From Candidatus Gottesmanbacteria bacterium (GTDB taxonomy: Bacteria; Patescibacteriota; Microgenomatia; UBA10105; UBA927): a stretch of DNA of 64,000 nt. Shown one piece after another: positions 1-64,000 of the stretch. The stretch spans positions 640,696 to 704,695 of the forward strand of contig CAWBPL010000002.1 of assembly GCA_963790805.1 (NCBI GenBank), in the 5' to 3' direction. The notes under the pieces were generated by a model. The model made no database searches. It was not told the origin of the DNA and saw only the letters and a list, made by a program, of their open reading frames with translations. Both the position numbers and the translations under genes were made by a program. Position 1 is the first letter of the stretch; each line of letters starts with the position of its first letter.

Positions 1-74
1 GTGGGTGGCACGGATTGAAGGGATTGCGACTCGCGCAGATTTGGGTGGATCAGAGTTACCAACATAAACAATCA

Positions 75-220
75 AGCGATTCGACTCGGTAAATATTTTT
101 GAATAAGCGGATAATAGTTAATCGAGCACTGGCGGGAAAAAAATCCGTGACAGGACCCACATCTGTTCAGTTCCTGCGCATGACGGTGCTGCAAAATACA
201 TACCTTTCCGCGCAAATACT
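75..220 (+). repeat. Palindromic (hairpin-forming) intergenic repeat element, copy A
   Basis: The core 172-220 (tcctgcgcatgacggtgctgcaaaatacatacc...ccgcgcaa) aligns by eye at about 75-80% identity with 39901-39948. It aligns almost perfectly with the reverse complement of 59262-59287. The 5' arm cggtaaatatttttg (88-102) is partly complementary to caaaatacatacc (192-204). Confidence 0.6.
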
Positions 221-241
221 ATCTCGTGGTATTATGCAGCT

Positions 242-1882
242 ATGAAACGGTGGATGCAAAGCAAAGCCGTGTACCGCATGGTATGCGGTGAAGCGTTTAT
301 CGTGACTGTCTTTTCAGTTGTCGCCCTTTTGATTGCCGCATTGCCGTGGTTTATAAAATTGTCTTCAGTTCCGGTTGGCCGCGACATGATTCCCGTCCAT
401 AATTCTTTAGGGGATTATCCGTTTTACGTGAGCGTTATTCGACAGGGGATTGATGGAAGTATGGTAGTCTTTGACCGGTTTGCCGTTGAGCCGCACAACG
501 GAAGTCTCATCCATTTTTTGTATCTTGCAATCGGCTGGGCGGCGAGAATCGTGGGAATTCAGAGCGCCAATCTGGCGTATCACCTAAGCCGGTTTGTGCT
601 GGGAGCATTGTGGTGCATTGTCGTCTACTGGTTTTGCGATACGATTATCCGCAATAAATGGGTGAGAATTCTTGCATTTTTCTTTACCCTTTTTTCAACA
701 AGCTTCCCGAAATTTGTGTTCGTCAACGGTCAATGGACAGTTACATGGTTTATGAGCTGGTGGAGCGAGTTGGATCCGACTATCCGTATCGCATTTCTGC
801 CGCACTTCACTCTTGGCCATATCGCGATGGTTGTTGCGTTTATCAGCCTTTTTCGGTACGCTTCTAAACCTTCGCCGAAATGGCTTGTTTTGGGTGGCGT
901 TGCCGGATTTATCGCCGCTTTTGTGCATCCTCCGAGCGCCATACTGCTCTTTATGACGTTGCCGCTCTACGTACTCCTTATACGGAAAAAGCGATGGGTG
1001 GCAAGTGCCGGTGTCATTCTTTTTTTCGCGGGCATTGGACTTTTGATTCTCAATCACCTGTCGAGTGTTTTTCCGTGGAGTTTGGCGAAAGAATTTGAAG
1101 GCTGGTCGTACGCTATACTGATCCCTGAATATTTCTTGGCGCTCGGACCCGTCATTCTTTTTGCCGCAATAGGAGCAGTTAACCGGATTCGGGTACCTGT
1201 AACGTGGTTTCTTTTGTTGTGGATTATTACGTCGATTGTCGCGATTCCGCTTTCAAAGCAAATTCCCTTTAGCCCGATTGCGATGATGAGAGCCCATCCG
1301 ATATCAAATATCAGATTTCTCCAGATGGCCATTTGGCTGCCGCTCGGAGTTCTGGGAGCGTACGGGTTTTTTGATATCTGGAAGCATCTGGGGAAAGCTG
1401 CGGGAGTAATAATACTGACCGTATTTCTTTTTCTTACGTTCGTCGGGTATCCGGCAACGATAAACGAACAGATACATCATATATATTTTACCTACGATTA
1501 TTCGTATCCCAAGAAAGGCTATCTGGAAGCCATAGGGAAGCTTGCCCAGATTACTTCGAAGGATCAAACCGTTCTGTCATTATCACTGGGCGGGATGACG
1601 ATACCTATGTACGTGGATAGAACCAGCTATGTCGGTCAGGTCGTTTATACACCCGATCTTAATGCGAAAATGGCTGCCTCTTGGCAATTTTACAAAGGCA
1701 TGAGTTCTTGTGAAGCATATAAATTTTTAAAAAAGAATCGCGTCGGGGCGGTGCTTTACAGTTTTGATGAACGAAATGCAGGAGATGCCGTGCATTTTTA
1801 TCCGTTCCTGCAATCGTGGAACCGTTATGGCGATACGGAGATTTTCACCGTGGTCCAAAGCCCGCCTGCCGGATGCAACTAA
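242..1882 (+). CDS. Polytopic membrane protein, GT-C-like glycosyltransferase candidate (paralog family A, member 1 of 4)
   Basis: 546-aa ORF with more than 10 hydrophobic segments. The first-loop motif GDYPFYVSVIRQGIDG and the soluble C-terminal tail (YVGQVVYTPDLNAK) are shared with 1885-3495, 4273-6060 and 18863-20518. A TATTAT box lies at 230-235, 6 nt before the ATG. Confidence 0.6.
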   Translation: MKRWMQSKAVYRMVCGEAFIVTVFSVVALLIAALPWFIKLSSVPVGRDMIPVHNSLGDYPFYVSVIRQGIDGSMVVFDRFAVEPHNGSLIHFLYLAIGWAARIVGIQSANLAYHLSRFVLGALWCIVVYWFCDTIIRNKWVRILAFFFTLFSTSFPKFVFVNGQWTVTWFMSWWSELDPTIRIAFLPHFTLGHIAMVVAFISLFRYASKPSPKWLVLGGVAGFIAAFVHPPSAILLFMTLPLYVLLIRKKRWVASAGVILFFAGIGLLILNHLSSVFPWSLAKEFEGWSYAILIPEYFLALGPVILFAAIGAVNRIRVPVTWFLLLWIITSIVAIPLSKQIPFSPIAMMRAHPISNIRFLQMAIWLPLGVLGAYGFFDIWKHLGKAAGVIILTVFLFLTFVGYPATINEQIHHIYFTYDYSYPKKGYLEAIGKLAQITSKDQTVLSLSLGGMTIPMYVDRTSYVGQVVYTPDLNAKMAASWQFYKGMSSCEAYKFLKKNRVGAVLYSFDERNAGDAVHFYPFLQSWNRYGDTEIFTVVQSPPAGCN

Positions 1883-1884
1883 CA

Positions 1885-3495
1885 TTACGGCAGGACTTTA
1901 TAAAGCACCATAAGATCATTTTTATACACGGGAAGCATAAACGGTTTTTGGACAGCCGCCACAGATGCAAATGAAAGAACGTATGTAATTCCGTTATCCC
2001 TCAAAAATTTGTGCATAGCGTTGTCGTCTTCTTTTGCCTCAAAAAAATAATCAGCCTGTTGGATTTTTGCATCGGAATTTATGGTAAGAAGCGGATGCCC
2101 CATGTAGCCGCGCCGGCCCGTGATTGCCGGAAATGAAGCGTCATACGGCCATGTAACCAACACAACATCTTCCATGGTCGTACGTTTTTGGGCTTCTTTA
2201 AATGCATCATAGGCAGATTGCCCGATATAAAGATAGGAATTTGAGGGATTCACGTTTGCCTCGCGCTGGTATTGGGATGCAAAGAAGGGAACAAATATAA
2301 GCATGCCAATTCCCACAATACTCCAGCTGACTATCCGATGAACAGCGCTCTTGCGAATGGGCAGATGGGTGATGAAGTCGGCGGCGATAATGCATATGCC
2401 AAGTGCCGTGAGTGCAGAAAGAAAACGGACGTTTGTGATATGCGCATGTTCGGCAAGTGGTGAAACAAATAATGCGATTGAGGTGAGAAGATAAAAAACG
2501 ATAATTATTCGGGCAAGCGTCATCTTCCGCAAAAAAAGCGGTAATCCAGCTATTGCAAGAAGCGTTACGGGTCCGAATGACATGATAAAGCCCCAGATAT
2601 TTAATGTGACAAGTTGCCAGCTTTCCCATACTGCTAATTGAGAAAATGGAGGAGAGTTAAACAGGCGCATAAGATATACCGTCATCGGCAAACCGGTAAA
2701 GAAAAAAATGACAACGGGAACGAGAGGTTTAAACAACGATGCATGCTTGCGATGAATAAATGAATTCCACAAAAGACTGAGTCCGAGAACAAGGACAACA
2801 AGCAGCCATTGAACGGGATTGATGTTGGCAAGCAATGTTCCGCAAACGGCAAGGATGGCATAGCGGATGTATTTTTGAATTGAAGAGAGAGTATTGGATT
2901 GTAATTGAATGATGATAATGATCGGCGCAATCGTGCAAATCAGGCCGAGCATCTGGTGGGGGACACGGCTGAAGCGCACCATCGGTTCCATAACGTTAAT
3001 AAAAAATGTTTGCATCGGATCGATTATGAATTGTCCGTTTGTGTTGGTGACAGTGGGGAATGCGTTGGCGAAACAAAAGAGAAGAAACGCAATGATTTGC
3101 GCCTGTTTTTCTTTGGGAAAAATCATTTTCAGAAACACCAGCGAATAATACAGAAATACGAAGGTGAAGAGTAAAAGACTCAATTGATACGCAAGGATTG
3201 GAGATACACCGATGAGTGAAAACATGTGGCCCATAAATACGTTCGTTACACCGACGAGCGTGGGATTTGCAGCATCGTGGCTATAGAGATCTATTGAGGT
3301 GAATAATCGGGTTTTCCCTTGGGTAAACTGGGAAAGATAATAAAAATAATCCTGCGGATGATGGACGACACCAAGATATACCAGTCCCTGCGGCGCAGCT
3401 TTTGCTCCCATAATATAACTGGATCCCAACACGAGAGCAAAGAGAAGTGCGAGAATAACCCGCACAGTCCGCATGTTGCTGAAATGCGCTTTCAT
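1885..3495 (-). CDS. Polytopic membrane protein, GT-C-like candidate (family A, member 2)
   Basis: 536-aa multi-TM ORF. The motifs HHPQDYFYYLSQFTQG and GYMGHPLLTINSDAKIQQADYFF align with the other family A members. It is convergent with 242-1882 with a 2-nt gap. Confidence 0.6.
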   Translation of the reverse strand: MKAHFSNMRTVRVILALLFALVLGSSYIMGAKAAPQGLVYLGVVHHPQDYFYYLSQFTQGKTRLFTSIDLYSHDAANPTLVGVTNVFMGHMFSLIGVSPILAYQLSLLLFTFVFLYYSLVFLKMIFPKEKQAQIIAFLLFCFANAFPTVTNTNGQFIIDPMQTFFINVMEPMVRFSRVPHQMLGLICTIAPIIIIIQLQSNTLSSIQKYIRYAILAVCGTLLANINPVQWLLVVLVLGLSLLWNSFIHRKHASLFKPLVPVVIFFFTGLPMTVYLMRLFNSPPFSQLAVWESWQLVTLNIWGFIMSFGPVTLLAIAGLPLFLRKMTLARIIIVFYLLTSIALFVSPLAEHAHITNVRFLSALTALGICIIAADFITHLPIRKSAVHRIVSWSIVGIGMLIFVPFFASQYQREANVNPSNSYLYIGQSAYDAFKEAQKRTTMEDVVLVTWPYDASFPAITGRRGYMGHPLLTINSDAKIQQADYFFEAKEDDNAMHKFLRDNGITYVLSFASVAAVQKPFMLPVYKNDLMVLYKVLP

Positions 3496-4173
3496 TTAAT
3501 TTTGCGTCTGCCAGCTGACGCTGTCGATAATTTTGTCAAATACCGCTGGTGCAAGAACGCCGCTTGCCAGATGAATAATGTACTCGGGATGATCGGGAAT
3601 TTCAAAAAAAACATCATCGTTGGGAGTCAGACCGGAGTTGTCAATATACTTTGCGCGATATCCTTTGAGCCCCTTGCTGTTTGTAAACTGTGTTATGGAA
3701 GACACCCCCTTCAATCCGAATTGCCTCCACCAATCGCGTACGTAATTTATTTTTGATTCCGAGATGTATTGACTTCGGGAGCTGCTGTTTTTGAGATTAT
3801 CGACGCCCACTAAAACATTGGATGAAGGACTTTGACCTTTCCAGTCAATGGCATAAATATCGTATGTGTCATTGGGAAACGTAACGAGTTTTAACGTATT
3901 GGGTACGCTAAAGGAGTACGGGTAAATATTTCCTTTAACGGTATGCCATGGGATATCGGAAGCAACGGAAAATTGATTCGGGTTGACCGGTTGGGTTTGA
4001 TTCGTGTTATTCGATTGGGTGGAATCGACCGCTGAGCTGTCGATTGAGACCGCAATGGGGCTTTGGTGAGCAGAAATCTGATGGTAATGAATTAAGACGA
4101 GAACGGTAAGAATGAGAGTGATTATTCCTCCTATGACAGAAACTTTTATATACGGTGCATATTCGGATTTCAT
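3496..4173 (-). CDS. Membrane-anchored exported protein of unknown function
   Basis: The ORF runs 3496-4191 from a GTG. An in-frame ATG at 4173 gives MKSEYAPY. It has one N-terminal TM helix (VSVIGGIITLILTVLVLI), an S/T/N/Q-rich linker (SSAVDSTQSNNTNQTQPVNPNQ) and a globular part of about 170 aa. No motif was recognised. It directly abuts the start of 1885-3495. Confidence 0.5.
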   Translation of the reverse strand: MKSEYAPYIKVSVIGGIITLILTVLVLIHYHQISAHQSPIAVSIDSSAVDSTQSNNTNQTQPVNPNQFSVASDIPWHTVKGNIYPYSFSVPNTLKLVTFPNDTYDIYAIDWKGQSPSSNVLVGVDNLKNSSSRSQYISESKINYVRDWWRQFGLKGVSSITQFTNSKGLKGYRAKYIDNSGLTPNDDVFFEIPDHPEYIIHLASGVLAPAVFDKIIDSVSWQTQN

Positions 4174-4272
4174 TACCAGACATAGTAGCACAAACGAAAG
4201 CGATGGAAAACGTCAAATATGCAGATAAAAACCACGTTGCGTTTCGCGCTCGAATAGTTACAATAGCACTAT

Positions 4273-6060
4273 ATGCAACGCCGGTGGATCTGGGGATTGA
4301 TTGTCGTATTGTTTGTTCTGTTTTCTCTTGTTCCCACTTTCTATGAAATATCACGAAGAAATGATATTCACCCTGACCGTTATTTTGAATTAGTTCATAA
4401 TTTTTATACTGATTATAATTTTTATCTTTCGCGCATACGGCAGGGAAGGGAAGGGGCGTGGACGGTCCATGAAAAATACACCTCCGAACCCCATCAGGGA
4501 TCCTATATGCAGATTTTTTATCTCCTTCTTGGGAAGATTTCCGCATTTTCCCGAGTTCCGTGGCCCAACAGCGGAGATACGTATCACATGGCGCGCGTAG
4601 TTTTGGCAGCAACTCTGTTATTTGTTTTTGCGTATGCTTCAAAAAGCGTGTTTAAAAATTTTATCTGGCAGGTGTTCGGATTTCTTCTCATAGTGACGGC
4701 AAGCAGCTGGCCGATCCTTGTGTACCATATGGACGAGTGGCGCTTCGGCGGCTACATGCCGTGGTGGACCATCATGGATTCGCTCCAGCGCATTACCTTT
4801 ATTCCCCATATGCTTGCCGGTCAGGCGCTTATTGTGTTTCTTCTTTTGGCAATGGCATCAACCGTTACGATGAAGCGGGCCGGCAACTGGTTATTTTTAG
4901 GATTTCTCGCCTTTGTCTTGGGGGTCATATTTCCGCCTGGACTCACCTTTGTCGCTGTAGCGTACGGCGTATTTGTAGTTATTGATCTTTTGTATCGCTT
5001 GCCGATCAAGACGAAGAAAGACTGGACGGAGTGGGCGATCGTGCGTCTTGCAGGACCAATCGTTGTCGGCGTTATCAGCGCCCCATCGCTTCTGTATTTG
5101 GCTTTGGCACTTCGTATTTATCCATGGAAACGGCTTGTTGATTTTGCTGAATTGCACCCGCAACCGTTTAAATTAGGTGAATATGTATTAGCGGTCGGTC
5201 CTATTCTGCCTCTTGGTGTCATCGGTGCAATTATGGCGCTTGTAAATAAAGAAAAGAAACTTTTGCTGTTTGTTTCATGGGTGATCGCGTGGTTTGCCCT
5301 TATTATCGCATTTCAATATATTCCTCAGGAAAGCCCGCTCCGGTTTACCGAAATGCTTCCGCAGGTGCCGCTTGCAATACTTGCAGTTTACTTTTTTTAT
5401 CATGTTAATTTTTTGGGAATCATCGTAATGCATACGGCGCGGGGCGATAAAAATATATCTGATTCGTTACCCGCCGGCGTAAAAAGTTTTCTGTCCCATT
5501 CCATTGGTCACGCAAAGCAATCCTTACGGATTTGGTCGGGCGTAGGGAACGCGCTTCAATTTTTCTCACTTGGAGTGCCGGCGCTTCTGGTCGTACTCGG
5601 GCTTTGTCAAATGTATTCATCATGGCGATGGCAGGCAGAATTTGTTGACCATAAAATCGTCGCCACGGCGCCGTTAGTACCGACAGAAAGTTATGTGATG
5701 TATCCCTTAAAGGATTTTGTAACCGCTATGATTTTTATACAGGATCATACCAGCCGCGATACCGTCATACTTTCCGAAACGACGGCCGGTAATTATATGC
5801 CGGTATATTCAGGAAATACGGTCTATGTGGGTCACGCCAACACCGTCGACACAGAACAGAAGGAAATTATCGTTGCCGATTTTTTCAGCGGAAGAATGGG
5901 ACCCACAAAAGCGAAAGAATTTTTAACGCAAAATAATCTTCATTATATATTCTTCGGGCCGCAGGAAATGGACGACGGGGGAATAAGCGACCTTACGACG
6001 GCGTATCCCTTTTTAACCGAGATCTATAAAAATACGTATGTCCATATTTATCACTGGTAA
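4273..6060 (+). CDS. Polytopic membrane protein, GT-C-like candidate (family A, member 3)
   Basis: 595-aa multi-TM ORF. It carries the family A motifs YTDYNFYLSRIRQGREG and YSGNTVYVGHANTVDTEQKEIIVADFFSG. Confidence 0.6.
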   Translation: MQRRWIWGLIVVLFVLFSLVPTFYEISRRNDIHPDRYFELVHNFYTDYNFYLSRIRQGREGAWTVHEKYTSEPHQGSYMQIFYLLLGKISAFSRVPWPNSGDTYHMARVVLAATLLFVFAYASKSVFKNFIWQVFGFLLIVTASSWPILVYHMDEWRFGGYMPWWTIMDSLQRITFIPHMLAGQALIVFLLLAMASTVTMKRAGNWLFLGFLAFVLGVIFPPGLTFVAVAYGVFVVIDLLYRLPIKTKKDWTEWAIVRLAGPIVVGVISAPSLLYLALALRIYPWKRLVDFAELHPQPFKLGEYVLAVGPILPLGVIGAIMALVNKEKKLLLFVSWVIAWFALIIAFQYIPQESPLRFTEMLPQVPLAILAVYFFYHVNFLGIIVMHTARGDKNISDSLPAGVKSFLSHSIGHAKQSLRIWSGVGNALQFFSLGVPALLVVLGLCQMYSSWRWQAEFVDHKIVATAPLVPTESYVMYPLKDFVTAMIFIQDHTSRDTVILSETTAGNYMPVYSGNTVYVGHANTVDTEQKEIIVADFFSGRMGPTKAKEFLTQNNLHYIFFGPQEMDDGGISDLTTAYPFLTEIYKNTYVHIYHW

Positions 6061-6065
6061 GTCAT

Positions 6066-6638
6066 ATGAGTTTACTTCGACCGTATATCAATAAACAGGA
6101 AGCGCTTCTTTTGCCGTATCTTGACGGTACAAAACAACTTCTTGATTTCGGATGCGGAGACTTATCGCTCGCCAAAGGATTGAAAAAAGCATTGCCGAAG
6201 CTGAAGATTACGGGTGTCGATGTCGTGGATGCGGGTGTGCGGTCGAAAGAAATAGAATTCAAACTGTATAATGGTCATACGCTTCCGTTTCCCCAAAAAA
6301 CTTTTGATACCACAATTATTTATCACGTTTTTCATCATTGCGATGATCCGAGAGCTGCACTAGCAGAAGTAATGCGCGTAACAAAAAAACAACTGCTCAT
6401 CGTGGAACCGGTCTATCGCTCCTCGCTTGATCTTTTTTTTATGAAAATTCTTGACCGAGTCGGTAACGGGTGGCGCAACGTGACGATTCCCATGCCTTTT
6501 ACTTTTCAAAAAGAATCGACATGGACTGACTGGGCGCGCGAGTTTAAATGGAAAGTTACTGCGACGAGGCATGCAGGTGTGCTTCCCTGTTGGCTGCCGT
6601 TTGGAGAAACAAAACTATTTGTTATTCGCTTTTCCTAA
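6066..6638 (+). CDS. Class I SAM-dependent methyltransferase
   Basis: 190 aa. It has the SAM motif I LLDFGCGDLSLA, then ITGVDVVD and YHVFHHCDDP. It starts 5 nt after the upstream gene. Confidence 0.7.
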   Translation: MSLLRPYINKQEALLLPYLDGTKQLLDFGCGDLSLAKGLKKALPKLKITGVDVVDAGVRSKEIEFKLYNGHTLPFPQKTFDTTIIYHVFHHCDDPRAALAEVMRVTKKQLLIVEPVYRSSLDLFFMKILDRVGNGWRNVTIPMPFTFQKESTWTDWAREFKWKVTATRHAGVLPCWLPFGETKLFVIRFS

Positions 6639-8133
6639 CCATAAGTTCTTTATCATCTCCGACGCGCGCATAATGGTCGCTTATGTACAGTTCAACATCA
6701 TCAGGAAGTAAGGCCCGCGTGTAGTCATCAAGTACCAGATGTTGAAGTTTTTTCTCCTCGAGCATTTGGGTAATAGACGGCAACCGATTCATTATTACTG
6801 GCGGCACATTGCCGATGAAGTACCCAAAAGGGACAGGATAGGAAGGCGGGCGGAACAGATAATTCGGAAACACGCTTTCAGTCGGTGGAATTTGTGCCCA
6901 AACCGTTTCATATCGGGTAATCATGTCGCCGCTTGATATGGTCGAGCGCGTGATGTTATTGGTTACGCCTTCTTTCGCTAAAGCGATATAGATGAAGAAA
7001 AGAATCAGCATTGCAGTTATTTGAAACACTTTTCTCGTTTCGAGCATTGTCAGAAAATCATTAAGAACAACTCCTGCAAACAAAGCAAACATCCAGTTAA
7101 TGAGGAGATAATGCTGTAAAAATACTGATGGCACGTTGAAGACGACGATGAGTTGAGCGATAAGCGTTACACAAAGCATGACCCTGATAGTTTCCGTTCC
7201 GTTCAAACTGTGTTTTGAGATGATTTCCCGAATAACATGGTAGAAACCGGCAAACCCGACAAGCGGCAAGATCCACACATAGATCCACGAAAGCGGCATT
7301 CCCATAGTGCCGTATAAAAGAATATTATTGGGCGCATTAAAGTTGCCAAATGGTATGGGATATCGAAAAACGTTATATGCGGCTCCCGATTCAACGATCA
7401 ACTGCTGGATCATTTCATGCAAAGCTCCGATTGATACGCCGTAGAGCGCAAACAGGATAAAGGGGGCAAGAAATGCAAGCCCCATAGGAAGAAGTGAATG
7501 CATTGTTTTTTTGAAATAACAGTAAATGAAATAGATAAGTATTACGACGCCAACGGCAGGCGCTATTTTCATGAACGTGAGAATCGATAATCCGAAAAGA
7601 AATGCGGAAGCAGCCAGTTCCCTCACGCGTTTACTTTTCATGCCGAAGGACAAAAACATAAGGGCAAGCGTGTACATTGTCATCATGAGATTGTCCGGTC
7701 TGATCTGCATGCCTGAATACACGAGAAACGGGTCGAGAATGAAAAGCGGAAGAAAAAACCACGCCGTGCGCTTCGTAAATACCTGTCGGACAAAAAAATA
7801 TCCGGCGACAAGTCGTACGACAAAAAGAAGCACCATGATATATCGGGTAAATGCAATTGTTGTAAACGAGAACCCAAAAAGTAAAAATGCCGGCATGAGG
7901 ACAAGTTCAAATACCGGCGTGTAGAACGAGTTGTAGATGTCTTTGTATGGTTTATATCCGTGAACATAAAGATACACAAGATTTGCATGATGGAGTTCAT
8001 CGATGTCAAACTGATACCCGTAGCCGCTTTTGAGTACGGACCAAAGGAGCCAGATGCCGATGACGAACGAGGCGGTAACAAGAAGCGTAAGAAGAAATTT
8101 TCCCAACGACAATGCAGGAAATTTACTTTTCAT
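6622..8133 (-). CDS. GT-C glycosyltransferase, PMT/GT39-like (family C, paralog of 24552-26117)
   Basis: The ORF extends to 8193, with in-frame ATGs at 8193, 8142 and 8133, so the start is uncertain. It has more than 10 TM segments. The first-loop motif QFDIDELHHANLVYLYVHGYKPYKD matches RFFDVDEFTHMHWAADMARGQKPYVD in the paralog. It resembles the FDEVHF loop of protein O-mannosyltransferases. Confidence 0.6.
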   Translation of the reverse strand: MKSKFPALSLGKFLLTLLVTASFVIGIWLLWSVLKSGYGYQFDIDELHHANLVYLYVHGYKPYKDIYNSFYTPVFELVLMPAFLLFGFSFTTIAFTRYIMVLLFVVRLVAGYFFVRQVFTKRTAWFFLPLFILDPFLVYSGMQIRPDNLMMTMYTLALMFLSFGMKSKRVRELAASAFLFGLSILTFMKIAPAVGVVILIYFIYCYFKKTMHSLLPMGLAFLAPFILFALYGVSIGALHEMIQQLIVESGAAYNVFRYPIPFGNFNAPNNILLYGTMGMPLSWIYVWILPLVGFAGFYHVIREIISKHSLNGTETIRVMLCVTLIAQLIVVFNVPSVFLQHYLLINWMFALFAGVVLNDFLTMLETRKVFQITAMLILFFIYIALAKEGVTNNITRSTISSGDMITRYETVWAQIPPTESVFPNYLFRPPSYPVPFGYFIGNVPPVIMNRLPSITQMLEEKKLQHLVLDDYTRALLPDDVELYISDHYARVGDDKELMVRKSE

Positions 8134-8183
8134 TGTATTCATAATAGCATAGGGCAGAAGTGAAATATGAGTATCACAAAAAT

Positions 8184-8870
8184 ATGAGTACATTCGTTTC
8201 TATCGTTTCGCCTCTCTATAATGATGCTTCAACGATGCCGTCAGCGCTTCCGCTCCTCGAGCGGCTGGCTGGTTCTCATTTTTCCCGCTGGGAAATTGTG
8301 CTCATTGATGACGGAAGTCAAGATAACGGTCCCGCGTGGATCCGTCGTTACGTAAAAGAGAGAAAACATATTCATGTGTATTTTCATCAGAAAAATCAGG
8401 GAATTGCAAAGACCTATCGGGAGCTCTATGCGCGGACAAAAGGGGACGTCATTGTGCTTTTCAGTCTTGACGGCGGTTGGGATCCCTCCGATGCTGTCCG
8501 TCTTGCTCAAAACGCTATCGATGATCAATTGGATATTGTGGTCGGCGTCCGGAAGAAAAAATCCTATACGCTCTGGCGAAGCGTCGTATCGATTTGCTAC
8601 AACTGTGCGACCAGATTTCTTTTTGGCGTAGATACCAAAGATGCGGGTAGCATTAAAGCAATTCGAAAAGAAGTTATTCAAAAAATACCGATTGTTTCCC
8701 GAGGGGTTTTTGATGAGGCAGAGCGCATTATTAAGGCAAAACGTTTAGGATTCCGCATTGGATATTTGCCTGTTTCCCATTCAGCTTCCCGTGATAAAAA
8801 ACGTCGAGGAATCCGACCACAGCATGTTATCGAAGCTCTTGATGATTTGGTATCAGTACTGAAAAGGTGA
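8184..8870 (+). CDS. GT2 family glycosyltransferase (polyprenyl-phosphate sugar synthase-like)
   Basis: VSIVSPLYNDASTM, VLIDDGSQDNG and FSLDGGWD follow the GT-A pattern. The track ORF starts at GTG 8160, which would overlap the divergent gene. ATG 8184 is preferred. Confidence 0.75.
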   Translation: MSTFVSIVSPLYNDASTMPSALPLLERLAGSHFSRWEIVLIDDGSQDNGPAWIRRYVKERKHIHVYFHQKNQGIAKTYRELYARTKGDVIVLFSLDGGWDPSDAVRLAQNAIDDQLDIVVGVRKKKSYTLWRSVVSICYNCATRFLFGVDTKDAGSIKAIRKEVIQKIPIVSRGVFDEAERIIKAKRLGFRIGYLPVSHSASRDKKRRGIRPQHVIEALDDLVSVLKR

Positions 8871-8871
8871 T

Positions 8872-9882
8872 TTACCAGTTTGTCGTGGGAACGAGTTTGA
8901 GAAGCGAAGACGTATTAGGATATGTATTTTTTACCCAGTTGATATATCGGTTAAGCCCCTCTGAAGCATTGACCATCGGATTGTAGGAGAGTATTTTTTT
9001 CGCTTTCTCGATATTGGCGGCATGGCGCTCAACGTCATTCGGTCTTGGCGGCATCATGACCGGTTTAAATGGAATATCTACTGTTGCGCAAATGATGCGG
9101 GCAAGGGTCGCGACCGGCATCTCTTTTCCATACGCGATGTTGATGGTATCTCCCAATAATGTATCGCACCCAGCTGCTTTAATTACGCCGTCAACGGTAT
9201 CCGTCACATATGTGAAGTCGCGCGTTTGATTGCCGTTGCCGAAGATAAGGGGTTGTTTGCGATTTAAAGCCCTGATGACAAAGCGGGGGATTACTTCGCC
9301 GTAGACGCCGTCGAAATGACTTCGCGGGCCGTATGTATTAAAAGGCCGGATAATAATGGTCGGCAATCCCTGTTTGTCATGAAAGTGTTTTGTGTAGAGT
9401 TCGCCGACGTATTTGCTTGCGCCGTATACTGTCGTCGGCACAATGGGGTGTGATTCGCTCATTTTGCCATCCTGCGCACTTCCATACACCTCGGATGATG
9501 AAATGTATATGAATCGTTTAACACCAGCTTTTTTTGCAGCAAGAAGCGCACCCAGCGTTCCCGTTGCGTTTACATCGTGGACATAGCGTTCATCGGAAAG
9601 CGACAGCCGGATGCAGGCAACGGCGAAATGAAAAACAACATCAATATTTTTCATTGATGCGCTGATTTTTTTCGCATCACGGATATCACCGCGAATGATA
9701 TGTTTGACGCCCATGGTTTTCAGTTCAGCCGTTGTTACGACGGAAGACGTGAAATTATCAAACACCGTTACAGAATTTTCTTTCGCGAGTGATTCAACAA
9801 AATGAGAGCCGATAAATCCGGCGCCTCCCGTTACGAAGATAGTTTTTCCTTTGAGCTGCATGGTTGTAGGTATTGTACTCAA
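8872..9882 (-). CDS. NAD-dependent nucleotide-sugar epimerase/dehydratase (extended SDR)
   Basis: Rossmann motif IFVTGGAGFIGSH and catalytic YGASK (YxxxK). Its 336 aa is typical for the UDP-hexose 4-epimerase / 4,6-dehydratase class. Confidence 0.8.
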   Translation of the reverse strand: MSTIPTTMQLKGKTIFVTGGAGFIGSHFVESLAKENSVTVFDNFTSSVVTTAELKTMGVKHIIRGDIRDAKKISASMKNIDVVFHFAVACIRLSLSDERYVHDVNATGTLGALLAAKKAGVKRFIYISSSEVYGSAQDGKMSESHPIVPTTVYGASKYVGELYTKHFHDKQGLPTIIIRPFNTYGPRSHFDGVYGEVIPRFVIRALNRKQPLIFGNGNQTRDFTYVTDTVDGVIKAAGCDTLLGDTINIAYGKEMPVATLARIICATVDIPFKPVMMPPRPNDVERHAANIEKAKKILSYNPMVNASEGLNRYINWVKNTYPNTSSLLKLVPTTNW

Positions 9883-9967
9883 ATTTATCTATAACTTCAA
9901 AACTTACCGTGATGAACAGATACGTATTGAGTTGCCGGGATAATTGTTTTCCTGTATAACTTGTTTT

Positions 9968-11242
9968 ATGAAGAATCGGGTAAAAACCGTTTTATTGCTA
10001 CTTGCGATTTTTATTCTCGGAATTATATTTCGACTCTGGATCGCTTCGTTGGCGCCGCAGCCGTTTATAAATGATCAAAAAGATTACGAATGGTTTGCGA
10101 CGAAGATTCTTCGGGATCCCCACATGCTTGCGTCACATACGTTTAGAACTTATCCGACGCCACTTTTAAACGCGATTATCTATCGTTTTGCCGGATTCGG
10201 AAATCATACGGCAATTTTTTTCGTTCAAGCCGTTCTGGATAGTTTTGTCTCTTTGATGATCTTTTACATTCTCCGACGCGGATTGAAATTTCGAAATATA
10301 GCGTGGTTAGGCGCTGTTTTGTATGCGGTCAATCCGTTTACCGCCGGATATGTCAATGTGGTATTGTCGGAGATTTTAAGTATCTGGACCGTTGCGGCAA
10401 CAGTATTAAGCGGAATTTTCTTTATTCGGCGTCCGACGATATTTCGCGGTGCATTGTTTGGTCTGATACTTGGTGTGGGGGCGGAAACGCGAAATGCAGC
10501 ATTTTTTTGGGCGATTATCCCGCTCGGATTATTGTTGTGGGTTGTACCGTTTCAAAAGGCAAAATGGGCGTTTGGTGCGGTCATGTTGGGTCTTGTTTTG
10601 GCCGTTCTGTATCCTCTTACGGCAAACTGGCGAGATTATAAAGTTATCAATATTTCTACTGTCGATGATTTTTACGCGAAAGAGCTTTTTAACGGTGCGA
10701 TTATTAAACGGTTGCCGCCGCTTGCGCCGCCATTGCCGCAGGCAACATACCAAATGTATGCTGAATATTATTCTGAATACTGGCCGGAGCGTCAGAATAG
10801 TGCGTACAGAAAAGCCATTGCTATAAAATATTATATGAAAGCATGGAATGTCATTGCCGGTGACCCGTTGAGTTATATAAAAACGTGCTTCGGCAAAATG
10901 TGGTATGTTTGGCAAAAAGAAGCCATTTATGTGTATGTAGAACCGGGGTATGAATCGCACAGGATCTATACGTATATGGCAAATCTTTTCGTGCTTGCTT
11001 TTGCACTTACCGGTTTATTGTTTTTTCCTGTTAGGAAAGGTCAAAAAGGCGTTATAGCCCGATGGGTGCGATGGACGATTATTGGAACGATCCTGTACGG
11101 CACGCTTGCGTTTAGCATAACGCATGCGGAATATCGATTAACGATCCCTTTCTATCCGCTGCTTTTTATAAGCGCGTCGGCTGGTTTTGGATGGGTAGCA
11201 CACCTTGTTCAAAAGATTTTTCGTAAGGAGTCATTACAATGA
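9968..11242 (+). CDS. GT-C glycosyltransferase, GT39/ArnT-like (family B-related)
   Basis: The track ORF starts at TTG 9944. ATG 9968 gives MKNRVKTVLLLL. It is multi-TM. The loop FRTYPTPLLNAIIYRFAGFGNH resembles the RTPVYP/RPPLYP loop of 20503, 27269 and 29519. Confidence 0.55.
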   Translation: MKNRVKTVLLLLAIFILGIIFRLWIASLAPQPFINDQKDYEWFATKILRDPHMLASHTFRTYPTPLLNAIIYRFAGFGNHTAIFFVQAVLDSFVSLMIFYILRRGLKFRNIAWLGAVLYAVNPFTAGYVNVVLSEILSIWTVAATVLSGIFFIRRPTIFRGALFGLILGVGAETRNAAFFWAIIPLGLLLWVVPFQKAKWAFGAVMLGLVLAVLYPLTANWRDYKVINISTVDDFYAKELFNGAIIKRLPPLAPPLPQATYQMYAEYYSEYWPERQNSAYRKAIAIKYYMKAWNVIAGDPLSYIKTCFGKMWYVWQKEAIYVYVEPGYESHRIYTYMANLFVLAFALTGLLFFPVRKGQKGVIARWVRWTIIGTILYGTLAFSITHAEYRLTIPFYPLLFISASAGFGWVAHLVQKIFRKESLQ

Positions 11243-12117
11243 GCAAACATCAAGGTTTTCGATGTTACTTGTGCGGAAGCGCCATGCGCTTTGGATTTTA
11301 CAAAAGAGGATATGAAATCTGGCATTGTGATGCGTGCGGGTTGGGAATGACAGATCTGCAACGGTCGTATCGGCCGTTTATAACCAATTTTTATAACAAG
11401 AGATACTTTACTGGGGGAGATGAGTGTGGAGCGTATGAAGACTACGAAAAAGATAAACCGTTAGAGGTACGGAATCTTTCTGCGATGCTTGATGCCTGCG
11501 GTGAACCAGTAAAAGGCGGTCGGCTTTTGGATGTCGGATGTGCGATGGGGTATTGTATTGCTGAAGCAATGGGTCGCGGCTGGGATTCATACGGAATTGA
11601 CGTATCTTCGTACGCAATTTCCCGCGCAGATGCCGCTATTAAACCGCGAATTCGTATAGCGACGATCGGGGAAATGAAGTTTCCTAAGGAGTATTTTGAT
11701 AGGATTACCATGTTAGACGTTCTTGAACACCTGAAAGATCCCCGTAGAGATTTGATGCGATTGCGGTCTTTTTTAACGGATACCGGAAGATTAGTCATAG
11801 CAACCGGAGACTCGTCAAGCGTATTTGCCCGACTTATGGGCAGCCACTGGATGTTTTATAATCCTCCGCAACATTTGTTTTTCTTTAACAGACCGACGCT
11901 CACAAGATTGCTTCAAGAATCAGGATATGAACCTATACGGTGGTTTAGTGTGGGCAAATGGTTAGGACTGGGATATATTTTGCATTTAGCGGTAACAACT
12001 GGCGATTTTCGGTGGATATCGTTTCTTGACAAAGCAATTAAAAAAACACGATTCAATAGGGTGCCTATCTATGTACCGGTTCTTGATAATATTGTAGTTG
12101 AAGCAAAAAAGAAATAA
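11239..12117 (+). CDS. SAM-dependent methyltransferase with N-terminal Zn-ribbon (paralog of 38940-39803)
   Basis: It has CYLCGS...CDACG (CxxC-x17-CxxC) and the SAM motif LLDVGCAMGY. The C-terminal FYNPPQHLFFF is shared with the paralog's FAHPEHVVLF. There is a 4-nt ATGA overlap with the upstream gene. Confidence 0.7.
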   Translation: MSKHQGFRCYLCGSAMRFGFYKRGYEIWHCDACGLGMTDLQRSYRPFITNFYNKRYFTGGDECGAYEDYEKDKPLEVRNLSAMLDACGEPVKGGRLLDVGCAMGYCIAEAMGRGWDSYGIDVSSYAISRADAAIKPRIRIATIGEMKFPKEYFDRITMLDVLEHLKDPRRDLMRLRSFLTDTGRLVIATGDSSSVFARLMGSHWMFYNPPQHLFFFNRPTLTRLLQESGYEPIRWFSVGKWLGLGYILHLAVTTGDFRWISFLDKAIKKTRFNRVPIYVPVLDNIVVEAKKK

Positions 12118-12132
12118 TCGAAGATTTTACGT

Positions 12133-14271
12133 ATGAAAACAACATTGCGTATATTGCCGGTATTGAGTTATATCGTTATCGTTGTCGGATTATTTTATGC
12201 TTTCTTCACGCCACCCGCGGGTCACATCCTCTTTGGAGATGATTATTTGCAACTCACATATTATCAACGTCTGTTTGTGCGTGAATCGTTGGCGCGCGGA
12301 CAATTACCTCTTTGGGACCCGTATTTGTATGGAGGGGCGCCGGCGCTGGAGCATCCGCAACTGACGTTTTGGTATCCCGTTAATATACTGTATCTTGTTT
12401 TTCCTCCCCAGACGGCATTTCCGGTACATCTGGCAATTCACCTTTGCGTTGCGATGATTGCCATGTACTGGCTTATGCGCCGGTGGGTTAGCCGGTTGCC
12501 TGCGTGGTTAAGCGGCATCGCCTACGGCATGTCGACTTTTTTCTGGTACAGAATTCCTGCGGGACATACAGAAGTCATTGCATCGGCAGCATGGGCACCG
12601 TTGGTGTTTGGACTTTTCTATCGGGTATTTGCAATAGGAAAGCGGCCGAAAGCGGCTGACGTGCGCCTCATCCTCTTTGCCGGTATGGCGTTTGCCCTGC
12701 AGCTTTTTTCGGGATATAAGACTATGGCAATATTTACCGCTGAAGCTGTTGCGATAGCCTGTGTAATCGTGTGTATACGTCTCCGAACGCTGCGACCCAT
12801 TGTTTATTCTGCTGTTGCGGGGCTCATAGGGTTATTACTCGATTCAGTTGAATTGTTGGGAAATCAGCAGTATGTGCATTTGAGTCTTTTTAGCATGAAT
12901 TTGCCATACGCATGGGCCACCGTAGGTACTCCGACAATTAATCATCTACTGGAATTTGTAGACCCGGTAAGTTATTTGTTACGAAACCCCAATGACCTCT
13001 ATCTTATTCACGAACGGGCGGCATATGTCGGCAGCATCTCATTAATTCTCGCGCTTGGCGCCATCATATACGGCTTTTGGCGCCGTAAATTAAAAAATCC
13101 TGAGTATTTGATTTTCACGGTGCTTTGCATCTTGGGCATATGGGTGGGATTTGCCAATCAAATGCCCGTTGATATTTTTGCGTTTTTCAAAAATCACCTG
13201 CCGTGGTATCAGGGTGTGCGGATTCCGACACGACATTTTTTTTGGTTTATTCTTGGGACAGCAGCGCTTGCGGGGTTGGGGGCACAGGTATTGTCCAAAA
13301 AGGTTATTCAGATAATTTTAATTGCCGTACTTCTTTGGCAACTGGTTCCTTTGGCACACTCACAATTTTATCTCACCAATGCACCCGGTACTTCCGATGA
13401 TCAGGAATTGATTTCGTATTTACAACAGAATAGCGGACTTACCAGATTTGTAGGAGTTAATTACGATTTTTCAATTCTTAGAAATGTGCTTCCTCTGAAT
13501 GCACCGAATCAATATCATTTGTATTCGTTATTCGGATATAATTCGCCGCCACTTCGCAACTATATCGAATATGTTCTTGCGGTAAATGGCCTACCGCAGT
13601 CAACAGCATATCAGTATGTTGACTCAACGCCGGTTTATCAGAATTTCAGTTCACGGTATACGGATGCTCTTAATGTCAAATATATTTTAGAAACTATCGC
13701 GACTGATTCGTTAGCCGGTGACATAAGCGGAAAATTCATAATGGTAAAACAGAGTCCGAATGACGGATGGAGACTGTATGAAAACCGTGACGTGATGCCG
13801 CGTTTTTACATGGTTGCGCAGGCCCAAATACTGCCGGATCTGGATGCTGTTTACACGGCAATCAGTAAAGAAACAACAGATCCCCGAACAACAGTTTTGT
13901 TTGCTCAAAACGACATTCATACACCTCTCATAAGCGGTACGTGTCAACAAGGGGATTTGAAAAGCGTTGATGTCTTAGAATATTCTGATACGACGATTCG
14001 CTTGCGGACAAATAATCCTTGTGCAGCGTATTTGATGAGCTCGGAAGTGTATTATCCCGGATGGACTGCGAGTATTGACGGAATATCGACACCGGTTCAA
14101 GAGGGGAACCTCGCATTTCGTGCCGTCTTTGTACCGGCCGGCGAACATACGATTATATTTCACTATGTGCCTAAAATTATCTACGTAGGAATGTTTGTAA
14201 CTTTATTGACGGGACTTGTTTGCGGGGTATGTTTGTGGAAAAGCTATAGAATTTCCGATAAACGATCGTAA
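12133..14271 (+). CDS. YfhO-family GT-C membrane glycosyltransferase
   Basis: 712 aa with many TM segments. The C-terminal extracytoplasmic domain has the YfhO-typical YYPGWTASIDG...FRAVFVPAGEHTIIFHY and a final TM helix. Confidence 0.7.
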   Translation: MKTTLRILPVLSYIVIVVGLFYAFFTPPAGHILFGDDYLQLTYYQRLFVRESLARGQLPLWDPYLYGGAPALEHPQLTFWYPVNILYLVFPPQTAFPVHLAIHLCVAMIAMYWLMRRWVSRLPAWLSGIAYGMSTFFWYRIPAGHTEVIASAAWAPLVFGLFYRVFAIGKRPKAADVRLILFAGMAFALQLFSGYKTMAIFTAEAVAIACVIVCIRLRTLRPIVYSAVAGLIGLLLDSVELLGNQQYVHLSLFSMNLPYAWATVGTPTINHLLEFVDPVSYLLRNPNDLYLIHERAAYVGSISLILALGAIIYGFWRRKLKNPEYLIFTVLCILGIWVGFANQMPVDIFAFFKNHLPWYQGVRIPTRHFFWFILGTAALAGLGAQVLSKKVIQIILIAVLLWQLVPLAHSQFYLTNAPGTSDDQELISYLQQNSGLTRFVGVNYDFSILRNVLPLNAPNQYHLYSLFGYNSPPLRNYIEYVLAVNGLPQSTAYQYVDSTPVYQNFSSRYTDALNVKYILETIATDSLAGDISGKFIMVKQSPNDGWRLYENRDVMPRFYMVAQAQILPDLDAVYTAISKETTDPRTTVLFAQNDIHTPLISGTCQQGDLKSVDVLEYSDTTIRLRTNNPCAAYLMSSEVYYPGWTASIDGISTPVQEGNLAFRAVFVPAGEHTIIFHYVPKIIYVGMFVTLLTGLVCGVCLWKSYRISDKRS

Positions 14272-14276
14272 TAATT

Positions 14277-15284
14277 TTATACGCGTACCGGTTTTCCGCC
14301 CATCCGAAGCGATTTTGTGGCACACGCGAGACACGTTACGACGCTTAGGCCCATGGACCCATCGCTGATCGGCGACGTATTGGTTCGTACGGCTTTCACA
14401 AATTCTTTCGCCACCCCGAAAAGGCCTTCCTCGATATCAATGTGGGGGACGATTGCAGAGCCGCTTCTATAGCCGATGCGCAATTGGTACGATTGTTTTG
14501 GGTCTTTGATGAATGAGATGCCCTTGTCGTAAATTTTCAATTTTTCCGACGGCTCTATGTCATCGAATGTCAGCATTTTTTTCGTTCCCACAAAAATCAT
14601 GCGGCGTATTTTGATAGGGGAGAGCCAGCTGACATGACAGTGGATAAAAAGATTATTATCATAGCGGGCGCCGATGTGTGCGACCGTTTCCTGTTTCAGT
14701 TGCTTTTGGGTAATACCTGTCGCGGAGATGGTTTTCGGATTTTTGCCGAAGAGATAATTCATAATGGCAAAATCGTGAGTCGCGAGATCATAAATGACGT
14801 TTGCGTCTTTTTGAAGGATACCCAGATTGGTTCGTACGCTGTCGACGTAAAAAATATCGCCCAGCGTTCCTTGGTGAATGATGGATTTCAACTTTTGTAA
14901 TGCCGGTGTGTACACGAACGTATGATCGACCATGAGAATTTTTTTCTTCCGTTTGGCAAGTTTGACTAATTCTTTGGCTTCTTTGACCGTTTGGGTCATC
15001 GGCTTTTCGACCAACACGTGTTTGCCGGCCCGAAGGGCAACACTGGCGAGCTTGAAGTGGAGTGAGGTTGGCGTCGCAATGACAATCGCGTCAACTGATT
15101 CATCATTTAATACATCGTGATAACTTTTTGTGGTTTTGATAGCTGGGTATATATGAGCGACACTTGCAAGTACCGCTGGATTTACATCGCAGATCCAAAC
15201 AAGAGAAGCGTCTTTCACGCGGGAAAAATTACGGACAATGTTCGGGCCCCAGTATCCAAATCCAATAAAACCGATGCGGATCAT
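14277..15284 (-). CDS. Gfo/Idh/MocA-family NAD(P)-dependent sugar oxidoreductase
   Basis: The N-terminal IRIGFIGFGYWGPNIVRNF Rossmann motif and the EKPM motif are present. Its 335 aa is similar in size to nucleotide-sugar 3-dehydrogenases. Confidence 0.75.
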   Translation of the reverse strand: MIRIGFIGFGYWGPNIVRNFSRVKDASLVWICDVNPAVLASVAHIYPAIKTTKSYHDVLNDESVDAIVIATPTSLHFKLASVALRAGKHVLVEKPMTQTVKEAKELVKLAKRKKKILMVDHTFVYTPALQKLKSIIHQGTLGDIFYVDSVRTNLGILQKDANVIYDLATHDFAIMNYLFGKNPKTISATGITQKQLKQETVAHIGARYDNNLFIHCHVSWLSPIKIRRMIFVGTKKMLTFDDIEPSEKLKIYDKGISFIKDPKQSYQLRIGYRSGSAIVPHIDIEEGLFGVAKEFVKAVRTNTSPISDGSMGLSVVTCLACATKSLRMGGKPVRV

Positions 15285-15351
15285 AGCGATAAATAGGGCA
15301 GAAGATCTTTTTTAGATGCACCGCTCACATTACACAATGTATGGACAAAAT

Positions 15352-16053
15352 TCAAGTAATGGTGATGTCCTTCTTGTTGAACTCACGGATCATGTCGATA
15401 ATGGTAGGGTAAATGGTCTTAAAAAATTTTCCGCCGGTTGCGCCTTTTGCATGTCGATATTTGTGTGCGATTGCTACTTCAGCAATGTGAAAGCCCTTAC
15501 GTTTTGTTTTAATCGCGAGCTCCGCATCAACGAAAGCGGTATTCGATTGCAGGAAAATACTTTTAATAAGCGATCGTTTCATGAGCCGAATGGTGTTGAC
15601 ATCATGGAGTTTCAGCGAAAAAAATACATTCAAAAGTCCATTGTAAATTTTTGACTGCAGGAGTCTGAGAGTCGGATCGTGACGGTTATTCCGCCAGCCC
15701 AAAATCATATCCGCATGCGCGGCGGCGGGGAGAAGTTTTAAGAGTTCCGTTGCTTCAAATTGATCGTCTCCGGGAAACGAAAAAAGCCAGTCGTATTTTC
15801 CCGACGTATACAATTCTTTAATTGTTTTGCCATACCCTTCGTTTTGTTTATGGGTAATAATCCGAAGAGGAGGAAATCTTTTTCGTAAATTTTTTAGGAT
15901 CACTCCGGTGTTATCGATGCTGGCATCATTTACAACAAGTATCTCCAGTTTGCTGGCAACCTTCCTGCCAACTGCGTATGCATGAGTGACAACAAATTCT
16001 ATAGTGTTTTCGACGTTATAGGCGGGGATAAGAATGGAAAGAGTTGGCTTCAT
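15352..16053 (-). CDS. GT2 family glycosyltransferase
   Basis: LSILIPAYNVENTIE, VVNDASIDNT and FPGDDQF follow the GT-A DxD pattern. Confidence 0.75.
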   Translation of the reverse strand: MKPTLSILIPAYNVENTIEFVVTHAYAVGRKVASKLEILVVNDASIDNTGVILKNLRKRFPPLRIITHKQNEGYGKTIKELYTSGKYDWLFSFPGDDQFEATELLKLLPAAAHADMILGWRNNRHDPTLRLLQSKIYNGLLNVFFSLKLHDVNTIRLMKRSLIKSIFLQSNTAFVDAELAIKTKRKGFHIAEVAIAHKYRHAKGATGGKFFKTIYPTIIDMIREFNKKDITIT

Positions 16054-16065
16054 GGGGTTTGGCTT

Positions 16066-16125
16066 ATTATACGGGTTACCAATGGTTTTTCAATAGCATG
16101 ACTTTTTGATCCGACAGGGTATAAT
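16066..16125. promoter_or_regulatory. Divergent promoter pair with two consensus TATAAT boxes and very short leaders
   Basis: On the plus strand, TATAAT at 16120-16125 lies 8 nt before ATG 16134. On the minus strand, TATAAT (plus-strand attata, 16066-16071) lies 12 nt before the ATG at 16053. It is preceded by TTGAAA with a 16-nt spacer. Confidence 0.45.
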
Positions 16126-16133
16126 AGGTCGAC

Positions 16134-17027
16134 ATGAGACACATCTTGGTAACAGGGGGCAGCGGATTTATCGGACACAATATCGCCGAATCATTGAGTG
16201 GCGAATTTTCTCTTCTGGTTCCTACTCACAAAGAACTTGATTTGGTCGATAGTCAACTTCTTGGCAGATACATGAAAGTTCACAACATCGATACAATTAT
16301 TCATGCTGCAACAGGCGACCGGTTCGGCGGTTTCGGTGACAGTATCAGGATGTTTGCATCTATTCTTGAACAGGGAAAAGCCGTAAAGCAGATTATCCAT
16401 TTCGGATCCGGCGCGGAATACGATAAACGCAGAAATCTTATCCGCGTAAAAGAAACGGAATTTGGCGAACATTTACCGGTGGATGAATACGGATTGGCAA
16501 AATATTTTATGAGTTTGCTTGCGAAGTCCCGTGCGAACATTGTGACGCTTCGGCTGTTTGGAGTTTACGGACCTCATGAGGATTATCGCAGCAAATTTAT
16601 ATCCAATACAATTGCGAAAGAGCTTTTTGGGCTACCTATCGTTATTAAACAGAATGTCGTTTTTGATTATCTGTATATTGATGATTTAACCAAGATTCTT
16701 ACATTTATTCTGAAACGTCCGATGCGGCACGCGGTCTATAACGTAACGCCGGATGAATCGATATCATTGTCCCAAATCGCCGGGATCATTAAGAAAATTT
16801 CAGGTAACAAAACGCCATTCACTATTCTTAATTCTGGTTATAATTTTCAATATACCGGCGATAATCTGCGGTTGCGAAAAGAAATTCCCACATTCAAGTT
16901 CCATACCTATGAGGAGGGAATAGAGAAGTTATATGCCTATTATAAATCCCATAAAAAAGAACTCAGTAAAACAGTATTAAAAATGGATGATTTTTTGGCG
17001 CGTTCTCTGACACGGAAGAACACATGA
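16134..17027 (+). CDS. NAD-dependent nucleotide-sugar epimerase/reductase (SDR)
   Basis: ILVTGGSGFIGHN and YGLAK (YxxxK). 297 aa. Confidence 0.7.
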   Translation: MRHILVTGGSGFIGHNIAESLSGEFSLLVPTHKELDLVDSQLLGRYMKVHNIDTIIHAATGDRFGGFGDSIRMFASILEQGKAVKQIIHFGSGAEYDKRRNLIRVKETEFGEHLPVDEYGLAKYFMSLLAKSRANIVTLRLFGVYGPHEDYRSKFISNTIAKELFGLPIVIKQNVVFDYLYIDDLTKILTFILKRPMRHAVYNVTPDESISLSQIAGIIKKISGNKTPFTILNSGYNFQYTGDNLRLRKEIPTFKFHTYEEGIEKLYAYYKSHKKELSKTVLKMDDFLARSLTRKNT

Positions 17028-17089
17028 TTATAGATATTCCTTGATGATTGTTTTACAATGGAGGCCGAAAAACCGTACCACACAAAATT

Positions 17090-18037
17090 ATGACTCGAAA
17101 AAAACTTATTACCATCGGCATTCCCTGTTTCAATGAAGAGCTTAATGTCATACCCGCATATGAAGCGCTTTTAGACGTTACCAAAAACCTCAAACGGTAT
17201 AATTTTGAATTTATCTTTGTCGATAACGGGAGCGAAGATGGGACCAGAGGCATGATAAAACATGCCGTTGCACGGGACCATCGTGTCCGCGGAATATTTT
17301 TATCACGCAATTTTGGTCCAGAATCATCCTCTCAGGCGGCTTTGGATTTTGCAAAAGGAGACGCATTTATTTTTTACGAGTGCGACATGCAGGACCCCGT
17401 CAACGTGATTCCCAAATTTATCAAAAAATGGGAAGAGGGGTATGACGTTGTTGTCGGAATCCGCACGAAGATTGATGATAATTTCCTTATGACGATTCTC
17501 CGAAAAACGTTTTACCGCATATTCAAATCCGTCTCGAACATTGATGTACCAGTTGATGCAGGGAGTTTCGGGTTATTGAGTAAGCGGGTTATTTCCGCTA
17601 TCCGTGCTCTTCCGGAGCGGTACCGGTTTCATCGGGGTCTTCGTGCATGGGTAGGGTTTAAGCGTGCGTTTATTACGTATGAACGCAGACGTCGCATGCG
17701 GGGACGCAGTTCCTATAATTTGCTGGAATATTTTCACCATGCGGAACGGAGTTTTTTCGGATTTTCATACGTACCGCTTGATATGATCGTGTATCTCGGA
17801 ATTGTTGCAGTGGTTGTGTCATTTTTATTCTTTTTTCTGTACCTTCTTTACTACATATTTTATGATCATTCCCACAGCGCGAACCTCCCGATTATCATTA
17901 TCGGTATAGTTCTTTTATTTAGCGGCGTACAGTTGTTGGCGTTGAGTTTTGTCGGTAAATACGTGCAGGTTATCGTTGAAGAAACAAAAGGACGACCCAT
18001 GTATCTTGTTGAGGAGACTGTCTCACGGGGAGGGTAA
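17090..18037 (+). CDS. GT2 glycosyltransferase with C-terminal TM helices (GtrB/ArnC/DPM1-like polyprenyl-phosphate glycosyltransferase)
   Basis: ITIGIPCFNEELNV, FVDNGSEDGT and ECDMQD are present. Two C-terminal TM helices (IVYLGIVAVVVSFLFFFLYLL and IIIIGIVLLFSGVQLLAL) are typical of the lipid-carrier-charging GT2 subgroup. The track ORF starts at 17048, and ATG 17090 is preferred. Confidence 0.75.
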   Translation: MTRKKLITIGIPCFNEELNVIPAYEALLDVTKNLKRYNFEFIFVDNGSEDGTRGMIKHAVARDHRVRGIFLSRNFGPESSSQAALDFAKGDAFIFYECDMQDPVNVIPKFIKKWEEGYDVVVGIRTKIDDNFLMTILRKTFYRIFKSVSNIDVPVDAGSFGLLSKRVISAIRALPERYRFHRGLRAWVGFKRAFITYERRRRMRGRSSYNLLEYFHHAERSFFGFSYVPLDMIVYLGIVAVVVSFLFFFLYLLYYIFYDHSHSANLPIIIIGIVLLFSGVQLLALSFVGKYVQVIVEETKGRPMYLVEETVSRGG

Positions 18038-18087
18038 TGATTCGAAGACCTCTACAATCGTGATGAGACATTTGGTAGAATTACCCT

Positions 18088-18783
18088 ATGCATTTTGAAG
18101 ACCCAAACGGACTTGCCACACTTGAGAGTATGAGTCAGGCTGTCTGGTATAACCGGTGGACATTTAAAAATTTTTCCCAATTTGTTACCGGTGACATCTT
18201 TGAGGTCGGTTGCGGGATAGGGAATTTTACGTCCATACTTACCGAGTATGGGCGAGTGTGGGCATGCGACATTAAACCATCGTATGTAAAACGGACGAAA
18301 CAACGAGTGGAAAAAAGGGGGGTAATTGGATTGGGGAATATAGAAACGGGCAAACTGTTCTTCGGATCAAAACAATTTAATACGATTGTATGCCTCAATG
18401 TTCTCGAACATATCCGAGATGATCAAGTTGCCATAAAACACATGTATCAACTTCTCAAGCCCGGAGGACATTTGATTGTTCTTGTACCGATTTATTCATA
18501 TCTTTACGGCAGCGTCGATATGGCAATAGGACATTTCCGCCGATACGTTCCATCAGATCTTATGCAAGTCGTTCAAAAAGCCGGATTTCACATCGTGCAC
18601 AAACGAATATTGAATTTTATTGGGGCATTTGCCTGGTTTGTTACGGGAAGTATTTTAAAGCGAAAAACGCTTTCGCGGAAGCAGCTTGCACTTTTTGACC
18701 GGTTTGCGCCGTTTATTTTGCCGCTCGAAGATATTGTCAGGCCACCCATAGGCACCTCTATTCTTCTTATCTTGCAAAAATGA
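18088..18783 (+). CDS. Class I SAM-dependent methyltransferase
   Basis: IFEVGCGIGNFT (motif I), CLNVLEHIRDD and LKPGGHLIVLVP. Confidence 0.75.
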   Translation: MHFEDPNGLATLESMSQAVWYNRWTFKNFSQFVTGDIFEVGCGIGNFTSILTEYGRVWACDIKPSYVKRTKQRVEKRGVIGLGNIETGKLFFGSKQFNTIVCLNVLEHIRDDQVAIKHMYQLLKPGGHLIVLVPIYSYLYGSVDMAIGHFRRYVPSDLMQVVQKAGFHIVHKRILNFIGAFAWFVTGSILKRKTLSRKQLALFDRFAPFILPLEDIVRPPIGTSILLILQK

Positions 18784-18862
18784 GGAGGGTATATTTATCG
18801 AGAAATATTTTTGTTACACTAGAAAATTAGTTGAATAGAATATCGACTAAGGAGTGTACTGC

Positions 18863-20518
18863 ATGATTCGAAAAAGATTCTCATTTTTGTATTCCGATAA
18901 ATTTTGGTGTTTTCTCGCCGCGTTTATTTTAATAGGTCTTTCATATTTGCAGGTTGTGATCAATTTCCAACACGCGCCAAGCGGTGTTCATTATTTGGGT
19001 TTGGCTGACGAATACCCGATTGATTCAACATGGGATTTCGGTTTAATCCGCGAAGGATATAACGGCCATCTTTTTCCATTTCTCAATTTTTCCTCAACAC
19101 TGCCCGACAGCACATCGCTTCTCAAAATTGAATATACAACAGTCGGTTTATTTGCACGGGTTACGCATTTAGATCCCATCGCCGCTTTTTATGTGGTGCG
19201 TTTTGTCTTGTCTCTCGTGTTTCTCTGGATAATATACCGGATAATTTCGTTTATTTTCCGAAGACCTCTTGAGCGGGTTGTTGCATATGTGTTTGTGTTG
19301 TTCGGAGCAAGTGTCACGTTGTCACCCGCCACTGATTTCGTGAAAATAAGCGCCATGGATGCGTTGGTAACGCAACGGTTGACTCTCGCCGCAATTCACT
19401 ATCAGTTGGGCAGTTTATTATCGATAGTATCCCTCTATTTTTTGTCGAGATTTCTCGATAGACCATCGCGTGTTCGCTTATTTCTCGCCGCTGCAGGAAC
19501 CGGAGCTCTTGCTTCTCTTGTGAATGCTCCGGCTATGGCGCTTGTTTTAAGTTCATTACCGTTATATTTTTTAATCGTAGTTATCCGGTTATGGAATCCA
19601 CCAAAAGGAAAATCCCATATAGTATCTCAAGCACAACTATTATTTTCCTATGCAGTTATTACCAGTCTTCCGGTGTTTTATGTGCGCTATGTTACGACGA
19701 CCGTCTGGGGTCCGTATGACTTTAATTTCAGCGAGCAATTAAATCCCTTTCATCTGACGTTATGGCAATATATTCTTGCGATGGGGAGTACGTATCTTTT
19801 ATCTCTTTTCTCCATCCCGCGTATCGTAAAAAACGGGAAGACGCTTTTGCTTCTCTTGGTTGGGTGGATAGTGATGCATCCGATCGGTGAATATGTTATT
19901 CCCGGCATGCTGCACATAAATAACATTCGATATTTTTTTACTCCTTATTTTGTCGGTTTTGGAATATTAGCAACCGTCGGGGTTTGGGAAATTGTTTCTT
20001 TCTCTCAAAAATACATTCGCAAAATCCCTGCCAATGTCATCGTCGGTTGTTTTGTTTTGGTGGTTTTAGGGTCAAGTTACGAAACTTTTTCGGCAAGTTT
20101 CACGCGCGCGGAACTCTGTTTTTGCGATGTTCCGACATCTACATTCGGGTATCCCCAGCAGGATCTTGTCAGTGTTCTTACATGGTTGGGAACGCATTCA
20201 AGCGAAAACGAGATAGTTCTCAGCGGGTTTTACGCAGGCAACTTAATACCGGTATTTTCAGGGAACAGAGTATATACCAGCTGGTGGCAGAGACTCATGG
20301 AACCCGCAGGGCTTTATGACGTGCGTATGAGCATGGAATCTTTTTATCTGGGCAAAATGACAGATGATGAGGCTGCAATGTTTGTTCACACAAACAATAT
20401 CCGCTGGGTGCTTTATTCACCGACGGAACATATAAATCCGGCCTTTCAAACGCTTCCGTACTCATTCCTTACCCTCGCACGTCAAACAGGAGATACTCAA
20501 CTCTATAAAGTTCGATAG
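18863..20518 (+). CDS. Polytopic membrane protein, GT-C-like candidate (family A, member 4)
   Basis: AAGGAG lies at 18849-18854, 8 nt before ATG 18863. The track ORF begins at GTG 18854. It is multi-TM. The motifs WDFGLIREGYNGH and FSGNRVYTSWW align with family A. Confidence 0.6.
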   Translation: MIRKRFSFLYSDKFWCFLAAFILIGLSYLQVVINFQHAPSGVHYLGLADEYPIDSTWDFGLIREGYNGHLFPFLNFSSTLPDSTSLLKIEYTTVGLFARVTHLDPIAAFYVVRFVLSLVFLWIIYRIISFIFRRPLERVVAYVFVLFGASVTLSPATDFVKISAMDALVTQRLTLAAIHYQLGSLLSIVSLYFLSRFLDRPSRVRLFLAAAGTGALASLVNAPAMALVLSSLPLYFLIVVIRLWNPPKGKSHIVSQAQLLFSYAVITSLPVFYVRYVTTTVWGPYDFNFSEQLNPFHLTLWQYILAMGSTYLLSLFSIPRIVKNGKTLLLLLVGWIVMHPIGEYVIPGMLHINNIRYFFTPYFVGFGILATVGVWEIVSFSQKYIRKIPANVIVGCFVLVVLGSSYETFSASFTRAELCFCDVPTSTFGYPQQDLVSVLTWLGTHSSENEIVLSGFYAGNLIPVFSGNRVYTSWWQRLMEPAGLYDVRMSMESFYLGKMTDDEAAMFVHTNNIRWVLYSPTEHINPAFQTLPYSFLTLARQTGDTQLYKVR

Positions 20519-21879
20519 GCTTTTTGCTGAAGTATTTTGATCTTTTTACCGATAAACAGGATAAAAGATTTCCACCAATAGAGACAGAAGAATGTTAGAG
20601 GTACAAAGTAAACGGAAAGGTATCTGCCTCGGGCATCGGTTTGCTGAACAGGAAAAATTACGAGAAGCTGCAAAACGGCGAACGTGCCGCAAAAGAGAAT
20701 TATTGATTCCAAGAGGCTAGTTTTTTTTATCAGGAACCGAATAAGTGCGAACGGGAAGAACACCAGTATTCCATACGATAGATTCTGCACAATTTCCATA
20801 GGAATGAATAGTAAGCGGAATATCGTACCAAGAGCGGACTGCGATCTGAAAAGCACAGCTATATCTTGGGTGTCTGTAAGCATTACAGGAAGTCTTTTAA
20901 ACGATTGTAGTATGAAGTACGGCAGTTGCGAACCGATGACAATGGTATTAAACATCTTGATTTCATTCATGTATGATGGGTCGTTATAGTTGGTGATATT
21001 GAAATATTGAAAAAACGTGAACGGCTCCTGATGATTGGAACTCATTCGAAACTCTTTGACCTCGCTATAGAGTGGTGCCATGGTTTTCGCGGCTTCTACA
21101 GGAATTCGTTCATAAAGAATTTTTCCGAAAAGTCCGAGCGGTGCCGTTGTCTGGATTTCAAAAAATCCGTAATTTTGTTCGACGATTTTGGAATACACAA
21201 GTGGCGTTAACATGCAGATTGCACAGCACGCTATTGATACAACCGTAACCCGAGCTTTTTTGTGGTGCCATAGAACAATGAAAAAGATTCCAAGAGGAGC
21301 AAGGACAAATGCAGGGCGAAGAAGAAATTCTAGAATACAAAGGATAGTGATAAGAATAAATGATCCCGTAGTTGGGCGTTTGAGCAAAGCAATCCCCACG
21401 CAAACTGTAAGTATTTCAAGTGATATGGCTATGCTTTCCGTTAATATAACCCGCTCCCATACGAAGAGCAGGGGATTAATCATCTGGAGGAGACAAAATA
21501 CGAAGGAAAAGGCAAATGAAAAGTTACTGTTGCACAATGTAAGAAATAATACTGCAAGGCTTATGATTGCAAGTACCGACTGAATAATCCCGATGATTTG
21601 CATCGTATTTCCAAATTCTTTGGTACCTGTCTCCTCGGAAGCATGACCGGTAATAGACGCTATTGATGCGATAAATACGGGGTACACCGGTGTGCGGTAT
21701 GGATTGATTATCGTTTTTACACTCGGATGCGAAAGTATGTTTTGACCTATGTGAAGATACCCGACCGTGTCTTCAACAGATGAAACGGGATTCAGATTCG
21801 CGTATCCTATGCGTACAATAATTCCTATTATGAGCAAGATACTACACAGCACTGTGGCTCGGTATTTTGCAAAATTCAT
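20503..21879 (-). CDS. GT-C glycosyltransferase, GT39/ArnT-like (family B, member 1 of 3)
   Basis: 458 aa and multi-TM. It shares IINPYRTPVYPVFIASIASITGH with 27269 (WINPFRPPLYPIFLNAIVAATGH) and 29519 (NNYRTPGYPIFLALIMFLSGH). The overall length and TM pattern match. Confidence 0.6.
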   Translation of the reverse strand: MNFAKYRATVLCSILLIIGIIVRIGYANLNPVSSVEDTVGYLHIGQNILSHPSVKTIINPYRTPVYPVFIASIASITGHASEETGTKEFGNTMQIIGIIQSVLAIISLAVLFLTLCNSNFSFAFSFVFCLLQMINPLLFVWERVILTESIAISLEILTVCVGIALLKRPTTGSFILITILCILEFLLRPAFVLAPLGIFFIVLWHHKKARVTVVSIACCAICMLTPLVYSKIVEQNYGFFEIQTTAPLGLFGKILYERIPVEAAKTMAPLYSEVKEFRMSSNHQEPFTFFQYFNITNYNDPSYMNEIKMFNTIVIGSQLPYFILQSFKRLPVMLTDTQDIAVLFRSQSALGTIFRLLFIPMEIVQNLSYGILVFFPFALIRFLIKKTSLLESIILFCGTFAVLQLLVIFPVQQTDARGRYLSVYFVPLTFFCLYWWKSFILFIGKKIKILQQKAYRTL

Positions 21880-23525
21880 ACGCCGTAAAGAGAGACTTGG
21901 ATTCCCAATTCGGTAAACACTTTAGAATCTATGCGCTTAAGGGATGGATTTTGGGCGGTCTCGTTGACTTCAAATTGGACCCATTCGTTGAAGATTTTAT
22001 ATTCACGGGTATAATACCGTGACGTGGGTAGAACTGTCAGAGTAACATAATATTCTTTATAGGGAAGATTTTTGGGTGTTGCGTGGTCTTTTCGGGTTAA
22101 CAGCGATACCAGAAAGTACGGCGGTGATATTTCCGTTAATCGTCCGCGAAGATTTACCGCTTTGGTGACATCAATCCGGTTAAATATCCAATCAAGGACA
22201 TCTTTGGGATTTTCTTTTGAAAGAGCGGGGGAGAGTACCCCCCACGTGGCGGTATTGTAATCAAACCACGTCGTGTTGACATCGAGCTGATTAAACGCGA
22301 TGGCGTAGATGGTTTTTGTACCCACGTCATACACACGTGTTGGGAGATTTGAAAGGTTGAGTATTACATGGATGCTTAGGCTCACTACCAGTATCCAGAT
22401 GATGCTTCGTATCAAGAGAGGAGAGCTGAGAGAGCGCCGAACCGTATCAACTAACACGATTGATGCAAGAATTAACACAAGAGGGCCGACGGGCGCGATG
22501 TAACGTGCTTGTACATTATTCATGTGGGGAGTCAGGAAAATGAAGTAAGTGACAACTGAAAGCCACAAAAGACGCGGACCAAGCGTGCGTATATATTGGA
22601 TTCCCAGTATGAGCGATGCTATAAGAATGATTCCGACGGGAATGGTGATGCCGTACATGTACGCGATGGATTTTGGATAGAAAAAAATGTAGGTTGGCAA
22701 ATCCCATCCGAGCATCAAATTGGGGATCTCCTGGTTCAAAATTGTATAGGTAAACTGGCTAAATCGGGTAATACTTGTGCCAACCCATAAGAAAGCAGCG
22801 AGAAAAACCGGGAGTACGATAAGAAGATGTGAGGTTATTACATTGATTCGTTGCTGCTTTTTTTTTGCTGAAAACAGCGCGATGCAGCCTTCTATTCCAA
22901 ATACAGTTAAATTCATGATACCGTACGGGTATTTTGTCAGAAATGATAATGCCGTCATAACACCGGCGATACAATACCATCGGAGTTTGCGGGTGGATCG
23001 CGCGGCAAGATACGAAAGAATGCCGATAATGGTCAGCGTGATTACCATAGATTCCTTGAGGATGACCGTGTGTAAATAGATTAATATCGGTGAGGTCACG
23101 AATAGAAAAACACTGAGTAACCCGATGATTTTAGGGATTTGCTTTTTGGAGGGAAAGAGCGACTGGCCGATTTGAACGCTCAGGATATACATGCTGATGC
23201 CCGTTATGATAAGAAAGAGCATCTGAACGATTCGCGCTTTTTCTATACTAAATCCGATTGCCGCGAGAATGGGCGCTAATATGGCATATTGGAAAGCCGC
23301 GTAACCTATCTGTCCGTAGAGTTGCGTTGCAAGCGCGTTCCACTGGTGAAGTTGTATGGGCTTTACCGTCCAATAGGTTTGTAAGAGAAATTCGCCCTCA
23401 TCCCATAAGACTGATGCGTACGGCATAATGCGGGTAATGATAAATATACACATGGCGAGAAGAAGCAGGAGCGAAAGAAGAAAATAAGGTGAACGGAAAG
23501 CTTGACGCATGGGTTTATTATACAA
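21876..23525 (-). CDS. GT-C glycosyltransferase, GT39-like
   Basis: 549 aa and multi-TM. The first loop carries LWDEGEFLLQTYW (an acidic DE motif). There is a 4-nt overlap with the downstream gene 20503-21879. Confidence 0.55.
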   Translation of the reverse strand: MYNKPMRQAFRSPYFLLSLLLLLAMCIFIITRIMPYASVLWDEGEFLLQTYWTVKPIQLHQWNALATQLYGQIGYAAFQYAILAPILAAIGFSIEKARIVQMLFLIITGISMYILSVQIGQSLFPSKKQIPKIIGLLSVFLFVTSPILIYLHTVILKESMVITLTIIGILSYLAARSTRKLRWYCIAGVMTALSFLTKYPYGIMNLTVFGIEGCIALFSAKKKQQRINVITSHLLIVLPVFLAAFLWVGTSITRFSQFTYTILNQEIPNLMLGWDLPTYIFFYPKSIAYMYGITIPVGIILIASLILGIQYIRTLGPRLLWLSVVTYFIFLTPHMNNVQARYIAPVGPLVLILASIVLVDTVRRSLSSPLLIRSIIWILVVSLSIHVILNLSNLPTRVYDVGTKTIYAIAFNQLDVNTTWFDYNTATWGVLSPALSKENPKDVLDWIFNRIDVTKAVNLRGRLTEISPPYFLVSLLTRKDHATPKNLPYKEYYVTLTVLPTSRYYTREYKIFNEWVQFEVNETAQNPSLKRIDSKVFTELGIQVSLYGV

Positions 23526-23594
23526 CAGGATTTCGGCTAAACAGCTGTTGTTTTTATCAATACCTCTGGTATGATGGCACTAAGGTTTGTGACT

Positions 23595-24530
23595 ATGGAT
23601 CCCTCATCAACAGTTCTTCTCACCGGTGCGACCGGACTCATCGGACAATTTTTACTGGAGTATTTAGCGAACTATTGCAGAGTTGTAACCCCTACCAGAC
23701 ATGAGATGGATATTGTGAATAAAGGTGAGACCCGCTCTGTGATTCATCAGTTGAAACCCAGCGTTATAATTCATGCTGCGGCATTTACCGATAATACGAA
23801 AGCAGAGAGCGAGCGGGGGAATATACAAGGGCTTTGTTGGCAAACAAACGTTGAAGGAACGCGGAATATTTCAGAGGTAGCAGAAAGCGTCGGCGCGTAT
23901 GTAATTTTTCTTTCGACGGGATCGGTATTTGCGGGTAGCATTGACAGTCCCGGTCCGTTTACGGAACGCGATTTGCCGTCAGCTCAGGAAGACCTTTCAT
24001 GGTACGGTTGGACGAAAGCGCAGGCGGAGAAGAAAGTGAACGGAGCAATCATCAGGCTTTCCCATCCGGTAAAAAAAGCAGATGTCTTTGACATTCCGCA
24101 GCAGGATACTGTACGTCAGGAACCCAGACGATTGGATTATATTCAAAATTTCGTCACGCTTTTTGATCATGATGCCCTGTATCCGCTTTTCACCGATCAG
24201 CATTTTTCGCTCACGTACCTTGATGATGTTGTTATAGCAATTAAACAATTATTGGAAATGAAACAAAAGGGTATATTCCATATTGTCAGTTACGATACCG
24301 TGACGCCGTTTGAACTTGCATCGTATGCCATATATAAAGCCAGACATGTACAACCGGCCCTCAAATCAATTTCCTTTCAATCATTCATAAATACTCAGCC
24401 GTTACCGAAACGATTCACCCAATATTGCGCCATAGACGGAAGTATTACTCGGGAGCAACTGCAGCTTCCTGCACGCACGTGGAAGGGAATTGTTGATTGT
24501 CTCTATCCTGAAATAGGAAAAGCAGATTAG
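23595..24530 (+). CDS. SDR-family nucleotide-sugar reductase/epimerase (RmlD-like)
   Basis: VLLTGATGLIGQ lies near the N-terminus when the start is ATG 23595. YGWTK (YxxxK) is present. A TATGAT box at 23569-23574 argues against the upstream ATG at 23571. Confidence 0.6.
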   Translation: MDPSSTVLLTGATGLIGQFLLEYLANYCRVVTPTRHEMDIVNKGETRSVIHQLKPSVIIHAAAFTDNTKAESERGNIQGLCWQTNVEGTRNISEVAESVGAYVIFLSTGSVFAGSIDSPGPFTERDLPSAQEDLSWYGWTKAQAEKKVNGAIIRLSHPVKKADVFDIPQQDTVRQEPRRLDYIQNFVTLFDHDALYPLFTDQHFSLTYLDDVVIAIKQLLEMKQKGIFHIVSYDTVTPFELASYAIYKARHVQPALKSISFQSFINTQPLPKRFTQYCAIDGSITREQLQLPARTWKGIVDCLYPEIGKAD

Positions 24531-24551
24531 TACTATACTATTTTTTATCGT

Positions 24552-26117
24552 ATGAAATTGAATGTAAAATTACTTCTTCGGACGGTAGAATTTCTTGCGC
24601 TGTTAGCGCTACTCGGATTTTTATTTTACTGGCGTTTTCAGGTAAGTGAGACGCGGTTTTTTGACGTTGATGAATTTACACATATGCATTGGGCGGCCGA
24701 TATGGCTCGCGGGCAAAAGCCGTACGTCGATTTCTTCACATTTTTTACACCGGGATTTTACTGGATGCTTATGCCGCTTTTCTGGTTATATTCCCGAAAC
24801 CCCATGATATTTTTGGCGGCACGGATGTCTATGTTATTTGTATTTGCAGGTACAGTTTGTCTTATCGGCATATTATTTGCGCTTCTTCGGTCACGCCGGT
24901 ATGCGCTCCTTCCTATGGTTCTTCTGGCGTTTCTCCCGATGCCCTATGATAAATTTCTAGAGATTCGACCGGATAACGTTGCTACTTTTTTAGGTCTTGC
25001 CGGAGTCGTGGTTCAAGTGTATGCGATGCTCAATCGCGGGAAAAAAGATATTCACCGATGGTGGCTGACTGCAGGCATATCCTATGCTTTATCACTTGTC
25101 GTATTAGTCAAAACACTGCCCTTTGTCGTTATGGGAGTAATTATCGCTTCAGTAGATGCGGGTTTTTGGGAATGGGTGAGCGATTGTTTCCGCCGAAAAC
25201 GCATCATTCATTATAACCTCGCCCTGCCATATAAAATGTTTATCCTCGGACTCGCTGGTGTGTTAGGGATATTCGTTCTCTGGCTTTTATCGCTTGGTCA
25301 TTTGTCGACCGTCTGGTATTCGCTTACCAAAATGGCATTCGAAGCAAATACCGTGGGTCAGCTGTATTCGATGGAACCGAATCTGTTTTTTTTCCCGAAT
25401 GTTTCCTTTTACGGCGATTGGGGAATTACCCGGCCGCTTATAATTAATCACACGATCTGGATAGTCGGTGTTATCGCAGGAACATACCGCTTAGTGACAC
25501 CATTTCTCACCGCGGATGGGAAACGTGAGAGGGTATTAAGCGAACTCTTGGTTTCTTCAATTTTTATACTGTCGGTTATCGGATACGTCATGTTTTTTCC
25601 TTTAAAGCACAGCCAATATCTTATTCCTATCGCGATATTTATTGTTTGGTTTGCTGCTGATTTTTGTATTGAAGTATTGCGCTTTTGCCGGAAGAATTTG
25701 TTTGGGGACATATCGGTAGTCATTCTTATTCTTCTTTTTTCCTATGTACTGGCGAAAGAGACCGTTCATGTGAATGCGTTAAAACTTATTACTTCCAACA
25801 CTGTTCAGTTGACTCAGACGAATCAACTTCTCACGATGATCGGTCCCAATGGAACCGTACTTGATTTGGATGGACGGCTGATTTTCTGGAAGGACCCGTA
25901 TTATATTTGTTGTTTGCCATTCGGCACATTTGAGCAGTATCTTTCACACAAACCTCCGTCGCTTTCAGATGCTTTGGAATCAGAGCGTATCCAGTATATT
26001 TTTCAGGGAGACAGCGGAAGGCTGGGACAACTGTGGAGTGATTTGCCCTACATAGAATCGCATTATACGCGCGTGCCCGGATGGGGTGACGCACTCTGGA
26101 AACGAAATGATTTGTAA
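24552..26117 (+). CDS. GT-C glycosyltransferase, PMT/GT39-like (family C, paralog of 6622-8133)
   Basis: 521 aa and multi-TM, with the loop motif RFFDVDEFTHMHWAADMARGQKPYVDFFTFFTPGFYW. Confidence 0.6.
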   Translation: MKLNVKLLLRTVEFLALLALLGFLFYWRFQVSETRFFDVDEFTHMHWAADMARGQKPYVDFFTFFTPGFYWMLMPLFWLYSRNPMIFLAARMSMLFVFAGTVCLIGILFALLRSRRYALLPMVLLAFLPMPYDKFLEIRPDNVATFLGLAGVVVQVYAMLNRGKKDIHRWWLTAGISYALSLVVLVKTLPFVVMGVIIASVDAGFWEWVSDCFRRKRIIHYNLALPYKMFILGLAGVLGIFVLWLLSLGHLSTVWYSLTKMAFEANTVGQLYSMEPNLFFFPNVSFYGDWGITRPLIINHTIWIVGVIAGTYRLVTPFLTADGKRERVLSELLVSSIFILSVIGYVMFFPLKHSQYLIPIAIFIVWFAADFCIEVLRFCRKNLFGDISVVILILLFSYVLAKETVHVNALKLITSNTVQLTQTNQLLTMIGPNGTVLDLDGRLIFWKDPYYICCLPFGTFEQYLSHKPPSLSDALESERIQYIFQGDSGRLGQLWSDLPYIESHYTRVPGWGDALWKRNDL

Positions 26118-26126
26118 CTTCATCAT

Positions 26127-26156
26127 TTGACAGACGTGAAATTTCGTGGTTATACT
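26127..26156 (+). promoter_or_regulatory. Sigma70-type promoter
   Basis: TTGACA (26127-26132), an 18-nt spacer, then TATACT (26151-26156). The predicted TSS is near 26163, at the start of the structured leader motif. Confidence 0.55.
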
Positions 26157-26162
26157 CACGTA

Positions 26163-26252
26163 ACTCAGGATTGCGACGTACAGGTTACTCAGTATATACC
26201 TATCTAATCAGTTTTTTCGCTTAAGAAAGCTGCAAACCTGAGTAAGATAGGT
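26163..26252 (+). ncRNA. Structured leader-like RNA motif, copy 1 (unclassified)
   Basis: An extended hairpin spans 26198-26252. The outer stem is ACCTATCT/AGATAGGT and the inner stem is TCAGTTTT/AAACCTGA. The apical stem GCTT/AAGC has an AAGA loop. The 5' ACTCAGG (26163-26169) is complementary to CCTGAGT (26237-26243). It is homologous to 30944-31031, with compensatory pair changes between the two. Confidence 0.5.
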
Positions 26253-26274
26253 GTAACTCCAATCAATCAATTGT

Positions 26275-26760
26275 ATGTCATCACTCGTTTATACTGTCGG
26301 AATATTTCTCGTCATATTTATTCTTCATAGTGTATTGCATCAAATTCTCAAACTTTTTGGTGTCGTAACATTTAAAAGCATGGTTGTATATGTGCTGGGA
26401 TTCCTTCCGCTTATCATTCTTTGGAAAGAGGGATTTCTTGTAATCCCGATGTCCTCATGTATTTTCTATATATTATTGGTTTTTGTTGTTGCGCCGTATT
26501 ATTTGGCGGTGACGCTCGAAGGGGAGACGCCGGCAGCGATGATTCTTAAAGCATTTTCCCTGAAAAAAATGTGGACAGTTAAAGAGCTCATCAGTTTATT
26601 TACGGTTCAGGGATTGTTGTGGGATCGCATAAACAAACTTGAGTCAACCGGTTTAATCCGCAAACGGAAAGAACACTTTATCGCTACATCAAATGGTCTT
26701 CGTGTCGTCGCATGGATAGAATGGTACAGAAAGTTATTTCATCGGTCCGTTTCGGGTTAA
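26275..26760 (+). CDS. Small membrane protein with C-terminal winged-helix-like domain
   Basis: 161 aa with three N-terminal TM helices. The soluble tail (TVKELISLFTVQGLLWDRINKLESTGLIRKRKEHFIATSNGLRVV) follows a helix-turn-helix plus wing pattern. Confidence 0.4.
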   Translation: MSSLVYTVGIFLVIFILHSVLHQILKLFGVVTFKSMVVYVLGFLPLIILWKEGFLVIPMSSCIFYILLVFVVAPYYLAVTLEGETPAAMILKAFSLKKMWTVKELISLFTVQGLLWDRINKLESTGLIRKRKEHFIATSNGLRVVAWIEWYRKLFHRSVSG

Positions 26761-26764
26761 GGAT

Positions 26765-27280
26765 ATGGATACTCTTATACTACTTTATACTTTGTTTAGT
26801 TTCTCGATATTTTTTGCAGCGCAGTTTATTGTATTTCGTTTTATCGATGAAGATAGGGCGCTCATGTGGCTTGTTAAGCTTTACTTTCTTATAGAGGGTG
26901 TTTCGCTTATTGTGGGTTTTGCGGTATTGCCTTCCGAGTCATATGTCATGATTGCAGTATGGCATTTTGTGATATTTACCTTATTGGTCGCCGCGTATAT
27001 GGCAGGCATTTTCAGTTTTACCGAGGCCTCCATTACGATACAGCTGTTAACCCAAATTGCCAAAGGCGGAAAAAAGGGTTTAACGAAGGCGCACATTCTT
27101 CAATCATATAATCCGAAAATGATCGTTCAGAGAAGATTATCTCGATTTATTGCAGGGGGAGATATCGTGCGTCAGGGGTCTTCGTATCGCTGGCGGAGCG
27201 TCTTTTCGCCGTTTATTCTGCGCGAACATGCCTTCTTTGTATTCCAGATTTTTTTCCCCCGCATGACGTCACTGGGATAG
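26765..27280 (+). CDS. Small membrane protein with C-terminal winged-helix-like domain
   Basis: 171 aa with 3-4 TM helices. The tail is ITIQLLTQIAKGGKKGLTKAHILQSY...RLSRFIAGGDIVRQGSSYRW. It starts 5 nt after the previous gene. Confidence 0.4.
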   Translation: MDTLILLYTLFSFSIFFAAQFIVFRFIDEDRALMWLVKLYFLIEGVSLIVGFAVLPSESYVMIAVWHFVIFTLLVAAYMAGIFSFTEASITIQLLTQIAKGGKKGLTKAHILQSYNPKMIVQRRLSRFIAGGDIVRQGSSYRWRSVFSPFILREHAFFVFQIFFPRMTSLG

Positions 27281-28639
27281 CGTGTAGAAATGCCGAAACC
27301 ACGTCCGCAGGTGTTTTCCTATGATCACCCACCAATAGAGTGAGAAGAGCGTTAAAAACGGTTGAACAGTGCTATAAAACCGTGCATAGTCATAATATCC
27401 GGTTCCGGTAAGAACATAGAGAACGACAGTACCGTATGAAAAAGTGCCAAGAAGGGTAATTCCCGCTTCTTTCCGTGATATTTTTTTGAATAAAAGCCGT
27501 ATCCACGCCACAAGAATAAATGGAATAGAAGTTATATAGATATATTGTGTTAATCGAAATACGATTGAGAGAGCATAGAATATTGATCGCACGATGTTTG
27601 TTGGGGCAAATGCGTAATGCTCATCAGTGACAAGAAATGACGCTGGAATATCGGCGAGCCCATGAAGTGCGTAAGCGAATGGATATGCGTTGATTATTGC
27701 CATATCGAATTTTCGCAGTATGATAATATTTTGAGTTGAGCTGTACGTATCAACGTTATATGTATTAAGAAAAATCCAGACATCGGGTTTGTTCGTTGAG
27801 ACTGTGTATGCTTTCACCTGATCGTAGAGCGGCTGGAAGTTTTTTGCGGGTGTCAGAGGAAGTCGGAATTGCATAATGCGCGCGAGCATATTGATGTCGC
27901 CGCCATTTTGTATGCCGAAGTACCCCCAGTTCATTTCGTTGATTTTTGCATAGCCAAGAATAAAAAGAATAAAGAGACCGCCGGCGACGATGCATCGAAG
28001 AAGTGCTGGAAGTTTTTTGTGATAATAGGCGATAAACGGAAATATGATGAATGGATAAATTATCGTTGCCGGTCGGAAGAGAACGCCGATGATTGAAAAA
28101 AAAGTAATGAAAAGTACGGTAAGCCACGTTGGGGAGGTGAGTGCATATATCATAAGAAACCCCATGATAAAGGTAATTGGTATTGAAAAACTTTCCGATA
28201 ACACTGATCGTTCCCATATAATGGCATTTATACTTATGGCCTGAAAAATACTCATGCCGAGTATGACCAAGCGCGATGTAAAGAGTTTACGAAGCATGAA
28301 ATAGAAAATAATGATTCCGATAATATTTACTACCGTCTGTATAAATCCGATATACTGTTCACCGATAAAATATTCCGGCGATACCATGCGTACGCCGAAA
28401 TGTCCGGTTGCCGCGACAATAGCGTTAAGAAAAATCGGATACAACGGCGGGCGGAAAGGATTAATCCATGATCGCAGCGAAGGTGATCGGAGCATATTTT
28501 GTCCAATTTCGTAATACCCGTATGTATCAGGGAAAATATTGAGATACGGATGGATGACCAGATATCCAATCCGAATAAGTATTGCAACGCCAAGAAGAAT
28601 AGCCAGATCTATGAAAGTTTTTTTATTTTTCAGCAGCAT
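27269..28639 (-). CDS. GT-C glycosyltransferase, GT39/ArnT-like (family B, member 2)
   Basis: 456 aa. See the family B motif above. The N-terminus DLAILLGVAILIRIGYLVIHPY parallels the other members. Confidence 0.6.
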   Translation of the reverse strand: MLLKNKKTFIDLAILLGVAILIRIGYLVIHPYLNIFPDTYGYYEIGQNMLRSPSLRSWINPFRPPLYPIFLNAIVAATGHFGVRMVSPEYFIGEQYIGFIQTVVNIIGIIIFYFMLRKLFTSRLVILGMSIFQAISINAIIWERSVLSESFSIPITFIMGFLMIYALTSPTWLTVLFITFFSIIGVLFRPATIIYPFIIFPFIAYYHKKLPALLRCIVAGGLFILFILGYAKINEMNWGYFGIQNGGDINMLARIMQFRLPLTPAKNFQPLYDQVKAYTVSTNKPDVWIFLNTYNVDTYSSTQNIIILRKFDMAIINAYPFAYALHGLADIPASFLVTDEHYAFAPTNIVRSIFYALSIVFRLTQYIYITSIPFILVAWIRLLFKKISRKEAGITLLGTFSYGTVVLYVLTGTGYYDYARFYSTVQPFLTLFSLYWWVIIGKHLRTWFRHFYTLSQ

Positions 28640-28767
28640 ACCGTCGGTAAGAGGGAATATGACAATAGTATAAATTATAGAGGTTTGACTTTCTACCTTA
28701 AGATATTCATGGTGTTCAAGTACAGCAGTCTTGAGTTTTATACATGTTCGCCTATAATGCGAGGGCT

Positions 28768-29553
28768 ATGAAAACAGTGATTCTTTGCGGAGGAATAGGA
28801 TACCGGTTAAAAGAAGAAACGGAATTTAAGCCGAAACCCATGGTCCTCGTCGGCAATAAACCGATACTCTGGCATATCATGAAAATTTATGCTCACTTCG
28901 GATTTAAAGAATTTATTATCGCTCTCGGGTATAAAGGCGAGTACATAAAAGATTATTTTTTGAATCAGAAATATTTTCTCCACGATTTTACACTCCACAC
29001 CAAAAGCGGACATACAACGATTCATCGGGTATCTGATGATCATCTGACGATGGATGATTTTACCATTACGTTTGTGGATACTGGGCAGGAGACATTACCG
29101 GGTGAAAGGATTCTTCGCGTCCGTGATTTTATACCCAAAAATGATGATGAATTTATGGTTACCTATGGTGATGGGTTGGGAGATGTTGATATAAAAAAGC
29201 TCATTGCTTTTCATCATAAACATAAAACAATAGGCACGCTCACAGGTGTCCATCCGCGCAGTAAATTCGGATTAGTGCGCCTGAATACTGAGAATAAAGT
29301 AACGGGATTTTTAGAAAAACCGTCGCTTAAGGAATGGGTGAATGGGGGATTTATGATATTTAACAAGAAATTTTTTAAATACCTAAAACCCAATGAATAT
29401 GAACATGTTGCTATCAATCGGCTGGTTCAAGAAGATGAGCTTTCCATCTATACACATGAGGGATTTTGGCATTCGATGGATACTTATTCAGATGTCGAGA
29501 GTCTCAATAAACTTTGGGTCACGAACCCGCTTTGGAAGATCTGGCACGATTAA
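28768..29553 (+). CDS. rfbF: Glucose-1-phosphate cytidylyltransferase
   Basis: MKTVILCGGIGYRLKEETEFKPKPMVLVGNKPILWHIMKIYAHFGFKEFIIALGYKGEYIKDYF is the characteristic RfbF N-terminus. A TATAAT box lies at 28753-28758. An alternative ATG exists at 28744. Confidence 0.85.
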   Translation: MKTVILCGGIGYRLKEETEFKPKPMVLVGNKPILWHIMKIYAHFGFKEFIIALGYKGEYIKDYFLNQKYFLHDFTLHTKSGHTTIHRVSDDHLTMDDFTITFVDTGQETLPGERILRVRDFIPKNDDEFMVTYGDGLGDVDIKKLIAFHHKHKTIGTLTGVHPRSKFGLVRLNTENKVTGFLEKPSLKEWVNGGFMIFNKKFFKYLKPNEYEHVAINRLVQEDELSIYTHEGFWHSMDTYSDVESLNKLWVTNPLWKIWHD

Positions 29554-30901
29554 CGTGTGGATGGATAATCTGTGCGATCCAGAAGAACGAAAAAAGATAA
29601 AAAACCGTTTGTCCTGCGCCTACCAACCGTCCCCATTCACCGTATCCATACACAAGCGTGACTCCAATTTGATATATCGAAAGCAAGCCGAGAAACATAA
29701 GCGCCGCAACGCGAAAGTTTTTCCGTGAAAAAAATGAAGCGAACGTAATGGGAAGGAATACAAAAATAGCAAACGTGACGTATTGCATGTATTTGTAGAC
29801 TGTAAACAGTGAAGTAAATACCGCGCGAAGCGGAGGCGATTTGATTGATCCGATAGGGAGAAGATCGTCAGCAGGCGTATCCGTGAGTGCATGAGGCAGG
29901 TCGGTGAGTACAGAGCCGAAGTATTGAGGGAATGTCCCGATCATAACCTGTCGGGTGAATTTTTGAAGGTCATTCATGCGCCCGGAGTTATAAAACATCG
30001 AAGGGTCGTAAAAACTCAAGTACCAATAGGGCATTTGGGTGTTGCCGCCGCGGGCTCGGTAGTCATTGACAGTTGTATAAAAAAACGGAACATCGCGACC
30101 GGATTCCACTGGGATATTAAAGCGCAAGATTCTTCCCATAACATTAATATCAGCAATTTGTGTGACACCGGCATAATTGTGAATTGTCACATTTTTGTAG
30201 ATATACAAACCCGGTATGAGAAAGTAGACGATGAGTATAATTACCGTAAACCATGTAACCCAGCGTTTTTTGTGGTAGAGGGCAATAATGGGAAGCAAAA
30301 GAATTGGTAGCAGTACATATGATGGCCGTACAAAAAATCCGATGATAAAGAGGACGAGTACGGCGAGAAATTTTTTCCATGACGGATTTTTCAGCGTAAT
30401 AATGTAAACGAACACAAGAAGCATAAGCCAAAAGGTGGTTATTGATTCAGTAAGGATCGTCCGTTCTTGCCAAAACAGCATAATATCCATGCCGATAAAC
30501 AGGCAACAACAATATGCCCATACGTTTCGTATCTTGAGTTGTCGCAACGTTATATAGAGAAGTGGTATTTCAAGAACTCCAAGAATTGTTTGGGTATAGA
30601 CGACAATATTTAATCCCTGATAAAACGATCTGCTGTAAAGTGCTGCGTTGAAATGCCCCGATAAAAACATAATAAGAGCGAGGAAAATTGGGTATCCGGG
30701 AGTCCGGTAATTATTAAAAAAATATGCAAGAAAGTTGTCGGTAAACAGATGGTTTGCGTAGTAATAATAATTCCCGCTGTCATCAGTGAATATCGGATAC
30801 TGCGTTGTACTCATATAGAGAATCCGGATTCCCAAAACGATAAGAACAATGACTGGAATTACGATCCATGGAGTTGAAAATCGGGAGATAATTTTTTTCA
30901 T
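29519..30901 (-). CDS. GT-C glycosyltransferase, GT39/ArnT-like (family B, member 3)
   Basis: 460 aa with the family B motif. Its 3' end overlaps rfbF by 35 nt (convergent). Confidence 0.6.
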   Translation of the reverse strand: MKKIISRFSTPWIVIPVIVLIVLGIRILYMSTTQYPIFTDDSGNYYYYANHLFTDNFLAYFFNNYRTPGYPIFLALIMFLSGHFNAALYSRSFYQGLNIVVYTQTILGVLEIPLLYITLRQLKIRNVWAYCCCLFIGMDIMLFWQERTILTESITTFWLMLLVFVYIITLKNPSWKKFLAVLVLFIIGFFVRPSYVLLPILLLPIIALYHKKRWVTWFTVIILIVYFLIPGLYIYKNVTIHNYAGVTQIADINVMGRILRFNIPVESGRDVPFFYTTVNDYRARGGNTQMPYWYLSFYDPSMFYNSGRMNDLQKFTRQVMIGTFPQYFGSVLTDLPHALTDTPADDLLPIGSIKSPPLRAVFTSLFTVYKYMQYVTFAIFVFLPITFASFFSRKNFRVAALMFLGLLSIYQIGVTLVYGYGEWGRLVGAGQTVFYLFSFFWIAQIIHPHVNRARSSKAGS

Positions 30902-30943
30902 GACGCGTGTGAAATGATTTAATTTCTATTATATACCGCAAAA

Positions 30944-31031
30944 ACTCAGGTTTGTAATTAAGTTTTTGAGTATAGACCCATCTAATCAGATTTTTCGTCC
31001 CAAGAGACTGTAAATCTGAGTAAGATGGGTC
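30944..31031 (+). ncRNA. Structured leader-like RNA motif, copy 2 (unclassified)
   Basis: The hairpin spans 30975-31031. The outer stem is GACCCATCT/AGATGGGTC and the inner stem is TCAGATTT/AAATCTGA. The apical stem GTC/GAC sits in an 18-nt cap, as in copy 1. The 5' ACTCAGG lies at 30944-30950. Confidence 0.5.
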
Positions 31032-31103
31032 TACATATCCGGTCGATTGTTTTTTGTAACTGCTGACGTATAATGTGAACACCTTCTGAAACTGCCCCGC
31101 CGA

Positions 31104-32075
31104 ATGAATGATATGGCACGAAAAACTCGATTAGCTGATAAAACAATTCTGGTTACCGGCGGTACCGGATTTGTGGGAAGTCATTTGGTTGAGAAATTAT
31201 GCGCTTCCGGCGCTCGCGTTGTTGTTCCCTATAGAAGCGTTGATCCAAAGAGTTACTTCGCCATACAAAAACTTCAAACAAAGGCCGTCATGACCATTGC
31301 AGATCTTAAGAATTACACAAGAGTTCTTGATATCGTGACAAAGTATGAAATTACGCACATTTTTCATCTTGCAGCGCAGCCCATTGTAACAACTGCATAT
31401 ATAAATCCGCTGGAAACCATGGCGTCAAATGTTATGGGGACTGCTCATATACTTGAAGCCGCGCGGGTGTCCGGCGTCAAAGGCGTTATCATAACGTCTT
31501 CAGATAAGGCCTACGGCAAAAGCAAAAAACAGTATGAGGAAACTGATCCTTTAAGAGGTGATCATCCATACGAGGCTTCCAAAAGTGCGGCTGATCTTCT
31601 CGCCCATTCGTATTGGAAAACGTATCGTTTGCCGGTCGTCGTTACACGGTTTGGGAATATTTATGGACCCGGAGACCTTAATTTTTCCCGTATTGTACCC
31701 GGCATCATGAAAGCCATTTTTGATAAAGAGGTATTGCATCTTCGAAGTGACGGGACGTTTGTCCGTGATTATGTCTACGTCGGGGACATTGTGTCGGCGT
31801 ATATGTGGATACTCGATCATTTCGATTTGGTCCGTGGTGAAGCCCTCAACGTAGCATCCGATACATCCGTATCTGTGTTGGATCTCATTAAAAAGTCCAA
31901 ATCCATTCTTCATAAACCGATCCGCTATTCGATTGATAAAACTGAGGTCAACGAGATTACGTATCAACATTTGTCGTACGAAAAAATAAAAAAGCTCGGC
32001 TGGCGGCCGCATATTTCTCTTAAACAGGGTTTGACGCAAACGTATAAGTGGTATAAAAAATATTCGCGAACCTAA
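31104..32075 (+). CDS. rfbG: NDP-hexose 4,6-dehydratase, probably CDP-glucose 4,6-dehydratase
   Basis: ILVTGGTGFVGSH, NVMGT, SSDKAYG and YEASK (YxxxK) are present. Its position between rfbF and rfbH supports a CDP-glucose substrate. A TATAAT box lies at 31069-31074. Confidence 0.6.
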   Translation: MNDMARKTRLADKTILVTGGTGFVGSHLVEKLCASGARVVVPYRSVDPKSYFAIQKLQTKAVMTIADLKNYTRVLDIVTKYEITHIFHLAAQPIVTTAYINPLETMASNVMGTAHILEAARVSGVKGVIITSSDKAYGKSKKQYEETDPLRGDHPYEASKSAADLLAHSYWKTYRLPVVVTRFGNIYGPGDLNFSRIVPGIMKAIFDKEVLHLRSDGTFVRDYVYVGDIVSAYMWILDHFDLVRGEALNVASDTSVSVLDLIKKSKSILHKPIRYSIDKTEVNEITYQHLSYEKIKKLGWRPHISLKQGLTQTYKWYKKYSRT

Positions 32076-32141
32076 ATTATTTTATATTGACAAGATTGTA
32101 ATTTCTGTTACAGTTTTTGTTGTGTCAGTAAATATACATAT

Positions 32142-33929
32142 ATGAAACTATCAGATTATCTAGCGGAGTTTTTGGTCAAAGAGGGGATTCATCACGTTTT
32201 CCAAATCATTGGCGGGGCATCGGTTCACATGGTGAACTCGCTTGCCGATGCAAAAGGCATGCAGTATATCTGTGTCCAGCACGAGCAGGCGGGCGCAATG
32301 GCTGCCGAAGCGTATTCACGGATAACGAAAAATATGGGCGCTGCGATGGCAACCAGCGGCCCCGGCATGACGAATCTTATAACCGGTATTGCGTGTGCGT
32401 ATTTTGATTCAATTCCGACTCTCTATATCACCGGTCAGGTCAATACGTTTGAATCGAAAGAGGGCAGAAAAGTCCGTCAGGTCGGGTTCCAAGAAACCGA
32501 TATTGTTGCCGTCGTACAATCTTTGACCAAATATGCGGTACGGGTAGACAATGCTTCGGATATCCGCTACGAACTTGAAAAAGCTGTGTATATCGCAAAA
32601 TCAGGGCGCCCCGGCCCCGTTATAGTGGATGTTCCGATGAATATTCAGCGGGCCGACATAAAGCCCCAAACACTCAAACGGTTTGATCCGAAAGAGTATG
32701 TGCCAGATGTTGATGCGGCTTCTTATGTAAAACAAAAAATCCATGATGCATGGAAAAAACTTGCTCAGGCCAAGCGCCCAGTCCTTATTGCCGGTGGAGC
32801 TATCCGCTATGCAGATCAAATACAGGTGTTTGAAGATCTCGTGAACCGTTTGGGAATTCCGGTTGTATCTACATGGAGCGGCATTGACGTACTTCCCCAT
32901 GACCATCCCCTCTATCGGGGACAGATGGGTGTCTACGGTAACAGGGCAGCCAATTTTACGATCCAAAATAGCGATTGTATTCTGAGTATCGGCAGCCGTC
33001 TGGATACGCGCATTACCGGCGGAAAACCGGAAACATTTGCCCGCGAGGCGTTTAAGATCGTTGTTGATATTGACCGGGCCGAGATCTACAAAAATCGGGG
33101 ATTCAATCCCGACATCGGCATCTGTGCGGATGTACGCGATGTGATTCCATTGTTCCTTAAAGAAGTAAAAACATCTCATGAAAAACAAGCAGACTGTTCT
33201 TCTTGGGTGAAAAGTACGAAGACGTGGACAGGTGAGTTTCCCTCAGTATTGCCCGAGTGGCGCAAGCGTACCTCACTGGTTGATCCGTATGTTTTTATTG
33301 AACGGCTTTCCGAGCTTTTGCCGTCGAACGCTACAGTTGTTACCGATTGTGGGGCAAATCTAACATGGACCGTACAGGCCTTTCATGTACGCCGCGGCCA
33401 GCGGCTATTTTCCGCGATGGGAAATTCTCCCATGGGGTATGCATTTCCGGCGGCAATCGGAGCCTCAATTGCATTAGGCAACAAACCGGTTATCGGGATT
33501 ATCGGTGACGGGGGAGTACAGATTAACATTCAGGAGCTCCAGACGCTTGTCCATTACAAAGTGCCGGTCAAATTATTTATTCTTAATAATCACTCGTATG
33601 GTATCATCATGCAATTTCAGGAGATGTATTTTAACGGTAAATACGAGGCGACGATTCCGCAAAAAGGGTACAGTATGCCGGATTTTCTGGCGCTTGCAAA
33701 AGCCTACGGGTTGCCGTCAGTAAGCATATCAACCCACAAAGAGCTGGACCGGAAAATAAAAGCAGTCCTTGCGATGAAGGGACCGGTTGTTTGTGACGTT
33801 CATCTGCCTACGCATGCAAAGCTTATTCCTAAATTGTCTTTTGGTAACCCCATCGAAGATCTTTCGCCGGCGCTTTCCGATGAAGTATTTAACAGGCACA
33901 TGCTTATTGCAGCATTACCACGAAAATGA
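32142..33929 (+). CDS. Thiamine-diphosphate-dependent enzyme, acetolactate-synthase-large-subunit family (YerE-like branched-sugar synthase candidate)
   Basis: 595 aa with the three-domain AHAS-like layout. The ThDP motif IIGDGGVQINIQELQTLVHYKVPVKLFILNNHSYG (GDG-x24-NN) is present. The N-terminal GPGMTNLITGIA is typical of the family. Confidence 0.75.
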   Translation: MKLSDYLAEFLVKEGIHHVFQIIGGASVHMVNSLADAKGMQYICVQHEQAGAMAAEAYSRITKNMGAAMATSGPGMTNLITGIACAYFDSIPTLYITGQVNTFESKEGRKVRQVGFQETDIVAVVQSLTKYAVRVDNASDIRYELEKAVYIAKSGRPGPVIVDVPMNIQRADIKPQTLKRFDPKEYVPDVDAASYVKQKIHDAWKKLAQAKRPVLIAGGAIRYADQIQVFEDLVNRLGIPVVSTWSGIDVLPHDHPLYRGQMGVYGNRAANFTIQNSDCILSIGSRLDTRITGGKPETFAREAFKIVVDIDRAEIYKNRGFNPDIGICADVRDVIPLFLKEVKTSHEKQADCSSWVKSTKTWTGEFPSVLPEWRKRTSLVDPYVFIERLSELLPSNATVVTDCGANLTWTVQAFHVRRGQRLFSAMGNSPMGYAFPAAIGASIALGNKPVIGIIGDGGVQINIQELQTLVHYKVPVKLFILNNHSYGIIMQFQEMYFNGKYEATIPQKGYSMPDFLALAKAYGLPSVSISTHKELDRKIKAVLAMKGPVVCDVHLPTHAKLIPKLSFGNPIEDLSPALSDEVFNRHMLIAALPRK

Positions 33930-35125
33930 AAAAACAATTATCCCGATTTACTCTTGCTGCGCGCACCAATGTTCTTGCTCCCGAAGGGGCGTATTTTATG
34001 TTAACGCAGGCGACCGCCTTGGAAAGAAAAGGGATATCAATCGTACATTTTGAAATAGGTCAACCCGATTACCCGACGCCGGCACATATAGTTGAAGCGG
34101 GGGTGAGAGCTCTCCACGAGGGTAAAACCAAATATACGCCACCATTAGGAATTTATGAACTTCGTGAAGCTATAGCCACCCGTATAACTAAATCCCGTGG
34201 AATTAAAACCGTTGCCGAAGAAGTCGCTGTGACCCCAAGCGGCAAGACTGCTCTATTTGCTGCAATGGCAGCAGTGTTAAATCCGCGGGATGAAGTATTA
34301 TATCCTGATCCGGGGTTTCCGACGTACCGGACGCTTATAGATTTTTTGGGAGCAGTAGGCAAGCCGGTGCCTCTTCGCGAGTCGCGCCATTTTAGTTTTG
34401 ATCTGGATGTGTTTGCGAGGCAGATCACCAAAAAAACAAAACTGGTTATATTGAATTCTCCCAGTAACCCTACCGGCGGGTATATACCGCGCGCGGATAT
34501 TCGGCGCATTGCATCACTTGTAAAAAAGACAAATGCATGGGTTATGACTGATGAAATGTACAGCGACTTACCATATACCGACGAGCCGTACGCAAGTATT
34601 TATAGTGAACCCGGCATGAAGGAGCGCACCATCCTCGTTCACGGATTTTCAAAAACGTATGCCATGACAGGGTGGCGACTTGGCTATCTGGTTGTTCCGG
34701 AAAGAATAATACATATTATTGATTATTTACTGACACATACAGTCGGATGTACTGCGAGTTTCACACAAGAGGCGGGTATTGCAGCTCTTCAGGGGACGCA
34801 AAAAGATGTGAAAACTATGGTTTCGAGTTATCACAAACGCAGAGATTATATTGTACGCGTACTGAATGAAATACCGGGAATTCACTGTGAAGTACCGCAA
34901 GGCGCATTTTATGTATTTCCGAATATTTCATCCTTTGGCCTGTCCTCTCAAAAACTTGCACTCTATTTACTTCATGAAGCGCACGTGGCATTATTACCCG
35001 GAACAGCATTCGGGTCGTACGGAGAAGGATACGTCCGCATTTCCTACGCGACGAGTATGTCCCAACTCAAAGAAGGTGTCCGTCGAATTGCGTTGGCACT
35101 TGCCAAGCTGTCACCCAAGCGCTGA
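33926..35125 (+). CDS. PLP-dependent aminotransferase, class I (AspAT-like)
   Basis: SKTYAMTGWRLGY (PLP lysine motif) and NSPSNPTG. 399 aa. There is a 4-nt overlap with the upstream gene. Confidence 0.8.
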   Translation: MKKQLSRFTLAARTNVLAPEGAYFMLTQATALERKGISIVHFEIGQPDYPTPAHIVEAGVRALHEGKTKYTPPLGIYELREAIATRITKSRGIKTVAEEVAVTPSGKTALFAAMAAVLNPRDEVLYPDPGFPTYRTLIDFLGAVGKPVPLRESRHFSFDLDVFARQITKKTKLVILNSPSNPTGGYIPRADIRRIASLVKKTNAWVMTDEMYSDLPYTDEPYASIYSEPGMKERTILVHGFSKTYAMTGWRLGYLVVPERIIHIIDYLLTHTVGCTASFTQEAGIAALQGTQKDVKTMVSSYHKRRDYIVRVLNEIPGIHCEVPQGAFYVFPNISSFGLSSQKLALYLLHEAHVALLPGTAFGSYGEGYVRISYATSMSQLKEGVRRIALALAKLSPKR

Positions 35126-35158
35126 TATCTAAAGAGCTTTAGAATAACAGATACCGCT

Positions 35159-36028
35159 ATGAAACAGTATTCCTTCAAGGAACTTACAACTATTGCCCGA
35201 GAGGTGAGACGCGAGATTCTATCCATGAGTTATCGTGCGCAAAGCGCTCACATGGGCGGATCACTTTCCTGCGTTGAAATTCTTGTTTCGTTATATTTTT
35301 CCGTCATGCACATTGATCCCAAAAAACCGGAAGATCCAAAGCGCGACCGGTTGATTTTCAGCAAAGCGCATGATGCAAAAGCGCTGTATGCGGTACTGGC
35401 ACGGCGGGGATTTTTTAGCCGGAAATTTCTTGAGAGATATGAACTCGATGGGGGAAAGCTTCCCGGACACTCGACGCGTCACTGCGTGCCGGGAGTGGAA
35501 GCTTCAGCGGGGTCGCTGGGACACGGACTTTCCATGGCTGCAGGAGTAGCTTTTGCGTTGAGATTGGCTCGGGATAACAAAATTTTTCTTAAGCGATCAG
35601 CGAAAAATGTATTATCCTTCGGCTTTCCTCGGGTTTTTTGTATTCTCTCTGACGGCGAATGCGATGAGGGGTCGACGTGGGAAGCCGCGTTATTTGCCGG
35701 ACATCACAAACTTGAGAACCTTACCGTCATCGTCGATTACAACAAACTGCAGGGATTCGGATGTACGAAAGATATTCTTGATTTGGAACCGTTTGCGGAT
35801 AAATGGAGGGCTTTCGGATTTTCCGTACGGGAGGTCGAGGGGAATTCGTTTGGGCAGTTAACGCAAATCCTTTCATCCGTGCCGTTTGCAAAAGGAAAAC
35901 CGTCAGTCGTTCTCGCCCATACGATAAAAGGCTTGGGCGGGCCGAAGCGGCATATCAATCAGATATCGTCACAATACAATCCGCCGACAAGAGAAGAATA
36001 TGAAGCGCTCTTAAAACAATTATCATGA
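35159..36028 (+). CDS. Transketolase, N-terminal (ThDP-binding) subunit
   Basis: GHSTRHCVPGVEASAGSLGHGLSMAAG and LSDGECDEGSTWEAALFAGHHKLENLTVIVDYNKLQ (GDG..EG...N motif). Confidence 0.8.
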   Translation: MKQYSFKELTTIAREVRREILSMSYRAQSAHMGGSLSCVEILVSLYFSVMHIDPKKPEDPKRDRLIFSKAHDAKALYAVLARRGFFSRKFLERYELDGGKLPGHSTRHCVPGVEASAGSLGHGLSMAAGVAFALRLARDNKIFLKRSAKNVLSFGFPRVFCILSDGECDEGSTWEAALFAGHHKLENLTVIVDYNKLQGFGCTKDILDLEPFADKWRAFGFSVREVEGNSFGQLTQILSSVPFAKGKPSVVLAHTIKGLGGPKRHINQISSQYNPPTREEYEALLKQLS

Positions 36029-36939
36029 GAACGACATTTGCACAAACATTATTGCATCTTGCACATAAAGATCCGCGAATTATGCTTCTGACCGGAGATT
36101 TAGGATATGCCGTTTTTGAATCTTGGCAACGGGAAATTCCGAAGCAGTTATTGAATATGGGCGTTGCTGAACAGAATATGACAGGAGTTGCCGCAGGACT
36201 CGCGATGGAGGGATTGAGGCCGGTTATCTATTCTATAGTACCGTTTGCGACCATGCGGAATTTTGAGCAAATACGAAATGACATTTGTTACCAGAATTTG
36301 AACGTAAAGATTGTCGGCGTGGGCGCTGGTTTTTCGTATGGTCCGTACGGTCATACACATCACGGTCTGGAAGATATTGGAATTCTTCGGACGTTACCCA
36401 ACATTGTCATCCTTGCACCGGGTGATCCGGTTGAAGCTGAATTAGCCACAAAGGCCATGATGGCGCATCGTGGTCCCGTGTATCTGCGACTGGGGAAGGC
36501 GAGTGAACCCGTGTTATACGAAAAGAATCCCGATTTTCGCATCGGAAAGGGGATTCTTATGAAGGAAGGCCACGATGTGACGCTTATTGCTGCATCAACG
36601 ATGCTTGAACACGCTGTTGCAGCCGCTGATTTTTTACGTACAAACAATGTGAGCGTCCGTCTGGTGAGCATGCCCTCAATAAAACCGTTGGATGAAGTAA
36701 TAATTTTGGATTCAATGAAAAAAACCCGCGTGATGGTTACGGTTGAAGAACATAGTATTATTGGGGGATTGGGGAGCGCCGTCTCTGAAGTCGTTGCCCA
36801 GTCCGGCAGGGGAGTGACGTTTAAGCGAATTGCCGTACCTGATCGCATTACCAAAGGCATGGGACGGCAGGAATATATGCGCGAGCAAAGCGGGCTTATG
36901 GTAAAACAGATTGTACAGACAATTCAGACATTGGTATAG
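36025..36939 (+). CDS. Transketolase, C-terminal (pyrimidine-binding) subunit
   Basis: NMGVAEQNMTGVAAGLA, FATMRNFEQIRN and GPYGHTHHGLEDIG. There is a 4-nt ATGA overlap with the N-terminal subunit. Confidence 0.8.
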   Translation: MRTTFAQTLLHLAHKDPRIMLLTGDLGYAVFESWQREIPKQLLNMGVAEQNMTGVAAGLAMEGLRPVIYSIVPFATMRNFEQIRNDICYQNLNVKIVGVGAGFSYGPYGHTHHGLEDIGILRTLPNIVILAPGDPVEAELATKAMMAHRGPVYLRLGKASEPVLYEKNPDFRIGKGILMKEGHDVTLIAASTMLEHAVAAADFLRTNNVSVRLVSMPSIKPLDEVIILDSMKKTRVMVTVEEHSIIGGLGSAVSEVVAQSGRGVTFKRIAVPDRITKGMGRQEYMREQSGLMVKQIVQTIQTLV

Positions 36940-36949
36940 AATACAGTTT

Positions 36950-37618
36950 ATGAAGAAAATAACAAAAAATTTCCCGAAGCACGTCCGCGCCGTTTTATTT
37001 GATTATGACGGCGTCATTGTCGACTCCATGGAAGATAATTTTCACGCATGGGAGCGCGCGTTTGCTGATTATCACGTCGCCATTGCCAGAAAAAGCTTTT
37101 TTCCGCTTGAAGGCATGAGTCCGTTTGGCATAACTTCAGCGTTGGGTCAACAGTATCATGTACCAAAACGCCATTATAAAACCATTTCAACGGCTAAAGA
37201 TGCGTATTATTACAAATATCATGTATTCCGGTTATTTCCCAACGTTACGGAAACGTTAGAGACATTAAAACGCTGGGGAATAAGAATAGGATTAGTGACC
37301 GGTGGCATACAAGAACGCCTTTTGAAGGCCACTCCAGAGGCTGTATTGGCACTTTTTGATGTTATTGTGACGAGTGAAATGGTTACCAACACAAAACCGG
37401 ACCCTGAACCGTATGCAAAAGCGCTTGAACTTTTATTCATTCCGCCAACCGAGGCGCTGGTTGTTGAAAATGCCGTACTAGGTGTTATGTCAGCTCAAAC
37501 TGCGGGTATCTATTGTTTAGCCGTGCCGACCACGTCTCCCTGCAGCAAACTTGATGCGGATTATTGCATGAAATCCATTTCAGAAATACCTGCTCTTATA
37601 ACTGCGCACAAAGGATAA
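36950..37618 (+). CDS. HAD-superfamily phosphatase/phosphomutase (beta-PGM-like)
   Basis: Motif I is AVLFDYDGVIVDS (DxDG), followed by VTGG and ENAVLGVMSAQTAG. ATG 36950 follows the upstream stop at 36939. Confidence 0.7.
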   Translation: MKKITKNFPKHVRAVLFDYDGVIVDSMEDNFHAWERAFADYHVAIARKSFFPLEGMSPFGITSALGQQYHVPKRHYKTISTAKDAYYYKYHVFRLFPNVTETLETLKRWGIRIGLVTGGIQERLLKATPEAVLALFDVIVTSEMVTNTKPDPEPYAKALELLFIPPTEALVVENAVLGVMSAQTAGIYCLAVPTTSPCSKLDADYCMKSISEIPALITAHKG

Positions 37619-37621
37619 CGT

Positions 37622-38923
37622 ATGATTCCAAAATCATTGGAAAAACAAATAAAGGCATATTACAAAAAGACCTTTGGGAAACGATTGTTTATCGCCGGCA
37701 AATCCCACGTACCTGTTTCAGGTAAAGTATTTGACGAGGATGAGCTTATTGCCGGTACAGAATCGATTCTTGACGGCTGGTGGACCGAGGGACGGTTTGC
37801 CGAGAGTTTTGAGCGTGAATTCGGTAAATTTTTGGGCGCTCGCTACGTCAGCCTCGTGAATTCCGGATCGTCGGCCAACCTCATAGCTCTCACGGCTCTC
37901 ACATCGTCTGTATTTGGCAACAAGGCGCTTCAGCCGGGAGACGAAGTGATAACAGTCGCGACAGGTTTCCCGACAACCATTAATCCGATTCTGCAAAACC
38001 GCGCTATTGCCGTACTTCTCGATAATGATCTTGTTACCAAAAATGTTCGCCCACGCGATGTAGCCCGTGCGATCACCAAAAAAACCAAAGCAATTATCAT
38101 GGCCCACACGCTTGGCAATCTTATGCCTATTGATGAAATCTTGGAGCTTGTTAAACAACACAACCTCTGGTTTATCGAAGATTGTTGTGATGCGTTGGGA
38201 AGCGAATATAAAGGCAAATTAGCCGGTACATTCGGCCATGTCTCGACGTTTTCGTTTTATCCGGCGCACCAGATTACCATGGGGGAGGGGGGAGCCATTG
38301 TTACCAATAACCCCTTGATTCATAGGGCAATCCGGCAGTTCCGCGATTGGGGACGCGATTGCTGGTGTGACACAGGGAAGGATGATACGTGCAATAAACG
38401 GTTCGGCTGGAAGATGGGTGAGCTGCCGTTCGGGTATGATCACAAATATATTTACTCGCAGATCGGCTATAATTTGAAACTCACCGATATGCAGGCGGCA
38501 TTGGGTTTAGCCCAGCTTGGCAAGCTTCCCGAATTTATCAAAAAGCGGCGGGAGAATTTTACCGCTCTGTCAGAATTTTTCCAGCAATACAAAAAATATT
38601 TTATCCTCCCCGAAGCGTTGGGGGGCGCTCGTCCCAGCTGGTTTGGATTTCCCTTAGTTGTCGCCGATGGAGCACCATTTACCAAACTCGAGTTTGTGCA
38701 ATATCTCGAAGGCAAAAAGATCGCAACCCGAAGCATCTTCGGCGGCAATTTGGCGCGTCATCCGGCATATCTTGGTAGAAAAGACATCCGCATTATCGGC
38801 AAACTAACCAATTCGGACAAGCTTATGCGTGACGGCTTCTGGATTGGCGTGTATCCCGGAATTACCAAACAAATGCTTGCGTTTGTTCAAGGTTCCATAA
38901 CAGCGTTTATGAAGAAATGGTAG
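37622..38923 (+). CDS. rfbH: CDP-6-deoxy-L-threo-D-glycero-4-hexulose 3-dehydrase (E1; RfbH/DdhC), PMP- and [2Fe-2S]-dependent
   Basis: It is collinear with RfbH as I remember it: GSSANLIALTALTS, GDEVITVATGFPTTINP and LWFIEDCCDALG. SFYPAHQITMGEGG has His in the aminotransferase Lys position. RDCWCDTGKDDTC keeps the C-x1-C-x7-C cluster ligands. Confidence 0.85.
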   Translation: MIPKSLEKQIKAYYKKTFGKRLFIAGKSHVPVSGKVFDEDELIAGTESILDGWWTEGRFAESFEREFGKFLGARYVSLVNSGSSANLIALTALTSSVFGNKALQPGDEVITVATGFPTTINPILQNRAIAVLLDNDLVTKNVRPRDVARAITKKTKAIIMAHTLGNLMPIDEILELVKQHNLWFIEDCCDALGSEYKGKLAGTFGHVSTFSFYPAHQITMGEGGAIVTNNPLIHRAIRQFRDWGRDCWCDTGKDDTCNKRFGWKMGELPFGYDHKYIYSQIGYNLKLTDMQAALGLAQLGKLPEFIKKRRENFTALSEFFQQYKKYFILPEALGGARPSWFGFPLVVADGAPFTKLEFVQYLEGKKIATRSIFGGNLARHPAYLGRKDIRIIGKLTNSDKLMRDGFWIGVYPGITKQMLAFVQGSITAFMKKW

Positions 38924-38939
38924 GATTATTGCAGAATCT

Positions 38940-39803
38940 ATGGGAATTATAAAGAATCCATCATGCGTATTGTGCGGGGGGGGTGAATTTACCATACTTT
39001 TTTCCCATCACAATAACTGGAAGATGGGGAAATGCGCGACGTGCGGACTTGTGCAGATAACCCCCATGCCCGGTAAAAAAGAGATTGCCGAATTGTACCA
39101 TGAGGATTTTGATCATTTTGACCCCTATATTGAACAAAGTGAGGTGCACCATACATATTTTCGGCAGAAACTTGGTGAGCTCAAGCGCAATCTTCACGAT
39201 CTGAAGCTTCTGGATATCGGCTGTCTCACCGGTATACTTCTTATCGAAGCGAAACGAAAGGGTATGAGAGTGGTTGGTGTTGATATTTCAGCGGATGCGG
39301 TGAAGTATTGCTGCAGTCAAAGGTTGAAGGTATTCAATGGCACCGTGCAGTCGATTGAGCGGACGTTAAAACCGAAATCGTTTGACGTCGTTACTGCATT
39401 TCAAGTAATAGAACATGAGCGTGATCCTCTAAAGATGATGAAAAGGATATATTTGTTACTCAAAAGGAATGGTACCGTGATGATGGCGACACCCAGCTAT
39501 GGAGGGTTCTGGAGAAAGCTCATGGGCAAGCGCTGGTTCGGATTTGCCCACCCTGAGCATGTTGTTCTTTTTGATTTTGCTACCATGCGGATGCTTCTTG
39601 AGAAATCCGGCTTTCGGGACATAGAAATTCGCGCCGACAGCCCGCGTCCGTTTCCGTTGTCGTTTGCATTTACGCGCGGTGCCGATTATTTTCCATGGCT
39701 TGGGTGGGCGCTTAAGCCGATCGGCAAGCTTCTTGACCCGTTCGATATCAAAAATCCCGTAAACCCGTGGGATGATATGCTCGTTATCGCAAGGAAAAGA
39801 TAA
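38940..39803 (+). CDS. SAM-dependent methyltransferase with N-terminal Zn-ribbon (paralog of 11239-12117)
   Basis: It has CVLCGG...CATCG and the SAM motif LLDIGCLTGILL, followed by AFQVIEHERDP. Confidence 0.7.
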   Translation: MGIIKNPSCVLCGGGEFTILFSHHNNWKMGKCATCGLVQITPMPGKKEIAELYHEDFDHFDPYIEQSEVHHTYFRQKLGELKRNLHDLKLLDIGCLTGILLIEAKRKGMRVVGVDISADAVKYCCSQRLKVFNGTVQSIERTLKPKSFDVVTAFQVIEHERDPLKMMKRIYLLLKRNGTVMMATPSYGGFWRKLMGKRWFGFAHPEHVVLFDFATMRMLLEKSGFRDIEIRADSPRPFPLSFAFTRGADYFPWLGWALKPIGKLLDPFDIKNPVNPWDDMLVIARKR

Positions 39804-39804
39804 A

Positions 39805-39948
39805 ATGCACGTTGCACTTCGGTCGGTATGCTTTTTGTCGCACCCGTCAAGAAGGCTTGAGTCTTTTGTGAGCCTACGAGCCAAAGCAAGTTTGTTGAGA
39901 TCCTGCGCGTGACTGTGCTGGCAAAAAGCATACCAACCCGTGCAACAC
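39805..39948 (+). repeat. Palindromic (hairpin-forming) intergenic repeat element, copy B
   Basis: The 5' arm GTTGCAC-ttc-GGTCGGTATGCTTTTTG (39811-39837) is complementary to CAAAAAGCATACCAACC-c-GTGCAAC (39922-39946), with one mismatch. The stem continues inward as GCAC/GTGC and GTCA/TGAC. The core is shared with copies A and C. Confidence 0.65.
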
Positions 39949-39990
39949 TACATCTTGTCTTCTTGACTCACCTTTCAAAACAGTATACAA

Positions 39991-41001
39991 ATGCTTGGGA
40001 TGAAGCCCTATCTTTCCATCATCATCCCTGCCTACAACGCGAGCGTTTCCCTGAGTCGTTTGCTTGAGTCATTGAAAAAATCATCGTTTCGAAGTTTTGA
40101 AGTGATCGTCGGCGATGATGCATCAAACGAACAATACCTCGTGGGGAAGGGGATCAGGATTGTCAGATTGACGCGCAATAAAGGTCCGGCTGCGGCCCGT
40201 AACGCCGCAGCGAAACGCGCAAACGGTCAGGTATTGGTGTTTCTTGATAGCGACGTGACGGTCTATCCAGATACGCTTGCCAAAATTGCCGCGAAATTTA
40301 AAGAAGATCACGATTTGACCGCAATAACAGGCGTCTGGGATAAACATCAAAAAACCAAAGCTTTTTTCCCTCAATTTAAAGCAATCCGCGACTGGAGCTA
40401 CTGGACAAACGAACGGGAGCGGGATGGTTATTATTATCTTTTCAGCACCAGAATTGCCGCTATACGCCGCGAAGTATTTAAGCGGCTTGGAGGATTCAAT
40501 GAAGCATTCCGTCAGATGGAGGATGTAGAGCTAACCTACCGCATTGCGAAGCGGTACGCCATCATTTTTGCGCCTGATGTACGGGTACATCATGAATTTG
40601 AAGGATTCTGGGCTGTCGCTCGAAAATATTTCTGGCGAAGTTACTATTGGACAAAGCTGTATAAAGAGCGTAAAAAATTTGATCCGGTTGCAACCACCGT
40701 CTGGGAAAGCGTCGCTGCGGTATCGGGAGTTGGAGCCGTCGCGTGTGTCGTTGTCGGCATCATCGTCTTTTTCTTTCTTCCTTTAGCGTGGGTAAAACTC
40801 GTTACTCTGGTGAGCGCTGTCATATTGCTTCTTGTCCACATATTTCTGCTTCAAAAATTCCTGCGGTTTGTGTATAAAGAAAAGGGATTGGTATTTACGC
40901 TGAAGGCGCTGGGAACAGGACTTGTTTTGTACTGTATTATTTTGGGAGGATCTCTCTATTATTCCGTTCGATCACCAACACCCCGTGGTATGATACAGTA
41001 A
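39991..41001 (+). CDS. GT2 glycosyltransferase with C-terminal TM helices
   Basis: LSIIIPAYNASVSL, VGDDASNE, FLDSDV and QMEDVEL are present. There are 3 C-terminal TM helices. Confidence 0.75.
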   Translation: MLGMKPYLSIIIPAYNASVSLSRLLESLKKSSFRSFEVIVGDDASNEQYLVGKGIRIVRLTRNKGPAAARNAAAKRANGQVLVFLDSDVTVYPDTLAKIAAKFKEDHDLTAITGVWDKHQKTKAFFPQFKAIRDWSYWTNERERDGYYYLFSTRIAAIRREVFKRLGGFNEAFRQMEDVELTYRIAKRYAIIFAPDVRVHHEFEGFWAVARKYFWRSYYWTKLYKERKKFDPVATTVWESVAAVSGVGAVACVVVGIIVFFFLPLAWVKLVTLVSAVILLLVHIFLLQKFLRFVYKEKGLVFTLKALGTGLVLYCIILGGSLYYSVRSPTPRGMIQ

Positions 41002-41007
41002 TTAATT

Positions 41008-42591
41008 ATGAGCGGCGTGAAACGGATTTTTCCTATACCCGTATTGCTATTTTTTCTGGTCGTTGCCATCGGCGTACTGCTCATTCCCTCCATCGGCCCT
41101 GCGTGGGATGAGCCGGACAACATGTTTGCCGGCGGGGTCTACTGGAATTTTTTTGCAAAAGGTTTTGATCAAAAAGTATTTACGAATACTTCTGACAATG
41201 CCTCGTCGTACTTTGGGGAGCAGGTGTTTCCGTTGGATCGGTTCATATCCCATTTGCCTCCTGTTTATAACTATATCGGCACAGTATTTGCTGTGGCGGC
41301 GGAGCATTTTGGCGCTCCGCTGGCGGGCCGAACAGTTATTATCGCATATCATTTGATGACCGTATTGTTTTTAGCGCTTTTAGTGGTTATGACGTATGAG
41401 TTCGGAATACTACTCGGGTTGGAACCGCTCTGGAGCGTCATTGCGGCCATCAGTACCTGTTTGTATCCGACGGTATTTGGACATGGCCTCTCTAACAGCA
41501 AAGATACCGCCCAGTCAGCTCTTTTTATCACAAGCCTGTATTTCCTTGTCCGATCGGTAAAAAGATCTCGACCGGCGGATTTGATCATCGGCGCCGTTAT
41601 CTGGGGACTGGGACTGGCAACCAAATTTAACGCAGTGTACGTACCGATTATTTGGGGTATTTGGTCCATGATATATAGCTTTGGGAAAACGCCGCGACCC
41701 GTCATCGGCAAAAAGATTATTCAAATTATTCTTTCACTTTTTATTATTATCGGGTTGGGAATTCTCGTTGCTATTGCCGTGTGGCCCTATTTGTGGTTTG
41801 ACACTGTCAACCGAATTCTCGAAGTCGTGCGGTATTTTACGTCAGTAGGGCAGGGGTACAGGTTTTTTTGGAATGGACAGCGGTATCAAAGCGGACTTGG
41901 GATTTCATACTGGTGGTATCCCTTGGAAAGTTTTGTGTACCAGACGCCGTTGCCGCTTTTTTTCATAGTTCTTTTGGGGATTGGAGAAATATTGCGTTCG
42001 TTTAAGCGATACCCCGAACGGTTGCTTTTAGTTATCTGGATCGTTATCCCGTTTCTTCGCGCTTTCTGGCCGTGGGCAAGTTTATATGATCAGTTACGGC
42101 ATTTTATCGAAACGATTCCGGCTTTTCTGTTAACGGCAGCAATCTTTCTTCAATCCATAAGCCGCGGGAAAACACGTTTTTTTGCCTACCTGTTTGCGGA
42201 GATCATCGTTATACACCTTCTCTATATCAATGTTACGTATTTTCCCTACGCGGCCGGATATTACAATATACTGGCCCGAAATCCCAATACGGGATTTGAC
42301 CGTGATATCGAGTCGTTAACGATAAAGGAGGCGGTGGATTATATTCATACCAGTTACGGCCCGACGACCATTTGGGCTCCGCTTGGAGGTCATTTATCAT
42401 GGTATTATATGACGAAAGGCGATACCTATGTATATAACGCTCCGGATGCGAAGTTTATAATTCTCATTAATAAATCCTCCCATTTTACTGAACACGAGTT
42501 TTATGCCGGCATCGCCGATTCCTATATGTATGATCACATGATTACCCGAAACGGTAACATATTTGCATGGATTTATAAACGAATATATTAA
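41008..42591 (+). CDS. GT-C glycosyltransferase, GT39-like
   Basis: 527 aa and multi-TM. The first loop is GPAWDEPDNMFAGGVYW, and the C-terminal domain is soluble. Confidence 0.55.
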   Translation: MSGVKRIFPIPVLLFFLVVAIGVLLIPSIGPAWDEPDNMFAGGVYWNFFAKGFDQKVFTNTSDNASSYFGEQVFPLDRFISHLPPVYNYIGTVFAVAAEHFGAPLAGRTVIIAYHLMTVLFLALLVVMTYEFGILLGLEPLWSVIAAISTCLYPTVFGHGLSNSKDTAQSALFITSLYFLVRSVKRSRPADLIIGAVIWGLGLATKFNAVYVPIIWGIWSMIYSFGKTPRPVIGKKIIQIILSLFIIIGLGILVAIAVWPYLWFDTVNRILEVVRYFTSVGQGYRFFWNGQRYQSGLGISYWWYPLESFVYQTPLPLFFIVLLGIGEILRSFKRYPERLLLVIWIVIPFLRAFWPWASLYDQLRHFIETIPAFLLTAAIFLQSISRGKTRFFAYLFAEIIVIHLLYINVTYFPYAAGYYNILARNPNTGFDRDIESLTIKEAVDYIHTSYGPTTIWAPLGGHLSWYYMTKGDTYVYNAPDAKFIILINKSSHFTEHEFYAGIADSYMYDHMITRNGNIFAWIYKRIY

Positions 42592-42601
42592 AACAAATTT
42601 C

Positions 42602-44482
42602 TTATGGCATGAGGGAGGGGACCGCACGCGGGGAAGATGCTGGCGATCTGGCTTTCGTGGTTGGTATCGTCGAGCTCCCTGTTGCGTCTTTTTCCAATGC
42701 GTTAAGCTGTTCTGATACGATTTCGTAGTCGTTGGATGTTTTGTCAACGTAGACCTCGGCTTGCTGCATGGCTGAAATGGATTGAGTAATATCATTATTC
42801 AGATGATAGGCATTTGATAGATTGTAGTAAGCATTTGCATAGTTCGGTTTTAATGCGGCCGCCCGTTCAAACTCCGTAATGGCGTTTGCATATTTGTTAG
42901 TTTTTACGTAGACAGAACCCAATTCCAGATGTAATGATGGATTGGTCGGGTCAAGCAATATCGCTTGCTGGAAGCTCGCAACAGACCAGTCGGCGGAGCC
43001 CTGCGCGACATTAATGAGCTGCTGGTAGATTCGCGCGAGATTTTCCCAGCCCAGCACATTTGACGGATTGAGTTTGACGGCAATTTTTGCTTCGGAAATA
43101 GATTGCTGGATAAGCTGCGCTACGAGATTTCTGTCTTTGTTGAGTTCATCCGCTGACATTTTGCTGGCTTGAGAAGTGCTTATAGTGCTCGCGAGTGATG
43201 CCGCCAGTGCAATATTCGTCTGGCTGAATGTTATATGAAAGCGGGTAAGGTTAGGATTGAGCTTTAACGCATTCATCTGCGTCGTGTACGTGGCCGTTCC
43301 GTTATTTTCCTGAGACAATACCAACGATTGGTAGAACGTCAACTCTGCAGCGTACGTCCTGCCGGTAAAATACAGTCCGGTGCCGATAACAATGCAAAGA
43401 ACGGCGGTTATAACAGTTCTCGGAACGATACTTCGCGGCACTTTTATCGTCAACGGCTTTGCGTGGTCGCCGGCAAGTATAAGAAGTATGGTAATCGTAA
43501 TGAGAACCGTTACATTTGGCGGGGTCAGAAGAAAACTCATAAGTCCTAAAAGCAGGCTGAGTGGCATAACACCCCGTTTTGAGAGAATCAGACTTTTTCC
43601 AAATAAAAAACTTGCGGCTGCACCAAGAAGTCCGTAAATGGTTATAAGGTGAAAAAGCATATTGGCATTCGTCGTAAACCTGATGCTCCACAGCGGGCTT
43701 ATGTTCATGATCTGCGGTCGGCCTGCTGAGAACGCGGCCAGGAAATTTTCCGCTCCGACGCCGACAATCGCGTGTTTGGGGTTTTTGAGAACCTCAAGCA
43801 TCATGCTCCAACCGGTGTTTAACGGCAGGAGTGTACCGTTTATCCGCGGTACGAGTTGCCAAACGGTAATAACAAGTCCGGTACATACCGCAAGAGACAT
43901 AAGAGCAAGAAACGAAAGATGCATTTCATTGTTTGTTTTCCATGCGGTATATGTGTGAGCGATGAAAATCGGGAGAAATATGACGAAGAGGGAAAGCGAC
44001 GCGATTGTTGATCCCGTGGGCGTCCATAAAGGATCAGAGAGATAGGTCAGCTTCGGAAACATAACTTTTCCCATACCGAAGAATTGATAGATCGCAATGA
44101 GGGCTATAAAGGTAATACTTATCTGAAGAAGCCAGAAAAGTCTGTTTGTCCATTTTGAATCGAATACTGTCGGCAGAAACGCAACAAGGAGAGTAAGAGC
44201 CAAAAATGTCGCAGGACCGAAAGGTGACAGCAGTGCTTCAACTTTATTGGTTGAAGCAAATGCTAAGCTTGCAAGAGCCGCTATCGTGATACTTCCAAGT
44301 CCTATTACAGCTTGAGACCGTGAGATCATGAAAACGGATTGGCGAAGACTTCTGTAAAGCCATACGGCGAAGCTCGCGAGGGCTATTATAATAAGAAGCG
44401 TCCATTTATTGGTGTCATAGAAATCCTGTGTAACAGGAAGAAAAAGAGAGGGAGCATTCCCAATGCGACAACGATGATCCAT
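42602..44482 (-). CDS. O-antigen ligase (Wzy_C)-like polytopic membrane protein with C-terminal TPR repeats
   Basis: 626 aa with about 12 TM segments. The periplasmic-loop region TNANMLFHLITIYGLLG resembles the Wzy_C HNxxLxxLxExG motif. The C-terminus has at least 3 TPR units (NLARIYQQL..., LELGSVYVKTNKYANAITEFERAAALKPNYANAYYNLSNAYHL...). Confidence 0.6.
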   Translation of the reverse strand: MDHRCRIGNAPSLFLPVTQDFYDTNKWTLLIIIALASFAVWLYRSLRQSVFMISRSQAVIGLGSITIAALASLAFASTNKVEALLSPFGPATFLALTLLVAFLPTVFDSKWTNRLFWLLQISITFIALIAIYQFFGMGKVMFPKLTYLSDPLWTPTGSTIASLSLFVIFLPIFIAHTYTAWKTNNEMHLSFLALMSLAVCTGLVITVWQLVPRINGTLLPLNTGWSMMLEVLKNPKHAIVGVGAENFLAAFSAGRPQIMNISPLWSIRFTTNANMLFHLITIYGLLGAAASFLFGKSLILSKRGVMPLSLLLGLMSFLLTPPNVTVLITITILLILAGDHAKPLTIKVPRSIVPRTVITAVLCIVIGTGLYFTGRTYAAELTFYQSLVLSQENNGTATYTTQMNALKLNPNLTRFHITFSQTNIALAASLASTISTSQASKMSADELNKDRNLVAQLIQQSISEAKIAVKLNPSNVLGWENLARIYQQLINVAQGSADWSVASFQQAILLDPTNPSLHLELGSVYVKTNKYANAITEFERAAALKPNYANAYYNLSNAYHLNNDITQSISAMQQAEVYVDKTSNDYEIVSEQLNALEKDATGSSTIPTTKARSPASSPRAVPSLMP

Positions 44483-44701
44483 GATATACCTGTTGTTATC
44501 GGGGGACGTGATTTCATAACTGTTTTATCATAATTGATATGGGAGCTATGGTAAAGTAAGGAATTAAAATTATATAGTAATTTATAGTAATATATATAAA
44601 GATATTCATTATTATAGAAAATATCATATTAGTACTACTTATATATTTATTAAGCTCAAACAGCATCAAATATATTCATTATTTCAGGGTTATTCATCAA
44701 G

Positions 44702-44730
44702 TTGCATTTTACGTATTCCCTTGTCATACT
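44702..44730 (+). promoter_or_regulatory. Candidate promoter of the pilin genes
   Basis: TTGCAT (44702-44707), a 17-nt spacer, then CATACT (44725-44730). It lies 16 nt before ATG 44747. Confidence 0.35.
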
Positions 44731-44746
44731 GGACGAAAGATCGTCT

Positions 44747-45442
44747 ATGACACATCGTTCTTGCCCTATTGTGAGTAAGAAGGGATTTACGCTCGCCGAA
44801 CTTCTTATTGTTGTAGCCATTCTTGCCATTCTCCTTATCATTCTATTAGTGAATCTTCGCACACAGATTGCGCGAGGTGATGACATCAAACGAAAAGCAG
44901 ATCTTGCCAAAATCCAAAAATCATTTGAGGAATATTATAACGATAAGCAGTGCTATCCGCCGACTGCCATAATTGCAAACTGCGGAAGCTCTGACTTAGC
45001 TCCGTACCTGAATCAGGTCCCGTGTGATCCGACGACGAAAAAACCGTATTTGTATGTCACAGGAACGCCTACTGCGTGTGATGGCTATCATCTTTGCGCA
45101 AAACTTGAAGATCTCAGTGATCCTGAGATCGTACGAATTGGTTGCAGTCCTCAGGGGTGCGGTTGGGGAGCGGGGTATAATTATTGTGTTGCGGTGGGTT
45201 CCAGTGTCACGGCTCCCGACTATGTTCCATCAAACGGTACAGGTCCGGAAGAAACAGGTGCGGGTGGTTCTCCAACTCCTACGCCAATTCCAGGTCAGTG
45301 GGCGTGTACGCCTGCAGGCGATTGTGATTCATATGCAAACCCGCAAGGAGCAAATTGTCCATTTACCTATCAGCAGTTCGGATGTATATATAATGGAGTA
45401 TATCAGTGTACCACCGTGGCTAACAGATGTAAAAATTACTAG
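44747..45442 (+). CDS. Type IV pilin-like protein (class III signal peptide), Cys-rich C-terminus
   Basis: MTHRSCPIVSKKG|FTLAELLIVVAILAILL carries the prepilin G|FTLxE motif followed by a hydrophobic helix. The C-terminal part is P/T/G-rich with 8 or more Cys. The track ORF begins at TTG 44702. Confidence 0.8.
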   Translation: MTHRSCPIVSKKGFTLAELLIVVAILAILLIILLVNLRTQIARGDDIKRKADLAKIQKSFEEYYNDKQCYPPTAIIANCGSSDLAPYLNQVPCDPTTKKPYLYVTGTPTACDGYHLCAKLEDLSDPEIVRIGCSPQGCGWGAGYNYCVAVGSSVTAPDYVPSNGTGPEETGAGGSPTPTPIPGQWACTPAGDCDSYANPQGANCPFTYQQFGCIYNGVYQCTTVANRCKNY

Positions 45443-45454
45443 GCACAGCGATGT

Positions 45455-46000
45455 ATGAATAAACAGAAAACTCAGCGGGGTTTTACGCTTATGGAATTAC
45501 TTATTGTGATCATTCTTTTGGGGATTCTTATCGCCGCCGGAATAAGCAGTTTTACGTCATCACTCAAAAAATCACGTGACAGCAGACGCAAAAATGATTT
45601 ACGGCAAATCGCAATATCTTTGGAGACCTTTAATAATGATAATGGACACTATCCTTTAAGTAACGCTGAGGGTCAAATATTGGGGTGTACGGATGGAGTG
45701 AGTATATGCACGTGGGGCAATAGTTTTCAGGATGCAACAACGATCTACATGATTCAGCTTCCGGCCGATACCAGCATCTCGCAGCGGTACTTTTATTACA
45801 GTCCGGACGGGACGTATTTTCAGCTTTTTGCACGGCTGGAGAATACGCTGGACAGTGATGTGCCCAAGAATGGACAGAATCAGGCGCGTGAATTTGGCGA
45901 TCTGAATTGCGGAACCGATACGACTTCGCTATATTGTAACTATGGGGTTTCAAGCGCCAATAAGCTGTTGGAAGCGGGGCACACGGTACTATATGAATAA
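45455..46000 (+). CDS. Type IV pilin-like protein
   Basis: MNKQKTQRG|FTLMELLIVIILLGILIAAGI. Confidence 0.8.
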   Translation: MNKQKTQRGFTLMELLIVIILLGILIAAGISSFTSSLKKSRDSRRKNDLRQIAISLETFNNDNGHYPLSNAEGQILGCTDGVSICTWGNSFQDATTIYMIQLPADTSISQRYFYYSPDGTYFQLFARLENTLDSDVPKNGQNQAREFGDLNCGTDTTSLYCNYGVSSANKLLEAGHTVLYE

Positions 46001-46493
46001 AAAGCAGGGTTTTACGCTTCTTGAGCTTCTCGTTGTGATTGCAATCATTGCTGTCATCGTGGCGTTTGCCGTAACGAATTTTGTCGGAGCGAGGCAGCGG
46101 GCGCGCGATATCCGGAAAAAAGCGGAACTGCAACAACTCCAGTCTGCACTCCGGCTTTATTATAATGATTACAATACGTATCCCGGACCGGCGTCAACGA
46201 TTTCAAATGACCTTAACGGGTGCGGGAACGCCACGCCTCCCACGGCCAGCTGTGTTCAGAATTGCGCCGGACAATTTGCGGTTGGAGGAACGGGATGTAC
46301 CAATGTATATATGAAACTGCTGCCAGAGCCGACGGATTACAGATGGAGTTATGAGCAGGTTGCCGGCGGGGATAATTTTTGTTTATGGACGGCGCTTGAT
46401 AACACCTCGGATTCGGAAATAGCGAAGTCACAGGCAAAATGTAATCAGGTATGCTCAGTTCCTTCATCGGACTACGTAATCTGTGCAGATTAA
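45993..46493 (+). CDS. Type IV pilin-like protein
   Basis: The internal ATG 45993 gives MNKKQG|FTLLELLVVIAIIAVIVAFAV. There is an 8-nt overlap with the upstream pilin gene. The track ORF starts at 45942. Confidence 0.8.
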   Translation: MNKKQGFTLLELLVVIAIIAVIVAFAVTNFVGARQRARDIRKKAELQQLQSALRLYYNDYNTYPGPASTISNDLNGCGNATPPTASCVQNCAGQFAVGGTGCTNVYMKLLPEPTDYRWSYEQVAGGDNFCLWTALDNTSDSEIAKSQAKCNQVCSVPSSDYVICAD

Positions 46494-46500
46494 ATTTCCT

Positions 46501-54231
<7,731 letters not shown>

Positions 54232-55340
54232 TAAAAGCCTGATAATCAGATAAATTAGATAACATTAGACTGTCCATATATATACTTAACCTTATATATA
54301 ATAAGCGTGTCAATAGGTTTGTTGATATATTTAAGTACTAATCAGATATGGTACTCAAAAGCATGGATTGTGGAATGTACTATCAATAATAGGGATATTT
54401 CACGAATTACCGCATAGATATAAAGAAGGTATTAATAATATTATTAATATTTTTAATCAATAGATATTGATTAAAAAAAATGAATATACTGTAATTATTT
54501 CCCGCGACCAGAGTTTTACAGTTTATTGAGACAAACGCGTGAAAAGGCGATAGAGTAACCTAAATTATCTTTATGACCTGTAATGATTAGTTTAATCACC
54601 TTATAGTAAAATCAGCTTTGGAACACTCATTATTGATACTCTCAGATATGTAATTAGTCAATATATATTGATATATGGACTCTTAGCATTCTTAACAGTT
54701 TTGTGCTATTAGTAATTTTGCTTATTGTATTGCCCTAAAACGATCATCACATTAACACACTTTTCAGTTTATATTGTTATAAGTCTTTGTTCGGTTTTTT
54801 GTAATAATACTCAAAAAATGTTGAAGCTAAATAATCGTAAGAAATAGGGGTTGGCAATTACATTCTATGAGTGCCATTATTGTTTTAGCTTATATTTTCG
54901 TGCCAAAAATGATTTGTTATACCCTAGAAGAAGTGAGGCGAGGGTAAAATATAAGACATAGAAATTTATAAGGAATGAGGCAAGGCTATTCGCAAACAGC
55001 ACTCCTAAAGTGCTTATTGGTTTAGATTGATCTAACGTTGTTTTATTGTGTTACATTGAATGAAAATTTATAAAACTGATCATACATGAAGTTATAAGCA
55101 CTCTTTCAAGTTTGGATTGTTATAGTAATATATCGGTATTTATTCGTTTATAATTATAGGTTTATAAAAACTCATATTAACCTCTTTGTTGTATTTGAAT
55201 ATCCCGTAGTTAGTAAAACGGTTTGCGTGAGATATGCGTGTGAAAATATTGGTTTAGCTACCGTATTTTTAGGTCACTGGAATGACCTACAAGGGGCAAT
55301 AGAAAGTAAAGATGTAAAATTGGTACGTATATAATATATA
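54232..55340. other. 1.1-kb AT-rich non-coding region between the giant gene and leuS
   Basis: No ORF of 60 aa or more occurs in any frame. The region is visibly AT-rich. It contains a perfect 18-nt palindrome ATTAATAATATTATTAAT (54431-54448). It also contains the inverted repeat AATCAATA-ga-TATTGATT (54455-54472). Confidence 0.7.
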
Positions 55341-57892
55341 ATGAAGCGCATGAGACAGTCTTCGTATCCACATAACGAGATAGAAAGAATGGCAGAACGC
55401 TTGGGAAAAGGCGAGAGTTGATATTGTTGATATAACGAAAGCCAAAAAACCTTTTTATAACCTCATGATGTTTCCATATCCGTCAGCTGAAGGGCTTCAC
55501 GTTGGAAACATGTATGCATTTACCGGATCTGATATTTATGGTCGATTTAAACGGATGCAGGGCTACGATGTCTTTGAACCAATCGGGCTTGGATGGATTC
55601 GGAATTCATAGCGAAAATTATGCTTTAAAAATCGGGCGGCACCCTATGGATCACGCAACGATAACGGAAAAAAATTATTATAATCAGTTGCATAAGATCG
55701 GTGCGATGTTTGATTGGACCCGGACAGTGGAGACATATGATACAGATTATTATAGATGGACACAGTGGCTGTTTGTTCAGATGTTTAAGCATGGTTTAGC
55801 TTATCGCAGCAAGGCGGAAGTTAACTTTTGTCCGAGCTGTAAGACGGTATTGGCAGATGAACAGGTGATTGATGGAAAGTGTGAACGATGCGGTAATATT
55901 GTAGAGAAAAGATTGTTGGAACAATGGTTTTTTAAGATTACCGCATATGCGGGGAAACTGCTGGAAAACTCATTTAGCCTCGATTGGTCGGAAAAAGTAA
56001 AAGTGGCACAAAAAAATTGGATCGGGAAAAAAGAGGGGATAGAAATTACTTACCCGGTAGTTGATGAGAAAAATAATCAAATAGGAAACGTAACATGCTT
56101 CACAACTCGGCCTGATACGAACTTCGGTGCCACATTTGTTGTCATTGCGCCCGAACATCCTTTTGTCAGTCAAGCACTTAAAGTGACAAAAAATGAACAG
56201 CGCGTCAAAATAACCAAATACGTTTCCGAAGCAAAAATGAAATCAGAAGACGATCGGATACAGGAAGGAAGAAAGAAAACTGGGGTCGATACAACGCTCT
56301 ATTGTGTTAATCAGCTCAACGGAACGAAGATGCCGTTGTATATTTCTGATTTTGTGCTCATGAATTTTGGCACCGGAGCGGTTGTCGGCGTGCCCGGACA
56401 TGACATGCGCGATTTTGAATTTGCGACAATGTTTCATATTCCCGTCATTCGAGTCGTTGTCGGTTCGGATGGTGATAAAAGCCCAATTACAAAAAAAGAG
56501 CAAGTGCAGGAAGAAGAAGGCGTCATGATCAATTCTGAATTTTTAGACGGCAAAGATATTCATAAAGCGACCATTGAGATGATGGATTATTTGGAGAAAA
56601 AGGGTTGGGGGAAGCGCGTTACGACGTACCATTTGCGCGATTGGCTTATTAGCCGCCAGCGCTATTGGGGACCGCCGATACCGATGATTTATTGTTTGGA
56701 ATGTGAAAAAAGAGGTAAGGGTGAACGAAGTGAAATGCAGGGTTGGTACAGCGTGCCGGATAAAGATCTTCCCGTCGTATTGCCGAAAATTGAAGATTAC
56801 AGGCCGGGAAATGACGGTATAGCGCCCTTAGCAAAACATAAAGATTTTTATAATGTGGCATGCCCTGCGTGCGGTAGGTAGCGCGACGGGAAACTGATGT
56901 TTCCGATACATTTCTGGATAGCTCATGGTATTTTCTTCGCTATCCATCTGTTGGCAATGCTAAGGTCTCCCGCCAGCGCGGGATCCCCGCATTGCCTTTT
57001 GATCCAGCGATTACGAAAAAATGGCTGCCTGTCCATATGTATACCGGAGGCGCGGAGCATAGCGTATTGCACCTTATGTACAGCCGTTTTGTGACCATGG
57101 CGCTCAAAGACTGGGGATATATCAATTTTGAGGAACCGTTCAGCACGTTTTTACGCACATGGATTGGTGATTAAAGATGGTGCAAAAATGAGCAAAAGCA
57201 AGGGGAATATCGTTAATCCGGATGAATATATCGCTCTCTATGGCGCCGATGCGCTTCGCATGTATCTTATGTTCATGGGGCCGTTTGATCAGGGCGGTGA
57301 TTTTCGTGATGCCGCAATGGAAGGGATGAGCCGCTGGGTCGGCCGGGTATGGCGTCTGGGAGAGGCTGTCCGGACAAAGAAAGCGAGCTCATCGGTTAAA
57401 ATTCATGGAGCATTGCAAAAACTGATTAAAAAAGTGACGGATGATCTGGAAAAACGCCGCTACAATACCGCAATTGCTTCGATGATGGAATTTACCAACC
57501 TTGTTGCGGATGAATCTGACGCGATAAGTACCGACGACTATACAACGCTTCTGCTTCTTATGGCGCCCTTTGCGCCGTATATCACTGAGGAGCTTTGGCA
57601 AACAATGCATAATAATAATTCTGCTAAAGAATTTCAGGCGAACGATTCTATTCATCACCACGCATGGCCTGCGTACGATCTTACCGGTATAAAAGAAGAA
57701 GAAACGGCATTTGTGGTGCAGGTAAACGGGAAGCTTCGGGATACCATGACGGTTTCTGTTGAAAAAAGTAAGAATCAAGGAGAAATGGAAGCATTGGCGA
57801 AGGCGTCGGAACGGATTAAACGATATATTGCCGATAAAAAAATTATAAAAGTCATTTTTATATCCGGCAAGCTTCTCAATTTTGTTGTTTAA
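55341..57892 (+). pseudogene. leuS: Leucyl-tRNA synthetase gene interrupted by four frame changes (pseudogene or locally error-rich assembly)
   Basis: LeuRS sequence is recoverable only by joining frames. Positions 55341-55388 read MKRMRQSSYPHNEIE. Positions 55390-55590 read WQNAWEKA...MFPYPSAEGLHVGNMYAFTG...EPIGL. Positions 55592-56878 read DGFGIHSENY...CPACG. Positions 56878-57150 read VARRETDVSDTFLDSSWYFLRY...EEPFSTF. Positions 57152-57892 read YAHGLVIKDGAKMSKSKGN to the stop. Confidence 0.8.
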
Positions 57893-57981
57893 CCCTGAGC
57901 CTGTCGAAGGTTTATCTTGAGCTTGTTGAAAGGGTTTTCATGTAAGACGGTTTACAGACTTTTGTTCCCCGTTGTGGTGAA

Positions 57982-58713
57982 ATGCCTTCAATGGACCTCC
58001 TGCCGGTCGAAGAAAACCCGTCAGATTTGCTCGAAATCTGGAAACAATACAAGATTCCTGTGGTTTTGGGTGTGGGAAGCGTTGTGTTGGCGGTGATTTC
58101 GATATTTCTTCTTGTCAAATCAAGCCAAAGTGCAAATCCCATTCAATTTTCTCATACGAATTCGGCGCAAAATACGGATACAGCAGGCTCGTTTGAATCA
58201 AGCACTCTAGGGAGTCAGTCTGCTAATTTGGGGGGTATTACGGTGGACGTGGAGGGAGCGGTGGTAAAACCAGGTCTTGTGACACTACTATCGGGTAACA
58301 GAGTGGAGGATGCCATCGTGGCAGCTGGAGGATTGAGACGTGATGCAGACGAAATATTTGTTGCGCAAAATATCAACCGCGCAATGAAACTCGTTGACGG
58401 CATGAAACTGTATATTCCGAGTGTCGGAGAAGACCAGACGTCGTACAATCCAAAGCTAAATGGTTCTATAGATGAGACGTCGCACAATTTTAGCGCCGTT
58501 GTTGCGAAGCCGGGCGCGTCTAGCCAAAATGGTGCCTTCGTTTCTATAAATATGGCTTCAAAAGATGATTTAGATTCGCTTCCGGGCGTTGGCCCAGTCA
58601 CGGCGCAAAAAATTATCGACAATCGGCCGTATGCAAGTCTTGACGATCTGGTGACGAAAAAGGCAATCGGGCCGTCATTGTATGCAAAACTCAAAAACAT
58701 GCTGTCACTGTAA
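57982..58713 (+). CDS. comEA: Competence protein ComEA (membrane-anchored helix-hairpin-helix DNA receptor)
   Basis: It has an N-terminal TM helix (IPVVLGVGSVVLAVISIFLLV) and a SLBB-like middle region (ITVDVEGAVVKPGLVTL). The C-terminal tandem HhH is INMASKDDLDSLPGVGPVTAQKIIDNRPYASLDDL. Confidence 0.85.
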   Translation: MPSMDLLPVEENPSDLLEIWKQYKIPVVLGVGSVVLAVISIFLLVKSSQSANPIQFSHTNSAQNTDTAGSFESSTLGSQSANLGGITVDVEGAVVKPGLVTLLSGNRVEDAIVAAGGLRRDADEIFVAQNINRAMKLVDGMKLYIPSVGEDQTSYNPKLNGSIDETSHNFSAVVAKPGASSQNGAFVSINMASKDDLDSLPGVGPVTAQKIIDNRPYASLDDLVTKKAIGPSLYAKLKNMLSL

Positions 58714-58754
58714 TGACCTAGGACGGCTTTTCTTTTTGGGTCCGTATCGATTCT

Positions 58755-59831
58755 ATGACGTTGGATTTGTTTACAGGGCTTATTAACGGTCTGTTGCCGG
58801 AACCTCATGCCGGTTTATTAAACGGAATTTTATTTGGTGTCAAGACGACATTGAATCCGGATCTTCAACAATCTCTTTTAAAATCCGGTACATCATATAT
58901 TTTAGCGCACTCTGGTATGAATATTTCCATCCTCGTTGGTATATCAAATCTCCTACTTCTTCGCTTTGTTCGTAGACCTATAGCAAATTTGGTTTCTGTG
59001 ATAATCATTATAGGGTATGTTTGGTTAGTGGGAATAACACCGAGCGTACTTCGTGCGGCGCTTATGGCCGCGATATCTTTGGCAGCCGTATCATTGGGTC
59101 GTCAAAACTGGACTCTATTAAGTTGGGTATTGGCGGTCGGTATTATGCTTATTATTAATCCCCTGTGGATCGGCGATGTTTCATTTCAGATTTCAGTCAT
59201 GGCCACCTTAGGGATAATTGTGTTTGGAGGCAAAAAATCTCACGCGGGGAGGCTCACAATTTTGAGCACCGTCACGCGCAGGAACTCCACGTCAGCAGGC
59301 TCTTTACCAATGCGCGCGCAGGTCACAAACGAAAATTTAGACGCATCTTCAGTTTCTCTCGTGAACTCAGCTCCAACTCTTCATACGTTGGATTCTCACT
59401 CGCAAAGTGAAGCTGCGCAAAATTTTGTTAGCTCCCCGCGCGGGAGGGCTTTTTCGCGTCCACATCATCCACCAATCTTAAGCCTTCTTGACGGATACGC
59501 AACAAATTGCGCGCCGACCAAAGCGATTGCAAAATTTATATGGTCTTTGATCGCAGATGACCTTCGGGTTACCCTCGCCGCTCAAGCGTTTACGATTCCC
59601 ATCATCATCTTTCAATTCCATCAGATATCGCTTGTCTCTCCCCTTTCGAATATCCTTATTGGCTGGCTGATTGCGCCGGTTATGGCTTTGGGCTTTGCGC
59701 TCGTCATTGGTGGTCTTTTGTGGGCGCCGATCGGTATGATATTCGCTTGGATTGTTTTTGTCCCGTTGTCATACATCATTCTTGTTATTGATTTGACGAG
59801 CAAACTGCCGTTTGCAAGTTTGTCGTGGTGA
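58755..59831 (+). CDS. comEC: ComEC/Rec2 competence channel, membrane (competence) domain part; carries an in-frame repeat-element insertion
   Basis: LPEPHAGLLNGILFGVKTTLNPDLQQSLLKSGTSYILAHSGMNISIL is the ComEC signature region. The ORF ends at TGA 59829-59831, which is in frame with the next ORF. Confidence 0.75.
   Translation: MTLDLFTGLINGLLPEPHAGLLNGILFGVKTTLNPDLQQSLLKSGTSYILAHSGMNISILVGISNLLLLRFVRRPIANLVSVIIIIGYVWLVGITPSVLRAALMAAISLAAVSLGRQNWTLLSWVLAVGIMLIINPLWIGDVSFQISVMATLGIIVFGGKKSHAGRLTILSTVTRRNSTSAGSLPMRAQVTNENLDASSVSLVNSAPTLHTLDSHSQSEAAQNFVSSPRGRAFSRPHHPPILSLLDGYATNCAPTKAIAKFIWSLIADDLRVTLAAQAFTIPIIIFQFHQISLVSPLSNILIGWLIAPVMALGFALVIGGLLWAPIGMIFAWIVFVPLSYIILVIDLTSKLPFASLSW
59240..59535 (-). 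repeat. Palindromic repeat element, copy C (composite, about 290 nt), inserted in-frame inside comEC
   Basis: The reverse complement of 59262-59287 (gttcctgcgcgtgacggtgctcaaaat) is nearly identical to 170-196. Positions 59480-59494 (aagccttcttgacgg) are an exact reverse-complement match to 39844-39858. An internal inverted duplicate pairs 59242-59270 with 59412-59443. Confidence 0.65.
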
Positions 59832-59843
59832 GTTTATGAGCGT

Positions 59844-60740
59844 ATGAAATTGCGAGTCGGATACCTTATCTGCGGAATTACTACAGGGTTGATTATCCTT
59901 ATTGGATTTATATGGACTCAGCCCGACGGGTTGCTCCATATTGTTTTTTGCAATGTCGGCCAAGGCGATAGCGCGTATGTCCGTTTTCCGGACGGGCGCG
60001 ATATGCTTGTTGATGGTGGTCCGGATAACGGGTTAGCGCTTACCTGCCTTGGTCGCCATATGCCATTTTGGGATAGGCATATCAATATTGTCGTCATGTC
60101 GCATCCGCAGGCTGACCATATGGGAGGGCTCGTTGAGGTTTTTAAGCGGTTTTCCGTTGATTATTTTGTGCGAAGTGATGCCGACAATAATACTGATATT
60201 TACAAAAGCCTTCTTACCGCCGTGAATGAACGGCATGTACCTGTCCGGTACGTAACTGCCGGAGATCAAATTGCAATTGGATCCACTTCCCTTCTGATGA
60301 TTTGGCCCTCTTTTGAACAACTTGCGCGTGCTAAACCTACAGCTGAGACAGTGGCTCATGTGGGTGTTGCAGTCGGCAACCTGAACGACGACTGCCTGGT
60401 TTTTGTGTTGCGGTATGGAAATTTCGATGCAGTTTTTCCGGGAGATGCAGACCGTGATGTTGAGGCTAATTACACCGGACTACAGGTCTTTCACAATCCT
60501 GTAGAAATTCTTAAAGTGCCGCATCACGGAAGTAAAACCGGTATGAATTTAGCTTTTATTGACTGGCTAAAACCACAATTAGCAGTAATCTCGGTCGGGA
60601 AGAATACATACGGTCAGCCTGCAAAAGAGGCTGTTGATATGCTCCAAAACGTTGGTTCACGCGTGTTGCGGACTGATCAAAAAGGCGACATAGAAGTAAC
60701 AAGCGACGGAATACGTTGGTCAGTAAAAACGGAAAAATAG
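59844..60740 (+). CDS. comEC: ComEC C-terminal metallo-beta-lactamase domain part
   Basis: It has a TM helix followed by FCNVGQGDSAYVRFPDGRDMLVDGG, SHPQADHMGG (HxHxDH-type) and LKVPHHGSKTG. Confidence 0.8.
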   Translation: MKLRVGYLICGITTGLIILIGFIWTQPDGLLHIVFCNVGQGDSAYVRFPDGRDMLVDGGPDNGLALTCLGRHMPFWDRHINIVVMSHPQADHMGGLVEVFKRFSVDYFVRSDADNNTDIYKSLLTAVNERHVPVRYVTAGDQIAIGSTSLLMIWPSFEQLARAKPTAETVAHVGVAVGNLNDDCLVFVLRYGNFDAVFPGDADRDVEANYTGLQVFHNPVEILKVPHHGSKTGMNLAFIDWLKPQLAVISVGKNTYGQPAKEAVDMLQNVGSRVLRTDQKGDIEVTSDGIRWSVKTEK

Positions 60741-60798
60741 TAAAATCATATGCACACATTTTCTTGTACCGATCGTTTCGTTGGTCTACACTACAAGT

Positions 60799-62133
60799 AT
60801 GCCGAGTGATACTGCCCTTACTTCACCCGATCTTGTTATAGTGTTTGCCCAAGCACTTACCGGCTTGGGGCACTTGCGCGTCAGTCATGCGCTCTATCAC
60901 GGGTTGCCGCCGGGGGTCCACGCTCTCCTTCTCAACTCTCAGGATGAAAGTATTAACTCGATATACAAAGTTATGAGCGTCAATCCTGCTCTTCGAAACG
61001 TTATGGAATTTGCACAACAGGGATTGCCGGAAGATATATCTACCATCCTTTTGCGATGGTATTTTCGAAGAAATACGAGACTCATCGCCGAACAACTGCA
61101 GACCATTTTGGAGCAGCACGGTGCGAAACCAAAAACTCTTTTAGTTATTGCGACACACACCTTTCTGGGTCATGAGCTTGCGGCGATCAAAGAAAAGTTT
61201 AGCCGAACCAACAAAGTGCATGTGGTGCTGGTTGTCGTGGTCACTGACGACAGTCCGCAACACATATGGTCTGTGGGCGGAGCCGATTTGGTATTTGTAC
61301 CTAGCGAGTATACCAAGGGTCAGCTTGAATCATATCATCGTTCGCATCGCCGTATGGCTCCGACGACATATGTTGTTGCACCGTATATGGTAAGTCCGGC
61401 ATTGGGTATGGAGTGTTCTGAAATCCAGTACAGTCGTCGTATTCAGGAATTGGATCCCGGACGCCTCGCGAGTATTCATATGGCGATTCCTATATCAGGC
61501 GCTTCCGTTCAGTTGTTGTATCTTGAAAAACTCATACGGGAGTTGAAGCGGTTGTCTGATCGCTTTGTGTATCAGGTCATTTCGCAGCATTCTCCTTCAA
61601 CGAATGCGTTTTTACGCATGATGATCGGGAAACGGAATGTCCGGCTTCATGTTTCGTATTCGTATCGTGAAGTTGTCGATTTGTATGAACAGGTCTACGA
61701 GCGTGAAGTTATCGCGCTTGAAGTGACCAAGCCATCCGAGCAATCGTTTAAAGCGCTTCTCAAGCCCCGGCAGCGCGGCGGCGCAATTCTTCTGTTTTCC
61801 CAACCGGTGGGTCGTCAGGAGCGGGATAATCTTCGCTTTCTTATCCGGCACAATCTCCTACCGACCACTCAGGAACAAAAAACGCTATGGCGATTGGCTA
61901 TATCCAACAAGCCTCCGAGCGAAAGTATTCTCGTTCATGCTCGGTGCTGGCGGGGGCTTCGACTTCCGGTTCATTCCAAAGCATCAGCACAATTTATCTG
62001 GTGGGCCCATGAACACAAGCTCTTTTTGGCTATGGCGCATTTTGCAGGGTTTCCCCAGAGTTCAGAGCTCGGCAGTTATGGTGTAACGACGTTCTGGAAA
62101 ACCGTAAATGAATATTTAGAGCATAATAAATAG
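60799..62133 (+). CDS. Hypothetical protein; weak resemblance to the MGDG-synthase/UgtP-type GT-B N-terminal domain
   Basis: The track ORF starts at TTG 60781 and the first ATG is at 60799. IVFAQALTGLGHLRVSHALYHGL and VVVVTDDSPQHIWSVGGADLVFVPSEY loosely follow the G-x-G-H...TD...W...D-x-y-x-V pattern. No confident motif was found. Confidence 0.3.
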   Translation: MPSDTALTSPDLVIVFAQALTGLGHLRVSHALYHGLPPGVHALLLNSQDESINSIYKVMSVNPALRNVMEFAQQGLPEDISTILLRWYFRRNTRLIAEQLQTILEQHGAKPKTLLVIATHTFLGHELAAIKEKFSRTNKVHVVLVVVVTDDSPQHIWSVGGADLVFVPSEYTKGQLESYHRSHRRMAPTTYVVAPYMVSPALGMECSEIQYSRRIQELDPGRLASIHMAIPISGASVQLLYLEKLIRELKRLSDRFVYQVISQHSPSTNAFLRMMIGKRNVRLHVSYSYREVVDLYEQVYEREVIALEVTKPSEQSFKALLKPRQRGGAILLFSQPVGRQERDNLRFLIRHNLLPTTQEQKTLWRLAISNKPPSESILVHARCWRGLRLPVHSKASAQFIWWAHEHKLFLAMAHFAGFPQSSELGSYGVTTFWKTVNEYLEHNK

Positions 62134-62149
62134 CTTTTATTTTGGGGTA

Positions 62150-62178
62150 TTGACAAGTATGTTTTAGAGTAGTAAACT
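62150..62178 (+). promoter_or_regulatory. Sigma70-type promoter of the argS leader
   Basis: TTGACA (62150-62155), a 17-nt spacer, then TAAACT (62173-62178). Confidence 0.55.
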
Positions 62179-62204
62179 AATTTTTCTTAACATTTAAATA
62201 TATG

Positions 62205-62497
62205 TGGCGTTGAAGGAGAAAGTCCGATCAGATCGGACCTCGAGCTCCTTTACCCTGATACTGTTCCTAGTGAAGGGCGAGCCGGTTTCCGAAAAAATCT
62301 TTACCCAGAGCGAAAGCTAGGGTACAGGAAAGTAGGAAACATAAATGAGCTAATTGCAACTTCTGTCAAGGCATTTACAGGAGTTTTGTTTGTCCCCGTG
62401 ACAAGCGATTAGAAATGAAGGTGGCACCACGGTTTTAAACCGTCCTTTTGAGCCTCCTACCCTCTTTAGGGTACGAGGCTTAAGCGGACGGTTTTTT
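62205..62497 (+). promoter_or_regulatory. T-box riboswitch leader (tRNA-sensing transcription attenuator) upstream of argS
   Basis: The T-box sequence is AAGGUGGCACCACGG (62418-62432). It forms a canonical antiterminator: A1 AAGG/CCUU, a 7-nt bulge UGGCACC, A2 ACGG/CCGU and the loop UUUUAAA. A competing terminator follows. The 5' UGAAGGAGAAAGU is a K-turn/S-turn-like element. Confidence 0.8.
62437..62497 (+). terminator. Intrinsic terminator of the T-box leader
   Basis: ACCGUCC (62439-62445) pairs with GGACGGU (62486-62492). Inside it are the helices GAGCCUC/GAGGCUU and UACCCU-cuuu-AGGGUA. A U6 run follows (62492-62497). Confidence 0.75.
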
Positions 62498-62677
62498 GGT
62501 GGGAATTTTGCGATCCGCCAGCCGGCGGAGAGCTTAATTTCCGATCAATCCGCCGAAGCCTTAGCGAAGGTGGATTGTGGGAAAAAGTATTTTCTCCTGT
62601 AGTATGTAAACTACCGGAAGAGGGTATTGGTACTTGATGTTTTATGATCTACTTTATTGAGTCAAAATAGTGGTATT

Positions 62678-64000
62678 ATGGAGAAAACTATGAAAAATGA
62701 AATTCAGGTATTTATTGCGGGAATCGTCCAATCATTGGGGATTAATCCCGCAAGTATTGTCATAGAAGCGCCGGAAAATGCAGAACACGGTGACTATACG
62801 ACGAATGTTGCGATGACGCTCGCGGGGCATCTAAAGGCTCCGCCGATGAAAATAGCTGAAAAAATTGTTGATGCCATCAAAGAATATCAAAAAAAATCAC
62901 CTCTTGAGTGGTTGGATAGGGTAGAGATAGCCCCTCCGGGCTTCATAAACCTGTTTCTCTCCGAAGCTAGTCTCAGCACTGAGCTTGCCGAAGTGCTAAA
63001 AGAAAAAGAGCGCTACGGCCGGACGCGTTATACAGGTATTACACAGTTCGGCGTGCCAAAAAACGGCCAAAAAACGGCTCGTGCCACATCACTAAAAAGT
63101 ACACAAGAACAGAATGGGAAAATACCTGAAAAATCACCCCAAAATCACAGCATAGTTCAGCCTTCAACATTCACGCATGCGGAAAAAACAGCAGAGAAGG
63201 GCAAAATAGCCTTATTCGGGAATAAAAAAACGATCATGGTCGAGTTTGCCCATCCCAATACTCATAAAGCATTTCACATCGGACATCTTCGCAATATCAC
63301 GACAGGCGAAAGCGTCGTCCGATTACTTGAATCGCAGGGATATTGCGTAATTAGAGCGAACTATCAGGGTGATGTGGGCATGCATATTGCTAAGGCATTG
63401 TATGCCCTGTTAAACGTTTCCCCATTTAAAGAGGAAGTATCGAAGGTTACTGGTATAAAAAACCGCGTAGAGTTTTTAGGAAAGGCGTACGCCGCCGGCA
63501 GCAAGGCGTTTGAAGAATCGGAAGATGTAAAGAAAATTATTGGTGATATCAATATAAAAATTTATGCAAAAGATCCTTCCGTCTATCCTGTATATCGTGA
63601 AACACGGCAATGGAGCCTTGATTACTTCGAAACCATTTATAAACTCGTAGGAAGTCACTTTGACCGGTATTATTTTGAAAGTGAAACGTACGAAACGGGA
63701 AAAACGTATGTCTTGGAAGGGTTAAAGAAGGGGATTTTTGAAAAAAGTGATGGAGCAATTATATTCCCCGGTGAAAAATACGGACTTCATAATCGTGTTT
63801 TTGTTAACTCAGAGGGCAACGCGACGTATGAAGGGAAGGATATGGGTCTTGCGCGTCTGCAATTTGATGAGTATAACCCAGAGGTCATTGTTCATTGTGT
63901 GGGACCCGAACAGGCAGGCTACTTTCAGGTGATGTTCAAAGCGCTAGAATATCTTTTTCCCGATACAAAAGGCAGGGAAAAGCATCTCATTTACGGCTGG
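62678..64000 (+). CDS. argS: Arginyl-tRNA synthetase (5' part; continues beyond the window end)
   Basis: The frame is open from ATG 62678 (second ATG at 62690) to the window edge, 441 codons. It is absent from the ORF track because no stop codon lies in the window. The N-terminal Add-1-like region carries GDYTTNVAM. The HIGH motif is AHPNTHKAFHIGHLRN, followed by ANYQGDVGMHIAK. Confidence 0.9.
   Translation, partial: MEKTMKNEIQVFIAGIVQSLGINPASIVIEAPENAEHGDYTTNVAMTLAGHLKAPPMKIAEKIVDAIKEYQKKSPLEWLDRVEIAPPGFINLFLSEASLSTELAEVLKEKERYGRTRYTGITQFGVPKNGQKTARATSLKSTQEQNGKIPEKSPQNHSIVQPSTFTHAEKTAEKGKIALFGNKKTIMVEFAHPNTHKAFHIGHLRNITTGESVVRLLESQGYCVIRANYQGDVGMHIAKALYALLNVSPFKEEVSKVTGIKNRVEFLGKAYAAGSKAFEESEDVKKIIGDINIKIYAKDPSVYPVYRETRQWSLDYFETIYKLVGSHFDRYYFESETYETGKTYVLEGLKKGIFEKSDGAIIFPGEKYGLHNRVFVNSEGNATYEGKDMGLARLQFDEYNPEVIVHCVGPEQAGYFQVMFKALEYLFPDTKGREKHLIYGW

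Follow-up and report, generated by a model that had tools for sequence, protein, structure and literature searches.

A probable T-box leader, truncated and specific for arginine, upstream of argS in a Gottesmanbacteria-like CPR genome

Very little is known of gene regulation in CPR bacteria, and a structured leader in front of argS in one of their genomes raises the question of what such a leader senses and how it acts on the gene. The leader lies towards the end of a 64,000-nucleotide stretch of Candidatus Gottesmanbacteria DNA (hereafter the window). An initial annotation of the same DNA had read it as an Arg-specific T-box with an ultrashort Stem I, an occurrence that it considered unusual for a CPR-like genome. 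We conclude, with a probability of about 0.85, that the leader is a T-box riboswitch which acts on argS through transcription attenuation, with uncharged tRNA-Arg as its signal. The conserved leader family to which it belongs very probably combines features that have so far been described only in separate T-box types.

The elements of the leader are listed in Table 1. Both strands of helix P1, the CGA triplet followed by G, and the short hairpin that caps the specifier loop are found exactly where the initial annotation had put them, and so are the terminator that overlaps the antiterminator, its run of six U and the argS gene downstream. The antiterminator is canonical, as had been claimed, although the span given for it (62417-62448) was one base too wide at each end. 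Its 7-nt bulge, UGGCACC (62422-62428), sits between helices A1 and A2, and the loop of A2 is UUUUAAA. Antiterminator and terminator are alternative folds; the terminator folded by itself reaches -35.6 kcal/mol, and the minimum free energy (MFE) fold of the full leader (-114 kcal/mol, z = -5.9, with 0/200 shuffles equally stable) contains Stem I and the terminator. Stem II is built on a base helix of GUUUCC (62285-62290) with GGAAAC (62335-62340), followed by S-turn-type strands GAAAAAA (62291-62297) and AAGUA (62330-62334) and by a distal hairpin (62298-62329) with a GAAA loop. The loop of Stem III holds two inserted hairpins, H1 (62360-62383), whose loop bears a conserved UGUCAAGGC at 62364-62372, and a variable H2 (62390-62404). 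The motif GGGGUAUUGACA...UAGUAAAxU of the promoter-like site is found again upstream of homologous leaders. The leader contains no plus-strand ORF of at least 40 aa, and the downstream ORF encodes ArgRS (TIGR00456, 1.2e-56); a protein of 659 aa encoded on a contig of 1.22 Mb matches it at 100% identity.

Table 1. Features of the argS leader, in window positions.
Feature	Position	Strand	Basis or remark
Promoter-like site TTGACA-17-nt spacer-TAAACT	62150..62178	+	10/12 matches (promoter scan)
P0 5' strand UGGC, helix closing the Stem I domain	62205..62208	+	partner 62281-62284 in fold of 62204-62285
K-turn-type 5' strand GUUGAA (GNUGA 'GA motif')	62209..62214	+	UGA invariant in 21/21 leaders
P1 5' strand GGAG	62215..62218	+	partner CUCC 62245-62248
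Specifier-loop 5' side AAAGU and short capping hairpin CCGAUCAGAUCGG (13 nt, 62224-62236)	62219..62236	+	sequence, fold
Specifier-loop 3' side ACCU-CGA-G	62237..62244	+	specifier CGA (Arg) 62241-62243, conserved purine G62244
P1 3' strand CUCC	62245..62248	+	folds and family covariation
Lineage-specific insertion: UUUA extending P1 by pairing with UGAA, then hairpin 62253-62277	62249..62278	+	not in closest relative L082
GA (K-turn 3' dinucleotide, kept), then P0 3' strand GCCG	62279..62284	+	GA-G invariant in family alignment
Stem II	62285..62340	+	fold z = -5.1
Short purine-rich linker AUAAAUGAG (RRRxG...RAG), Stem II straight to Stem III	62341..62349	+	motif definition PMC7583486, PMC11297988
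Stem III, outer helix CUAAUUGC (62350-62357) with GCGAUUAG (62405-62412)	62350..62412	+	complementarity across leaders
T-box antiterminator	62418..62447	+	A1 AAGG 62418-62421/CCUU 62444-62447; A2 ACGG 62429-62432/CCGU 62440-62443
Intrinsic terminator: hairpin 62440-62491 and U6 62492-62497	62440..62497	+	5' strand is the antiterminator 3' half
192-nt spacer, terminator to argS start	62498..62689	+	last ~60 nt, including GGAG ribosome-binding site, common to L082
argS (arginine--tRNA ligase), regulated gene	62690..64000	+	ATG 62690; continues past window end

The expectation that the Rfam T-box model RF00230 would recognise the leader holds in one mode of searching and fails in the other. At the gathering score of 93 bits RF00230 matches neither the window nor any of eight homologous loci. 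In permissive mode RF00230 is the top match on the leader (32.6 bits, E = 1.7e-5), and it remains the best when the whole 64-kb window is compared with all 4227 Rfam families (E = 0.0018). It is likewise the top match in five relatives, at 27-45 bits, none of which reaches the gathering score. In the alignment 17 nt stand in for 72 Stem I model positions, and the model places Stem II on the hairpin at 62253-62277; we rejected that placement, as the hairpin is a lineage-specific insertion missing from the closest relative. Since scores of 27-45 bits stand against a threshold of 93, a dedicated covariance model would be needed to map the leader family.

Conservation was assessed in a family of 22 homologous leaders (the window and 21 others) from Gottesmanbacteria-like genomes. 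All 22 read UCGAG (20 leaders) or UCGAA (2), so that CGA plus purine is invariant, and all 22 carry the UGGC bulge. A terminator overlapping the antiterminator is present in 21/22 leaders, namely 20 of the 21 that were folded and L018, while that of L003 lies beyond the stretch folded; a tract of U5-U8 follows the terminator in 20 of the 21 folded leaders and in L018. MAFFT, used with RNAalifold on the unedited leaders, splits the two Stem I architectures of the family and puts the 3' strand of Stem III one column out of register. Because of this misalignment we used segments at fixed offsets from invariant motifs and an anchored test of complementarity instead. Across 21 leaders 99.6% of the cells in the flanking helices are paired, with changes on both sides in 10/12 pairs, and the covariation score is 0.719 versus 0.192 in shuffles, 0/500 of which score as high; a control in which the helix partners were slid leaves 32-46% paired. 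In P0 the covarying combinations are GGC/GCC, GAC/GUC, AGC/GCU and GCC/GGC. All four pairs of P1 covary across the family, and CGA-purine lies directly 5' of the P1 3' strand. CGA itself is constant, and codon covariation is therefore absent from the family.

Stem I of the family takes two forms, in which UCGAR lies either on the 3' side of an internal loop or in the terminal pentaloop of a 4-bp hairpin that stands on a K-turn. The pentaloop form (e.g. GGUG-UCGAG-CACC) is found in 12/22 leaders, and RNAfold closes the CGA pentaloop of the relatives to a triloop, a very small loop, which weighs against the specifier reading. The window copy has the internal loop, capped by a hairpin that is variable or missing in relatives. 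No AG bulge and no distal-loop platform are present in the window Stem I, a single 13-nt hairpin being all that caps the specifier loop. Stem I is thus truncated, as the initial annotation had it, but the form in the window is intermediate rather than ultrashort, the terminal-loop form occurring in relatives.

The base of Stem I differs between the window and its relatives. Relatives carry GNUGA...(N)GA between the covarying helices P0 and P1, and the closest of them, L082, reads CUCC-UGA-GCC where the window carries the insertion 62249-62278. In the fold of the window leader UGAA is drawn into an extended 8-bp P1 (62211-62214 pairs with 62249-62252) and a hairpin is inserted before the GA that is kept, giving a three-way junction. 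The same topology is found in the fold of L083; L039 seems to share it, although the MFE fold of L039 did not reproduce it. A K-turn is deemed essential when a short Stem I acts together with Stem II (PMC7583486). In the window leader, as modelled, the K-turn is replaced by a three-way junction. We infer the geometries of this junction and of the S-turn, the latter from its sequence motif.

Further downstream, 4/5 pairs of the Stem II base helix covary, and around its variable hairpin GAARAAA is invariant and AAGUA nearly so. The linker between Stem II and Stem III is purine-rich (AAAUGAG) and 8-12 nt long in nearly all leaders, reaching 18 nt in L024. A IIA/B pseudoknot with its F-box is not found at the usual place between Stem II and Stem III in the family leaders; the short linker joins the two stems directly and therefore leaves no space for it. 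The outer helix of Stem III covaries, being complementary at 7/7 positions in 17/18 leaders with 13 distinct sequences, and the purine flanks of the stem are present (AAAUG-AG before the outer helix, AAA after). Within the insertion, GUCAAGGC is found in 19/22 leaders and H1 shows CG to UA covariation; in L012, L014 and L020 Stem III is plain, with the same outer helix as in L010. An F-box-like CYGUCA occurs inside the Stem III insertion. An alternative, IIA-like hairpin ending in CCGUCA was discarded in favour of the covarying H1 hairpin, as it is not conserved, and the idea of an XhoI site was dropped with the finding that CUCGAG is confined to one subtype.

The genes that follow the family leaders are argH (TIGR00838, 8e-104), argG (NF001770, 1e-143), two OTC-like genes and argS; the window genome keeps argS only. 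Synteny with L083 shows that the window genome lost argH-EamA-argG and kept the leader, and the 192-nt spacer may be the scar of this loss. The last part of the spacer apart, its sequence is genome-specific, with GC-rich hairpins. It could hold a second promoter; no promoter-like site inside it passed the promoter scan. The closest relative shares the leader-argS arrangement, with an ArgRS that is 73% identical and hairpin differences that are compensatory. The relatives of ArgRS carry the names Gottesmanbacteria or Patescibacteria. A small deaminase beside argS in L083 was considered as TadA and rejected, being a cytidine deaminase, and the window is without a CDA-type motif; neither result bears on an ICG tRNA. 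No T-box lies upstream of leuS. Beyond these leaders, other, independent T-box types precede arg operons in other Microgenomates/CPR lineages; one of them, L039, displays CGC, a synonymous Arg codon, followed by the purine G in the equivalent hairpin loop. The lineages L021, L039 and L043 are of the UGGU type, which predicts A73 in the matching tRNA-Arg. A metagenome scan with GTCAAGGC-N42-72-RGGTGGNACCA, aimed at members of any specificity, gave matches of which those listed are mostly chance ones in GC-rich coding DNA; among those listed only L101 and L119 are real, and both are of the Arg type.

The invariant UCGAR, the covarying helices, the arginine genes, the UGGC bulge and the terminator in relatives therefore point to an Arg-specific, transcription-terminating T-box. 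On this count the initial annotation stands: CGA-purine in 22/22 leaders, covariation in P1, arginine target genes and the names of the ArgRS relatives all agree with a T-box of a CPR genome that is specific for Arg and has a truncated Stem I. The occurrence that it called unusual is not a one-off: the family leader is found at 16/80 CPR argS loci sampled.

How would such a leader operate? Pairing of UGGN with NCCA and the logic of the specifier are established (PMC7778990), and C. difficile is known to have T-boxes in front of argG and argH (PMC11477304). In the window, transcription would start at the conserved TTGACA-N17-TAAACT promoter and first yield a decoding module, in which the truncated Stem I would show CGA and its 3' purine beside P1, next to Stem II with its S-turn-type AGUA/GAA, while the three-way junction would stand in for the K-turn of relatives. 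The anticodon of tRNA-Arg is predicted to pair with CGA, the expected isoacceptor being UCG or possibly ICG. With an uncharged tRNA, the UGGC of the bulge would pair with the tRNA 3' end, predicted to be G73-C-C-A. With a charged tRNA, the antiterminator would go unstabilised, CCGUCCUU would enter the 52-nt terminator hairpin and transcription would stop at the U6 tract. The binding of tRNA and the isoacceptor that is read are predictions. A search with ARAGORN in the window and 86 loci gave no tRNA-Arg with an NCG anticodon, the window and the family loci being without tRNA genes; nor was a tRNA found on the assembly contigs up to 6 kb past argS or to 220 nt before the first gene of the window. 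The tRNA-Arg genes that were found are CCU isoacceptors only, with A73, in CPR lineages without the Gottesmanbacteria-type leader, and among the lineages with tRNA-Arg(CCU) only L043 has a T-box, which is of another type. The hairpin of the Stem III insertion might make a new contact, with the tRNA or a tertiary one; a roughly 6-fold tightening of tRNA binding has been reported for an artificially lengthened Stem III.

A question remains, is the window copy still a working switch? The leader might be a relic, inherited with an arg operon since lost, in which the K-turn is broken and the response to tRNA is gone, so that the terminator is leaky and constitutive or the leader inert, and argS is transcribed from a promoter in the spacer. 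Such a history would fit the loss of argH, EamA and argG relative to the syntenic L083, the long spacer ahead of argS, and the insertion 62249-62278, which disrupts the K-turn layout kept by L082, when a short Stem I paired with Stem II reportedly cannot do without its K-turn (PMC7583486). We nevertheless consider it unlikely, for everything else is intact (the promoter, P0, P1, UCGAG, the Stem II strands, the RAG linker, Stem III, UGGCACC, A1/A2, the terminator and U6), and the promoter scan passes no site in the spacer. Moreover, the leader-argS pair is kept in a second lineage, L082, whose ArgRS is 73% identical and whose hairpins differ in a compensatory manner, and the three-way-junction topology is shared by L083, which still has argH and argG, and seemingly by L039, though its MFE fold does not reproduce it.

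A T-box in which the anticodon does not read UCGAR as an Arg codon is a second alternative, and a very unlikely one. The motif could be structural, could pair with the T-loop (UUCGA), or could be read in another frame, as UCG (Ser) or GAG/GAA (Glu). In its favour, the sequence is constant, as expected of a structural motif, and many members have a loop of just 5 nt; UCGA is also self-complementary, and UCGAR is complementary to the T-psi-C-G-A of the T-loop. In a folded tRNA, however, the T-loop is unavailable for pairing, and the targets throughout are arginine biosynthesis genes and ArgRS. Furthermore, the triplet and its purine lie directly 5' of the closing helix, the canonical position of a specifier; either G or A follows CGA, which is the variation seen at the conserved purine; the pentaloop members offer no other unpaired Stem I stretch for a specifier; and L039, of an independent class, has CGC and G in the equivalent loop. 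Least probable of all, to the point of being barely credible, is that the leader is no T-box: it would be an ordinary 5' UTR that is structured and has an intrinsic terminator, perhaps with protein- or ribosome-mediated attenuation, and its likeness to the T-box core would be due to chance. The Rfam score under threshold would speak for it. Against this, 22 leaders share the 14-nt core AGGUGGCACCACGG, placed in a 7-nt bulge between two helices that give their 3' strands to the terminator, the T-box model is the top Rfam match at six separate loci, a K-turn motif, a Stem II of the S-turn type and the RAG-Stem III-AA motif follow in the correct order, and the leader is without a plus-strand ORF of at least 40 aa.

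How, then, does the probable Arg T-box compare with known systems? Sherwood, Grundy and Henkin reportedly described, in 2015, actinobacterial ileS T-boxes with an 'ultrashort' (US) or intermediate Stem I. The US class is translational, actinobacterial and in every case upstream of ileS (bioRxiv 10.1101/2023.02.28.530422; PMC7583486; PMC11297988). The US T-boxes of known structure (Mtb, N. farcinica, M. smegmatis) and the Arg family are alike in that the double T-loop platform that binds the elbow is missing, that Stem I has a K-turn-type motif at its base (the three-way junction taking its place in the window copy), that Stem II has an S-turn beside the specifier, and that the discriminator, with Stem III and a UGGN bulge, is of the same kind; in many Arg members, as in the US class, a very short helix carries the specifier in its terminal loop. 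The window copy, with its internal specifier loop and capping hairpin, is in contrast of the intermediate type. Whereas US leaders sequester the ribosome-binding site, those of the Arg family end in a terminator and U-tract, which in the window stands 192 nt before the start codon. The Arg family has CGA, arg operons or argS as targets and CPR hosts, as against ileS, tRNA-Ile and Actinobacteria; it also has no IIA/B pseudoknot, and most members bear the conserved two-hairpin insertion in Stem III.

With the canonical class I T-boxes of Firmicutes (RF00230; C. difficile argG, argC and argH) the family shares the logic of the switch, as well as targets in arginine biosynthesis and among aminoacyl-tRNA synthetase genes (PMC11477304, PMC7778990). 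According to TBDB, Arg T-boxes favour a specifier ending in A, and the specifier of the family is CGA. Unlike the family, canonical T-boxes have a long Stem I, which stacks on the elbow of the tRNA through its AG bulge and distal loop, and a IIA/B pseudoknot, which the family does not have in the usual place. Leaders of the glyQS type resemble the family in being transcriptional, in having no IIA/B pseudoknot and in their short linker between decoding and discriminator modules; yet they have no Stem II and keep the long Stem I platform, the reverse of what the family does. We tentatively propose, at not quite even odds, that the leaders form a distinct T-box class of Gottesmanbacteria-like CPR bacteria, transcription-terminating and without elbow platform or IIA/B pseudoknot, whose smallest form holds CGA in a U-R-flanked pentaloop on a K-turn, and in some members of which, including the window copy, a three-way junction would do the job of the K-turn.

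If the reading holds, the family contradicts two generalisations. The elbow contact made by a long Stem I is held to be necessary for transcriptional T-boxes (PMC7583486), and T-boxes with a terminal-loop, ultrashort Stem I are held to be translational regulators of ileS (bioRxiv 10.1101/2023.02.28.530422). A natural family that ends in a terminator and lacks the platform could serve to test how tRNA is captured fast enough during transcription. Whether a Stem II-containing T-box can function without a K-turn has been asked (PMC7583486); the window, L083 and L039 copies are natural candidates for such a T-box, and would be a natural example if this is true. The family escapes current Rfam-based annotation, and in the literature searched we found no paper linking T-boxes to CPR bacteria. 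As judged from its sequence, the leader would be a cis-regulatory RNA of CPR bacteria, suggesting that reduced genomes still monitor the charging of tRNA-Arg.

The leader upstream of argS is very probably a genuine T-box riboswitch of a new architecture, Arg-specific and of the terminator type, lacking both platform and pseudoknot and residing in a CPR (Patescibacteria) host. All the sequence elements that the initial annotation had claimed for it are present as exact matches in 62201-62497, and the 3' half of the T-box core (CCGUCCUU) doubles as the 5' base of the terminator hairpin. The MFE fold of 62201-62500 (-114 kcal/mol; z = -5.9 versus shuffled sequence) includes Stem I and the terminator, and no ORF of at least 40 aa was found on the plus strand of the leader. 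The gene downstream is argS, as had been proposed: the ORF from ATG 62690 encodes an arginyl-tRNA synthetase (TIGR00456, 1.2e-56) that matches with full identity a 659-aa protein from a 1.22-Mb contig. Residues ~115-180 of this ArgRS, which separate the N-terminal domain from the catalytic core, form a low-complexity, lineage-variable insertion in columns with no consensus in an alignment with 27 relatives. The 192-nt spacer between terminator and argS holds two GC-rich hairpins without counterpart in the closest relative, L082, and the two share the final ~60 nt upstream of the ATG; a weak promoter-like GGGUAUUGGUAC...UACUUU in the spacer, near 62612-62650, failed the promoter scan.

Features of the argS leader, its surroundings and related loci
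Locus	Feature	Position	Strand	Detail
Window	Promoter-like	62150-62178	+	TTGACA-17-TAAACT
Window	P1 strands	62215-62218 / 62245-62248	+	GGAG / CUCC
Window	Between P1 strands	hairpin 62224-62236; 62237-62244	+	AAAGU, hairpin CCGAUCAGAUCGG, ACCU-CGA-G
Window	Stem II	62285-62340		
Window	H1 loop	62364-62372		
Window	T-box core	62418-62447	+	AAGG-UGGCACC-ACGG-UUUUAAA-CCGU-CCUU
Window	Terminator	62440-62491, 62492-62497	+	long hairpin, then U6
Window	Spacer to argS	62498-62689		hairpins ~62513-62530, ~62546-62577
Window	ArgRS insertion	63030-63240		
Window	ComEC ORFs	58755-59831; 59844-60740		
Window	ORF-free stretch	54232-55351		
Window	Giant ORF	46501-54231	-	2576 aa
L005	H1 hairpin	4978-5000		
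L002	Additional hairpin	8120-8140		
L004	Additional hairpin	8372-8392		
L006	Additional hairpin			
L024	Additional hairpin			
L085	Additional hairpin	6334-6352		
L083	EamA-family gene	7411-8367		
L018	EamA-family gene	9081-10001		
L021 (Levybacteria)	Other T-box type	7669-7930		Stem II and IIA-like CGG...CCGUAA; RF00230 27.9 bits
L039	Other T-box type	6120-6480		three-way junction (by eye); hairpin GGAA[GUCGCGA]UUCC with CGC + G; before argH-argG-argS
L043 (Woesebacteria)	Other T-box type	8300-8520		minimal leader GC-GUUUGAU-UGGG[GUUCGAAU]CCCA-AGA-GC

The initial annotation pointed to the Rfam T-box model, RF00230. A match to it is absent at the curated thresholds, where no family matched anywhere in the window; under permissive filters RF00230 is the top match, spanning the full model at 62201-62450. 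Its score is 32.6 bits, where the gathering score is 93, and its E-value is 1.7e-5 when only the leader is searched and 0.0018 when the window as a whole is run against all 4227 families. The discriminator half aligns near-perfectly, and 17 nt stand in for 72 Stem I positions. This alignment wrongly takes the hairpin 62253-62277 for Stem II, which lies further 3'. By itself, without the relatives, the score is suggestive, not conclusive; those of the family, 27-45 bits, lie under the Rfam threshold.

The nearest ArgRS sequences belong to Gottesmanbacteria and further Patescibacteria/Microgenomates, which bears out the description of the genome as CPR-like. A T-box core lies on the argS strand in 16 of 80 reference-genome argS loci, all 16 of the lineage nearest the window; with the window, three closer metagenomic relatives (L082, L083 and L085) and two leaders among the matches listed in a metagenome scan (L101 and L119), these make 22 distinct leaders. 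Many MAG records among loci L001-L078 are titled 'uncultured Gammaproteobacteria' or 'Pseudomonadales' (binchicken assemblies), and one 'Bathyarchaeia'; such titles look like mislabels, as ArgRS and the neighbouring genes are typical of CPR/Microgenomates.

UCGAG is found in 20 of the 22 leaders and UCGAA in two, always abutting the 3' strand of the short helix P1 on its 5' side. In nine leaders (the window and eight others) UCGAG closes the 3' side of an internal loop under a short variable hairpin cap. The remaining 13 have no cap: a helix of 4-5 bp standing on a K-turn ends in a pentaloop made up of UCGAR (as in GGC-GAUGAU-GGUG-UCGAG-CACC-GGA-GCC), except that in L083 a three-way junction replaces the K-turn. 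Below P1 in the relatives lies a K-turn-type motif, GNUGA-N on the 5' strand and N-GA on the 3' strand, closed by the covarying 3-4 bp helix P0 (GGC/GCC, GAC/GUC, AGC/GCU, GCC/GGC). Five leaders carry an additional hairpin, CCCGG-UGAAAUU-CC(A)GGG, close to the K-turn on its 5' side. Its 7-nt loop starts with a T-loop-like UGAAA, and the hairpin might stand in for a tertiary or tRNA contact.

The two Stem I types fall out of register in MAFFT, and segments were instead cut at fixed offsets from invariant motifs (UGA, UCGAR, GA, GAARAAA and AAGUA; n = 21 leaders). In this count 99.6% of cells are paired, both sides have changed in 10 of 12 pairs (61 such cells), and the covariation score is 0.719 versus 0.192 in shuffles, with 0 of 500 shuffles as high; pairing falls to 32-46% when partners are slid by 1-3 columns as a control. 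P1 covaries at all four pairs (GGAG/CUCC, GAGG/CCUC, GGUG/CACC, GCAU/AUGC, GGAU/AUCC, CCAU/AUGG, GGGG/CCCC). Given that UCGAR is invariant in 22 of 22 leaders beside this covarying helix, CGA plus a purine occupies the T-box specifier position, as first suggested. Stem I of the pentaloop members has no other unpaired stretch able to hold a specifier. CGA is an arginine codon, the regulated genes are arginine genes and, at 18.6% of Arg codons in window ORFs, the codon is not rare. Of the ultrashort Stem I originally described, the truncation stands; the window form is a capped internal loop, and the terminal pentaloop occurs only in relatives.

Stem II (fold z = -5.1 in the window) has a covarying base helix, and its strands GAARAAA (invariant) and AAGUA (nearly invariant) flank a variable hairpin; they match the AGUA/GAA signature of an S-turn, a geometry they would presumably adopt. 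The linker to Stem III is purine-rich and 8-12 nt long in nearly all leaders, and its AAAUGAG fits the RRRxG and RAG motifs defined in PMC7583486 and PMC11297988. So short a linker has no room for the IIA/B pseudoknot, which is absent from its usual position between Stems II and III. The Stem III outer helix is complementary at 7 of 7 positions in 17 of 18 leaders tested, with 13 different sequences. Inside its loop 19 of 22 leaders hold two additional hairpins, H1 and H2; L012, L014 and L020 have a plain Stem III without the insertion and the same outer helix as L010. The H1 loop, C-Y-GUCAAGGC-A, is almost invariant in the window and 18 relatives, and a search for a conserved pairing partner found none. 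The six bases with which this loop starts are similar to the F-box (CCGUUA; CGUCA in Mtb ileS) of the IIA/B pseudoknot, at another location than the true F-box and on the 5' side of their own helix. The terminator hairpin reuses the antiterminator 3' strand in 20 of 21 folded leaders, and by eye in L018; family terminators reach -19 to -45 kcal/mol and are followed by U5-U8, that of L003 lying beyond the stretch taken in. Given the overlapping predicted terminator and U-tract, the family would act on transcription.

Most family leaders sit 1.5-5 kb 5' of argS and precede other genes, argS coming last. Between leader and argS lie argH (TIGR00838, 8e-104), argG (NF001770, 1e-143) and two ornithine-carbamoyltransferase-like genes; a few loci have other genes in place of arginine biosynthesis genes. 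L083 is syntenic with the window (leuS, comEA, comEC, MBL and a 448-aa ORF, then leader-argH-EamA-argG-argS); therefore the window's genome has lost the biosynthetic genes and retained the leader directly before argS, an arrangement also found in L082 (ArgRS 73% identity). The EamA-family transporter gene in the arg operons of some relatives, placed between argH and argG or before argS, may encode an arginine or precursor transporter. ComEC is apparently two adjacent ORFs in the window, one with the Competence/ComEC N-terminal domain and the other with the metallo-beta-lactamase domain, and is split likewise in L083.

The evidence best supports the usual T-box mechanism with tRNA-Arg as the ligand, and beneath this reading lie the elements, alternative folds, covariation and gene content that we observe. 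With help from the S-turn of Stem II, the tRNA-Arg anticodon would pair with CGA. An uncharged tRNA would pair through its free 3' end (predicted G73-CCA) with UGGC and lock the antiterminator; a charged tRNA would not pair there, and the terminator would form. We infer that tRNA binds, which isoacceptor is read and how the motifs are shaped in three dimensions: UCGAR is complementary to U33-U34-C35-G36-A37 of tRNA-Arg(UCG), and an ACG/ICG tRNA would pair with CGA through I-A. No tRNA genes were found in the window or any family locus; the tRNA-Arg genes found, in other lineages, are CCU isoacceptors with A73 only, not those a CGA specifier would select. At six Woese-, Levy- and Shapirobacteria-like loci (L037, L043, L049, L054, L057 and L076) such a tRNA-Arg(CCU) gene with A73 forms a gene pair with tRNA-Pro(CGG), no more than a few kb from argS and on one side of it or the other. 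We put the probability that the element is, or recently was, a tRNA-Arg-responsive attenuator at about 0.85; UCGAR, the covariation, the arginine genes and the ArgRS relatives support the original view of an Arg-specific T-box with truncated Stem I in a CPR genome.

Between CUCC and GA-GCC the window is 30 nt longer than L082 (CUCC-UGA-GCC). UUUA of this insertion pairs with UGAA of the K-turn strand, lengthening P1 to 8 bp, the hairpin 62253-62277 comes next, and the Stem I domain is predicted to fold as a three-way junction (-29.2 kcal/mol), which in this genome would take the K-turn's place. In L083 the topology is the same and the sequences differ. The leader of L039, of another T-box type, has the same junction by eye, which the MFE fold did not reproduce. 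That the window copy is impaired seems to us improbable, because all its other elements are intact and L083 retains this junction before argH and argG, which, judging from gene order, it probably still regulates.

The attenuator shares its switch logic with all transcriptional T-boxes. Firmicutes provide known examples before arginine biosynthesis genes: C. difficile has them at argG, argC and argH (PMC11477304), and TBDB lists Arg T-boxes (PMC7778990). Nearest to the family's decoding module is the intermediate/ultrashort Stem I class of actinobacterial ileS, which has the truncated Stem I and Stem II S-turn in common with it; the ultrashort class is described as translational, with a terminal-loop specifier, and as regulating ileS only (bioRxiv 10.1101/2023.02.28.530422). 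According to reviews, transcriptional T-boxes generally require a long Stem I with elbow contact (PMC7583486, PMC11297988). The missing pseudoknot is common to glyQS and the terminator to class I T-boxes; the enlarged Stem III is the family's own feature. The TBDB short-Stem-I model was run only on Actinobacteria and class I hits (PMC7778990). Our literature search, conducted outside the classical T-box surveys, found nothing linking T-boxes to Patescibacteria, CPR or Microgenomates.

In three more CPR argS loci (L021, L039 and L043), T-boxes of other types, with a terminator and a UGGU bulge that predicts A73, lie before arg operons or argS; each type is a single example without covariation support, and in Rfam searches they score 27.9 bits or go undetected. 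The L043 leader is only ~110 nt long, apparently without Stems II and III. An Arg codon in a short hairpin loop before arginine genes (CGC in L039, CGA in L043) would fit the specifier reading. No further T-box-like core was found in the window, including the 1.1 kb 5' of leuS, or elsewhere in ~1.5 Mb of CPR DNA flanking argS. That 1.1-kb stretch, between the giant ORF and leuS, is without ORFs or any Rfam match and has 29% G+C (window mean 44.5%). The arginine loci suggest that T-box control of arginine genes may be widespread in Microgenomates. A published review asks whether any T-box can function without a K-turn, and the leaders of the window, L083 and L039 are natural candidates for such function.
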